Below are positions 1 to 64,000 of a stretch of DNA of 64,000 nucleotides, one piece after another. The stretch lies in assembly GCA_964270895.1 (NCBI GenBank), contig OZ185436.1, one strand, 5' to 3'. The number at the start of each line of letters is the position of its first letter. Within the stretch, counting starts at the first letter, position 1. This DNA is from Podarcis filfolensis (Eukaryota). A program made the position numbers and the translations under genes. The notes under the pieces were generated by a model. That model made no database searches. It was not told the origin of the DNA and saw only the letters and a program-made list of their open reading frames with translations.

Positions 1-244
1 CACATTTTAGAATCTGAAAATCTGAGCTATCACTAAAAGGGGGGAAATGCCAAGCCTTGTAAAAAATATATTTATTTTTGCTGTTAGAAAAAGTAATGGT
101 CAAGCTAAAAATGGTGGAGCCTATTGTCTGAACATTTTTCTCCACCCATCCCCATTTTTTGGAATTTGTTACAGAAGTATGAAAGGGGGCTTTATATATA
201 TATGCAGGCTGTGCCAGTATCAGGGCACCCAGATGTATATTCAT

Positions 245-320
245 TGAATCATAGAATTGTAGAGTTAGAAGAGACCATAAGGATCATCTAGTCAACCCTC
301 TGCAATTCAGGAATCACAGC
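245..320 (-). mobile_element. CR1 LINE 3'-end fragment
   Basis: Reverse complement of CR1 tail (gactagatgatcc...caactctacaattctatgattc). Confidence 0.7.
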
Positions 321-791
321 CAAATTTCATACAGCAATTAATGTGTGTGGAAGCTCTGACTTCGGAACTCCACCTCTCATATCTGGCATTTATTGGCTCA
401 CCCCTAGAGAAATATCCTATGCACTGGAGCTGGGCAATTGGATCTGGCCAGCAGGCTAGCAGCAGGTCCTGTGATTTGACAAGTGGGTGCCACTCACCTA
501 TCACCTGACATCAGGTGACCCATTTTCTCACACGCTCTTTGAAATTAAACCATACTGTGTGTGGCAACCCCGGATGATCCTTGGGGCTTGCAGAGAACCA
601 TGCATAGTATTTTGCAGCCCTGACAACCAGCTGATCATTGGGGCTTCAAAGGGTCTCTCATGAGTCTTGCAGGCACAGATTATCAGATGGTTATCAGGGC
701 TCTCAGGGCATTGTGCTGTGTACAAGGCTTTGCAGGTGGTCCTTTGCCAAAGCTCCTGGTTCAGCACAGTTGTGTCTTTACATGCCCTATA

Positions 792-1155
792 AAAGGTAAA
801 GGTACCCCTGCCCGTACAGGCCAGTCGTGTCCAACTCTAGGGTTGTGCGCCCATCTCACTTAAGAGGCCGGGAGCCAGCGCTGTCCGCAGACACTTCCGG
901 GTCACGTGGCTAGCGTGATGAAGCTGCTCTGGCGAGCCGGCACCAGTGCAGCACACGGAAACGCCGTTTACCTTCCCGCTAGAAAGCGGTACCTATTTAT
1001 CTACTTGCACTTAGGGGTGCTTTCGAACTGCTAGGTGGGCAGGAGCTGGGACCGAAAGACGGGAGCGCACCCCGCTGCGGGGATTCGAACCGCCGACCAT
1101 GCAATTCGCAAGCCCTAGGCGCTGAGGTTTTACCCACAGCGCCACCCGCGTCCCG
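792..1155 (-). mobile_element. Full-length Sauria SINE (tRNA-derived head, BovB-related (ACCTTT)n tail) with 15-bp TSD
   Basis: Minus strand begins GGGACGCGGGTGGCGCTGTGGG (A box), has GGTTCGAATCC (B box) and ends tacctttacctttt. TSD TTTACATGCCCTATA at 777-791 and 1156-1170. Confidence 0.92.
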
Positions 1156-2031
1156 TTTACATGCCCTATACCTGACATCATATGTGATGCCCAAAGCAGC
1201 TTTGAGAGCCAAATAGAGAAGCTGGGTGGTCTAATTAGACTAGGAGGCCTGAGGTTCCTCACCACAGCTACATACTAATATGAGTGACCAGTGACTTTGC
1301 AGAAGTACAAGAAATATGTGGTATGGGGGGGGTACTCCAGGCACGAACCCCCCCCCCCCAAAGTAGCCAAAGGTGGACAGAACCAGCTCAGTGGGCACAG
1401 AATGTTGACAAACTGTTCGAAGAAATGGAAAACCAAGAGCAAAAGAACACAGTATTATGGAATATGGCAGTGACAGAGCAGAAGCCCTCCACACTGCAAC
1501 GTTTTGTTGTAGGCCCCACTGATAGCTCATATAGCACAATTCTGTGCATATTTACTCAGAAGAAAGCCCCACAAAGTTCAAGCTGAGCCTATTCCTAGAT
1601 AAGTGTGCATAAGACTGTAGGCTTCGGAGCACAAGACACAGATGGAGGCTTGGTTTGAATATGATAACATCTAAATATCACAAACAGCTTGCCTGTAGGA
1701 GGGATTTGATGGGACCTAAAAGTAGGTGGCTTTTGAGTAACCCAGAACCATCATTTTAAACTCAGATCAGTGTCAAAGAGCCAAGTCAGAGAAGTGCCTT
1801 CCTCCCCAGTTGCAAATGAGGAGTTGAGGAAGATCTTACCAGGGCATTTTAAAGGAGTAGTGTGTGAAACTCTAGTTCATTAACTCTCACTCTCTTCTCT
1901 AAGTGGCCCACCAAGAGAGTTAGTTAGCTGGCCATCCTTTTAAACTCATCATGCATGCTGGCACAACTTCAAAATATATGATGCTGAGCACAACAATTAA
2001 CACAACCCTGTCACCTTCCTGCATTTCCCAG

Positions 2032-2147
2032 TTCCAGAAGCGGCGCCTTCCAATGTGATTGTACACGCTATCAACAGTACTCTCGCCAAAGCCATCTGGT
2101 CTACCATTCCCAAGGACAGAGTTCGTGGCCACCTCCGGGGCTACAAG
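2032..2147 (+). CDS. CHL1: CHL1 coding exon (116 nt), start of FN3 repeat 3: xPEAAPSNVIVHAINSTLAKAIWSTIPKDRVRGHLRGYK
   Basis: ttcccag acceptor at 2030-31, AAG|gtgatt donor. Translation aligns by eye to mammalian CHL1 YPDTAPVIHGVDVINSTLVKVTWSTVPKDRVHGRLKGYQ. Phase 1 to 0. Confidence 0.93.
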
Positions 2148-2292
2148 GTGATTATGGTTCTCCACACTACCCTCTCCCTCCCTTACTCTACGTTTCAGAG
2201 TCTCTTCTAAGGGTTTTATTTTTGGTATGCTATGTAAGGGTCCTGGTTGTTGTCCCCTGCCTCAAATGTTCAGTTGGATCTTCCCACTACAG

Positions 2293-2497
2293 GTCAGCTG
2301 GTGGAAAATACGAAGCCGTTTAGATGGAAAAAGCCATCGCCAGGAGAAACGTTTCTTGACATTTAATGCAGACCGAAACGATGGAATGATTCCCGGCCTG
2401 GAGCCATTCAGTGAATACCTCTTAACTGTTTTGGCTTTTAATTCCAAAGGAGCTGGACCAGAAAGCAACACGTACAAATTCCAGACCCCCGAGGGAG
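2293..2497 (+). CDS. CHL1: CHL1 coding exon (205 nt), FN3 repeat 3: VSWWKIRSRLDGK...AFNSKGAGPESNTYKFQTPEG
   Basis: ctacag acceptor, G|gtaaat donor, within ORF 2227-2505. L1-family motif LTVLAFNSKGAGP. Phase 0 to 1. Confidence 0.96.
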
Positions 2498-3308
2498 GTA
2501 AATGAGGGAGGGGAAGGGAAGCAGTAGTCAATGTTCCTAACTCTATTTTCTCTTGCTTCAGCTGTGTGTGGTGTGCTAGCTGTTTTCCCCATGTCTGAGT
2601 ATTCTCGCAGCCAGAACTATGGCATTAGCATCTTTCAATTGCTACTTATGTGTTTCTACGACCAGATTTTGTTTATAGTCTGCTTCCTGCACCCAGCTGG
2701 ACGTGAATGAATGTGGATGAATGATTACCAGCTTTACATAAATAATCACTGCAATTGTGCATTCATTGGGCCTCACACAATTATTACCATTGTCTTTCAT
2801 GGGAATATGTTTGGTGTCATTCTCCTGCCTCGGAAATCTCTTAAGAGCATAATGGGCATGCATCTGTCTAGATGGCCCACGTGAGTAGCTTCAGAGAATC
2901 AAAATTGCTGGTGGAATGAGTCACACTCTCTTTTGTCACATTTCCTGGCTTTTGCATCTCCATCCGGGGGAAGTTGCACAAACACACTTCCCTGCACTGT
3001 GGGTATGGTTCTGTAGTCCTTGGGAGTTCATTGTCAATATCTGGGGTCCCCTCTGAGTTCAAGCTCTTGGGTCAAATATGGTAAATTAGCTTTTAAAGGA
3101 TCTATTCGGCTGTGTAAGGGAGGATGGCATGCCTAAGGAAAACAAGTCGGCTCTGAAACTTTACTTAAGGTGTTTCAAGTGGTGCAGTGTGTTTAATAAA
3201 GGAGGGGGAAGAACCAAATGGAAAGATGCTGTAAGCTTATCCGAGATCAAATGGAATGATCTAGTACGAAGAAAGTGCATAATGTGTTTTTTTGGTTGTG
3301 TTTTCCAG

Positions 3309-3431
3309 TACCAGAAAAGCCACACTTTCTAAAGATACTAAACTTAGATAAAGACTCTGTAACACTATCATGGGGACCACCGAAGAAACCAAATGGCATT
3401 GTCACTGGATATATTTTGCAGTACCAGATAA
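3309..3431 (+). CDS. CHL1: CHL1 coding exon (123 nt), FN3 repeat 4 N-half: VPEKPHFLKILNLDKDSVTLSWGPPKKPNGIVTGYILQYQI
   Basis: ttttccag acceptor, A|gtaagt donor, FN3 W-x-P-P-x-x-P-N-G motif. Phase 1 to 1. Confidence 0.96.
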
Positions 3432-4605
3432 GTAAGTACGTGAATGGTGCGGTTGGATATAGAGCTTAATAACAAGCAAATTTTGGAGGCACACTGTTGT
3501 TATCCAGTGCTCAAAAAACAGAGGGGGACCCAAGCTCCTTTCTTTTGCATCATTCTCATTAATCCTGGATTTTTTTAAAGCTACAGAGGGAACAGAGCAT
3601 GATTTGGCTACAAGTGGGAGGAATCACAAACTAAACAACTCTGTATGTAGTTTTAAAAAACCCATTAACAATAATTTACAGCATTTCAGCACCTTCTATT
3701 ACATGAAATCTTATATAATATATACAATACCAAAATAATAATGACTCACACAATTCAGTATCTCAAAGCCAATCAGTCTAAATATTCCTGAAATAAGTCC
3801 ATGAGAGAAACCTTCTATGTGTATACTTGTGCTGGTTGTGGTCCCAACGCAACTCCGACAACGAGATACCCAGATTTCAATCTCTGTTTCATGAATCTGG
3901 TCAGCCCAAAAAGGAACTACACAATGGCAATTCAATGCTCCACCAAATAGGTCAGCTTCAACCTTAGAATGGCACTTTGCCCCTTTTTGGAAACTACATA
4001 CAGAGTTGTTTAGTTTGAGATTTATCTCTCTGTATTTATTGGGCATACAATTGGGAGGACTCAAGGAATGGAGCTTCTGAGTTTCATTAAGGACCTTCTG
4101 GCTTTTCTCCCACAACTCAAGCACCACCGTTATTTTCTGGAATAGCTAGGAGGCTGAGGCTATGAAGGAGGGCTTGTGCAAAAATCATATCTGGAACTAT
4201 TGCATTTTGAACTGAGCAGAGCTGGCCCTACCACTAGGCAGAGTGAGGCAAGTGAATCAGATGGAAGGTGGCGGCAGCAGCCCCAGCAATTCCTTCTGAG
4301 CCCCATAGTCATTCTTCATTGCCACATAGCTTCTAAGGCAGTGCTATTTTTCCACAGTTTTTTTTTTGGGTGATACTCAGAATGAAAACTGCACTAGATA
4401 TTCCCCCCTCCCCCCATTTATGGAAATCGATCAACATGTCATGAAAGCTATGTATTTCATAATGTGTGCATAGAGATTTAAGTGCCTGTTTAGCTCAGTG
4501 TTCATGGATCAGGGACCTGGTCCATGAGGCATGCTTTTAACAAGTCAGTCTCCTTCCAGATGATGGTCTCTGACTGACTACTATTCTTTGCTCTTCTTTT
4601 TCCAG

Positions 4606-4785
4606 TTAATGAAACTGATGACATTGGGCCCTTGCATGAAATCAATATTACTAACCCATCATCATTCAACTTCAGGCTCTCCAATCTGAGCATCAGTACA
4701 AAGTACAAGTTCTATGCAAGAGCCTGTACTGTACAAGGCTGTGGGAAACCAATCACAGAGGAAGCAGTAACAGTAAGCGAAGGCA
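4606..4785 (+). CDS. CHL1: CHL1 coding exon (180 nt), FN3 repeat 4 C-half: INETDDIGPLHEINITNPSS...KYKFYARACTVQGCGKPITEEAVTVSEG
   Basis: Polypyrimidine+ccag acceptor, A|gtaagt donor. Matches CHL1 KYKFYLRACTSQGCGKPITEE. Phase 1 to 1. Confidence 0.96.
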
Positions 4786-5394
4786 GTAAGTTACAAATAG
4801 AGTGGTGCTGAATTTCCATTTGATGTTTTTGCATTAAAATTCTGTAGGTTTAATGCCAATGACTTTTTCCCTGCTTTTCACCCAATTCTCGGATAAAGCT
4901 AACGTTTAAGGCTTCAAAGAGCAACAGAGCTCTGATTTAAGGATATGACAACATTACCATTTTGTTACTGTTTCACCATTACCATTCTGAAGTATTTACA
5001 AAATTGCTTCCTGTGATAATTCTCTGAAGAAATGAATTTGCATTTTATTCAATTTGTGAGCCTCCACATTTAGAAAGACCTGGGCTTTAAGGGATTGAAT
5101 ATCTGAATTTTGCATTCCACTTTCTCCTGGAATGAGAGAGAATGGTATCTCAAACATTTAGAGGTGAGGAGACATTCAGTTCACCTTAAAGGTGAACCTG
5201 TCTAATGCACACTTTATGAAACAACATGTGAACTAAAACACGACCATCCTTTGAAATTCATACTTCTCTGAATTTTGCAGTGCAGTTTTTCAGTCAAGAA
5301 ATGCATACAAAAATGCAAATACTGGGTGGGAGGAGTGTGCATCAAATTGTATTATATTGGTGAAATTAAGAGACAGCCATGCATTATATTAGGG

Positions 5395-5533
5395 CAGTGA
5401 TGGCCACATTCAGCCCTCATTCAGCTGTTTTGGGACTACAATTCCCATCATCCCTGGCCACTGGTACTATTAGCTAGGGATGATGGGAGTTGTAACCCAA
5501 AAACAGCTGGAGGGCCAAGTTTGGCCATCACTA
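5395..5533. mobile_element. hAT-type palindromic MITE (139 bp) with perfect 8-bp TSD, nested in an older AT-rich repeat
   Basis: Inverted arms cagtgatggcc...ggccatcacta. TSD TATTAGGG at 5387-5394 and 5534-5541. Host repeat (~5240-5745) recurs at ~53150-53410 and inverted at ~54860-55130. Confidence 0.85.
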
Positions 5534-8131
5534 TATTAGGGGAAATTGGTTTCCAGAAATGTGACTATTAAGGGAAAAGGTACACAGGAAAATGTGTGTA
5601 TTAGAAGGAATTCACATTAAAATAATGATAAATTTTCATGAAGTACATTTAAAAAAAATCTCAAAGTGATGTTGAAATGTGGAGAACTGAAGACTTAAAA
5701 AAATGGGATACTGTGAAAAACCACAGTTGTCGGTTTTGCCCATCCGTATGCATTATGAAGCAATTCCAGGCTGAACAATTGGAGTGCAGTCTAAACATTC
5801 AGTTAATCAAAGGACATTAGCAAACTTCATAAATTTGTTCCAAGTTAGCTCAATGCTGAATTCACCTAACTTTGGGTCAGACTGCAGCCATCAGGTATAA
5901 ACTTGTGTATTGTATAATACAATGCTTGCTGCAGGCAGACCACTACTTTTACCATAGATGTGGCCCAGAGTAAAAAATAAATAAATCAGTTTTGAATTCT
6001 TCAATCACTCCTTCATTGGTTATATTCAGTGGTTCACTTGCTGATCTGATAACCAAACCCCTGCTAATACAATTACCCATCTCACTCATCTAAAAAACAA
6101 TCAGAAGAATGGCTTGACCAGTCCACAAATCCAGTCCTGTTACTGAAAACCAACTTGATATTAATTGGTACAATTAAGTGAGATTGGCACACCAATTTGC
6201 CAAAGGGAATGAGATAAGAAGAAGATGCCCTCGCTTATCAGTGTGGATAATACGCAATAGCAGTGTTGACAGGGAAAAGTCAAATATTTTCTTGCACTTT
6301 CTTGCATTTAATAGACTCTGACTTGCGAGTGGCACAACCCATTTAGACTACAAATCAAGTCTATGGGACTCTTACCAAGGTTCCTCATGTTAAGATAAAT
6401 TAAACACACAGCATGAATGGTTTCTTTGAATGTCTGGTCAAATATACTCCACCCCGTTTTACAAATGATATTGTCTGCGTCTGCCAGCCAGACCTGGCAT
6501 GTTATGATCCCTACTCTACAATATTAAGTCCCACTGAAGTCAGAGGGTCTTATTGCTGAGTAGACCTGCATAGGAGTGCACAGTTAACTGTTTTCCACTT
6601 CGCATGCTTGAGACATCTGAGCTATTTGCTCTGCAGGTCAGTTCTGCAACCTCATCAATAGTTTGCCAACTTTCCAGACTAGGGAACCACCTGCTCACAG
6701 CTACTCAGTCTTATCAGAATTCACCTTCAGCTTGTTGGCCCTCACCCAGCCCTCCACTGTGTCCAGGCACAGATTCAAGGCTGGTTCCTATGTAAGAAGA
6801 AATACAGAACAGAAGATCAGAGGGAAAGAATAGCATAATGATGACGCATTCACATATAGCGTGCAATTAGCCTATCACATACACTCCTTGTGTCCACAAC
6901 TACCATCCTCAGTCAGTCAATCAATCAGTCACCCAATGACTATGTGCAACCCCACCCCCACCCCCTAACATCAGCGTCACACCCCAGAGTGGAGAATATT
7001 CACAATTTTCTACCAATCACCTCACCCAACAAGGTACAACAGACAATGTACAAATCCAACTGTTAGCCAGGTTCTCCTGTTCGTTGAATACCAACCAGAT
7101 ACCCCCCAATCTCACCTAGGAATATTAATTTGCACCCAGTTCACTGATTAGTGTATCTAAGGCTAGGGCCACCCATTATGTCAAGCAAGCGAGGAGGTTG
7201 GCACTCTCAGCCTAGTAGGGCTGCACCTCTCTATGTCACAGTGTACTCCTTTAAAGCTTGCTGTGCTTGAACTTGCTCAGTGTCCCGGTACTCCATCTCT
7301 CCTCTTCCTCCCATGTAATGCAGATTAACCTAGCCTGCGAGGCACTTGGGAGCTAGGAGTGGGGAGGAATTCAATACCCATCTCTCTTCCCCCTCAATGA
7401 CAGCTTAATTGTTTCCTTCCAGGGGATCTGCAGCAGGTCTCCTCAAATCCCATGGTCCCTTGAGTTCTTAGAGAATGCTAGGAGTGTAAGAAATACGACT
7501 TAACAGTTTTTTGTCACGTAGGCAGATTCAGGTAGTCAGAGCTTCCTCTCCGTGATGTACACAGTCTGTCCCTCGAGATGCATTTGCGTGGAGGTCTTAA
7601 ATTGTTATTTGGGACAAACACAGTGGCAATTTTCATGATCATGGCAACACCTATTTCTAATGCTGCAATCACAGCAATTGTTTCTGGCTGGATGCAGCTG
7701 TATCTGTGAATGGCTCAGATCATACACTATATTCATAGCAATGATGTATCTGCTAAGATAGCTTGTATGGAGAAAGTTCTGAATGCCTGAAGCAACTATC
7801 AAAAGCTATCTTTTGTTCAGAATGAGATATCCCAGAGTTAGCCAGGAGGTAGTTCTACTTGCACAGCAGATCACTACGGTTTTAATAGTCATTCTTTAGA
7901 GACAAATTTCACCAAGACTGTCTTAACTTTCCATTTGTCATGCGAAGTTGTTGATCAGAGACCAGCTGTCCAACATTTTGTGATAAGTGTGTTGAATAGC
8001 AGACACATATACTATGGGGAAAATTGTATAATAGCTCATCTTTGGGGAAGGTTTAGCTCATTTTCCCTACAGTATCATAAGTTCTCATAAATCTCCAAAC
8101 CCGAGAGAAATCTTCTGAAATTGCAGTCAGG

Positions 8132-8181
8132 TGTTTAAGGTTCATGTGCTTCCCTTTGTTTAAGGTTCATGTGCTTCCCTT
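8132..8181. repeat. Exact 2 x 25-bp tandem duplication (tgtttaaggttcatgtgcttccctt)
   Basis: Direct reading: 8132-8156 equals 8157-8181. Confidence 0.95.
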
Positions 8182-8864
8182 GGTACAGCAGAAAAATGAG
8201 GAATGGTGTTGGTTGGTTTATTTTATTATTGCTTCTATCTTTCTGTATATTAAAAATACATTTAAGCTGGCCGCTTTCGGTTTTCTAAAGCAAATGCCTA
8301 TAGCTCAGTGACCTTTCAATTTATTGACCATAAATATGTCCTTACCAATGTGTTTTTGCTTTTTATTTTTCAGGTTTCTCCATTTCTTTTCCTCTTCTAC
8401 CTACAAATGCCTACCCAATTATCAATAATTTCTCTTGTGTAGTCATTGTGTGCCTATTGTATAATGAACAACTCACTTATTTGGGAGGGTATAGATGCTC
8501 AGCTCCTCCTCAGTGGACTTCTGCATTAAACAAATCTTAAGACCTCCCAGAGAACAAGTGGTTGAATCTCAGTATAGAAGTCTTCTGGAGGGCAATCCTG
8601 AAATCTGGCAAATTACCTGGATGTTTGGTAGATGTCTTTAAGATTCAAGGCTTCCCTGGCATCCAGTCTCATAACATCCACTGCCCTTTTCCTCTTGGAT
8701 GGATAGGGGGAAGATACACTATCCATTTCAGCCCTTTCATGCCTACTTCAGACAGTTGGACTCCAAAATGTCTCTTTAAAAATCCCCTTCCCCAATCAAA
8801 CAGCTGGTGTTTGATTGTAGGCCAGGAAACCAGCAAGGTTTCAGTGGAAATGAAGCCCCGGAAA

Positions 8865-9300
8865 CAATGCCAGATTTACATATAAGCTAAACAAGCTACA
8901 GCTTAGGGCCCCACTCTTTTGGGGGCCCCTAAAAAATTTAAAGGAAAAAACTGGATGTACATTTCCAAAATATAAGATAAAAATAAAATAAAACCTACAT
9001 ACAACAACAATGTTTTGTGTTGTGTAGGCTCCTATGATGTAAGTAATGGGGCCCGCCGGCTAGCCTGCTCCCTAAAATATCACTGATTTGCTCATTTCTA
9101 TATCAATTACTTTGATAAAATACACATTTTGTTATGTGCAAATGGCTTTAGATACCTATTAGGTCCATAAATTACCATATAGTATATATTCAACACAAAA
9201 AAACAGTGACAATTTGTTGTTGACAAAGGACAGCTGGACATATAAAGGGCCCCATTACCTTCAGTACCTTAGGTCCTCATCAAACCTAAATCCGGCCCTG
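8865..9300. mobile_element. Non-autonomous hAT element (436 bp), TIR CAGGGCCGGATTTA type
   Basis: Right end taaatccggccctg. Left end caatgccagattta matches 11/14. Flanks cccggaaa / cccagaag (6/8 TSD). Confidence 0.7.
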
Positions 9301-11196
9301 CCCAGAAGTGTATTAAGGACAGAATTTGCAATGGAGAACTCTCTTCTACAACCATAAGGTTCTTGACTAGTGGCTACCATCCAGAAGATCATAAGCACCA
9401 CATCTAAATAATGGAATGGCAGGTTCTGATCTTAGAAAAGAGACATGTGATCCTTTTGATTTTCCCTTGGTTCCTTTGCATAGTGATGTCCATGCACTGC
9501 TGTCTTTTAAATCACAGCCTTAACCACTGATTTATTATTACCATGATAAAATTTCCAACCTACAACAAATATCTCTGAAAGGTCACATATCCAAATAGAA
9601 TGCGGGTGTAAAATTACTGCCATACTTATTCTACAAATTAGAGTCTCTTGCTACTTTTCCTTTCAGTTTTTAATCTCACGGAGCTGACATTTTCAAGTGT
9701 TTTGCATCATTCATTATGACAGAAATTGACACAACAGAGTTTATTTTTTGCCTTGTTGCCTTTTAGACAGCATTTCTATTAAGTGTACCATTTAGACTTT
9801 GAGTTGGGGGGGGACATAATTAAAATATGACTTGTAATGACCTGCTGCTTAATTTGTGGTTTGATTAGAAAATGTAGTTTCAACTTTACAGAATTCATTT
9901 AGCAAAATCTACTCTGCTAGATAGTTTTAATTATGTTAAAACCCTTCGCATCAAATTTTGGTTAATGTGCCGATCAACATGTTCACTCTCTCTGTGGTGG
10001 TATAATAATTAAAGTAGTGATTGTAATTGATGGATTGTTGTCTTGGAGAAACATATCATATTCTGCTCTCTTTGACTATGCCCACAGTGTTCTTAATCTT
10101 TTCTTTTTTCCTTCAGTTGTCTTCTGAGTGTTAATCTCTCAAAGCTTCTGTTTGCTTGCTTTGTAGTTTCAGAACTAATGATCATAACTTCAGCACCAGA
10201 CGGGTAGATAGTCCAAGAGTTTCCAATCTCCATATTATGTGACTTAATAAACACCAAATATCTTGTTCATAGTGGGATCTAGAATGATAAATTACATCCA
10301 GCAAATTAAGCCACTGAAGTCCTTGTTTAGAAAAAGTGCAAAAGAATCAGCGCTATCTAATTTATTTTATATACTGCTACATATTCATAAAATATGTAAG
10401 AGCAATTTACAACAGAGCTTATAAGACCATGCAGTGAAAACCACATTAAAAAATAAGACGTTTAAGAAGTTAGTTGGGTTTAGATTGCTGAGAATGTATT
10501 GAGGTTGCCTTGGGCAAGTCAACACTTCTTGGCTCATTTTAAATAGGATTACATCTCTGTTTGGGACCAACTTCTCACATCTAATCCTTGATTGATAAAT
10601 AAAATAATCTAAGTCATTATGCCACTACCTAATTAAAGTACATCTCAAGGTTGCTGTTGGGAGTTGAAGGAACCACATAGAAACATTTGCAACTTTCTGA
10701 CAGTTCATATTCTGTCATTTTGAAAGTAGAGATAGGTCAACACATTAAAAAAAAAGTCTTATGGATCAATTATTTTAGTTATCCTATTTCACAGTGAAAG
10801 TATTCTGTATTTTAACAGATTTTTATTAATGAGCGTATGGCCATGTTCAGCTTTAGGCTAGTAGTGATTGTGGGTTTTTAAAGAGCAACAAACCATGATC
10901 TCTGGTTTGCACATAGTGGGAACCCAAGTCTTCTTGGTTTGTGTATCCGACTCACACAAGTGGAAGAGTGAGAATAGAATGATCAAAGAGTCTGCACTTA
11001 TACACCACTTGTTCACAGTAAACTAGGAAGTCTCATTACATGCCAATCATAAGATAATTGAATCTGACCAAATAGCCCTATTCCACTGACATTTAAACCT
11101 GAAACTCAATGGAATTTAAGTTAAATCAATAAGACAAAACTCACTTTTCATGCAAGGAATCCATACTGAGGTGTGACTTTAGGCTTCATATTAGGT

Positions 11197-11332
11197 CAGG
11201 CATAGGCAAACTCGGCCCTCCAGATGTTTTGGGACTACAACTCCCATCATCCCTAGCTCACAGGACCAGTGGTCAGGGATGATGGGAGTTGTAGTCCCAA
11301 AACATCTGGAGGGCCGAGTTTGCCTATGCCTG
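11197..11332. mobile_element. hAT-type MITE, 136 bp, perfect 58-bp inverted arms around a 20-nt loop
   Basis: Arms are exact reverse complements. Flanks tattaggt / agttaggt. Same family as the 5395 and 16487 copies. Confidence 0.9.
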
Positions 11333-11951
11333 AGTTAGGTAGGTTCTGTTTATACTGTTTTGTGATGCTCAGAAACAAAGCTCAACGAGAACAGAGCAGT
11401 TAGCAGCAGATGTTAGGGGGGAAGTTTTCCAGCCTTTCTTAACAGATATAGATTTAAATATAAATGTTATCATATAAAAATGATTTATGTGATATTAACA
11501 TTATTTATGTGAATATAAAGATTACCTAGAAATAGAAAAGTATTACTATATTTCAAATACTGACATTTATATTCAGTGTTCTCCAGAATACTTATAATTA
11601 AGGCAGAACACCTAATAACCTAAACGAGCAGGTCTTGTTCAAAATTTTAATTAATATGTTATCTAAGGTAGATGTAAACCTCATCAGGTTATACTGTCAG
11701 TGTTAACTTCTTCTCCATACGTTTTGTGTTACATTATACATTGCAATATATACAACATACCAGTAGTTCTTTTAATTTGAATCCTAAACGATCCCCAAGG
11801 GAAACGCTGATGATGTTCACATAATCACTTACCTAATCCTTGGAAAGGAATAGCTAAACATGTTCATATTTACCTGTATTGATTTTGTAACTGTGCCTTC
11901 GAAGGCCCTAACCCAATTCACATATTTTACTTAACTCTGTACATTTCGTAG

Positions 11952-12113
11952 GTAAAGCTGTCGGGAAGATTTCTGAAGCAGTAAATCCCACCCCAAAGAC
12001 TCAGCCTCTTGAGGCACTTGAGCCTGGAACTGCACACACAGTTCGACTAGTAACTAAGAATTGGGTTGATAATAATAGCATTTCTGCAGATGTAATAGAC
12101 GCCAGGGGGAGAG
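11952..12113 (+). CDS. CHL1: CHL1 exon (162 nt) encoding the CHL1-specific half FN3-5: SKAVGKISEAVNPTPKTQPLEALEPGTAHTVRLVTKNWVDNNSISADVIDARGR (frame-neutral, probable cassette)
   Basis: ttcgtag acceptor, G|gtgaga donor. Matches mammalian SKGIGKISG...EVFEPGAEHIVRLMTKNWGDNDSIFQDVIETRGR. Symmetric phase 1-1. Confidence 0.92.
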
Positions 12114-12843
12114 GTGAGAATTTTCTAAGGCCTCTAATATGGCCATTATTTTTGTAAAGCAAAGTTTAGCAATATAATTGCAAGTTGCTTCAGATAGAGA
12201 GCATTATATAAACACGTTTGGAGAATACAGACCCACTGCCAACAGTCTCATTGATATTCTACCATCGACATCAACAGAAGCAACGCTCACTTAACTCTCA
12301 ATTCTCAAGCCACTCTCTGTTGAGGAATTTCAGGCCGGGCCTGGGCCATAAAGGCTTCTGCTGATGGAACCAGAGATCAAGCAGTGAGTCAATTCCATTT
12401 GTGAGCTGCTTCCTTCTTCAGGAGGACCTTGAGTCATGAGGTCCATCCCAAGCAGGCAGCTGTATAAGGCCAGGCATACAGAAATATTGCCGAGACCATA
12501 GAGGAGGTGACATTTTAGTAGTCAATACCTCTTTGTCTTGTGGGTGGTTATTCTTATCACATCTTTGCTTTAGGCAGATAAAGTTTGTAAATGGTTTTAT
12601 CTGTGACTAGAGTCGTCCTACTCCACTGGTGGTGATGCAGCGAAGAGAAGAGCAATCCTATATTGAATTGGGGGGGGGAGAGATTTAAGCGGTGGATGAC
12701 CCACCATTGCCAAAGCCCTGCCACCTCACCTTCTGCTCCTGTGGAAAGGGCTTGCATCTTTTTGCATGCATTAAAAAAAACCCAAAATCCCTCACATTGA
12801 AACCAATAAGAGATCAGTTAATTATAGCTGTGTCAGACTGGTG

Positions 12844-12844
<1 letters not shown>

Positions 12845-12889
<45 letters not shown>
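12845..12889. repeat. (ATT)n microsatellite, probably tail of a minus-strand L2-type fragment
   Basis: About 15 units, followed by ataaatttgtataccc...cagggtggttcacaaca. Confidence 0.9.
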
Positions 12890-12892
<3 letters not shown>

Positions 12893-13869
12893 AATTTGTA
12901 TACCCATAGACCTCAGGGTGGTTCACAACACAAGGCACTCAGTTAAGGGGCTCAGTCAATTGGCATATATGCAAACCAAAGAGGGCTGGATCCAGCAGAT
13001 TCAAGGCCACCCACAGAATGCCCTGTTTTGCCCCCTAGCACTGATGGAACACTGAAGGTAGTACATCACAGCCTAGAGACTTTTCTGTAGCCACTCTTGG
13101 AAAGTCTCCCGTATGGGCAGCAAGCAGAGTTCTACCTCGCCAATGGAATCACTCTTCTGTCCAGTTCAAACGGCATTCAGTTAGCCTTATGCAGAGGTTA
13201 AGGGTAGTCTCCTTGCTTTTGTAGCTTTCCCTAAGCTTGATCTCCCATAAAACTTACTTGTACCAGTGTAGGTGAGTCCAGCACTGGCCAATTTCCATTT
13301 GTACTCCAGAGTGAGTGGCTTGAGAATTACAGTCTAGATTTAAAATGCCACTCCACACATTGCATTGCCAAGAAGGGTGAAAGTGAAATTATTTTTAAAA
13401 TGTTGAATGTGTATTATCTACAGACTTTAGCTGCTATGCCCAATCCCCAGCGGGTAGGTCTCTTACTCCTTGCATCTTAAATGCAGCTAGCTAAGCACTT
13501 GCATGTGTTCTGTATACTTTTTAACTCTGTCTCTATTCCAAAAACTGCTTTTGCATGACAGGCTTACCTAAGATCTGTATTGGCTTTCCTATTTGGCATG
13601 AATCTCTTTAATCAAAATCTTTGTTGGAATTCTCATTCCAGAGATCAGTTGCGTGTGCTGCAAACTATTTCTTTGCCTTTAATATAAATGTTGATCTTCA
13701 GTTCTGTCCCACTTGGAATGATGGAATCCGTTCCTCTATAGCAAAAAGTGTTTCATGCAGAATCAGTTTTAAAATGCAGCTTTTAAGTTATTGTAAATGA
13801 GAATATAATGATTTGGATATTCTTCTTTTCTGATGCACGTACTTTCCCCCCCATTTCTCTCATTTGAAG

Positions 13870-14001
13870 CATCCATTGGGATTTATGAAAGAATCTCTAC
13901 GCAAGGCTGGTTTATTGGACTGATGGGTGCCATTGCTCTTCTGACTTTATTGTTGCTCACAGTCTGCTTTGTTAAAAGGAACAAAGGAGGGAAATACTCA
14001 G
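13870..14001 (+). CDS. CHL1: CHL1 transmembrane exon (132 nt): [44 protein letters not shown]
   Basis: tttgaag acceptor, G|gtaaac donor. Hydrophobic helix, juxtamembrane Cys (TVCFVKR) and ERM-type KGGKYSV motif. Confidence 0.97.
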
Positions 14002-14263
14002 GTAAACCATGCTTGTGCTCTCCAAACTGAATACACCTCATCTAACTCATGCTCAAACCACTGTTAGACTGCCACAAGCTCCATGATCCCATCCAAGAAA
14101 TGATGCTCTGTGGGTCCATTCCAGCCATTGAGGGGCCTTGCAGAATTTCTGGAAGTGAGCCTTCCTCTCTGTTGTCCCATCCCCTTATCCCAAGGTAAGA
14201 CTTCCAAAGGGAAGATGGGAACTCCAATAGGGAGTCTGTGAGAGGAATCAATCACAGCTTGTA

Positions 14264-14612
14264 AGGTAAAGGTAAAGGTACCCCTGACCATTAGGTCCAG
14301 TTGTGGCTGACTCTGGAGTTGCGGCGCTCATCTCACTTTATTGGCTGAAGGTGCCGGCGTACAGCTTCCTGGTCATATGGCCAGCATGACTAAGCCGCTT
14401 CTGGCGAACCAGAGCAGCGCACGGAAAAGCCGTTTACCTTCCCTCCCGAGCGGTACCTACTTGCACTTTGACGTGCTTTCGAACTGCTAGGTGGGCCAGA
14501 GCAGGGACCAAGCAAAGGGAGCTCACCCCGTCGTGGGGATTCGAACCGCCAACCTTCTGATCGGCAAGCCCAAGAGGCTTGGTGGTTTAACCCACAGCAC
14601 CACCCGCATCCC
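14264..14612 (-). mobile_element. Full-length Sauria SINE with 14-bp TSD in the CHL1 intron after the TM exon
   Basis: tRNA head with GGTTCGAATCC B box and (ACCTTT)n tail. TSD AATCACAGCTTGTA at 14250-14263 and 14613-14626. Confidence 0.92.
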
Positions 14613-14798
14613 AATCACAGCTTGTAGTTGGTGCCAAATTTGAAAGGTGCTGCATTCAAGCCCAGTTTGCCAGGGAAGACTGCAGCTTCTTCCTCTGCAG
14701 TCATATCATTACCTGCTCACAATGTCACATATGAGCACATGTCACAAATGGAATTTGCAGAGAACAACTGAGAAAGTCTTATCTCTCTTTCTGTACAG

Positions 14799-14871
14799 TG
14801 AAAGAAAAAGAAGATTTGCATCCAGATCCCGAAGGCCAATCGATAAAAGATGAAATCTTTGGTGAATATAG
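14799..14871 (+). CDS. CHL1: CHL1 cytoplasmic exon (73 nt): VKEKEDLHPDPEGQSIKDEIFGEYS
   Basis: tctttctgtacag acceptor, AG|gttagt donor. Canonical 73-nt L1-family exon. Phase 1 to 2. Confidence 0.97.
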
Positions 14872-16486
14872 GTTAGTGTGTGCTTATAGCTCTTTGCATT
14901 GAACTATCGATTGGAATGTCTTTTAATAAAAACAACACAAGCAATCATTTTTCAGAGGAAATCTCGTGAGAGATTGGCATGAAATGCATCTAGAATACTG
15001 AAGTTCACACACATTTTGATGAAGGAAAATGGCTGGTGGAATGGTTCTTCCATGTGAATTGTTTCTTGTCTAGATCTCTAGATATATTAAAGGTGGTTTT
15101 ATTTCCAGATTGGGCACTTACTGTTAGTGATAAAGGAAAAAATAGATATATTTGCCAAGATCCAGGTTTGAGGGAAGTACCCTTTGGTAAGAGAACCCCG
15201 GCAGAGATTTAAAGTCATAAAACATGTAGCAAGGTAAAGCATAGAAATATAGGCTGTTAGACCTTTAAAATATGTCCTTGTGAGTTCCAAAACTTTCTTC
15301 TTCCCTTAGCATAGAAAAGACCACACTTTTGGTAAGTTAAAAATGGTTTACTTACAAAGTCTCCAAAGGTCAGGTCCACGCGTTTTTTCCATACATCAGT
15401 TAGAAAACACAGGCAGTCAAACTTGGCTTAGTTACAGTGGTGAAAGTTCCTAAATTATTGGTTTAAGAACACAAGAGTGGCTTGTAAAAGCCATGCAGTC
15501 TGAACTTGGGGCAACCAGCTCAGACCTCTTCATACACTGAGCTTCTTGGGTATCTGAATGGTTACAATAGGATTGATTACCCTCCTCCCAAGCTGAGGGG
15601 GATTGACCTAGTTACGCCTGGCAGGACAGCTTACTCTATGACATTAACCCCTTCATGCATTGATTAGACTTAAGCATGTTGATTATGAAAGGCTGGTTAT
15701 CCCACATTTATCTAGTAGGCAGGTCTTGTTGCTATTATATAATGCATAGAATTCTATAAAACTGCTTAGTTGTTATCTATAAGCTGGAGAAACTCACCAG
15801 ATTTCCACATGTGCACATGGACAATCCCTTCCATAACAGAAACAAATGAATGGGGTCTCTGTTTGAAATTTGCCACACTGTTGTGAGCAATGCAAGTTAT
15901 TATATGTATTAAAATCTATGTCAACCATATGTAATGACTGTTTCCTGATCAAGCAAACCAGCTGTTCCTAATGGTGAATTTGAAAGGTTTCTGACTAAAT
16001 CTAAATGCTCCACCTAAGGTACAAAACCACATAATGTACCATTTACAAGTTCTGCATAATTCCTTGTATATTTAATTTTTAATGCTTTCTTAATGGGACA
16101 GATAATTAGAAAGGTAAGCAAGTCATGCAGGTGGTATCTTTCAGTCCCCAGGTAAAGTATCAGGTTCACCTCCATGCCTTGATTATCCCTCCAACATTGG
16201 TATCTTCTTCCCTTTCCTTGGTTTCTGCTCAAAGGTAGATGTGTCAGACTTACCTTCCCATTTATTCCTTCTTCCCTTCTCTTCCTACTTTTTGAGTACA
16301 AATTACTCCTCTGATTGAACAATATTCGCACCAATTTGGGTGATCTAAGAATCTTTATTACCTTCTTGTAACTTATAAGTAAATAATGTTATATAGACAA
16401 GAGTGTAGTGAAAGGATATCAGTAACCCAGGAACTTGTGTCAAGGAAAAATAAAACCAAGCGTGTGAAAGATTCAATCGTATAGAT

Positions 16487-16618
16487 CAGGAATGGGAAAT
16501 CTGTGATCCTCCAGATGTTGCTAGACTCCAGCTTCCATGAGCACTAGCTAGCATGGCCAAAAGTCAGGGGTGATGGGAGTTGTAATCCGACAACATCTGG
16601 AAGGCCACCAGTTCCCTG
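16487..16618. mobile_element. Degenerate copy of the palindromic hAT MITE family
   Basis: cctccagatgtt...gatgggagttgtaatccgacaacatctggaagg is homologous to 11197-11332. TSD unclear. Confidence 0.7.
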
Positions 16619-16715
16619 ATCGATTGTTTTCCTCAAGAAGCTTCCATGGTTCACAGAGTTATTAAAATAAGGAAATTTATAATGTAACTAGATTATGCTG
16701 GAAACTATCTATCTA

Positions 16716-16953
16716 CCGTATTTTTCACTCTATAAGACGCACCCGACCATAAGACACACCTATTTTTTAGAGAAGGAAAACACGAAACAAGAAAGCAACA
16801 CAAAGCCTCCTGAGCGAAGAGGCAGGAGCGCTCCGGCTGCGCTCAAGAGGCTTCAGCGATAGCTGCACAGCCTGCATTCGCTCCATGACGCATACATATT
16901 TCCCTTTACTTTTTAGGAGGGGAAAAGTGCGTCTTATAGAGCGAAAAATACGG
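16716..16953. mobile_element. Tc1/mariner-superfamily (Tc2/pogo-like) MITE, 238 bp
   Basis: 27-bp TIRs CCGTATTTTTC(A/G)CTCTATAAGACGCAC match 26/27. Flanked by TA (left) and CA (right, decayed TA). Confidence 0.85.
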
Positions 16954-17663
16954 CAATTTCCTTTTTTACTTGGATGAACCAGCAGCTTCCAAAACTAAGC
17001 TATAATTAGAATTGTGCCAAAATCTGTCCTCTGGTTTTTTGTTTTTTGATTTCTTTCCCTGTAAGGGAGACTTATTTGTTTTTCTTCCACTTAGTCAGGA
17101 CACTTTAGAATTTCTTTGCATTTCTGTATCATGGTGTGGTGGTTGAGGGTGGAGTCTTTGTTTTCCATCCCAGAAAACATTTCCTTGGCATTCTGCTGCC
17201 ACCCCAGCTGCTCATACTTCCTGATGTGAAAAAGCCACATGGGCAGAGCACTTGGCTATCGAGTGCCTAAGTTTGCTGTGCTGGCTGATTTTGTTTTTTC
17301 AAGTTCTTCTCTTTCTTTCCCTTTTTCAAAAACACTCTCTGCCCTGATTTCTTTAAAAGTAAAAAGACTTCAAGGTTAAAGAACAATCATGGACACTACC
17401 TCCCCTCCTTCCAGTTAAAGACATCATGGGATTTTTCAGGAAGTGCAAGCAGTTAGGAAAGTCGCAGGATGCAGAACACCGGAGACATGATTTGCAGAAA
17501 GAAAAAAATGACGCTCAGAAAACCCCTTGGCCATCTCAGAATAGGCAAACTAAAATTGACAGTGTTCTTGCTCCAAATAGTTTTCCCAATTGCTCTTTTC
17601 CCTTGATGTGGCTATGTGGAAAATGCCTGTTTGTGCTTCTCATCCATGCTTCTCCTTTTATAG

Positions 17664-17880
17664 TGACAGCGATGAAAAGCCACTCAAAGGGAGCCTGCGG
17701 TCTCTTAACATGGACATCAAAACTGCAGAAAGCGCTGACAGTTTGGTGGATTATGGAGACGGGGACCACAGAATGTTCAACGAAGATGGCTCTTTTATTG
17801 GAGCTTACACGGGCTGCAAGGAAAAAGCATCGGTTGAAAGCATTGGCAGTTCTACAGCAACCTTCCCTCTCCATGCATAA
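17664..17880 (+). CDS. CHL1: CHL1 last coding segment (217 nt): DSDEKPLKGSLRSLN...EDGSFIGAYTGCKEKASVESIGSSTATFPLHA-stop
   Basis: ctccttttatag acceptor. The FIGAY ankyrin-binding variant and STATFPL terminus diagnose CHL1 (L1CAM, NRCAM and NFASC have FIGQY). No RSLE-type microexon seen. Confidence 0.97.
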
Positions 17881-19411
17881 GATGTTAGCATGAATAATTC
17901 ATTTCAGATCACCATATTTATCGTTTACTAGCCATCAAATATCATACAGGTCAGACGTAGGCTGCAGGAAAGTTCAAGACCTTGACATCCGGCCTATGTA
18001 GAAATAGGCGGTTGACTTCGAAAGCTGGTTTTTGAGACTCTTCTTCCTCAAGGCACGGTGGTTTTCAGTTAGTTAAAATGTGACTCAGACCTACAGTTTG
18101 GTAAGATATATGCCACTCAGTCTGACCAAAACCATGGCTACTTCAGTGTTATATATGTATATAGGGATCTGGTGCCCTCCATGTTTCTTACGACCCAGTC
18201 CTTTAGATACGTGTGGCTGCAACGGCACTCAAACAGCTTACACTAAAATGTTTACTATGGCGTCTTTGGTTTCAATGGTGGGTCACAGGAGTCCTCCTGC
18301 ACTGCGTCTCAGATGCAATCGCATTTTAAAAAGTGACTACCAATTACTGGATGCTTAGGATTCTGCTGGCATGACACACCCTGGGTTGGCCAATGTCAGA
18401 TAGGATGCTGTCTGACCAAATCATTGCCAGCCCTGCCTCTGCTAAACCCACCTGGTGCTCAGTTCTCTGCTGCACGGCAACACTATGCCAGTGTGTTGCA
18501 TCTGCCAATGGTGTGCTAACACTGACCCATGGTAGCAGTGTGGCATCTTGTATCCAGAACGATCCCAGTGCAATGTAATCTACTACTCACCCACTCAATT
18601 CCAAATGTTTGTTGGCACACTATAGCTAAAAGGATTGGACCTTCCTTTGTTTCTCATTGCCTTTGTATAAACATTTCAAAGCCCATTTTCTAATACTATC
18701 ATAACCCCGGTACTTACAGGGATCAGACTCCGGGCAGAGAAATCAACAGTTACTTATAGTAAAGTCCTACATAGTAAAGAGAGAGAGAGAATTCTAAATA
18801 AATGCATTCCAAATGCCACATTATTTAATGCCCTAAAGGCAACTTCCCCAATGATTATGGAATTCATATTCCGTGTTGATAGCAGGGGCTTCGAAATGCA
18901 GCATGATCTACCTTCTGCCAAACTTCCTGAAACAGTGGATTAAAAGTTTTTCTCCTCTTTTTGACCACTAGCTGGTGCTCTTTCTTTAGGAAATCAGCTG
19001 CAACAGCTTTCTTCTCGCTGGGGAAAGCACAGGTCTGATTCAGAGCAATTGAGTCAGTTTTGGGGGGGGGGGGTAATAGGTTCTCCGACTGCTTAGCACC
19101 CCTTTTAAGCAAAGTGCTGCCTTTTGAAGCAAACTGGGTTTATCAGTACCCTAGCTGTATATTTGTACACCCACACACCTTTTTGTACATATTCTGTTTA
19201 TATTGTTGGAATGGGGGCAAGACACATTTTTTTTGTTGCTGCTGTTGTTCTGGGGGGTTTTTTTGCAGCAAAACACAATGGTTTCTGGGACCATGGAGCT
19301 GAGGATCAACTGGGTTTCTCTTGTCAAGTCCAGTTTTATATGAATGAGGTACATTTTCCATACAAAACATGTTGAGAAGCATTTCTGCTGTATTCAATTT
19401 CCCTCCTCCTG

Positions 19412-19413
<2 letters not shown>

Positions 19414-19450
<37 letters not shown>
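19414..19450. repeat. (AC)n microsatellite in the CHL1 3' UTR
   Basis: About 18 uninterrupted AC units. Confidence 0.95.
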
Positions 19451-19454
<4 letters not shown>

Positions 19455-21696
19455 CCCAATGAATATTTTAAAATTCATTGCAGGCACAGCTTATGTGCTA
19501 CTGAATCAAAGGAAATGTCATTACTGAAAAAAGTCTTTTATATATATTATTATTATTATTTAGTCCCAGCAGAGTTGTCTATTTGAGCTTGTAGAACAAC
19601 TGTTACCCAGTACTAGAATTATTCCAGTGAGTTTTATGCACACGTGGTCAGGTTAATGACAATGATATTGGAGGCTGCTGCATGAAAAATTATCCCAGGG
19701 TGAGATATCTCAGCATTTTGTGTGAACATATAGTCAGTTTGTTATTCAACCTTTCCCCATATTATTTGGTAAGCATTTACATATACATACTGATAAATCT
19801 GGTGCATGCATTTTAAAAAATAAATTCTGAGCATGTACAAATATTATGCTACTATTGTTCTCTTTTGAGGTGATTATGGAATTTAACAAATAGTGATGGA
19901 GAACTAGCTCCACTTACTCCAGGGCGAACTCAGAATCTTCATAGGGCTTCAGTTTAGTGCAAAGGGCATCCCAGTTGGCAACACTTCAGTCAGTTACTTT
20001 GGGGGGATTATTAGAGCATTTGGTGCCAAGATGACTGAGATAATTTAGGCTCTTATAACAGTTCACACAGGTAGTTCTTTCGGCCTGTTCCACAGGTGAC
20101 AGAGGAGATTGCGTCACCAAGATTGGCTGTGTGTTATCGTTTATCAACTTAAAATCTGGCAGAGAGTGAGGAAGCCTGTGTCATTCCTTCAGTGGTATTT
20201 TGGAAAGTGGTAAAATCTGAACTAGATACACCGATGCAGCAATGCCTTCCTTGGGCAAATGCCACAGAGGAAAAACCTGAGCCAAAGTCTCATGTGCCTT
20301 CTTTAGAGGGACTGAGGAGCTGGGTGGATGCAAAGCATTCAATGCCCATCAGGGCCCACCATATGATGTGGAAATTTGCTAGTCCCCAAGGACTCAAAAC
20401 GCGAGGCTGACCTCCCAATATTGGTTCAAAAATCTGCTGGGGGGACGGGACACAAAACCCTGTTAAGGCATTCAGTTACCTGGGAGCACCTTGTTGACCA
20501 TCACATAACAGCAGTATGTATCAGACTTTTTACAAATGCTTTATGATGCTACGGCAATATCCCTTCTGTTTCCCATTTATCATATGAGTGCTTTTATCTA
20601 TTCCAATTTTTCCTTCAGAAGGTGTAAACCTTAATGTCACATCTCAAAGCTAGAAGAAAACATAAAATGCCAAAAGAGAGTGCACAATGAAAATGTTTTT
20701 AAAAATTGCATTGAATTGTTAAATATGTGTTAGCTGAATATTAATGAATAGTGTGAGATTTTGGTTTTTTTAAAAAAAAGTCTGCCTATTAATATCTTTC
20801 CATTGACACGCTCTAAAGACTTCTTTAAAAACAACATGAAACTCCTGAACATTCCTGGACATTTTCTTGAGCAAGAGAGGGGAGGGAGTTGTGAAAAAGA
20901 AATATTAATGTTTTCCAGTATGAGCTTAATAGCTGAAGCCAGAATACATGCTGTGATTTTAGCAGGGATGTTGTTTCCCCCCACAATAAGTGTAAATTTG
21001 AGATGACAGCAGAGTTGATTTATCTTCTTAAAAGCAGAGGTTATGTTGAACCTCTTTCTGCATTCAGAAATATAAAATTCCAGTAATATTTGCCACTTGA
21101 TATGCAGAGCTGATAAATTGACATTGCATACTTAGATTTTCAGAAAGCTTATGTGAAAGGGATGGGCCATACTTGGAAACTTCTTTTCTTCATGTGATTC
21201 CTGCCCCAAGTCTACAGATTTGGAACTGTCAGGGTAAACCAGATTGTATTCTGCACAGCCTGAAACAGCTAGCCACTGGAAAAAACATAGTGAGAGCTGG
21301 TATATAAGCTACAATTGGTCCCAATATCTTACTACGACCACCACCAATCACTATATGACACATTTGGAAAATATAGTTGCCATGCAAAATTAAAATTATA
21401 TCTAAAAAGCATCTCATGGTGATTTACAATGTAAAATTGGGCTAAGATTACAAAACAATATGGCTTTAAGGGTTTCAAATTGTACAAACAATGCAACATA
21501 GTAGATAACACATCATAAGCCACTACTTACTGGAAAGGGAGAAATAACTAATTCTTCTTTGTTTCATTATATTTATAAAGATTGTACGGAAAGCGTTTCA
21601 ATAATAGAGTAGTTCTAGCAATATCCATGAGATTATAGAGCAGCTGCTTTGAGGATTTTGATTTGTTTCGGAGCTCTTTTCCATAGGATGTGGACC

Positions 21697-21818
21697 CATG
21701 CCATGTTTATAGAAAAAGAAGTGCCAGAACTCTTGTTCCCTTATAATAGCAATGGCGCCCACTTGAGAGGTGCCAGAACTGAGTTCTGCTGAGTTCCAGC
21801 TGAAAAAAACCAGTCCTG
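21697..21818. mobile_element. Short MITE-like insertion in the 3' UTR
   Basis: Internal gtgccagaact repeated twice, ends gaaaaaaaccagtcctg, flanked by direct repeat tgtggacccatg (21689-21700, 21820-21831). Exact ends ambiguous. Confidence 0.5.
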
Positions 21819-22762
21819 TTGTGGACCCATGGTTGTGCAGAAATGGTCCAATTGCAACCTTCCTAAAATTTCCATTGACTTGGCAACAGAGCAGGCCCTC
21901 TCAGACTAGGATTTGTTTCAGTTGGAATATTAAGTCTTTCACCTCTGAACGCGCAATCATGTGCAGACTCCTGTGGAGGTAAACTGTCTTAAACCAAACC
22001 CTGTTTAGGTATCTGCCTCCCCACATTAAATTAGAATCATATTAAAAAGAAAGCCCTGTCTCCTCTTATCATGTTGTTGGTAAAATTTCTCCAGTGAGTA
22101 GCCTGTTCTGCATGATGGAGGCTGCATAATATATTGGATGCAAACTCCTGGGTAGAAACTCAGGGAGTGCAGGATGAGTGCAGGTTAGTTAAAAGTGTAA
22201 CATTGGAGGTTTATTTGCAAATCATCCCTATGCACAAATGGGAGACAGGGTGGCTGCAGATCAGGGTTCTGAATTGTTTAGACCAACTGCAAGTACAGAA
22301 CAGGCTGCACACAGCAGAATTTGCTCCTCCAACACATGGAGGGTGATGGAGCCAAGCAAGGGCATGGCAACCATGGAACTTTTTTCAGAGTAAACACAGA
22401 ATTACACTATAAATCTGCCATTCAGAGTCTTAAATGTTTACATGTCAGTCCCATTCCTATTCACCTCAAGTCTCCAAATTTGGGATCATCTGTAATTTTT
22501 CAGCTTTTGCACAGAATTGGTCAGAGCCAAAGCATAGAATTTGTTTTTATATATACATATATACACATTTCTTCATGGGGGGAAAAAAAGATGGGGACAT
22601 GAATACCAGGCGCATACTGTTACTTTTTGAAATCAATGTTAGTGGAGGTTTATTAAGGCTTAGAAAAGTGTGTTTGTATTGTAGTTGCTGTTTGTATCAT
22701 GCCGATGTATATGTATGGTTTAAAAAAAAATATTTTCATTCTACATGAATTTCAACTTTGCT

Positions 22763-22768
22763 AATAAA
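22763..22768 (+). promoter_or_regulatory. Probable distal polyadenylation signal of CHL1 (AATAAA)
   Basis: AATAAA preceded by ~100 nt of U/GU-rich sequence with TGTA motifs and followed by tttgacttgatgt. Confidence 0.6.
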
Positions 22769-24169
22769 AGTTTGACTTGATGTAATCTTCAAAAGCCTGA
22801 CATGAGGTATCCTCTTATCCTATGAAATATGAGAGTAGCAGGAGTTTTTGATGGCGCTCATCACTCCCAGAGCAGAGTTCCATAGGCTGGCAATTCCATC
22901 TATGAAATATGTGACCAGATATTGCTGTGTGTGTATTTTACAGTTGAACACTATGCCTGGAATTTTCTTCCAAAAAGATCTACCAATAAGCCCATCTTCG
23001 ATCTTGTGCCATTGGGACCCCTATTCTCATCACAGAACTATGCTCTCCATTGTGGTTTAACAGACAATCCCACTTTGCAGGGAACTCTAGTTAGTGTAGC
23101 TCTAGGAATAGTCGTCTTACAAGTCTCAACCTGCTTAACAAACTACAGTGCCCAGGATTCTGCTGTTAAAATTGTAACATAGTGCTCACAATGGATGCAG
23201 ATGTGGTGTTAGAAAGAAGCCACTGTTCATGGCAATGCTTCCTCATAAAACTGGGAGTTTTGACGCTCTGAAAATATTTGCGAGATATCCCCAATTCCCT
23301 CCAAATTCACCAATTATGAAAGAGGCAGGGAAATGTTACAGGGGATTTCATAAGACTCCAAAAGGGAGATTATGTCTCCAAAGCAAAGAAACTAAAAAGC
23401 AAATGACAGATACTGTGCCAGGGGGAAAATAAATATAAATGTGTAAAATCTGACCAGCAGGCTGTTGTGAACTGCAAACTGAGCCATAATACTTATTGGA
23501 CTGATGGGAAATGGGAAGATGATGCCATTCAATTTGCAACCAATGCTTAGCACCTTCACCTCGGTCCCCAATTCACTTGCAGCATTCTTTTCACTTGTGT
23601 TATCAAACAATTCCTCTGTGCCACCCACCCATCTCTCTGCGACTGTGCATTTAATGTTTTCGACCTTTTTACCTTCATGAACTAAGCACTCGCCGAGGCC
23701 AAACCATCAGTGCAAATACAAATGCACCTTGGAAAGGTATTAACCTTTCAGGGAGGTCTCAAGGGCATTTGAAATTTTGCCATTACTATTCATATTCCAC
23801 ATATAATGAGACTGATACTTTTCTCAGTATCATAATGGGGAGAGGAAAAAACTCACAATCATGTGCTCCACTGGGCTGAGAATAAAGATGCTACTTCCAC
23901 CTTCAGATACTGAAAGCACAGAAGTTCAGATTCACTGCAATATCATATGCTCCATGACTGACTGAAACCAGGAGATGAGGAGAAACGGCGGCAGAGACGC
24001 AAAGTTAGGAGTGCAATATGGAATCATAATATCCAGCCTGAGGGACTCAAAATGAGTCAAGGTGCCATCTTGTTTACTTTTCCAGCAAGGGGATTCCAGC
24101 TGACCCCTGTCTAAAACACGGTAGTAAATTACAGTGAGGGGTTGGCACTGCTCTAACAGAGAGGTACAA

Positions 24170-25260
24170 AAGAACAGAAGAATAGCCTACTAGATCAGAC
24201 AAAGGCTCATCTTGTCCAGCATCCTGTTCTCATAGTGGCCAACCAGATGTCTGTGGGGAACCAGGGAGTAGAACATGGGCTCAAGAGCCCTCTCCCCTCC
24301 TGTGGTTTCCAGCAATTGGTATTCAGAAGCATAGCTGCCTCCCGATTCTGGAGGCCAAGCACAGCCGTCATGGCTTGTAGCCATTGATAGCTCTCTCTCC
24401 CCATGACTTGGTCTAATCCTCTTTTAAAGCCACCCAAGATGGTGGCCATCATTGCCTCCTGGGGGAACGGGTTCCATAGTTTTACTCTGCACTGTGCATC
24501 ATTGGATGTCCACAAGTCCTGGTGTTATGAGTATTTCTCTATCCACTTTCTTTGTAAATGTCTATCATGCTGTCTCTGGTTCACCTTTTCTCTAAACTAA
24601 AATGTCCCAAACACTGCAGCCTTTCTCCCTAGAGGAGTCGCTCCATACCCCTGATCATTTTGGTGACCCTTTTCTGAAACTTTTCCAACTCTCCTTTTGA
24701 AGTGAGTTGACCAGAACTGTAAACAGTACTCTAAATGTGTTTGCACCATAGATTTGTATGATGGCATTATGACATTGACTGGTTTATTTTCAATTCCTTT
24801 CCTAATCATTCCTAGCGTGAAATTTGCCTTTTTCATGGCTGCCACACACTGGGTCAACATCTTCAGCAAGCAATCTGCTATGACCCCAAGGTCTTGCTCC
24901 TGTTCTGTCACCTACAGTACATATCCAATGAGCATATATGTGAAATTCAGATTTTTTTGCTCAAACATGCCTCTACAAATTGCATTTGTCATTTTACTAC
25001 TCATTTGCTCAGTTTGGAGAGGTCCTTTTGGTGCTTTTTGAAATCACGTCTTTGTTTTAACAACCCTTAACAATTTAGTATCATCAACAAGCTTGGCCAC
25101 TGCCCTGCTCACACCTGACTCTGGAACAAGTTATGAACAAGTTTAAAAGCACAGGTCCCAATACCAATCCTTAGGGGACTCCACATTTGGAAAACTGTGC
25201 ATTTATTTCTGTTCTTTGCTTCCTTCAACTTAACCAATTCCTGATCCACAAGATCCTCTT
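24170..25260 (-). mobile_element. Decayed CR1 LINE 3' portion (RT C-terminus plus 3' UTR)
   Basis: ORF 24597-24911 reads DLGVIADCLLKMLTQCVAAMKKANFTLGMIRKGI...HLEYCLQFWS (CR1 RT). 3' UTR type also seen at ~28230-28400 (-) and ~39050-39180 (+). Confidence 0.85.
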
Positions 25261-25749
25261 ATTCCTTGACTGCTAAGCTTACTCTTGGGAGTAGGGTCAC
25301 CATTTCTCATGTGCAGGTGTATTTGTCATTGATCTAACCAGAGCCACAATTTCATTAATTTGAAATATACCAGAGATCTAGTGCAATGTGACTTCAGACA
25401 CTAAGAATGTTGGCAATGCAACTATGCCTTGGGTGTGGGAGAGATAATGTATTGCCTACATTATCTGGCCTGTCTGGCTTGTCTGGCCACACCTTTTCAG
25501 GTGACCTTCCTGTGGGAGACTTCCTGAGCAAGCTGGACATCAGTTATCAGAACAGTCAGGCAGATGCTGGTTCCCATAAGTCCTTACAGGGACCACTGAG
25601 ACTGAAACCAAGCCTGCTGGGCTCCCACCAGCACTTGCCACTGCCATCCTCCCTCTCTTCCATTGTCATGAAATGACTTGCTCTTATTGGTGTTGGGAGG
25701 TGGCCATTTTTTAAATCCCATGGCAACGTTGTGCATTACTGACTCCACC

Positions 25750-26242
25750 TGTCAGGATACTGTCAGCGGCTCCTGGCTGGTTGCCCAGGAAAGTATAAAG
25801 ACAAGGAAAAGTTTCTTACAGTCTTTTTTTTATTTCATACTTTATAGAGAGAGGCTATAGACCCCAGCCTCTTGGATAATGGCATTGTCCCGAGTGAATT
25901 TCCCTTCCCCTTCTCTCCCACTTCCTCATTCATCGTCATCATCATCTCCTCTACAGGTGCTGCTGAGTGCCCTCTGTCTTCAAGCTCTTTGCTCTCCTAC
26001 TTATGAGGCTCATCGGCTTCTGGGAGATGGAGGGTCTGGAATGCTTTCTAATGATGATGTGTCGGCCAGGTATTGCTGTGGCTCTTCCATGATTTCCCAA
26101 CTTTCCCCCTCATCTGCCTCTGAGCTGTGACCTCCCTCAAACCCCTGTTATAATTCTATACTGTCTTCCTCTTCCTCCTCCCTGGAAGTGTTAAGATGGA
26201 GGGGGCGGTTGCCACCACTCCTCCTCTGCCAAGTCCCTGACA
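25750..26242 (-). mobile_element. Solo LTR (493 bp), TGTCA...TGACA termini, 5-bp TSD CCACC
   Basis: TSD at 25745-49 and 26243-47. Minus-strand AATAAA ~80 nt from its 3' end. Homologous to 42612-43092. Confidence 0.85.
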
Positions 26243-26387
26243 CCACCATTGTCACCACCACAGCTGGATAAACCTGCCAGTCCAGAAGGAGAATATGAGT
26301 GGCAGCTGCAGCAGGATCACCAATGGAGTTCCTTTTCCTGCCCTAAGATCCCACAGCCCTTAGAAGCTGGCCTAGAAATCACCCTTC

Positions 26388-26567
26388 AGAACATGGGAAG
26401 CTGATTTATACTGAGTCAGACCATTGGTCTATTTAGCTCAGTATGGTCTACGTTGATTTGCAGCAGCTCATCAGGGTTTCAGGAAGGAGACTCCCAAGAC
26501 TACCTGGAGATGCTGAGGGTTGAACTTTGGACCTCCTGCATGTAAAGAAGATGCTCTGCCACTGAGA
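26388..26567 (-). mobile_element. tRNA-derived squamate SINE (Squam3-like)
   Basis: Head ctcagtggcagagcatct...gttcaacc and tail gaccaatggtctgactcagtata...gcttcccatgttc. Other copies at 57433, 59328, 56336 and 54636. Confidence 0.75.
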
Positions 26568-27569
26568 TTTGGCCCTTTACTTTTCTCATCTTGGTGCCTC
26601 TGGGTCCTCACTGATGATGTGCATGCTTAATTTAGCAGGGTCTAGGATGGGGGCAGAATTAGAATTCATTGGCTTTGGCTTCTATTGGCTCTACCTCTGC
26701 CTGCTGTTTGGGCTCCCAGCATTCTGCCCCACTAGTGCTGATAGGCACCAGCCACCACTGGTGCATAGACTTCCCCCATGTCCAATTGAGGATGATTTTA
26801 TACCCAAAAGGCAATAAACAGAAAATTGCAGCAGACTGTTCTGTTCTTTCTTTTTTAGTGGCTTCATAAGTCTGATGAGCTTGTTCTGCAGTTGTTTATT
26901 TCTATCTTGGCTGTTTATTTTATTTGATGCTCCGCAGCATCTTGGCATCTGCACTGGTGAAGGGCAGATTATAAACCTTTTGAATAAATAAACAACTGAG
27001 AAGAATTGTCCAAAGCACTCAAGAGTTTTGCTCGAAATGTTCAAGGTGAGAGAGTATCATTCAAAATGTTCAGTGCTGAGAACTTTCTGGGGGGGAAACC
27101 CACTTTTCAAACTAAATGAAAGGACTTTTGGGGAGGGGACGGAGTCTGCTGAACCCTATAAGCATTGCATAACACAGAAAGGAAACAAGTCTGTTATTCA
27201 TTCAGAAAACATTGCTACCTGCTCTTCACCATAAGGTCCCAGAGCTGGTTACAACAACAGAACACAACATTATCAGAACAAATAAAAATATTGCAATTAT
27301 AAAACACATAAAGACATTCAAAATACAGCAATATAAATTCAGCAAAAGATATGTGTCTCAAAAACCAATATAGAGTGTAAAGCTAGGCACACCACTATGG
27401 GGTGAGAGTTAGCATGTTGTATAATTTATTTAATCCGTTTTCACATTCCAGACACTCTGAGAATCGACAACTTCCCATGCTTTCCCCTTGAAACTGGTGT
27501 GCCACAAGAAACTATAATCCTACATTATTGAAATATGTGGGATCCATTTGCATAATGGTGGTTCTAATT

Positions 27570-27817
27570 CAGGGGTCAACAAACTTTTTTAGCAGGGGGC
27601 CGGTCAACTGTCCCTCAGATTTTGTGGAGGGCTGGACTATATTTTTTTTTGGGGGGGGATGAACGAATTCCTCTGCCCCACAAATAACCCAGAGATACAT
27701 TTTAAATAAAAGCACACATTCTACTTATGTAAAAACACGCTGATTCCTGGACTGTGGCTGGATTTAGAAGGTGATTGGGCCGGATCCGGCCCCTGGGCCT
27801 TAGTTTGCCTACCCATG
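27570..27817. mobile_element. Non-autonomous hAT element (248 bp)
   Basis: Ends caggggtcaacaaact / agtttgcctacccatg. TSD ttctaatt / ctctaatt (7/8). Confidence 0.8.
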
Positions 27818-28684
27818 CTCTAATTCTTTGTCATCTTACCACGCTTCTTCCCCTATGGAAAATGGTGATGCTCTGTCATTCTGCTCATGCTGTTCATATA
27901 TATGGCATCCCAAATCTTTATGAAGGCAGCAGGCGAGAGTGATGCGTCTTCTAAAGCAACCTGAAGGATGTCATGTTCACATCGCTGCGGAACAGTGGAC
28001 CAGTGACTACATGATGGATTATATGTCAATTTCACAACAGGGTAGAAAATGTTAGCCTGTTTGGTCTCTGCTATCTGAATCTAAATATTGTTTCATTCTC
28101 TTTGTGTTGTTATCATCAGGCATCCACGTTGTATGGGCTGCAGTAGAACGGGTGGTAGTACACAAATAGAAAGAAAGAGAAAATAGCTTCAAACTAATAT
28201 TATTGAGAATTTAGGAAGAGCTCTGTCCCATCAGTCCAGCATCCTGTTTTCACAGCGGCCAATAAGATGCCTATGGGAAGCCCACATGCAAGCAGGACTT
28301 CAGTGCAACTTGTGAATCCCAGCAACTAGTGTTCAGATGCAAATTGCCTGTGACACCAGAGCTATAACATAGACATCATGGCTCATAGCCATAACGGCTG
28401 GCTGCTAGCCATAATTGGTATGTTTTATCTCCAGTGTCAAAGGCATCATAACTGGGAAGCTCTGGTACCCAGGTCCTGCTTGCAGACTTCACATAAGCAT
28501 TGGATGAGAGTATAACACAGCCATCGAGTCAAAGTTCCAGATCTGTCAGCTCTCATTCACAGCATTTATGTCATCAAAACTGAGATGCATATAATTCAAA
28601 CAATGAGCCTTGCTCCCCCCGCAACATTCACTGACATCTGCAATTGTCATGTGACAAAACAAATAGAACCAGAATGGTATTCAT

Positions 28685-28812
28685 TAGAGGTTTTTAAACA
28701 GAGGTTGCATGATCGTCTGTCAGGAATTATTCACCTGTGATTCCTGCATTATGGGGAGTTGGCCTAGATGACCTTTGTGGTCCCTTCCAACTCTATAATT
28801 CTACAATTCTAG
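28685..28812 (+). mobile_element. CR1 3'-end fragment
   Basis: gaggtttttaaacagagg...ctagatgacc...cttccaactctataattcta. Confidence 0.75.
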
Positions 28813-29512
28813 GAAAACAGCAATATTGAAATGGGAAATCACACCTGGTAGATTATTCTAGCATCCGTGAGAGTTGCCTGCAGTCACATATGGAATCTTG
28901 CTCTCCAGAGGTTTTCAAGGAGTTGAGCAAACATTTGTCAATAAAAGGTTTCAGTTAGAGCTTTTTCCCCTGAGAAAATGAGATTTTCTGAGACTTGTCT
29001 CTTTCTCTCCCAGAAAAAGCATTCACTATTCTCCAAAATCTCTCTATGACAGTTTCTTTCGGTGGCAATTCCCATTCTCCTCTCCCTGCCCTCTAAGGCC
29101 ATGGAATCTTGTGAAGTCAAAAACATGGTGCAAAATGGTGGACAGGTAGCCAGCATGCCTCCTGCTCCTGCTTTCATTATTTGCAATGAAAACAATACAC
29201 ACATACATGGTGTGTGTTAACAAGGTGTGCTATTCAGGTCCGTGCAGAGGAGTTAGACAGCTGGGTACACTTGCCCCAAGCCTCAGAGGGCTATGCCAGC
29301 CAGAGGCCTGCTGGACCAGGGGCCTGCTGGACTGACACTATCATGCCAAGAACAAGGCCTAAGGTCTCAGACCAACTCTTTGTGTGCTTGGTGCTAGGCC
29401 ACTGCTAATGGTGTGGCTCTGGGAGGTGGGACTCATTGGAGGAGCAATGACAACATATTTTATAGAGCATATGATGGAGGTTGGAAGATAGGTATGTCCT
29501 GGAACATGATTC

Positions 29513-30157
29513 CAGGGCCGTCCTTTCCCAGGGGTGCAAGAGGTACAGGGCACACTGGTGCCAAATTCTGGGGGGCACCAGATGGCTGGTGGGTGGGCAG
29601 CTTCCTTCCCAAGCCTCTGTGGAGATCAGTGGTGGAGCTTCATGCTCTGGCACCGGGGGGCAGAGAGCAGGCGAGGTGGGGCTGGCGCGCGTCCTGGGGG
29701 GCATGGCGCACCGCCCGCAGGGGCATGACGAGCGTCCTGGGGGCATGGCATGCCGCCTGCGGGGGTGTGGCACCCAGCACGGGTGGGGGCAGCCACGATG
29801 GCACCCCACAAGGATCACCCTGCCATGGGTGGTGCGCTCCCCCTGCACTCCACTTCCTCTGCCAGTGACGGGGATTGCTCTCATCCCACAGAGGCATGGG
29901 GGAGAGTTGCGTGCAAGCCAACCATATGGCTGGCGGGCACGCAGCTTCCCTCCCAAGCCTCTGTGGGGATTGCTGTCCTCCCGCAGCAGCATGGGGGAGA
30001 GTTGTCAGCCCACCAACCAGATGGCTGGTAGTGCGCAGCTTCCCCCCCCCCCCATGCTACTATCTATGTATAGGACAACCTTGTCTAATACACAGAAAAA
30101 TATGGTAATTTAGGGGCGCTGGGCACCCCGGCACCACATATGCTAAAGACGGCCCTG
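29513..30157. mobile_element. GC-rich non-autonomous hAT element (645 bp), TIR CAGGGCCGTC(C)TTT, 8-bp TSD
   Basis: Ends cagggccgtccttt / aaagacggccctg. TSD catgattc / cgtgattc (one CpG-type change). Internal 30-bp direct repeat at 29597 and 29941. Confidence 0.88.
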
Positions 30158-31319
30158 CGTGATTCCTTTGTTTAGCGTCAGACAGAGAACCTAATAATCT
30201 GGGTATTGTGCTATGTGCTGATTCTCTTGGGAATATCTTGGATATGAGGGTAGGCAGTGGGGGCAGGGATGAATCCTCACAGCTGCCAACATTGTTGTAC
30301 TACCCTTGGGGTGTTTGGCTACAGGGCCTGTTCTCCTGCATTCAACATTTACTACTATAAGATTGCGGCGAGACCCACTTCTGAGAAACTGTTGGAGAAT
30401 TTGTCCTTTCCCCGAAGAAACCTGGTGAAAAAGTTCTCTCTCCAATTTCTCTCCCAGGAAATAAGGTGGAAATTTTTGAGAAGCCATTTGCAAACAGTTC
30501 TATTGAGTTCTGTTAACAGTGCCAGGTTTATTGATGGTGACCCTGAAGGTTGCTTTTAGTGTAATAATTCTATCAATAAGACTAGAAAGGCATTTGTGGT
30601 AGGATTCAGATTTTACAGGGAAATTTTGCATATGAGGGGAGAAGATTGAAAATATGTGAATGAAGAGCTGAAACAGCAAAACAATACTTTCCACTGTTGC
30701 TTCTCCTAAACCTGACTTCAGTTATCAAATAATTAAGCTAAGATGAAATTCACGCAGCAGCCTGAGAGCCTGTGAATCACTGAGCCATGTTCTTGGTAAG
30801 TTTGCCGATTGCCTGGGAAGCTAAAGCATCTCTTGAAGCAAAAGACAAGATGCTTTAAGGTTAATTGAACCAATAATCAAGGTTTCTGTCTGTAATTCCT
30901 GGGTGATGCAGTCAATTACTAAAATAAATCTGACAGCAGGGAGATGATAATTGCGTGCAATTACTCTGTAAAGACTCAATTATGTCAACAATTAATGGGT
31001 ATTTCCCATTGTGGTGAAATCTATCAATTTTTAGGGCTTATTATCTTGATTATAAGAAGAAAAGGATTCAGCTCAAAGTTGTCAAGCTGTCTGGTATTGA
31101 GAAATCAGCTTGAAAAACAAGTTAGAGAACCAACTTAGAGAAATGAAGGTTCATTTACATGATTTTCAGGGCAGTGAAATCGGAACTGAGAGTGCATCTG
31201 AATAGTCAAGCTGCAGTCTGATAGATACACAACTACTGTAGGAGAGTAAGCCCCATTGAACCCAACGGCAGCTACTTCTGAGTACATGTGTATATGATTT
31301 CACCATTACAGCATGAACT

Positions 31320-31926
31320 TAAAAGCAAATGCTATTCTAGGCTGCATCAACAGAAGTGTCCCGATCAAGGGAAGTAAGGGTACTACACTATTCTGCCTTG
31401 GTCAGACCACACCTGAAGTACTGTGTCCAGTTCTGGGTACCAAAGCTTCAGAAGGATATTGACAAGCTGGAAAATGAGCAGAGAGCAACCAAGATGATCA
31501 GGGTCTGGAAACCAAGCCTTAGGTGGAACGTTTGATAGAGTTGGATATATTTAGCTTGGTAAAGAGGAGACTGAGAGGAGATATGATAGACATCTTCAAC
31601 TATCTCAAGGGCTGTCACATGGAAGATGGAGTGAGCTTGTTTTCTCCTGCTCTGGAGGGTAGAACTTGAACCAGCGGCTTCAAGTTACAAGAACAGAGAT
31701 ATTGACTGAACCTCTAGATTCTAGAAGAACTTTCTGACAGTAAGAGCTGCTCAACAGTGGAACAGACTCCCACGAGAGGGGGGTGGACTCTCCTTCCTTG
31801 GAGGTTTTTAAGCAGAGGTTGGGTGACCACCTGTCATGGATGCTTTAGTTGTGATTCCTGCGTTGCAGGGGGTTGGACTAGATGACCCTTGGGATCACCT
31901 CCAACTCTGCCATTCTATGAGTCTAT
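31320..31926 (+). mobile_element. CR1 LINE 3' fragment (RT C-terminus plus tail)
   Basis: aaagcaaatgctattctaggctgcatcaacag...tactgtgtccagttctggg...attctatga tail. Same subfamily as 55855-56273. Confidence 0.88.
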
Positions 31927-33382
31927 GTCTAGTCAGAAGTAAGCCCCATTGAATTCAGTGGGACTTAATCTGTAGTCGGTAGGTCTAGGATTGCAAATTT
32001 ATTGTTTTACTGGGAACCAGCTCCCTGTATTGTTCGCCGGGTAAGTGCCACTGCAGAAAATATTCCAGCTTGCTTAAATTTGCTGAAATAGAAACTTCTT
32101 TAGCAGGTGTCAAAGCGAGACAGTGAAAGTACCTGCCTAATATTAGTGGGTATGGAGCTCCAAAATGCAGGTGTTGTCATGCGGAAGGATCAGTTCCTTG
32201 CAAATTCAGAATGAAAGTTATGTGGCACTTTTAAAAGTGCCAGTTTCACAGATTGTGTTGCTGTTTCTCTGTTGGTCCCCAATGCCTTCTCCTCTGGAAG
32301 ATCTCCCAGAGCATTTTGGAACCTGTCAAGCTCCATCAGGCTTCAAGGCTGGTCCATCTGAATGGGAGCACCACCACGGCAGGGTGGAGGAGCAGCCACC
32401 AGTCACTTGCACTGTGCAGGTTCATTGCTGGAAGCAGCAGCAGGCTGTGTGTGTGTGTGTGAGTGAGAGAGAGAGAGAGAGAGAGAAAGTTTTACAGGCA
32501 AACTGATACTTGCTGGTGCCATTGATGTAGTACTGAGGATCTCCCCAGGCAAGCTGTTTTTGTTTTTTTAAACTTTGGAAGCCTGTCTGCTTCTTTATCC
32601 TCAAGATACATAGCTACAAAAACAAGCAAACAAGCAAACAGATATTACCATAACCCAGTAAAGGGGCAACCCACAAAGCTTCATTCTGATCAGAAAGCAC
32701 AGCGAGCCAAGTGGTCCCACCCTTGCAATATGGTTTGTTGGAGGTGCCCTTCGCTAGAAAGAGCCATTCTTTCCTCCCAGCTCATTTGAATATGTTGTGT
32801 CTCTGCAGGCCTGTGTGAAATCACAAGTGCCCCTTAATTGCTCTTGGCAATACTTGTTGCACCATTTCTTTCACTGTAAAAAGCCTTGCACTCTGCAGAT
32901 GGTTGGACACATGGTGACTAATTCACTCCTTACAGCTTTAGCGACAGTTATTTTTATGGCCATTTATTAAACAATTAAAAGTACCTATTCTGTATCTGTT
33001 ACTAAGTGTTTTCATGAAACTACTGCTTTATCTGCAGAAATCGAGCTCAGGTACTTATCATTCTGTGTATTTATATTCCTCTAAGTAGCAATTCGTTTAA
33101 AAACATACCTGAAAATTGCTAAGCTAGTCGAACTGTTACAATGTGCTGGCAATTTACCATAAATCACAAGCCCTGGCTAATTGTTCCTAATAAACACATT
33201 AACTTAATCCAAGCTCAGTGTGGAACAAAGATAAGATTTAGTAAATGAATCACCTGGAAGCCCTTTGAAATCAGGTTGCCCAACACTATGATAGTGATAC
33301 ATATACTGTATTGTACTGAGCACATTCACACAAAAGACTCCTCTCTGTGACCTTGATCAGAGCTTGCCAAATAAGAGAACAC

Positions 33383-33429
<47 letters not shown>

Positions 33430-33620
33430 TTTATTATTTATACCCCGCCCTCTGGGCAACTTACAACATATCTAAAAACATAATAAAAACATCAATACTT
33501 AAAATGTTCCCTAAAAAGGCTGCCTTCAGATGTCTTCTAAAAGTCAGATAGTTGTTTATTTCCTTGACATCTGATGGGAGTGTGTTCCACAGGGAGGGTG
33601 CCACTACTGAGAAGGTCCTC
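33383..33620 (-). mobile_element. L2-clade LINE 3' end with (ATT)n tail (reads (AAT)n on + at 33383-33429)
   Basis: Minus translation VVAPSLWNTLPSDVKEINNYLTFRRHLKAAF resembles the L2 ORF2 C-terminus. Near-identical block at 44170-44270. Confidence 0.75.
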
Positions 33621-34336
33621 TGTTTTCTCCATTTCTTCCAGCATTTTGCCAAAGGAAATAGGATAAGTGGGACATTCTGGAATCAAATCAGAAACTGGGA
33701 CAGCTTTTGTAAATCTGGGACTGTGCCTGGGAAAAAACAGGGACACTTGGAGGGCCTGGGATTGCATCTAGATTAGAGGGTGTTCACATGCCATGGCTAA
33801 TCTTGCTGGAAGTGGGGAAGGTTTCTGGGCTGATTGAAAGAGATAATAGAATCACAGAATTGCATCGTTGGAAGGGACCCCGAGCCAAGTCCTGTAACAC
33901 AACAGCAAGACTTTGAGCTTCTATCACCCTGACTTTGCAGGTCCTATGTAAGACGCATGCCTGGCACCACTGAGGATTGTTTTTGCACACTAGGCAAAAC
34001 CAGTTTTACTTATCCAGGTGTTTGGTCCTTTAATTGGGTGGGTAAGTACCTACGCCTGCAGCTTCTTTGTTGTGTGCTCGTCCTTTTCTATTTATTTGGG
34101 TGAGCACTTTAGGGTACAGGTTTTTAAATAGACATTTGCAGTGAAATTATTTACAGCGAGAAATTATCCAATAGTCCAATTCTGTGAATTCACAACAAAG
34201 GCCATCCAAGAGAAGGAGCATCCCAGGAAGGAATAAAAATATACCTGCCCAACTCCAAAGAATGACTAACATCAAACAGCTATGGTGTCTAGATAATGAC
34301 ATAAGAAGAACCTGCTGGGTCTGGCCAATGGTCCAT

Positions 34337-34617
34337 GAAGAAGAAGAAGAAGAGGAGGAGGAGGAGGAGGAGGAGGAGGAGGAGTTTGGATTTGATATCC
34401 CACTTTATCACTATCTGAAGGAGTCTCAAAGCAGCTAACATTCTCCTTTCCCTTCCTCCCCTAAAACAAACACTCTGTGAGGTGAGTGGGGCTGAGAGAC
34501 TTCAGAGAAGTGTGACTAGCCCAAGGTCACCCAGCAGCTGCATGTGGAGGAGCGGAGACGCAAACCCGGTTCCCCAGATTACAAGACTACCGCTCTTAAC
34601 CACTACACCACACTGTC
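34337..34617 (-). mobile_element. tRNA/CORE-type squamate SINE (Squam2/Anolis SINE2-like) with (CTT)/(CCT)n tail
   Basis: Minus head cagtgtggtgtagtggttaagagcgg...ccgggtttgcg, CORE-like gtgaccttgggctagtcac, and tail microsatellite at 34337-34383. Confidence 0.8.
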
Positions 34618-35742
34618 TGGGATCCTGTTATTACAGCAGCTAATCAGATGCATATAGAAACCTGCAAGCAGAACCTGAGCAAAAGAGCACTCTCCTTTTT
34701 CATGGTTTTCAGTACATGAAGATTTAGCATGGTCTAACATTCACCCTGAATGTCACTTATAACAAAATTGGATGTTTCTGTTTGAGTAAAAAGAGCATTT
34801 TTCATTTCTTATTACCAAAATGGATCAGAAACAAATTCTTAGGTTGCAGGCAGCTAATTAAAATTAGCACTCACAATTAGCCAACTAAATATTTTTGCTG
34901 TTTAATCTGTATTCATCAATATTTTTTTATATATATTTTTTGTGGGTTTCATTTACAATTTGCAGACCTCTTGGGAAACACTTTTGATTAAGCAGTTTAT
35001 TTAGGGAGAAGAGTTATACCATTTGCAGCCCTAATAATTGCATGTTCCTGCTGCCTCTCAGGTAAGTAAGCAGGTCAAAAGTTCATAATTTACTTGTGTC
35101 TGGCTTATATTGAAAAGGCACATCTTCTACGACACAGCACAAGAGACAACTGCAAGAAAGAACATGGAATTCCAAAACGTCTTCGCTTCAAACCAGGTAC
35201 TAGTTGCTGCCCTGTTGCATCCCCTGACACTGTTGGATTTAGGAAGCAGTGACCTGCTGTGTAATGAAAGATTAGGGTGGGAATTACAACAGTGAGGAAA
35301 GGTCCCCGCTGTTAAGAAAAAGAGCAGAAGATCCTGCTGTGTCTGGTGGAACCGAAGAACCAACCAGAAGGATTCCTGATGGGGAGTCAATAGAGGAGAG
35401 AAATTAATTGTCAGTGCCAAAGAGACTCCCAAGAGGTACCTTGGGGAAGAGGAGGGAGAGAGATGGAATAAGAATTGATTGGAACATATTGTTTCAAAGA
35501 GGAAGCAATTCAGGAGACCACAGCAGGCTCATTTGTACCCAATAGGTCCCAAAGAGAGGCAATAAGAAGGCTGTTATGGCTTTTCTTTGCTGAAGAGTAG
35601 ATTTGTAACCAGTAGTAGCAATAGAGATTTATGGAACAGCTTGCAATGATAGCCCATTGTCACATTATAGGGCCTCTTCTGCTGTTGTTCAATAAACAAT
35701 TATTGTTGTTCTTTCTTAATTATTGTTGACTATGAGTTGTTA

Positions 35743-36184
35743 CAGGAAGTGAGAGCTGGACCATGGAAGTGAGAGCTGGACCATAAAGAAGGCTGATCGA
35801 CAAAGAATTGATGCTTTTGAATTATGGTGCTGGAGGAGACTCTTGAGAGTCCCATGGACTGCAAGGAGATCAAACCTATCCATTCTTAAGGAAATCAGCC
35901 CTGAGTGCTCAGTGGAAGGACAAATCCTGAAGCTGAGGCTCCAATATTTTGGCCACCTCATGAGAAGAGAAGACTCCCTGGAAAAGATCCTGGTGTTGGG
36001 AAAGATGGAGGGCACAAGGAGAAGGGGACGACAGGGGATGAGATGGTTGGACAGTGTTCTCGAAGCTACCAGCATGAGTTTGACCAAACTGCGGGAGTCA
36101 GTGTAAGACAGGAGTGCCTGGTGTGCTCTGGTCCATGGGGTCACGAAGAGTCGGACACGACTAAACGACTAAACAACAACAACA
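35743..36184 (+). mobile_element. 5'-truncated BovB (RTE) LINE, (CAA)n tail, 11-bp TSD
   Basis: RVPWTARRSNLSILKEISPECS...LQYFGHLMRR and gagtcggacacgact 3' end. TSD ATGAGTTGTTA at 35732-42 and 36185-95. Confidence 0.92.
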
Positions 36185-38041
36185 ATGAGTTGTTATATAT
36201 GGGCTTGTTTATGCAGGTATGATGTAATGGTGAAAAATACCAAGGCCTCATCCGTGCTTTAGATGTGAGCTTATACCACTTTAACAGTCATGGTTTCTCC
36301 AAAGAACCTTAGGAACTGTAGTTTGTCAAGAGTGCTACAGCACTACAATTCCAAAAGTTCCCTGGGAAAAGGAATTTTGTTAAACTAGTTTAAGTCTATG
36401 ATATGGATATACCCCAAAGCTGTCATGTGACACCGCTATATGAAACTGCAATAACTATCATTTTGGTATAGTTGTCAGATTCTTCCTAGGCTCTTCACGT
36501 GTCTAAAGATGCCTTTTATATATTAAACAGTGCAGTCAACAGAGAGCTGACTAACAGCATGTGAAATATATTCATAATTTTAGGTGTCCAAATCTGAGGA
36601 GTAGACCTCAAAATGTAATGAGTCGCTTAATAATTTTATTGGGCATTCAGCATCATCTTCCTGTTCCTGCTCCACTTTAAAAACAAAGCAGGGAAACTGC
36701 TTTGCACCACGGCATTTCAGGAAAGCTTTTCCTAATGTGTTGAAGAAAGTCTTGAAATAAATGACATGAAACTGTCAAGGCAAATTCAGCAGAGCCGTTC
36801 TCAATGCCTCAGAAGCAATTGCTTCTTCAGCAAAAATCAAAACAATAGGAAAAAAGAAAACCACAGACAAACCCCAAACTGCAACACATCCCTGTCCCTT
36901 CATGAGAAAAGAGGTCAGCTGTATAAATCATGTTATTGCTATTATAAGTTCGTTCAGCACTTGGGCTATATCAATGTGCATTTCAGTGTTTAGCTTATTC
37001 AGCCTAGCAAATCTCAGTTTTTGACTGACAGATGGAAAACTTACTGCTCTTACACAGTGTATGTCAGCAACCACGGCATCCTAATGTTAATGCTTAATGC
37101 TGTCATTCTGAAGTTCCTTCCATGATGGAGAAGAAAAGAGAAAAGACACCCATTGCCATCCAAGCAAGTTGACATGATAAGAAATGTTTTATACTCCAAA
37201 TTACAAGCTGTGGTTTCTTAATGGGACTATTTTGATAATGATTTGCTAAACTACAGTTCGCTAGCTCTCTAGGCAGTATAAGAGCAAGTGAACTGCACAT
37301 GGTGCTGGCATAGTTTCGCTTTTGCAGCTTGAGTGTTAAACTGACCAACCTGCCATTTTGTTTACTCTTTGTGGAGTCTCTGCAATGGTTAAACTAGTAG
37401 CAGTGCCAGAAGTTCCTGTGCCTGCCTCTGGGATCTCCCAAATGTGTGTTTCTTTATCCCAATCCTAGGGGCAACACACAGCATTCTTACCAGATTACAT
37501 TTTACTATGTGCTATCTCTTTTAGCCCTCTCCAGGTGTTTTTCAACGCTGACGGTAAACAGGTGAGAGACAGAATAGGGAATTACTAGCTACACACACTG
37601 TCTCTCTCTCTCACACACACACTCCAGAGCCTTTTGTGTCTGTGGAGGCTCCTCATGCATCTGAGAACACCATGCAACCTACACTGTAAAAACCCCAATG
37701 TGTTTGCTCTCACCGTGTAACAAGGGCACCAGCTTGAATAAAGTATTGGGTGGGTGGTGTCTGAAGGTGCACACTGGGATGCATGAGAGACAGGAGGCGC
37801 TAGGGGCAGAGCTGAGTGCAGCACCTGGGAAGGCACTGCACTTCAGTGGCAGTTCCTTCGTCCTTTTATACACAGCCCTCTCTTTCCACCACTGCCTACT
37901 GTCCTTTTTGCCCAACCCAGCAGTGAAGGGGAGGAAGAGAGACCCCCTCCACTTGCTTGCAGGTTTGGTGCAGCCATTGTTCTCTAGCCCCAAAGGACAG
38001 GCCCCACCAAATATTTTAATGTGGATGCTGAAGGGACCTGG

Positions 38042-38855
38042 TGTCAGGAATGAACCAGCTCCCAGTGAAGGTTTGCAGCCAGCTCCCACTGAAGGTTTGC
38101 AGCCAACTGAAGGAAGCAGCCAGGAACAGAGAGGGTTAACTGGCATGCAGGATGAACACCAGCTAGTCCCCCACCCCTTGGAATGCTGGTTGATAGGGGA
38201 ATGACTGAGAGTGGGCAGGAACCCAGCCAAAGCTCTTGGGAAGTTCAAACAGGTGTGAACTGAGAAGGAAGAAGTCTTTCAGAACGGCAAGAGATTGGAG
38301 CTGATCTGATCCCTCCTAAGAGTCGGCTAAGGGGAGGGCTGTTAGACCAGAAACAAAGCAAGAGACACAAAGTGTGAAAGTTCAATATATTCTGTAAAAA
38401 CTGGAAGGAGTCTTCAGAAGGGTCATCTTCATTGATGACGCTGGAGGCTGTGTTAGAGCCATCCAGAGCTATCTGTTTATTTTGACAATAAATCATCCTT
38501 TTTAATTAACTACACTTACTGTGTGATCAGAAGATTGGCGGTTTGAATCCCCACAACGGGGTGAGCTCCAGTTGCTCGGTCCCTGCTCCTGCCCACCTAG
38601 CAGTTCGAAAGCGCGTCAAAGTGCAAGTAAATAAATAGGTACCGCTCCAACGGGAAGGTAAACAGTGTTTCCATGAGCTGTTCTGGTTCACCAGAAGCGG
38701 CCTAGTCATGCTGGCCACATGACACAGAAGCTGTATGCCTCAGCCAGTAAAGCAAGATGAGCGCCGCAACCCCAGAGTCATTTGCGACTGGACCTAACGG
38801 TCAGGGGTCCCTTTACCTTTACTGTGTGATCAAGCCAGGGACAGGACCCATGATA
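38042..38855 (+). mobile_element. Solo LTR (~510 bp net) with 5-bp TSD CCTGG, interrupted by a Sauria SINE
   Basis: Starts tgtcagg, ends catgata (decayed TGACA). CCTGG at 38037-41 and 38856-60. AATAAA near 38487. 24-bp internal tandem at 38055-38102. Confidence 0.75.
38530..38820 (+). mobile_element. 5'-truncated Sauria SINE with 14-bp TSD
   Basis: Homologous to 14264-14612, ends ccctttaccttt. TSD TTACTGTGTGATCA at 38516-29 and 38819-32 (overlaps the tail by 2 nt). Confidence 0.9.
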
Positions 38856-40806
38856 CCTGGGCTCCTTAGAGTTGGCAGCCCCTATGATTTTATGGTCCCC
38901 CACTCCTGTACTTTGTTTAGCACCCAGCCTGAGGAATAGTTTTGGAGAACTTGAAAGCTTTCTCACTATTTTGTGACTTTTTGGACACAGCAATCCTCCT
39001 GAATTCCAGTTACTGGAAATTGCAGCGGGTGTGTGTGTGTGTGTGTGTTCGTTCCTTTGCTCAAATCCTGCTTGTGGGTTTCTCATAGGCATCTGGTTGG
39101 CCACTGTGAGAACAGGATGATGGGTGAGATGGGCCCTTGGCACAATGCAGCAGGCTCTTCCTATGTTCTTATATTTTACTTGGTTCTAAGAAAGGTAATG
39201 CCTAACAGTGGATTTTGGATTCCACTCCCCCCCCCGACCTTAATGAACCAATATGTCTGCTTCCCCTCTGATCAACCCCCATTTCTGTTTCCTGTGTATG
39301 CACAGTGTCAATCCACCTATCTGCACCATCCCTGTGCATTGCTGTTGCAGGACACCTTGAAGTACTAACCAGTCTGGGCTGGATGATTAGGGTGTTAGTA
39401 ACCAATATTTATTTATAGGATAATAAATGTGCATCGCATACATCACTTTCGTTTATCCTTCGTGCAGTGGGTTGGAGAACAAACATCATCAGCACCTATA
39501 CTTCCCAAGAGTCATATCTCCATTATTCAGCTGCAGTTCTATCTGCGATACTAAACATTATTCTCCGGACGATGATTTCTCTGTTGTGTCACAACATCAT
39601 TTCTTTTCTTGGAGGACATCCCTATTTCCTTTGCTATGTTTTAAGTACATACAGGAGAGAAAGAGAGAGAGACTGATGGGTTCTGGGAGTAAAATGGCTC
39701 ACTTGTATGCTACTACTGGCAGTAAAAATGGATTTGATAGGCAGCGACATTCCAAAACCTTCATATGGAAACGAGATTCGAGTCATGTCAATCATTTACT
39801 TTTCAGCAATTCTAAATGTGCCAGCATCAAACAGCGACATCCATCTACCCCAGTACAAAAATGGTAGCATCAATATGACTGTTCCTCCTAGATAAAGGTG
39901 AAGTGTATATCACAAAGGAGCACATCAGAAGTGGAAGAAAACTAGATCACACAGTCAACGGCATCCATTCTCAATGTGAATATCCACAGGGGAGAAATAT
40001 AACGAGGACCCAAATGAATGACATCCTTCTGAATCAAGGAGAAAGGGGCAAGCTACATCAGCAACAAAAGCCCCTGCCATAGGATCAGACTTCTGGGGAT
40101 CACGAGACAGAAAGATGCGTTCACAATACATATATCAAATTAACTATGATGTGTCAGAAAAGAAAGCAGAATTTCCTGGATATTTTTTTGTCAAATGTAG
40201 CATGAATTTACCAAGGTTAGAGGTGTTGGGTTTTTTGGAAATTTAGCAGGTACAAACCTCACTTTTTTTTCTACGCAGGAAATTCAGGACGGAAATGGAA
40301 ATTTTATTTATGGCAGGATAGATTTATTATGCATTAGTCACTTCATTATGCAATAGTTTGACATCAGAAACAATCCATAAAATACAGCTCACTACTTATT
40401 TACCTATTTCTATAACACTTCCAATATACTCCATACTTGACACCTTAATCTCGTCCATTCTAACAGCAACCGTGTGTTCCCCAGGAACATTGATGTTATT
40501 ATCATTTTACAGGTGAGAAATAGAAGATGAGATGAGACAAGTTGGCCAAGGCTTCTGATTCACACCTGCAGCCTTCTTGCTTCTCCAGCCAAAGAGATGA
40601 TCATGCAGCCAGTGCTCCCCCCCCACTTCTAAATAGAACTGATCACTAGTTAAGTGACTTGCAGATGAGAATGAGGTACCTATGCCTCTTTTTCCTACAA
40701 TAGACTGTCTGTCCAGCGAATACATAAATACTGTGGGACGAAAACATTGTTAGTGCTTAATATTTTGGGAGATGAAAAGGAAACATAACATCAAAAGAAC
40801 TGGTTA

Positions 40807-41047
40807 CAGTGGTACCTCAGGTTACAGATGCTTCAGGTTACAAACGGTTCAGGTTACAGACTCCGCTAACCCAGAAATAGTACCTTGGGTTAAGAACTTT
40901 GCTTCAGGATGAGAACAGAAATCGTGCTCCGGCGGTGCAGCGGCAGTGGGAAGCCCCATTAGCTAAAGTGGTGCTTCAGGTTAAGAACAGTTTCAGCTAA
41001 GAATGGACCTCCGGAATGAATTAAGTTCTTAACCAGAGGTACCACTA
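40807..41047. mobile_element. Tc1/mariner (Tigger/pogo-like) MITE, ~241 bp, TA TSD
   Basis: TIR CAGTGGTACCTC(A/G)GGTTA. Near-identical copies at 57645 and 62906. Confidence 0.9.
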
Positions 41048-42611
41048 TATAGGCATGGCGTTAGCGGCACTTTTGATTTTTGCTAGCCAATGGAAGACAT
41101 CTCAGAACTTGGCATTAGATCACAGGTATCACTTGCTATGGAATATACCTATTACGGAATGGGGTCATCACCCATCGCCAGTTGCTGTTTGCTGTCATTT
41201 GACACTCTATGTTTGAGCTTGCTTCAATGCAGACTTCTGTAACATATCCAGTGGGGTGGAGGAGTGTGTCTCTTGTTCTCAGATGGGTCTTGATTGCATC
41301 CAGTCTCCTTTGCATGGGTATATCTCCATTTAATAACCCTAGCCTCAGCCAAGCTTCTTATTTCTAAGAGTTCCAGGCCTCTGAACTCAGCACTGATGTG
41401 GATATGAATTATGCTGTGCATCAGCATGCGCACTTCAGTGCTCATCCAGCCTCTCTGGGGCTAGCAGATTTTATGCACAGCTAGGTAGAGATGGATTGGG
41501 ACTCATACTGTTGAATGTAGATTCAGAAACAATGTGTGCAAACTAAAGCAATTCTGCCAAGCTTCAAGCCCCATCGAAGTCAATGGAACTTAAGCACACA
41601 GTTGTGTATACAAGCTTTCTTGATCTCAGCAGACATTAGACAGGTCTTGCTTTCTCTGAATTGTGCTCATTATATTTTAGTTTACGTTATTTTGCTATGT
41701 CTCAATGGAGAAACAGAGTATTTCTGAATACCCAGGCTTTGTCTACCTCTCATTTTTATCCTGCTTGGTACTGTGTGTAATGTTCCTCATTTAATGCGGT
41801 CTTCCAGGAAAGAGGCAGGTAATGCTTACCAACTGCCCATCTCCATAGGGCAAATTGATCTACATGGGTGGAAATGTTATTGATTAATTCTTACTATAAA
41901 TAACTGGGTGTTTTTGAAGCAGACATGTTCCGCATCATTGTATATTGACAAAATGTTCCTGTGATAGATAGCATACAAAATATGTTAGGCATGCATCCTT
42001 ATCTGAAGGAATAGTGTTCATTAGCTTTTGTATTACAGAGGAGACAATTAATATTCAGCTCACAGAGAACTGCTGCACACCCAAGAGATTAATATTTGAA
42101 TCCCTGGCTGATAGCCAGTGGGAGTGTGCCATGGGCATTATCTTTCTACAACACATTTAATACTTCCCCCGGAGGAGTTCATTCAACCAAGCATTGTATG
42201 TACAAGAAGTCCTAAATAACATGAACATAAAATTGCTGGCCTGAGAATTGTCTGCCTTTGTAAGAGCCTTTCCAATTAATCAGCTGTCAGTATTATGGGA
42301 TGGTTCTAGACTGCCTGCAGTTCCCACTGCTGCAGAAGTCCAGCCTATTGGAGTCCTAACAGGCTGGCCAATCTTATAGTCAGATGTCATTCTTCAGCCC
42401 ATGCTTAATTTATTTTTTAAATAGGCAACTGAAGGTCTTCCATCAATTCCTAAAATAACAGAGGCAGTAAAATTAGCTTTAAGCCCACCACCACCAAAAA
42501 GTCCCAAAGCACCGAAAAAGCTTTTGGTTTTCACCAAACTTTTATTTAGGTTTGATATAAAACAGTAATTATTAACCAGAGAGAGGAGTCAGTCCTCTTA
42601 AGATATCCATG

Positions 42612-43092
42612 TGTCAGGTGGCTGCAAGCAACTCCCACGGCTAGTTGCCCAGGAACATACAAAGACAAGGAAAAGTTTCTTACCATCCACTTTTTATTCA
42701 GTATTTAAAGAGAGAGGCTTTGGAACACAGCCTCTTGGATAATGGCATTGTCGCAAGTGAATCTCTACCCCCCCACTCCCTCATGTGTCACCCCTATGGG
42801 TGCTGACAAGCGCCCTCTGCCTTTGAGCTCTTTGCTCTCCTACTTTCAAGGCTCGCCGGGTTCTGGGAAAGGGGACTGGTCTGGAATGCTTTCTAAAGAC
42901 ACTGTGTCCATCAGCTGGCGCCCCCCCTAGTGCTTCCTGTTCCTCCTCCTCCTCTCCCATTATTTCCCAACTTTCTCCCTCATCTGTCTCTGGGCTGTGA
43001 CCTCCTACAAACCACTGTTGTAAATCTGAACTGTCTTCCTCTTCTCTGGAAGGCTCAGTCTTCACCATTCCTCCTCTGCCCAGTCCCTGACA
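42612..43092 (-). mobile_element. Solo LTR (481 bp), same family as 25750-26242, 5-bp TSD CCATG
   Basis: tgtcagg...ccctgaca. CCATG at 42607-11 and 43093-97. Shares blocks such as aaagacaaggaaaagtttctta and cagcctcttggataatggcattgtc. Confidence 0.87.
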
Positions 43093-43471
43093 CCATGGTT
43101 TGTTACTTTTCTGGGAATTCATGTGAGGAGCAGAGACCTGAAAGGAAGAAAAAAGTTCCCAAGCCAAATTAAGGGGCAATATATTGTCTCCACTCTTCTC
43201 CACCATTCCTTCCAACCCCAAGATGAATCCCCCTTCCTTCCCTTAATTTGATGGTGGCAGAAGCAGCAGGTGAACAAGCGTATTCCTCCTAAAGAGCCCT
43301 TTGGATAACTATGTTTCTCATGGACTCCTGCTGTCAGTGGCAAGCATTATAGTAATGGAAAGAAAAGGGGAAAACCCCAACTTTTCTCCCTGTTGCCATT
43401 CTCACTAAGGATGTAAGGAAAGACTGAGGAATAGTAATAGTAGTAGTAGTAGTAGTAGTAATTTAGACTTG

Positions 43472-44090
43472 ATCACTGCAGATGGTGACAGCAGTCATAA
43501 AATTAAAAGACGCCTGCTTCTTGGGAGCATTCTTAAAATTAAAAGACGCCTGCTTCTTGGGAGCATTCTTAGTCAATGACAAACCTAGACAGCACCTTAA
43601 AAAGCAGAGACACCACCTTGCCGACAAAGGTCCATATAGTTAAAGCTATGGTTTCCCAGTAATGATGTATGGAAGTGAGAGCTGGACCATAAAGAAGGCT
43701 GATCGCCAAAGAATTGATGCTTTTGAATTATGGTGCTGGAGGAGACTCTTGAGAGTCCCATGGACTGCAAGAAGATCAAACCTATCCATTCTTAAGGAAA
43801 TCAGCCCTGAGTGCTCACTGGAAGGACAGATCCTGAAGCTGAGACTCCAATACTTTGGCCACCTCATGAGAAGAAAAGACTCCCTGGAAAAGACCCTGAT
43901 GTTGGGAAAGATGGAGGGCACAAGGAGAAGGGGATGACAGAGGACAAGATGGTTGGACAGTGTTCTCAAAGCTACTAACATGAGTCTGACCAAACTGCGG
44001 GAGGCAGTGGAAGACAGGAGTGCCTGGCATGCTCTGGTCCATGGGGTCACGAAGAGTCGGACACGACTAAACGACTAAACAACTACAACA
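43472..44090 (+). mobile_element. 5'-truncated BovB LINE inserted in the tail of a minus-strand L2 fragment
   Basis: MYGSESWTIKKADRQRIDAFELWCWRRLLRVPWTARR (ORF 43662-43937). 36-bp tandem duplication at 43499-43570. L2 tail (AGT)n on the left, L2 body 44091-44272 on the right. Confidence 0.92.
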
Positions 44091-44272
44091 ATACCGCACC
44101 TATCTGGCTGGGTTTCCTGAGCCACTCTGGGTGGCTCCCAACAGAATATTATGATGATGATGATAAAATATCAGACATTAAAAACTTCCCTAAATAGGGC
44201 TGCCTTCAGATATCTTCTAAAAGTCGGATAGTTGTTTATTTCCTTGACATCTGGTGGAAGAGAGTTCCACAG
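44091..44272 (-). mobile_element. L2-clade LINE 3' fragment
   Basis: LWNSLPPDVKEINNYPTFRRYLKAALFREVF. Homologous to 33430-33620. Confidence 0.75.
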
Positions 44273-46264
44273 GAAGAATTTGCTTGGTGAGTGGGATGGT
44301 TTGAGTGGATGGAGTGAGGGTTGGGAAGCCAGGAATGTTGATGGATGGATGCAGGAGGGAAGGCAGGAATTATCCCCCAAAAATCCAAAGAGTGGGGAAA
44401 TCAGCTTTCTTCAGTTTTAATGTGTGTGTTTTTAAACGATCCCCTTAAAGTTATTTCTGAGACAGGCTCAGGACCACTTTGCCTGCATGTCAACGAAAAG
44501 CATGAGGGAGAAAGAACACAATGTTCCTGGTAGAGGGCAAGGTGGAAGCCCCATGTGCAGTATGATGCAGTCATAAAGAATATTTTTTTATAGACTGATT
44601 AGGTTAGACTGACTGGAGGAGGAGGAAAATTGCAAGTGGGACTACAACATACTGTGACTGCAAAGCAATAGCTACTTTTCTTTTTGAACCTATAAATGCC
44701 AGCAGTCATTTGAGCTTGTTGATAACACTAATCAAAAGTCTTTGGTCCCGTGTAATGTGGAGAACGGATTTTAAAAAATGAAAATTTAAATACTGAAGTC
44801 CAAATATCTACAATTTTTTCTCTGTGTGACGTTGACATTTGTTCCAGTTTATTATTTCTCTATATTTACATTTCCTTTCCTTTCCTTACATTCGTTTGCA
44901 AGTATGTAGCATTGATTTCTGAATCGATCAGAACATAGTCCAGATATCTACAAGGCCTCCTCCAACTCTGTAATTGATACTTTGCTACCGTATTGCATCA
45001 GAACTACAGAGGAATTCATTTAAAAATGTTTGCTCTTAGCTCTTAGCAATACCCAGCTTTCTCAAAATATATGATAGTGTTAAGTAGAAAAGAAAGCATT
45101 TGTAATTCCCCCGGTATAACTAATTGATTAGTTTACTAATGTAAGATCTAAAATGTAAACTTGAATTGGAATAATGATGGCACAGTTGAAAATAACATAA
45201 TCTTTTCATTCAGCTGCACTTAAAATGAGTCTTCAAACAATGAATGATTTGTCTCTGGTATTTGTTCAGAGAAACTGTTATCATCATTAACTAGCCTCAA
45301 ATATCTTCTGCACTGTGATACTGGCATGCTCATTTTTAATTGGTTAATTAGTCAAGCAAAAAGCAAGAGAGTCAATCAATTAAAACTTATTAAGCTAAAT
45401 AAGAAACATTTCTATGTGCAGACATTTCTGACGGTTTATAGGATTAAAGCTTTCTGAAATCTCATGCAGGGTCCTGAAACACGTTCCGTCCAAGAGAAAG
45501 CAGTAAGCATGCATATATAATCTCCTATTTCTGTTTGACATGTTGTCTGGCAAATGCCACAAGGCCCTCACATATCTCTGAGAAGTTGTAGAGGTGTCTA
45601 GTGCAGCCTAGGTATAATGTTATATTGCAGTATTTCAGGTTAGCAACCATCCTCTGCAGACATAAAAGTTTTATCTGTTACAGTATATTAAGTCAATTTT
45701 AAAGCATATGTTTCCCAAGTTTCTTTTTGTTCTGTTTGCCAGAGATGCTAGGGATTTTTATTATGTTTGTTATTTGGGGGAAACTCTCCCTCCCTCCCTC
45801 TCAGATAGATATACTGATTACTTTACAGCGCCTACTGCATGAATTTTAGTGAAGTCAAGTAAACAGCTGAAATATAAAAATAGATGTACCTTTAAAATTC
45901 ATGACCTAATACATCACTAGAAATAACATTACCAAATCTTTCAACAAAGGCATCATTACATAGATTGGGAATGAGTGGATTTCACTCCAGATTGCAGGTC
46001 ACTCAGAATCTAACTTGGCTGCGTAGATATGTGACATGGAAGGCCGCCCAACCATAATGTGTTAATTGTTGCAACCCACCTTGGAACCTTCGGGTGAAGG
46101 GTGGGTAATAACTTACAATAATCATTTTTGCTTGGAGTATCTGACCAGCATGCATGATCTTATCGACAATGAAATTCACTTTCAGAAAACCTCTCTAATG
46201 AATAATTTTCACATAACTATTTTTTTTAATTTTTATTTTTTGCAAAAGGAAGTACTATTGGGAA

Positions 46265-46975
46265 TGCACATCCGCTTGAAGCACAGGGTGTTTGAGGAGC
46301 GGGCAGTCGTAGGGAAACCGAAAAGCTTATTTACTATTGTACTACCAGCTTTACTGTATGCTTGTGAAACATGGTCCACTTATAAATGTCAACTCCTCAA
46401 AAGATTCCATCAATGGTGTCTCTGAAAAATTGTACACATCTCTTTGGAAGACAGGCAAATTAATGCCAGTGTGCTGGAAGAAGCAAATATCACCAGTGTA
46501 GAAGCAATGATTCTTCAACATCAACTTTGTTGGATTGGTCATGTGGTTTGAATGCCTGGCTGATTACCATCTTCCAATGCAACTGCTCTATTCCCAACTT
46601 AAGAATGGAAGGTGTAATGCCGGTGGACAGCAAAACAGGTTTAAAGATGCTCTCAAAGCAAATGAAAAAAAAGTAGTATAAACACCGACAATTGGGAAAC
46701 ACTGGGCTGCAAGCACTCCAACTGGAGAATGGCATCTACCAAAGGAATCATGGACTTTGAAGAAACACGAACTCAGGATGAAAGGGAGAAACAAACTGAG
46801 AGGAAGGCCTGTTTGGCGAATCTTCACCGAGATCAACTCCCACCCAGAAACCTATGTCTCCACTGTGAAGGATGTGTGGATCCAGAATTGGCCTCCACAG
46901 TCATGGACACACCGTTAAGACCGTGTTCATCGAAGACGATCTTACTCAGCTACAAGTCATCACCAAAGAAGAAGA
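46265..46975 (+). mobile_element. Degenerate RTE-clade LINE 3' fragment (non-BovB), (GAA)n tail
   Basis: LPALLYACETWSTYK...; frameshifted paralogue of 51257-52245. Confidence 0.85.
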
Positions 46976-49539
46976 AAAGCACACTACATGTAACAAGGGA
47001 AAGGCAATGTGAGATCCAGTTCTGCTTCTAATCTGCATGTAAGTCTATAAAAGAAATGTATGTCTGCATGACGCCATGTTTTATACGGCCCAAGAAACAG
47101 AAAATTTGCTCAAGAGGTCTATATCTCATGCAGAATTGGAAGGAATTTAAAGGAGAATGGAAAAACATTCAAGACACATTTACCCCCAACACCAGCACAG
47201 CAACAAAATGGTGCCAACCAAGCCCTAGTTGGGTGTTCACACTAATACAATTACAATTGTGTGAGGTGGAGCTAACTGGAGTGACAGATGAATCATATTC
47301 CAGCACTGGCACCAGTGCAGCATCTATCACTACCTGTGGGCAGCAGGTTTGCTTAAGAGGTGCTGTGCAAGTCATGCAGCACAGAGTCTGGCCTTTAAAA
47401 GACACCTCAGTTGTCCCTACCTGTCTGAGGCTACCTCATCCTGCATCATGGCAGGGCTGCCCTAAAGACAGGGAGTGTCTGCTATGCCAAGAAACTGGTT
47501 CTAGTGAAAGAATCCTAATGGGAATGGGGAATCCATTTTAGCAAGACGGAATGAACTTGAGGGCATGCCAAACCGCTGATTGGCTTAGTGGCCACTTTTA
47601 CATCTAAGCTAGGAAATCTGTTCTTTCTTGTATCAATTAGTTGCTTTTGTCAGATTAGATTGAATGTCATGGGCATATTGGTTCTGAGATCAACATATGT
47701 GATACTCCAATTGCATTTAAATATACAATTAAATTATCACATTATGTTCCATTCCGAAACTGCAGAAGGATAATAATCCTGCTGGGATTTCTTTTTCTTT
47801 TTCTTTTTTGAAGAAAATCTGTTTCTCTGTTCAGATTTCTTAAGAACTGGCACTGAACTCACGTCCAATCAAACTGTTCAAGGGTTTGGGGTCATGACTG
47901 TTGCGACACAGCAGGTTGCTGCAGAGTTTAACGTAGCGTGCATAAGCGAGCCAGTTGGGAATATTCTCTCGAGATGATTTGCAAGATCTTTTAAAAGAGC
48001 TATTTGAAAAGCCTAGAAGATCTCAGCACTATATATATTTTTCATTACTTTCCTGCTGTTTTGGCAATGTTTCCAAAGTGTCAGTGCATTCAAAACAATG
48101 ACAACGGCGACCGTGGAGAGGAAACGATGAAATAGTGCAAGGGAATGGCTGCTTTAGGCAAAATTAAAATCGTTTTCAATTAATTGTAGAATCAATTATT
48201 AAAGAATCCCCAGCAATCGTCACTGGTATACCCAATTGTTTTCCGGCTTTTCTTTTCTTTTTTAATGCCACTGTACAATTTTCAGGGGTTTTGTGTTAAT
48301 CGTTATTTTCATCCTTAAACCTTTTGCATTATTCATATTGTCTGCTCTGTGAGTTCCCTCCTCCCTCAGCACTGAGTGAGGTCAGGAATGGGAACCTGTA
48401 GTGTATGACCAGATAACATAATTTCAGGTTTGCGTTTATTCATTCTTATTGACTACTCACTCAGGTCCTTGCTTTTTTAAAAAATAAAAATACATCTTTG
48501 CTTCAGTCTTAGTCTCCATACTCAGTGGGGTGGACCACCAATGACATAAGCTTTATTCATTTGTGGAATACTGCTTCAAAGCATCAAATCCCCATAAATA
48601 TAGGGAGAACTCAAAGGCTTTAATCTATACAGCTGTCAATTTTCATTGTTCTTTCTTTCCCGGATAGCAGAGACGGGGTTTGACCTGGCAAAGAGGGCTG
48701 AGGTTTCTTCTTAATTTGCTAGTTTGACTTGATTTTGAAAGCAATATTTCAGAGCATTCATAAGCTTTAGGTTGCAGTCCTATGTACACTTACATGGAAA
48801 TAATAACCTCAATTGAACTCTGTGGGTCTTACTTCTGAGTTGACATGCATAGAATTGCACTGCTTATATCATTTGGTTTTTTAAAAAATGCACCAGCCTT
48901 TATTCTGATAGCTTGCTGTCCAGTGATGCCCCAGTGCAAAATATCCTCTGCCTCAAGAACCCCCACATTTTCTTGCAAACCTGCAAGGAAGAGGAGGAGG
49001 CTTGTAAGAATTTTCTTGCTAGAAGATTCCAAAGGCCACCTAGCCTGGTCCATGTCTCTGACAATGAGCAATCATGGCTTTCAATAGAAAATGAATAAGT
49101 ATGTTTACATGTCATCCCCACAACTTCTAAATGGCAAGAGCATTCCTTCCAAATGGCAAGAATACTACATCGAACAACCAGATACAAAAGAGAAAAGTGC
49201 TTCTCTGTATTTAAATACGATAGAATTGAGGAGTTCACACCTGTAAGATACTGGCTTGGAAGATCAGAGTTCTCTATTAACTTGGAAACCTCAATGGGTA
49301 CAAAAGACTCCCTGCTGCAGAAGTTCACCACGACCACGTGAAGAGTTAAGAGGGTTCATGCAACAACATACATCTGTGTACATGATGATGCCCATCAAGA
49401 GCTAGAGTTCACGATCCAAGTGAGGATTCTAGCTATTTTCAGTTAACACAGTTATAATCTCCCTGCAGGCGTTCATGTTCATTGTTCTTCAGAGAAAGAA
49501 GAAGTTGGTCCAATGTGCAGAAACCTGGGGTCCTACAAG

Positions 49540-49925
49540 GCTCTGTGCTACTGTGCAAATGAATGCCCCCCTTCCCTCAACTGTTTGGTAGTTAGAAAGA
49601 CAAAGGGCAGAGTTGAGAGTGGAGTTATGTGAGCTAGAAGCTGGAAACTGGAAGCAAACTGGGAAGTAGGCTGGAAAGCCAGAGAGAGAGAGCCATGCCT
49701 GATTTCATAGCTGTGGCTATGGAAGAAGCAAGACCCTCTTGGGGTGTTCATGCTGTGAACCCCTTCATTATATGCTCAGGTTGTATATTTGTGTAAATAA
49801 ACCATATATCATAAAGACACTGCAGTCCCTGTTGTACCGCATTCTAAAGGAAGCATGAACCATGGGTAAACACCTGGCTCCCCTGGAATCTCGCACCACT
49901 TGGAAATTGAGGTATCATGCAACAG
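49540..49925 (+). mobile_element. LTR-like segment, boundaries unresolved
   Basis: Purine-rich U3-like run and gtaaataaaccatatatc poly(A) context. No TSD pair found. Confidence 0.35.
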
Positions 49926-51254
49926 TGGTTCTCCGGCAAGAGCATTTCAGAGCTCTACTGATCCTTTTCAGGAGGACATGCCAGGCACGGACAGTGTTTC
50001 ATCTGCCATGGAGCTATGGTGCCTCTCCACCAAGGAGATTCAGTATCCTGTTGATAACTCAAGTATCCGCTGGATGTGTTCTGAGCCAAACATTTGGACA
50101 TTAAAACCAAATGTGTTATTAATGAAGTGGAACTTCAGCAGGTAGAACTTTTCCTTTTCCCTCACAGCTATTAGTTGAACCGCAGTCCAGTCATGTGTGG
50201 CATCCAATCATCCTACTAGCACATGGGGAGTTCACCTATTTATATTTGTGATTAGCATTGTTCATCCAGATCCCCCAAACTGCACCCAGAATGGTATGCG
50301 ACAAAATAGCAAAAGACCACAAAAACATTATAAACAGAGAAGACCCCACTGATATAAGGCAACAACAGGAAAAGTCTACAAATTCTAAAAGATGTGAAAG
50401 GCAACACTGAGGTTAAGGAAAGATTGATCTGTCTTAATGTTACAAACATCCATAAAGAATCTTTAAAACCTTCAATAAAATTGTTTCATAAATAAACTTT
50501 TTGGATCTGTGGTATCACCTGAGCTGTATGGTGGCTTACAACTGGATCGCCCATATTGTGTCAACAATTTCTATACAAATCACAGCAAATTCCTTGTGAT
50601 GGCATGGAAACTCCTTGCCGGGGCAACAGGCCATTAGCTGAATCACCTTACATATGAAACTGCTGAATGTCTGTAATCTGTGAGCTGACCCTCACTCTTC
50701 TCCTTTGGGGGATTGAATGGCATAACAAGGGCAATACAAGGCCCTATTACCACCTCCTACTGGCGACATTATGATCATATGTCAATTGAAACCTTTGATA
50801 AAGCCTCATATCTTTCACAAACCACCAATACCAAGGCCCAGATATTCTTGTCCTGAAGGGCAGACTCCACAGAAAAATTTGTAAGACCTGAATCACTAAG
50901 CTGATGGAGAGACTCTCTGGATCGCCCATATTGTGTACACCACAAGCAATACCATATAGTATGAGTAACCTTTCCCCCCTCAAACCTCACAACATCCAGC
51001 ATCAACATCCTCTCAGCTCTGCAGAAACCACTCCAAAGAGCACAGATTCCGGAGGCCCTCCCTCCTGCTTGGTGGTTCGCATTCTTCCATGGTGTACTGT
51101 TCAGATCAACTGTAAAACACCCCACCTCCAGGGAAACCTATGCAACAACAGTGTTTCTGTACATGTGTTTGTGGTTACATTCCCCCAAAATTACAGGTAT
51201 AGCTAACAGAAATTCATTCTTCACATCTGTTCTGTTAGGCATTCCTGTAACCCC

Positions 51255-52245
51255 TAATGTATGCACACTCAGAGGATGACCTCCAAACCATCCTAAATAT
51301 CTTTGCAGAAGCTTACGAAAAGCTTGGCCTATCACACAACATCCAAAAAACCAAAGTGCTGCACCAACAAGTACAATATAACCCCTCTGCCGTGCCACAA
51401 ATCCAATTCAATAGTGTAACGTTGGAAATTGTCAATCACCTCTCCTACCTAGGCAGTTTTCTTTCCACAAGGGCCAACACTGATGCCGAAATCCAGCATC
51501 GCCTGAGCTCTGCGAGTGCGGCTTTCTCCCAATTGAAGTGCAGAGTGTTTGAGGACTGGGACATTCACAGGGAAACCAAAATGCTTGTTTACAAAGCTAC
51601 TGTACTACCAACCTTACTATATGCTTGTGAAACATGGACCACTTATAAACGCCATCTCCAACTCTGCAAAAGATTCCATCAACAGTGTCTCCGAAAAATT
51701 TTACACATCACTTGGGAAGACAGGCGAACTAATATCAGTGTACTGGAAGAAGCAAAGATCACCAGTGTTGAAGCAATGATTCTTCAACATCAACTTCGTT
51801 GGACTGGTCATGTTGTGCAGATGCCTGATGATCGTCTTCCAAAGCAACTACTCTATTCCCAACTTAAAAATGTAAAGTGTAATGCTGGTGGTCAACAAAA
51901 GAGGTTTAAAGACTGTCTCAAGGCAAATCTTAAAAAATGTAGTATAAACACTGACAACCGGGAAACACTGCCCTGCGAGCGTTCCAGTTGGAGAACAGCC
52001 TTTACCAAAGGTGTCATGGGCTTTGAAGACACACGAGCTCAGGACTCAAAGGAGAAACATGCTAAGAGGAAGGCATGCTTAGCAAATCCACACCGTGATC
52101 AACTCCTGCCTGGAAACCAGTGTCCCCACTGTGGAAGGACATGTGGATCCAGAATTGGCTTCCACAGTCTGTTACAGACTCATTGTTAAAACCGTGTTTA
52201 TGGAAGACAATCTTATTTGGCTACGAGTGATCGCCAAAGAAGATT
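51255..52245 (+). mobile_element. 5'-truncated RTE-clade LINE (non-BovB) with an uninterrupted 310-codon RT thumb and C-terminal Zn-finger frame (51257-52189)
   Basis: Begins just after the YADD position (AHSEDDLQ); YLGS, LPTLLYACETWT, LRWTGHV and CPHCGRTCGSRIG motifs; gaaga tail. Confidence 0.92.
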
Positions 52246-55200
52246 TCCATTAGCACATTGTTTGCTTAAGAAGCAGGGGGGAAGGGAGTCAGGGGTCAGC
52301 CAAGGCATCAAAAGAAAGCTCTGACTTGCAAAGAAGATGGTTTTAAAGGTCTAAAGTTTCTCAGCTGAGATCATCTCCTTGAAATCGTCTCCATCAGCTT
52401 CCCACACACACCAATTTCAGTTTTATAACACCCCTCGCTGTGCTAGTCTTGGCAGGGAATTTGCCCATCTTGCAGAGCTGTGCATGAATAATTCATTTAA
52501 GTGTCATGCTGATTCTCAAAAGGTTGGCCTCTACTCCTTTTCCGAGTGTGCAGGAAGAAGTGTTTAATGGGATTCTCTCTAAACAATCCCAAATATAGTG
52601 TTGTGTGAGCTTAATGCAGCATCCTCCTTTAAAAGGATTCTGGGCGATAACAGATTTAATGAAGGGAACAACTTAAAGCATATGGCTCCCTCTCCTCTCA
52701 TTGCTCTGATACATTTCAGCACAGGGCAGGGATGGGAGATGGGGCATCTTAGGAAGGGATGGCATTTGGATCACACATATCTTCCCCAAAGCTCGATGCA
52801 AACATTAAAGGTTGAAGCTGGTTACTGAGTTAACTTGTTGACTTTTGTTGTTTTATAGCAGAGTAGCAACAAGAGACGACTCTCCGTGGCCTAAAAAAGG
52901 TTCCAAGATAAGCAGAAATATCACTTCCCGGAAAGCAAACAAACCCTATGGGCTTTTGCACATACTTGCGTTGGCAATATAGAGGTTTATTTTTAAGGCA
53001 TGTCGGATCTGCAATAATCCATCAATAGGCCCTTAGTTGGTGGCTGCATGTGCTTGGTCTGCAGTTAAGGCTCACTGCTGGCAGAAATGCTTTATACTTT
53101 TCCACATTTTGTGTTGCAGATCCCCAGCCAAATGTTGTATGCAGAATGCATACATTAGAGGAACGTGTGCATTATATGAGGGAAAATAACATGCAGAGGG
53201 GCATTATATTAGTTGAAATTGCTTGCAAAAATGGGTATATTAGGCAAAACTGCATACTTCTTATGATAAATTTGCACTGGAGTGCTGATGAATCTTCATG
53301 AAGATTTAAAACAAATACAAATTTTAAAAAACACCAAAACCTCACACTGATGCAGAAATGTGGAGAAAACTGGGAAAATGAGAACTTAGAGGAACTGACA
53401 TTGACAGATCTCTGCTACACACAAGGGGCCCTGTACTCCCACCATCATCATTCTCGCAATGGCTTCTGGGGAAAAGAGGAACATTTATTAGATCTATGGA
53501 GACCCATTCCATGGACTAGTTGCCACTGGGACAAACTTCAGATCCCACATGCATACTTTGTGTGCACTGGGCTTTCAGGTAGCTCTGCTATGGGAACTGT
53601 GGGAATTTCTACCGCCACGAGGGGAGTATAAGTCTCCTACCAACTATCAGCACTCTTAACAAACTACAGTACCCAGGATTCTTTGGGGAAAGCAGAGACT
53701 GTTTAAAGCAGTATCACAGTGTTTTATATGTGTAATCCAGATGGTACCTGAATCCAACAGGCTTAAAGGATTACACAGTCATTACCGCAGAAATGTATTA
53801 TTTCAACACCTTGGGCTCTTCCAGGGAACTGATTTCAGAATATCTGTTTTTTTGCAGGCATGTTGTCCAAACAGGAGAGCCTTATTAGTAACAATCAAAG
53901 GAAGTTGAGTTCTTTCACTGCACTGGCTCTTGTCCACCTTACCCTGAGTTGCCATTTAAGATGAAATTAATGTCGTGATTGCTCTCTCTAGAGACTTTAG
54001 AAGTGCACCCATTGTACTTTATAAAAAGTCACAGGGGATGATGTGCGACTAATGCTGTTTGCTTTGGCATTTCTTAAATAACTACAGTGTGTGTCAACCT
54101 TGTCTCTGTGAGAAGGAAAAATAGCTCCCAATTTCATACCACATCTTCCTTGAGGGGATGCTGTCTTAAAATTGCTATAATAGGGAGGATTATAGGTTCT
54201 GACTTCTTTGGCAGATCTTTCCCAGATAGCAATCCAATTTCCATATGCCATTTATAAGGAATAAGGAGGATGCAATGCATCTCAGACATAAAACAGACTT
54301 TGCATATTTAATATATCCAGGGCCACCTCACCACACCCCCAACAAAGTTTTAAATACCATGCAAGGTTCACTTTCTTAAACTATTTCTTAATATCAAGTT
54401 TGAGCTACAGTTCATATGAACATTTTTCCTGTGATTGTCTTGAAGTGTAGCCACCATAACTTTGGGTACAGCACAGCCACAAGGCCCAAGTGAAACTTGG
54501 GAAACTAGTTTTTTGTCAGGACATGATTAGCTGTAGTCTTGGTCATGTTTTTCTGGTCAACGGAGTTCACAAGGCTCTTCAAAATACAAACAAGTCAACC
54601 CTAGTTCTTCAGGGGAGGGGGGCACAGTTTAGTGAAAGGACACATGTACTACATTCAGAAGGTTCTCAATTTATTCATTGGCCTCTTCGAGGAAAAACCT
54701 CAGGTAGTATGTGATAGGGAAGTTTTCTGCCTAAAATCCTGGAAAGAATTTGCCAGACACAGCAGAAGAGATAGGAAGCTGCATTATAGTGAGTCAGATC
54801 ACTGGTCCACATAACTCAGTATTTACACCAACTGGAAGAAGCTTTCCAGGGTTTTCAGTCTGTCCCATTAGCATTTTAGTACAAATTTCTCCTTTTGTCT
54901 CTGTGTGCATGATATACACATTTTTGCAAAGCGATTTCCACTAATATAATGCATTTTCTTAAGTTGTTTTCAATAATATATGCATGTTTATGCCCACTGA
55001 ACCATAGTATATACATTTTTGAACATGTGATGTGGTTGGGCATCTGCAGCGCAAAATTTCGATAAGTGTGAATTTCAAAGGATAGTTGTGTTTGAGTTCT
55101 GTTCTTAGACTGAGGTAAAGTTCACAAACCTACACTACTTCTGGTTTTGGGGAGTTCGTAAACCAAATAGTTTGTAAACAGGGCTGTTCTTAAACTGAGG

Positions 55201-55854
55201 TACCACTGTATTAACTTGTGTTCCAAAATGTATCTGTGTCAGACATTTGTGGTACATTAACAGCCTGAAAGCAACACATACGTGCACACCTATGTCAAAG
55301 TTGTTAAGAACTAGAGCTGTCCTTTGAGGTGTCTTTTGTTCAAATGTGACTTCTATTATTGCTTCAGTTTGTATCCACAAGCAAGCCACCCAAGATGAGC
55401 AATATGGAAATAATGATACGGAGCTGCCTCACATGGTGATTGTAAGATACCAAGTAAATAGAGAAGCTGTGCTTTGTTTTATTATCTATTTATTTTTATT
55501 TTAAGGAGCTGCATCCTGCCTTTAAATAGCCCCACAAAGTGGCAGAGTGCACAAAGAAACAACCAATACCAATGCCATAAATACAATTTTAAGCATTTTA
55601 AATACCACAGATCCTTAAAAGAGCCCACACATAAACAATGATCAGCTCTCATAGAAATGAACACATAATACAGTGCCAACATTTCTGCTGCTCAATTAAA
55701 ATCAAGCCACAAAAGTAGCGAGGGAGATATTAGTCTTCAGAATCAGCTTTAACGCATGGAAAGATGTGACTTGGAACACTCTAAGCACTAAGGTTGTCCA
55801 GTGCCACTCGATGAAGTTCAAAGTTTCATTGCTCAACACTGCAAGTACCCTGCA

Positions 55855-56273
55855 AGGACATGGGGTCTGGAAACTAAGCCTTATGAGGAGTGCTTAAAGG
55901 AGCTGGGTATGTTTAACCTAGAAGAGAGGAGACTGAGAGGAGATATGATACACATCTTCAAATATCTTAAGGGCTGTCATATGGAGGAGGGAGCATGCTT
56001 GTTTTCTCTTGCTCTGGAGGGTAGGATTGAACCAATGGCTTCAAGTTGCAAGAAACAAGATTCTGACTGAACATTTGGAAATACTTTCTGACAGTAAGAA
56101 CTGCTCAGAAGTGGAACAGACTCCCACGAGAGGGGGTGGGCTCTCCTTCCTTGGAGGTTTTTAAGCAGAGGTTGGATGGCTATCTGTCATGGATGCTTTA
56201 GCTGAGATTCCTGCATTGCGGGCAGTTGGGCTAGATCACCCTTAGGCCCCTTGCAACTCTAAGATTTTATGAT
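55855..56273 (+). mobile_element. CR1 LINE 3' fragment
   Basis: [27 protein letters not shown]. Shares gactcccacgagagggggtgg with the 31320 copy. Confidence 0.88.
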
Positions 56274-57432
56274 TGCACTCTAGGGAAACAGGAAGGTGCA
56301 CAGAGGTATTCTCAAGCAGACTGATTATGTTGAGAATATAGGAAACCACCTTCTATCAAATCATTGGTCCAGTAATCTCAGTATTGTCCACTCTAATAGC
56401 CAATGATGCTCCAGGGTTTCTGACAGGGAAAACTTTCAGCCCACATGGTGATGCCAGGAATCATAGATGCTCTACAACTGAGCTACAGCTCTCCCTTCTG
56501 TTTTCAGAAGGGAATGCAATTAGGTCTGTACAGATCTTTCATGGCTACATGGGAGTGTCTAGCCTATGGAAAGAGTGTGGTGCGCATGAGGGGAGCAAGA
56601 AAAAAACGGTGTCCACCCATCTTCAGTAGTTCACTGAACACCGTTTCCTTCTCACTTGAAAACAAACTGTGCCTCTTCCACTTCCTTCCCAGGGTGAAAG
56701 CAAAAAACCCTAGTTCAACGGTTTAAAGACAATCTGGCACACCACCATCTCTTGAGGCCCTTGCTGAATCCCATGTTTGTTAAGTCAATTGACAATATGC
56801 TACATTGCGGCATTTGTGTGTCCAGTTACTCTTTGATTACCTGCTCACTCCAAGGATTTCTCTTGTGATTCAAATGACTTAAAGAAACATCTGCCAAGTG
56901 AACTCTGGCGGCCTTTTCTGCAGCTCTTCATGAACTTTACTTTTCTTTCTCTTTCAGGATGAGAGCTATTTGGCATGCTGGGCTGTCCAGGGATTTTGTG
57001 TTTTTGTTTTTTTAAAAAAACTTAGTTCTGGATTCACGCTTTGGCTCCTGTGCCCTCCTCTCCTTTTTCTCATTCTCTCAGCGCCTCAGTAATTTTGGTG
57101 CAGAGACTGATTACTGTCAGTCCTGCCTGAGGCTCACCTCGCATATTCCTGCAGAAAAGCAAAATTCATGCTCTAAATGAGCTGGCTCACACCTCACAAT
57201 CTGCTCACTCTCTCAGCATTATATGTAGTTCAGCACCTTTATTGGCTGAGTCCAAAGTTATAAAAGTTTAAATTTCAGAGCTGTTCAGAAATAGAAGGCT
57301 GTTCTGAATGCCATGTGTATAATTGTCTCCTCCATCACCTTTGCTAGGATTGACACGGGTGGGGGAAATGTAGCAAGTAATATGAGCCCCACACCACCCT
57401 GTGTAGAAGTTACCTGAGGGCTGAAGGAATAA

Positions 57433-57590
57433 TCATAGTTCGGTGGCAGAGTATCTGCTTTGCATGCAGAATATCCCAAGTTCAATCCCCGCTATCTCCA
57501 CGTAGGGCTGCAAATGTCAGTCAGTGCAGACAGCAGTGACCTAGATAGGCCATTGGTCTGACTCAGTATAAGGCAGCTTCCCATGTTCTT
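57433..57590 (+). mobile_element. Squam3-like tRNA-derived SINE
   Basis: ggtggcagagtatctgctttgcatgcag...gttcaatccc head and ggtctgactcagtataaggcagcttcccatgttc tail. Confidence 0.78.
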
Positions 57591-57644
57591 AAGGAGACTG
57601 GAGGGAGGGAAAGTGAAATAATAGCATTAGAATGAAACTTTGTA

Positions 57645-57886
57645 CAGTGGTACCTCGGGTTACATACCCTTCAGGTTACATACACTTCAGGTTACAGACT
57701 CCGCTAACCCAGAAATAGTACCTCGGGTTAAGAACTTTGCTTCAGGATGAGAACAGAAATCGTGCTCCGGTGGCGCAGCAGCAGCGGGAGGCCCCATTAG
57801 CTAAAGTGGCGCTTCAGGTTAAGAACAGTTTCAGGTTAAGTACAGACCTCCAGAATGAATTAAGTACTTAACCCGAGGTACCACTG
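57645..57886. mobile_element. Tc1/mariner (Tigger-like) MITE, 242 bp, TA TSD
   Basis: Perfect 18-bp TIR CAGTGGTACCTCGGGTTA, TA on both sides. Confidence 0.92.
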
Positions 57887-58392
57887 TACAGACAAGAAAC
57901 TTCAGTGGCTTTAGCCTGAAGTGGTTGAAAACCCATGGATTAGCCCAAGGTCACCCAAGACTTCCAGAGAACAGTAGGAACCAGGTAAATTTATGCCAAA
58001 CCCCTAGTGAAATTAGCATTCATTATTGTTGTTGATGTTTCCTTGGAAATGGAAAGGCAATAAACAAACCAAGAGCATGAATGTGCCCGGCCAAAACTGT
58101 CGAAAGCATAGAAGAAGTAGAAGCAGATGTGGCTTGCAAGGAAGAGGAAAGTGCCAACTGAAGAAGCTGGTTGCACTGAGTGCCTGGCTTGTCACTGCAA
58201 TATAGAGGCAATGAAGATGATTTAATGGGGTTTTTTTGGCTTTGGCTTTAAGAATGCATAGGTAGCAGCAAGAGTTCGCAGCATGGCTCTGAATTTGAAG
58301 TCAGGGACTCAGGATGAAGAATGTTGTGTGAAAGGAGACGTTCTGGATGACAGTAAAGGAGGGGCTGCATCCGGCTCTGCCAATGCCATACT

Positions 58393-58750
58393 TTGGGACT
58401 GGTGCCCAAGAATGCCCTGGGTAAGAACAGACTCACATCTCATCTGTCTTATCTGAAGGGAGCATCTGTTAATTATGCTCCAGAATTATGCTCAGTTGAG
58501 CATGCATCTTTTGACCATGGTGCAAAAGGACCCCAGAGCTCTTTTGGCCAAGTGCGACGTAAAATCTCCCTTCAAGCTTTTGCCTGTGCATCACGATGAC
58601 TTTGATCTGTTGGGATTTGCATTTGAAGGTGAATTCTGCTTGGGCAAGGCTCTTCTGATGAGACGCTCCATTTAATTTTTGGAATGGTGCTTGAGGCAGA
58701 GAATGGAAAATGCAGCAGCCACACATTATTTTGAGGATTCCCTGTTTGGA
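58393..58750 (+). pseudogene. Decayed DIRS/Ngaro-type reverse transcriptase fragment
   Basis: Across a frameshift: LGLVPKNALGKNRLTSHLSYLKGASVN...ELCSVEHASFD / ALLAKCDVKSPFKLLPVHHDDFDLLGF...KALLM, then HYFEDSLF at 58724-58747 at the HYLDDFLF position. Confidence 0.8.
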
Positions 58751-59327
58751 GTGATAGACTTCAGCACGTCAGAGTGCTGTTAGCTGTACACCCAGAAGTT
58801 AACTGGCATGGTGGGGAGACCCGTAATACAAAACAAAACAGGATGTCCATAATCAAACTTGTCTTTTTGGTTTTTGAACCAGGGGCCACCAACACTTCTG
58901 GGTCTGTGGGCACATTTGGCAATTCTCATGGGCTGTCATGGCTAATCACAAACTTGCCTAAGAAATTGAGTGCAAGGCAGAGGCTGGCATTCAGCCCAAA
59001 ATGTCAAACAGAATATTTGACCCCTGTTAGCAGAACAAAATACCCATTGCTCATCAGACAAACTGAATAGGATGAGGCAGTCTTATCCCAAAGTGCCATC
59101 CACCATTGCCTCCCTTCCTTGTTCTCTCACTCACACAACAATTACTGCCTTCCTTCCTATGGTTGCAATACTATGCCTGCCTGCACGGGAACAAGTCCCA
59201 CTGTGCAAGATTGCTCTGTCTAGCCCACTACTCTCACCCATTCAAGCACCCTCTCCTCAATGTTATTCTCATGGATGGCATTCTTGCTCCCACTTGCCAA
59301 GCTCAACTAGTCCTGTCACCCATTCAT

Positions 59328-59498
59328 AGGGACATGAGAAACTGCCTAATATTGCACCAGACGCATTGGTCGATCTACCTCAGTGCTGCTTTACTGACTG
59401 GCAGCAGCTCTCCTGGGTACCTGAAGATGCCAGGGGTTGAACCTGGGACCTGAGATCTTCTGCATGTAAGGCATAAACTCTACCACTGAGCTATGGCC
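59328..59498 (-). mobile_element. Squam3-like tRNA-derived SINE
   Basis: Minus head ggccatagctcagtggtagag...ggttcaaccc. Confidence 0.72.
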
Positions 59499-60091
59499 AC
59501 ACATTCCTTCCCTGGGATGTCCTTTGCCTGGCACCTCTCAATGAAAGTACAACAGCTAATAGCACACTGAAAGCAGAATAGCAGCAGCAGGAACTGCACA
59601 CAACCAGAAGGCTGCAAATGAATCCATGTATGGTGCTTGCAGACAGCACAATGGTTGTGGTTCGAGGACCCGATCCCTGCAATGTGAAATGAATACACAA
59701 GGACACGTGATATAAGGTTAATGGGCAAGAAAAGGCCACAACTTTATTGATTACAGCAAGTGAAAAGGTATTGGCTTAGGCATTGGATTACGTCAGCTGA
59801 CTCCACCCCCTCAGAGAGGGGTGAGTCTAAAACAAGGGGGGTTTATTCACCAGTAGGTGGAGCCTGTTGATGCTAATTCAACTATAGGCTCTCCCCTGAT
59901 GTCACCGAGGGTCGTGCCATGGCCTCCCGCCAAGCAGGCATCGGACAGAATACACGACCGCCAGATTCCTTTAACGGAATACCCCCAAATTGAAGGCATA
60001 GGCGATGGCCACACCTAGCCCTTCAACACCACAACACATTATTCCAATGCCTAACCGCCATCCGAGCCTAAAAGGCTCGCTGCCAATACCC

Positions 60092-60656
60092 TCACAGCTG
60101 TAACCAATCCCTGATGCTGCTGATGACGCTATCTAACCAGATGTCATTCCCCTGGTCTGAGAGATGAACCCCGTCATTCCGATACAAGGCCTGGTCGCCA
60201 ATCCAGATACGGTCATGATAAATGACTCGGCCATTCATAAAGCGCACCCAACGGGATATTGCCCAATTTAAGAGTTTCCTGGTTTTTTCAATGGCCATAC
60301 AGTTCTGCGCACCGCGCCAAACAATTCTCTTCAGGAAGGAGGACCAGAACACCGTTGTTCCGGGACACAAGGCAGCAATCGCATCCAAGTCTCTTTTTAT
60401 GTTCCACAACAAGTCCGCACTTCTTCTGTTAACAAGGTCATTCTCCCCTAATTGAATGATAAGGATGTCGGGAGGGCCGAATGTGGCTACTTTCTCCCTC
60501 AGCAATGGCGTAAGCTCTTCCCAATGCATGCCTCGTCTCGAAAACCAGGAAACTCGAACCCCAGGTGGCAAACCAAGATTAGGAGTGAGGCCGCAGCTGA
60601 CCGCCCGTACGCGGGCCCAATGGACTATACTGTGGCCGCAAATCCACACACTTCTC
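60092..60656 (-). CDS. SGNH/GDSL-type hydrolase ORF (~187 codons, no ATG; begins at a splice acceptor)
   Basis: Four SGNH blocks: WICGHS (Ser), RRGM (Gly), QLGENDL (Asn), DGVHL (Asp/His). Confidence 0.85.
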
Positions 60657-60723
60657 CTGAAAACAGATGAGAATGAAAAGGAAAGAAAAACGGGTAAGTA
60701 GGGGTAATGTAGCAGAGCGTATT

Positions 60724-61629
60724 CTAGTGAATATAACCTTTATAAGCATCGGATTTCCACCGGCCCATTTCCTTAATCTTATCCATGGGCAGACCCAAGC
60801 GTGCAGCTGTTGTGGCGGCACCAATCCTGAATGAGTGTGCAGCATAATCCTGGGAAGATAAACCACAAGCATCAATAGCTTTGCGGAGTACCCTTGTGAA
60901 TTGGTGTCTCAATAAAGGTGACCCATCTTCGTGAACCAGAAGCGGACCCAGGCCAGGCGGTCTGAGGTAAAGGTACCGCCTAGTGTCCTTGACCGGGCAT
61001 GGGCCCTGCTGCGCTGACGCTGTAGGTTTAACAAGAACACCCCTACTGGCCTGATCAGTTTTGGATTGACGTATCCGCACCGTCATGCTAGTTTCGGACA
61101 ACTGCACGTCCTCCATAAGGAGGCCGCGCGTTGAGCCGTTTGCGCTAACCTCGACTACAACTTCGCCAACTCTCAGGGCGCCAAAAAAGGCAATAGCATA
61201 TGCTGCAGAAAAGAGGTGGGCCTCAAACTTGGTCCAGCAGATTGACCTAAGCTTTGTGCGTATCTGAGAGAGCAACCCATAAGAAATTGGCTTACGGACC
61301 TCGGCCCTAGGGGGTTGTAGCCTGCCCCAACCCTCAATAGCTCTGCGGATTAGGAAGTCACTGCACAGATTGGAGGAAAATGTGGCTTTAGCAAAGAAGC
61401 TGATGGCGGCTACATGTATCTTTAAAGTTTTGGGGGCACGTCCCAAATCATCGAGATGGGAAAGGTATTGCAGAACGTCGTCAGTGGTGAGTGGCACGCT
61501 AGGTGAAAGCCCGGATACCCCAGACCTGAAGCCCAAGAAATTGCACCAGGCCTTCTTGTAAGACCTGAGAGTGGAGGGTGCGACAGACGCTAATACTCCC
61601 TTAGTCACTTTGCGTCTCCAATGTTCCAC
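60724..61629 (-). CDS. Tyrosine recombinase (301 aa), overlapping the RNase H ORF by 25 nt
   Basis: N-terminal SAM-like core-binding region (STLRSYKKAW), GALRVGE (R), SKTDQ (K), HSFRIGAAT (HxxR), GRWKSDAYKGY (W, Y). No stops. Confidence 0.93.
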   Translation of the reverse strand: MEHWRRKVTKGVLASVAPSTLRSYKKAWCNFLGFRSGVSGLSPSVPLTTDDVLQYLSHLDDLGRAPKTLKIHVAAISFFAKATFSSNLCSDFLIRRAIEGWGRLQPPRAEVRKPISYGLLSQIRTKLRSICWTKFEAHLFSAAYAIAFFGALRVGEVVVEVSANGSTRGLLMEDVQLSETSMTVRIRQSKTDQASRGVLVKPTASAQQGPCPVKDTRRYLYLRPPGLGPLLVHEDGSPLLRHQFTRVLRKAIDACGLSSQDYAAHSFRIGAATTAARLGLPMDKIKEMGRWKSDAYKGYIH

Positions 61630-62354
61630 AGGTGCTCCGGAAAGGGTTCGGGCAACGGTTGCGCTCCAGGTGCAAGCGACCGGAAGCGAGACATCTGAAA
61701 GCGAGACAAGGCATCAGCTATATCATTTTTGATCCCTGGTATAAATTTGGCTGAAAAAATTATGTTATACTCAAGGCACCGGAGAACGAACGCCCGCAGA
61801 AGGGAGGAGACCCTTGCAGATCGAGATGACTGCCTAGCCAGTATGTTCACCACCGCTTGGTTGTCGGTTCTGAAGCACACCCGGCGATTTCGAAACTCCT
61901 CCGTCCAGATATGTACGGCCACTACTATTGGAAAAAACTCAAGAAAAGTGAGATCCCGCGTGATGGCCTCGCCCTGCCACCCCGTTGGCCATCGTTGAGT
62001 GCACCATCGTCCCCTAAAGTACAAGCCAAAGCCCAGGGATCCTGCTGCATCTGATTGAACCTGGAAATCTGAAGACAAGTTAAGAACATCGTGCCATAGG
62101 GATACTCCATTGTAGTGGTCCAAAAATGTTAACCAAACCTCTAGGTCCGCCTTAACTGACTTGGGAAGTCGGACCCTGTGGTGTGGGTGCTTGAGACCTA
62201 CTGAAAGCCTGGCCAGGCGGGCGCAGAAGGGGTGTCCAGGGGAAACTACTCTGCAAGCGAAATTAAAATGACCTAACAGGGATTGTATCTGTCTAAGAGT
62301 GACCTTTTTTAGCGTAAGGGTAGTTCGGATTAGGAGGGGCTGGCGCTGCAGCAT
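61605..62354 (-). CDS. Retroelement RT-connection/RNase H ORF (249 aa; RT palm absent)
   Basis: KKVTLRQIQSLLGHFNFAC tether. RNase H acidic residues in SDAA, FLEFFP, TDNQAVV and NDIADALSR all present. Confidence 0.88.
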   Translation of the reverse strand: MLQRQPLLIRTTLTLKKVTLRQIQSLLGHFNFACRVVSPGHPFCARLARLSVGLKHPHHRVRLPKSVKADLEVWLTFLDHYNGVSLWHDVLNLSSDFQVQSDAAGSLGFGLYFRGRWCTQRWPTGWQGEAITRDLTFLEFFPIVVAVHIWTEEFRNRRVCFRTDNQAVVNILARQSSRSARVSSLLRAFVLRCLEYNIIFSAKFIPGIKNDIADALSRFQMSRFRSLAPGAQPLPEPFPEHLWNIGDAK

Positions 62355-62905
62355 TTACTCTGCTGTACACGCCCCCTCGGAGGCACCTGGTTGGGTGCCT
62401 GCCGATGGGCGTGGGCGCCAGCCAGGTGAGTGGGAGGCAGGGGGCTAACGCCCCCTGCTAGAGGTGGAGCTCGGGCTCCCGCCCACAACCATTCCCCTCT
62501 CTTCCAGGAGGAGAGTCCATATCACAAGTAATTGAGAAGCACCATGGAACAGTGTTTGCAACTCTCGTTCGTGACCCCAGTATTAGGCATTGTGAAAGGA
62601 GTTTCTAGGTTACCAGTGAGATGGGTGGAGTAAACAGTCTGAGAATGCTAAAAAGATAAAAAGTAAGAAAGAAAATCACACGCGATGGTTCTAAGGCAGG
62701 CTCCCATGCCTGATTATACATATCCACAGTGGGTAGGGGAACTCCACATTATTTTATGAGTGCACCCTTAGGGTGGGAGAGATTTCTAGCTCAGAGTTAG
62801 CAATAGAGTTGGAGGTGCTTCCAGGTGTTGCAGAAAGGTCAGGGTCTGAGTTATCTTTAAGGGACAATTACTATGCAGAATGTCCACAAACACACAAACC
62901 AACTA

Positions 62906-63147
62906 CAGTGGTACCTCGGGTTACATACGCTTCAGGTTACATATGCTTCAGGTTACACACTCCGCTAACCCAGAAATGGTGCTTCAGGTTAAGAACTTTG
63001 CTTCAGGATAAGAACAGAAATCGTGCTCTGGTGGCGTGGCAGCAGCAGGAGGCCCCATTAGCTAAAGTGGTGCTTCAGGTTAAGAACAGTTTCAGGTTAA
63101 GAACGGACCTCCGGAACGAATTAAGTACTTAACGCGAGGTACCACTG
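62906..63147. mobile_element. Tc1/mariner (Tigger-like) MITE, 242 bp, TA TSD
   Basis: TIR CAGTGGTACCTCG(G/C)GTTA, TA flanks. Third copy of the family. Confidence 0.92.
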
Positions 63148-64000
63148 TATTGATTGCCATGAACTCAAGATAGCATCCCATTTATCACCCTTGATGTTCA
63201 AGCAAACAGAAACGAGTAGAACCATTTGAGCTGCATCCAAATAGTGAAACAGAAAGGTGTAGGTCTCAAGCAGAATATGAGAGATTGTGTCCTTCAGCCC
63301 TTTGCACTGATTATTAGCAGAATAGCAAAACCACTGAAGACAGAGGGCAAGAAACAATGAAGAGAAAGTAAACTGTATATTATCGCATATAACACACAAC
63401 ACCAATAACCAATGAGCAAATATTAACTAAAAAGCAGTGAATTTATGGCCTAATGGTTCCGACCTCAGTGACCATATTTCTTCTCATGCAGATGCTCATT
63501 TACCATTACAGATAGGCCAGTGTTAAAAAAGAACGGTTGGTCATCAGATCTACCCTTCAGCAGCAAACTGATCTGTATCTTTCTGCAAAGACATACACTG
63601 ACAGCTGAAAACTGGTGCTTAAATATTACCTCCCAGAAGTGACAGGAGGAAAAAATATATACACTTCCAGTGGAACTGAGTCAGCACTTGTACTGTTAAC
63701 CTGAGAAAAAAAAGTGAAGGACATCTTCAAAAGTGAAGTTTGTTCTTGTACAGTATGAGTGGCTAGTCTTGCAGGGATGGAACTTAACCATAGTTAAGTT
63801 TATAGTTTATAGTCTGAACTTAACCATGTTAACGTGGAAATAAGTCCCGCTCTAATTCAATGCAATTTAGGCTGCAATATTAGCCCCACTTAGCTGGGCG
63901 TAGGCCCTGCTACACTTATTTCTAAGTAGACATGGTTGGGATTAAAGTCTTACTTCCTGATAGGAAAGTTTAGGATTGTAGGCTCAAAGCAAAGCATGAC

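Follow-up and report, generated by a model that had tools for sequence, protein, structure and literature searches.

The minus strand of the window, by which we mean the whole 64,000-nucleotide stretch of Podarcis filfolensis contig OZ185436.1 that was analysed, carries at positions 59655-62518 what is best explained as a young, internally deleted copy of a Ngaro-like retroelement, that is, a fairly ordinary defective transposon. We assign this reading a probability of roughly 0.65. It would retain the two family ends, with a leader of 186 nt at the 5' end and a region of 437 nt at the 3' end, as well as the 3' two-thirds of the coding sequence. The material lost to the internal deletion, as we infer it, is gag and roughly 310-450 codons of the RT fingers and palm. 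New here are the exact limits of the insert from empty sites, the excess of end pieces over the coding part and the neutral pattern of private changes. The features of the element are as follows.

59655..62518, minus strand: whole inserted unit, 2,864 bp, delimited by the empty-site contigs of organisms B and D
62333..62518, minus strand: 5' terminal leader, 186 nt, GC-rich and highly structured, from folding, contig depth and CpG content
62332..62333, minus strand: probable deletion junction from leader to RT thumb, from the start of protein homology and the divergence of a sibling contig
61605..62354, minus strand: ORF1, 249 aa, ATG start, with seven leader-derived codons followed by RT thumb/connection and RNase H
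60724..61629, minus strand: ORF2, 301 aa, predicted tyrosine recombinase (YR), N-terminal SAM-like domain plus catalytic domain, GTG listed as start
60092..60649, minus strand: ORF3, 185 aa, predicted SGNH/GDSL esterase, GTG start and no ATG
59655..60091, minus strand: 3' non-coding terminal region, 437 nt, two AATAAA signals, closed multi-helix domain of ∼340 nt

Limits and age of the inserted unit

The limits of the insert were read from related species in which the site is empty. Two species from two separate studies, organism B (X4 record 9) and organism D (X6 record 17), have contigs that run directly from 59654 to 62519. In the nearest species, organism A, the site is filled, and contigs enter the insert by 21 nt on one side (to 59675) and by 32 nt on the other (from 62487). 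Because the empty sites join 59654 to 62519, the whole of 59655-62518, leader included, is one recent insertion without a target-site duplication; at these exact limits, the flanks at the two junctions share no duplicated bases. The preliminary description had placed the element at 59650-62493, which was about right and is here corrected slightly.

The flanks diverge by ∼0.5% from organism A and by 2.5-3% from organisms B and D. The insertion postdates the split from the latter two species, and the copy is lineage-specific and, as had been proposed, young. The abundance of CpG noted earlier is also borne out, with an observed/expected ratio of 0.66 in the element as compared to 0.26 in the window. 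A search against Rfam returned no match within the element, the sole hit being a tRNA-like SINE head in the flank.

The three ORFs and family placement

The three stop-free ORFs that had been described on this strand were found with their expected catalytic residues in place. ORF1 has no hit in Pfam; however, it is 74% identical to the last 240 residues, at the C terminus, of P0001, a protein that carries an RVT_1 domain. An AlphaFold model of ORF1 (pLDDT 93) gave the reverse transcriptases of Ty3, HIV, and CaMV as the top structural matches, with TM scores kept low by the two- to threefold greater length of these targets. The RNase H motifs DAAGS, the E in FLEFFP, TDN, and NDIADALSR all fall in invariant or near-invariant alignment columns, and of the D-E-D-D carboxylates, D102, E139, and D164 show little or no variation. 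Amphibian relatives retain 45-50% identity in the RNase H part. The RT/RH ORFs of relatives are 530-710 aa long, and the part that matches ORF1 starts at their residue ∼300-460. In the closest relatives, RVT_1 lies upstream of this part, and ORF1 retains only the thumb/connection and RNase H. It ends ∼30 residues past the last RNase H motif, where it runs into the YR ORF, and contains no methyltransferase-like domain.

The ORF2 frame overlaps ORF1 by 25 nt. The ORF2 product can be aligned to Cre over its full length, and the RVGE motif, the K in SKTDQ, HSFRIGAA, the W, and the Y are all present. Its Pfam scores for Phage_integrase and SAM_4 (25.7 and 24.2 bits) are just below the respective cut-offs of 27.1 and 27. 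Judged by these motifs, ORF2 is predicted to encode a Cre-like tyrosine recombinase, located downstream of RT/RH in the place of an integrase.

Upstream, the ORF3 frame stays open as far as ∼60712 and is preceded by a pyrimidine tract and CAG. Four SGNH blocks are kept, namely GHS (S7), G40, GEND (N70), and DGVH, and these are invariant or near-invariant across 14 homologues; in Pfam, Lipase_GDSL_2 reaches 32.0 bits, slightly short of its cut-off of 32.9. The nearest SGNH proteins (87%) belong to Podarcis muralis. ORF3 is thus a predicted SGNH/GDSL hydrolase. Among solved structures, its sequence matches only PDB 4c1b (E=0.027, residues 48-177), the esterase of the zebrafish LINE ZfL2-1. Both are SGNH esterases borne by a retrotransposon; however, the similarity is weak, the host element of ZfL2-1 is of the non-LTR type and its esterase is fused to ORF1p, whereas the lizard ORF3 is a separate 3' ORF.

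RT/RH is followed by YR and then by SGNH, a methyltransferase domain is lacking, and the insertion made no target-site duplication; these features make this a Ngaro-type element, in agreement with the preliminary description. The definition of Ngaro includes the lack of a methyltransferase-like domain and, in vertebrate members, an extra SGNH ORF after YR (PMC9210276). The same order is found in the Ngaro-like elements with a Hydro-SGNH ORF from Xenopus tropicalis, DIRS-53_XT and DIRS-54_XT (Goodwin and Poulter 2004, per PMC9210276), which also share with the lizard copy overlapping frames and the absent methyltransferase domain. In contrast to these, the lizard copy is from a lacertid lineage and is without gag, RT fingers/palm or detected split direct repeats.

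A second RT-like sequence lies nearby. A decayed fragment on the plus strand, 58432-58867, corresponds to residues 1-162 of P0008, in which the ORF1-like part starts at residue 187, and we considered that it and ORF1 could be one element split by an inversion. This was rejected. The fragment is only ∼37% identical, has stops and a changed YxDD box, and shows a CpG observed/expected ratio of 0.2-0.3; it is also single-copy in depth, and the flank in which it lies is retained at the empty sites. It is thus a relic of older, unrelated origin.

The 5' leader and its junction with the RT thumb

The leader has a minimum free energy of -109.6 kcal/mol (z=-5.7), with a closing stem that extends to about 62337, and a CpG observed/expected ratio of ∼0.5. 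It contains a 16-codon uORF (ATG at 62493), a TAA at 62357-62355 in frame with ORF1, and, directly after it, the ORF1 ATG at 62354-62352. Between the 5' end of the insert and this ATG there are 164 nt that hold only the uORF, which leaves no room for a gag-like ORF. Comparison with RT-bearing relatives likewise found neither gag nor RT fingers/palm inside the insert, and their reported loss is upheld.

Protein homology to the RT-bearing relatives P0001, P0008, and P0076 begins at 62330-62333, close to the ∼62335 that had been given for the start of RNase H homology. A contig from a sibling copy (X4 record 15) aligns over 62143-62332 and continues with 67 nt that are dissimilar to the window, so that the divergence falls exactly at 62332. 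None of the best-supported reads and contigs listed bridges the junction at 62333, which is known from the present assembly alone. A 24-mer across it (62344-62321) had no match in JGI metagenome contigs, where a search for loci related to ORF1 was also blank; lizard DNA is not expected in these collections, and the two negatives carry no weight. A protein search with the 80 N-terminal residues of ORF1, aimed at short predicted proteins from small contigs, gave no match and is equally uninformative.

In three species, the summed depth over 62425-62585 is ∼800 to 2,700 times that of the single-copy flank, and position 62465 is covered by 32-71 distinct contigs. Species without the present insertion also carry the leader as a repeat, in dozens of contig variants. 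Since it lies inside the unit missing at the empty sites and is repeated in species lacking the insertion, the leader belongs to the inserted element and is a high-copy family end. From its position and abundance, it probably also represents the genuine 5' terminus of the autonomous element.

The 3' region and the abundance of end pieces

The 3' region folds with z=-3.6. Abundance in the family peaks in its segment 59688-60009, with a summed depth ∼5,000 to 13,000 times that of the single-copy flank. In X1, the single-copy flank has a summed depth of ∼90, the coding part one of ∼10,000, the 5' end bin one of ∼72,000, and the 3' end one of ∼476,000, such sums not being strict copy numbers. End pieces exceed the coding part in abundance by a factor of ∼10-50. 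As both ends are far commoner than the coding part, the gap is that of an internal deletion and not of a 5' truncation; the view that this is not a LINE-style truncation therefore stands, the leader being within the unit absent from two species. It also follows that termini-bearing derivatives dominate the family. Relative to the flank, the coding-region depth in the nearest species is ∼3-4 times that in species B.

The split direct repeats A1...B1-A2-B2, the ends that define Ngaro, were not found in the copy. A repeat search and a blastn-short comparison at word size 7 detected no direct repeats of at least 12 nt between the leader and the 3' region or within the 3' region. The end structure of this copy is atypical or incomplete for Ngaro, and the absence of split repeats may reflect the present copy only. 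We also asked if the leader could be a copy of the 3' region, as A1/A2 or as an inverted terminal repeat, and rejected this, the match being an inverted one of just 11 nt, of which 5 nt are flank.

Substitutions and the state of the ORFs

Private changes were taken from 20 sites that form the best-supported part of a longer list, and CpG transitions account for 8 of the 20 changes listed. Seventeen are coding, 12 non-synonymous and 5 synonymous, as compared to an expected ratio of 2.48:1, and a dN/dS of 0.2 is rejected for them (P=0.002). The copy has been decaying neutrally since insertion. At 0.75-1.5% divergence, the chance that 735 codons stay stop-free is 0.28-0.52, and the intact ORFs are therefore unremarkable at the age of the copy (P about 0.3-0.5); they are open because the copy is young and not because they are maintained. 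A maintained or selected three-enzyme module is not supported. A host-gene or domesticated reading was rejected as well, given that the insertion is missing in close species and its changes are neutral.

Discussion

Within the reading of a young, internally deleted copy, we consider it quite likely that the deletion came before integration. It would have brought leader and RT thumb together at 62333/62332, with the leader ATG in frame by chance. The deleted RNA or cDNA would then have been copied and integrated with RT and gag from full-length siblings, and the recombinase may also have been supplied in trans. The deletion itself may have come from a deleted parent copy or from a template switch during that same round of replication. 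It has been shown experimentally that an internally truncated DIRS-1 is mobilised in trans by endogenous proteins (PMC7192593). In this Dictyostelium construct, trDIRS-1, an internal deletion likewise removes ORF1 and part of pol while the ends are kept, and the proteins of full-length copies can mobilise it (PMC7192593). However, trDIRS-1 is engineered and belongs to another superfamily, with inverted repeats and an ICR, whereas we infer the mobility of the lizard copy, which would have been trans-mobilised.

The preliminary description had offered two origins, a later deletion of a full copy and a transposing non-autonomous form with its own three enzymes. The latter survives better, and we regard it as a tentative alternative that is clearly less probable than the main reading. 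Here, a deleted master with the same junction would have spread to several loci by borrowing RT and gag in trans; the strong form adds that the RNase H, recombinase, and esterase of the subfamily itself would be kept by selection for acting by preference on their own coding RNA or DNA. In favour of this, the copy carries the two family ends and went in as one unit, derivatives with termini clearly propagate in this family, trans-mobilisation is proven for truncated DIRS-1 (PMC7192593), and the higher coding depth in the nearest species points to recent activity of the family. The weak, trans-mobilised version is plausible. Against the strong form, the 12 to 5 ratio of non-synonymous to synonymous changes is neutral in the present lineage and argues against it there. 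In addition, the B1-A2 internal junction is absent; its analogue in DIRS-1, the ICR, is required for another round (PMC7192593), so that the present copy itself looks like a dead end.

The first of the two origins, in which a full-length copy was inserted and an ordinary genomic deletion of about 2 kb then removed gag and the RT palm, is possible and unlikely. It would result in the same final structure, and small indels do occur in the flanks between species. However, there was little time, as the copy is absent from species that are just 2.5-3% diverged, and multi-kb deletions are estimated to be rare over such a divergence. Moreover, deleted derivatives dominate the new insertions of the family. 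Given this short time and the extent to which termini-bearing derivatives outnumber coding copies, a deletion after insertion is less likely than one before integration.

We think it very improbable that a spliced subgenomic RNA was reverse-transcribed and integrated, with 62333/62332 as an exon-exon joint. Podarcis muralis gene models of the family are indeed spliced, with the YR N-terminal part joined to the SGNH exon (P0120, P0121), and ORF3 is without an ATG and is preceded by a pyrimidine tract and CAG. However, ...CCTCC at the exon end makes a poor donor context, the product (seven leader codons with a polymerase-less thumb and RNase H) is without evident use, and the joint is in none of the RNA reads among the best-supported rows listed. 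Least probable of all is an assembly artefact in which a repeat collapse dropped gag and RT from a full-length copy: the interior is repetitive and no independent contig among those listed spans the junction, but a second data set independently confirms the two borders of the insert, there is neither N nor frame damage where the leader and the three ORFs are joined, and the closing stem of the leader ends right at the junction.

A young, internally deleted copy is in itself an ordinary finding. The excess of end pieces over the coding part hints at a numerous, short, non-autonomous relative, which would be more notable. A comparable case is SIRE / VIPER of Trypanosoma cruzi, a YR retroelement whose 5' and 3' ends also form a far commoner short non-autonomous element (PMC6681497). 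The lizard copy differs in being an intermediate, with three ORFs kept, and its short counterpart is suggested by depth. As a long shot, a still-active lacertid Ngaro lineage could be spreading as a trans-mobilised deletion series, from an RT-less subfamily that shares the exact junction and uses its own RNase H, recombinase, and esterase in cis with borrowed polymerase and gag, down to SIRE-like elements of termini only in the thousands.

Regardless, the copy is a dated and exactly bounded vertebrate YR-retroelement insertion, made without a target-site duplication, and sister species preserve its empty site. It provides a clean substrate-and-product pair for studying the integration of the poorly understood Ngaro elements, and its empty sites and date show that the Ngaro family has been very recently active in lacertid lizards.

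Limits and age of the insertion

Contigs from three low-coverage DNA runs of related species (X1, X4 and X6) were aligned to positions 58400-63200 of the window. One contig each of organism B (X4 record 9) and organism D (X6 record 17) passes directly from 59654 to 62519. Flank contigs of organism A, the nearest species, enter the element by 21 and 32 nt and then end, as expected for a repeat edge. Because the B and D contigs join 59654 to 62519 while those of organism A enter the element, the inserted unit is 59655-62518 (2,864 bp), present in organism A and the window and missing from B and D. Flank divergence from the window is only ~0.5% for organism A and 2.5-3% for B and D. The young copy proposed in the preliminary description is borne out by the absence of the insertion from B and D and by the CpG observed/expected ratio, 0.66 in the element versus 0.26 in the window.

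No target-site duplication was found, since the two insert junctions have zero bases in common, and this fits recombinase-mediated integration. An exact 11-nt inverted match pairs AATGGTTGTGG (62483-62493), located 26 nt in from the 5' end, with CCACAACCATT (59650-59660), which crosses the 3' border with 5 of its 11 nt in the flank. In addition, the target is flanked by inverted 10-nt arms, CATGGTGCTT and AAGCACCATA, ~34 nt apart (flanks 62533-62547 and 59625-59654). The match and the arms could be chance or a hint of target choice.

Coding part of the element

The element comprises the following features.
62333-62518: leader, the GC-rich 5' piece
62333/62332: junction of leader and RT thumb
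62354-61605, minus strand: ORF1
61629-60724, minus strand: ORF2
60649-60092, minus strand: ORF3
59655-60091: 3' region

The three ORFs (62354-60092, minus strand) contain no stops and have 249, 301, and 185 codons. The features that define Ngaro elements are RT/RH, a tyrosine recombinase and split direct repeats, to which vertebrate members add an SGNH ORF (PMC9210276). A Pfam search with ORF1 returned zero matches. ORF1 is the thumb/connection and RNase H of a retroelement polymerase, based on four lines of evidence. Over 239 residues it shares 74% identity with the C-terminal portion of the RT-bearing relative P0001 (398 aa), which has an RVT_1 domain in its N-terminal portion. Relatives recovered by exhaustive profile searching are mostly 530-710 aa long, and the ORF1-like part begins at residue 300-460. 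The AlphaFold model (pLDDT 93.2, from 44 homologues) has the Ty3, HIV-1/2, and CaMV reverse transcriptases as top structural matches. Lastly, the RNase H site carboxylates sit at invariant or near-invariant columns of the homologue alignment.

ORF2 matches Phage_integrase and a SAM-like N-domain slightly below the Pfam cut-offs, and it aligns with Cre over its full length, retaining R, K, H-x-x-R, W, and Y. ORF3 scores 32.0 bits against Lipase_GDSL_2 (cut-off 32.9) and retains GHS, G, GEND, and DGVH at conserved columns of the homologue alignment; its sole solved-structure match, a weak one, is the zebrafish L2 ORF1p esterase. ORF3 is closest to proteins of Podarcis muralis (87%), with those of P. 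lilfordi, P. raffonei, and Zootoca next, which places the window in a lacertid lizard.

The SGNH esterase may be expressed via spliced RNA, because ORF3 has no ATG, its frame is open behind a pyrimidine tract and CAG (60649-60712, minus strand), and gene models of P. muralis and P. lilfordi (P0120, P0121, P0124) join recombinase N-terminal parts to an SGNH exon, e.g., after SKTDQ. The window reads CAG|GCCAGT at the corresponding donor position. In an RNA run of another species, reads 85-95% alike cover the coding part of the family at low depth and in sense orientation; the Ngaro-like family is transcribed in that species, which has no bearing on the window copy.

The leader/thumb junction

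Likeness to the RT-bearing relatives begins at 62330-62333, and a sibling-copy contig of a related species (X4 record 15) tracks the window over 62143-62332, followed by 67 nt unlike it. On these grounds, the ORF1 ATG (62354) and first seven codons come from the GC-rich upstream piece. The RNase H homology start, GC-rich fusion, and in-frame ATG had been described beforehand, and both observations agree with that description. An in-frame TAA lies immediately upstream of the ATG, with a 16-codon uORF farther upstream. None of the best-supported contigs listed from the three low-coverage DNA runs spans 62333, and we consider it rather doubtful that the same junction is present at further loci.

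Family ends and the internal deletion

The GC-rich piece belongs to the family as one of its ends and is not host DNA, since it falls within the inserted unit and is itself repeated in species without the insertion, where position 62465 is covered by 32-71 distinct contigs.

Table. Summed depth in X1, to be read as order of magnitude and not as strict copy number.
Single-copy flank: ~90
Coding part: ~10,000
5' end bin: ~72,000
3' region 59688-60009: ~476,000

The depth proportions in X4 and X6 resemble those in X1, and by summed depth the end pieces (59688-60009 and 62425-62518) are ~10-50x commoner than the coding part in the three species. By this measure, family members with ends but without the coding part appear to be common. 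Given that the ends are abundant and the leader is part of the unit, the gap is an internal deletion, with an intact 5' end on one side and the RT thumb on the other. The leader has a predicted fold of -109.6 kcal/mol (z=-5.7) with a closing stem ending at ~62337, adjoining the junction, and the 3' region is likewise more stably folded than shuffled sequence (z=-3.6). Subfamilies differ within a 46-74-nt block at 59789-59862.

Substitution pattern of the open reading frames

We compared 20 best-supported element sites at which nearly all family contigs share one letter and the window has another; 8 are CpG transitions. Seventeen lie in the ORFs, 12 amino-acid-changing and 5 not. This split agrees with the 2.48:1 expected from random substitution in ORFs 1-3, and dN/dS=0.2 is rejected (P=0.002). 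The chance of 735 codons staying stop-free at 0.75-1.5% divergence is 0.28-0.52, so the open frames are as expected from youth and carry no selection signal. A maintained form of the RT-less, three-enzyme subfamily suggested earlier is possible but not supported, and its strong form is disfavored by the 12:5 split.

Neighboring repeats

A 246-bp MITE-like element occurs at 57643-57888 and 62904-63149 (92% alike; terminal inverted repeats of 25-27 nt), with a partial copy at 40805-40901. It is by far the commonest sequence in the 58400-63200 comparison. Its summed depth reaches millions in each of the three DNA runs, RNA reads from both strands number in the thousands, and many contigs have tandem or nested joints at 63149/62904. 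A tRNA-derived SINE head (~59400-59560, minus strand; Rfam tRNA match 59430-59493, 29.1 bits; no gene by ARAGORN) adjoins the 3' border; it is a high-copy repeat in every run and belongs to the pre-insertion flank.

An old, decayed DIRS/Ngaro-type RT fragment lies at 58432-58867 (plus strand), 800 bp from the young copy and in opposite orientation. It is ~37% identical to residues 1-162 of the RT-bearing relative P0008, carries stops and a frameshift along with an altered YxDD box, and its CpG o/e is 0.2-0.3. The fragment is single-copy and is also present in related species at the sites that lack the insertion. DIRS-type elements have been reported to insert near older copies. Here, the closeness was judged to be coincidence.

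Origin of the window copy

The window copy is a real, well-bounded, young, internally deleted Ngaro-like copy. We read it as a natural counterpart of a truncated construct of the Dictyostelium element DIRS-1, which lacks ORF1 and half of ORF2/3 and was mobilized by proteins of endogenous copies (PMC7192593). By this route, a deleted RNA or cDNA retaining both ends would be copied using RT and gag supplied in trans, followed by integration. The deletion probably preceded integration (probability of roughly 0.8), because little time has passed since the insertion and deleted forms prevail in the family. The internal junction-bearing region (ICR) was essential to mobilization of the DIRS-1 construct (PMC7192593). 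No A/B repeats are detectable in the window copy, and by analogy with the ICR it would serve poorly as a template in another round. Like the Trypanosoma cruzi tyrosine-recombinase retroelement SIRE/VIPER (PMC6681497), the lizard family appears to have numerous ends-only relatives; solo ends, or a short non-autonomous (SIRE-like) relative present in large numbers, may account for the excess of end pieces.
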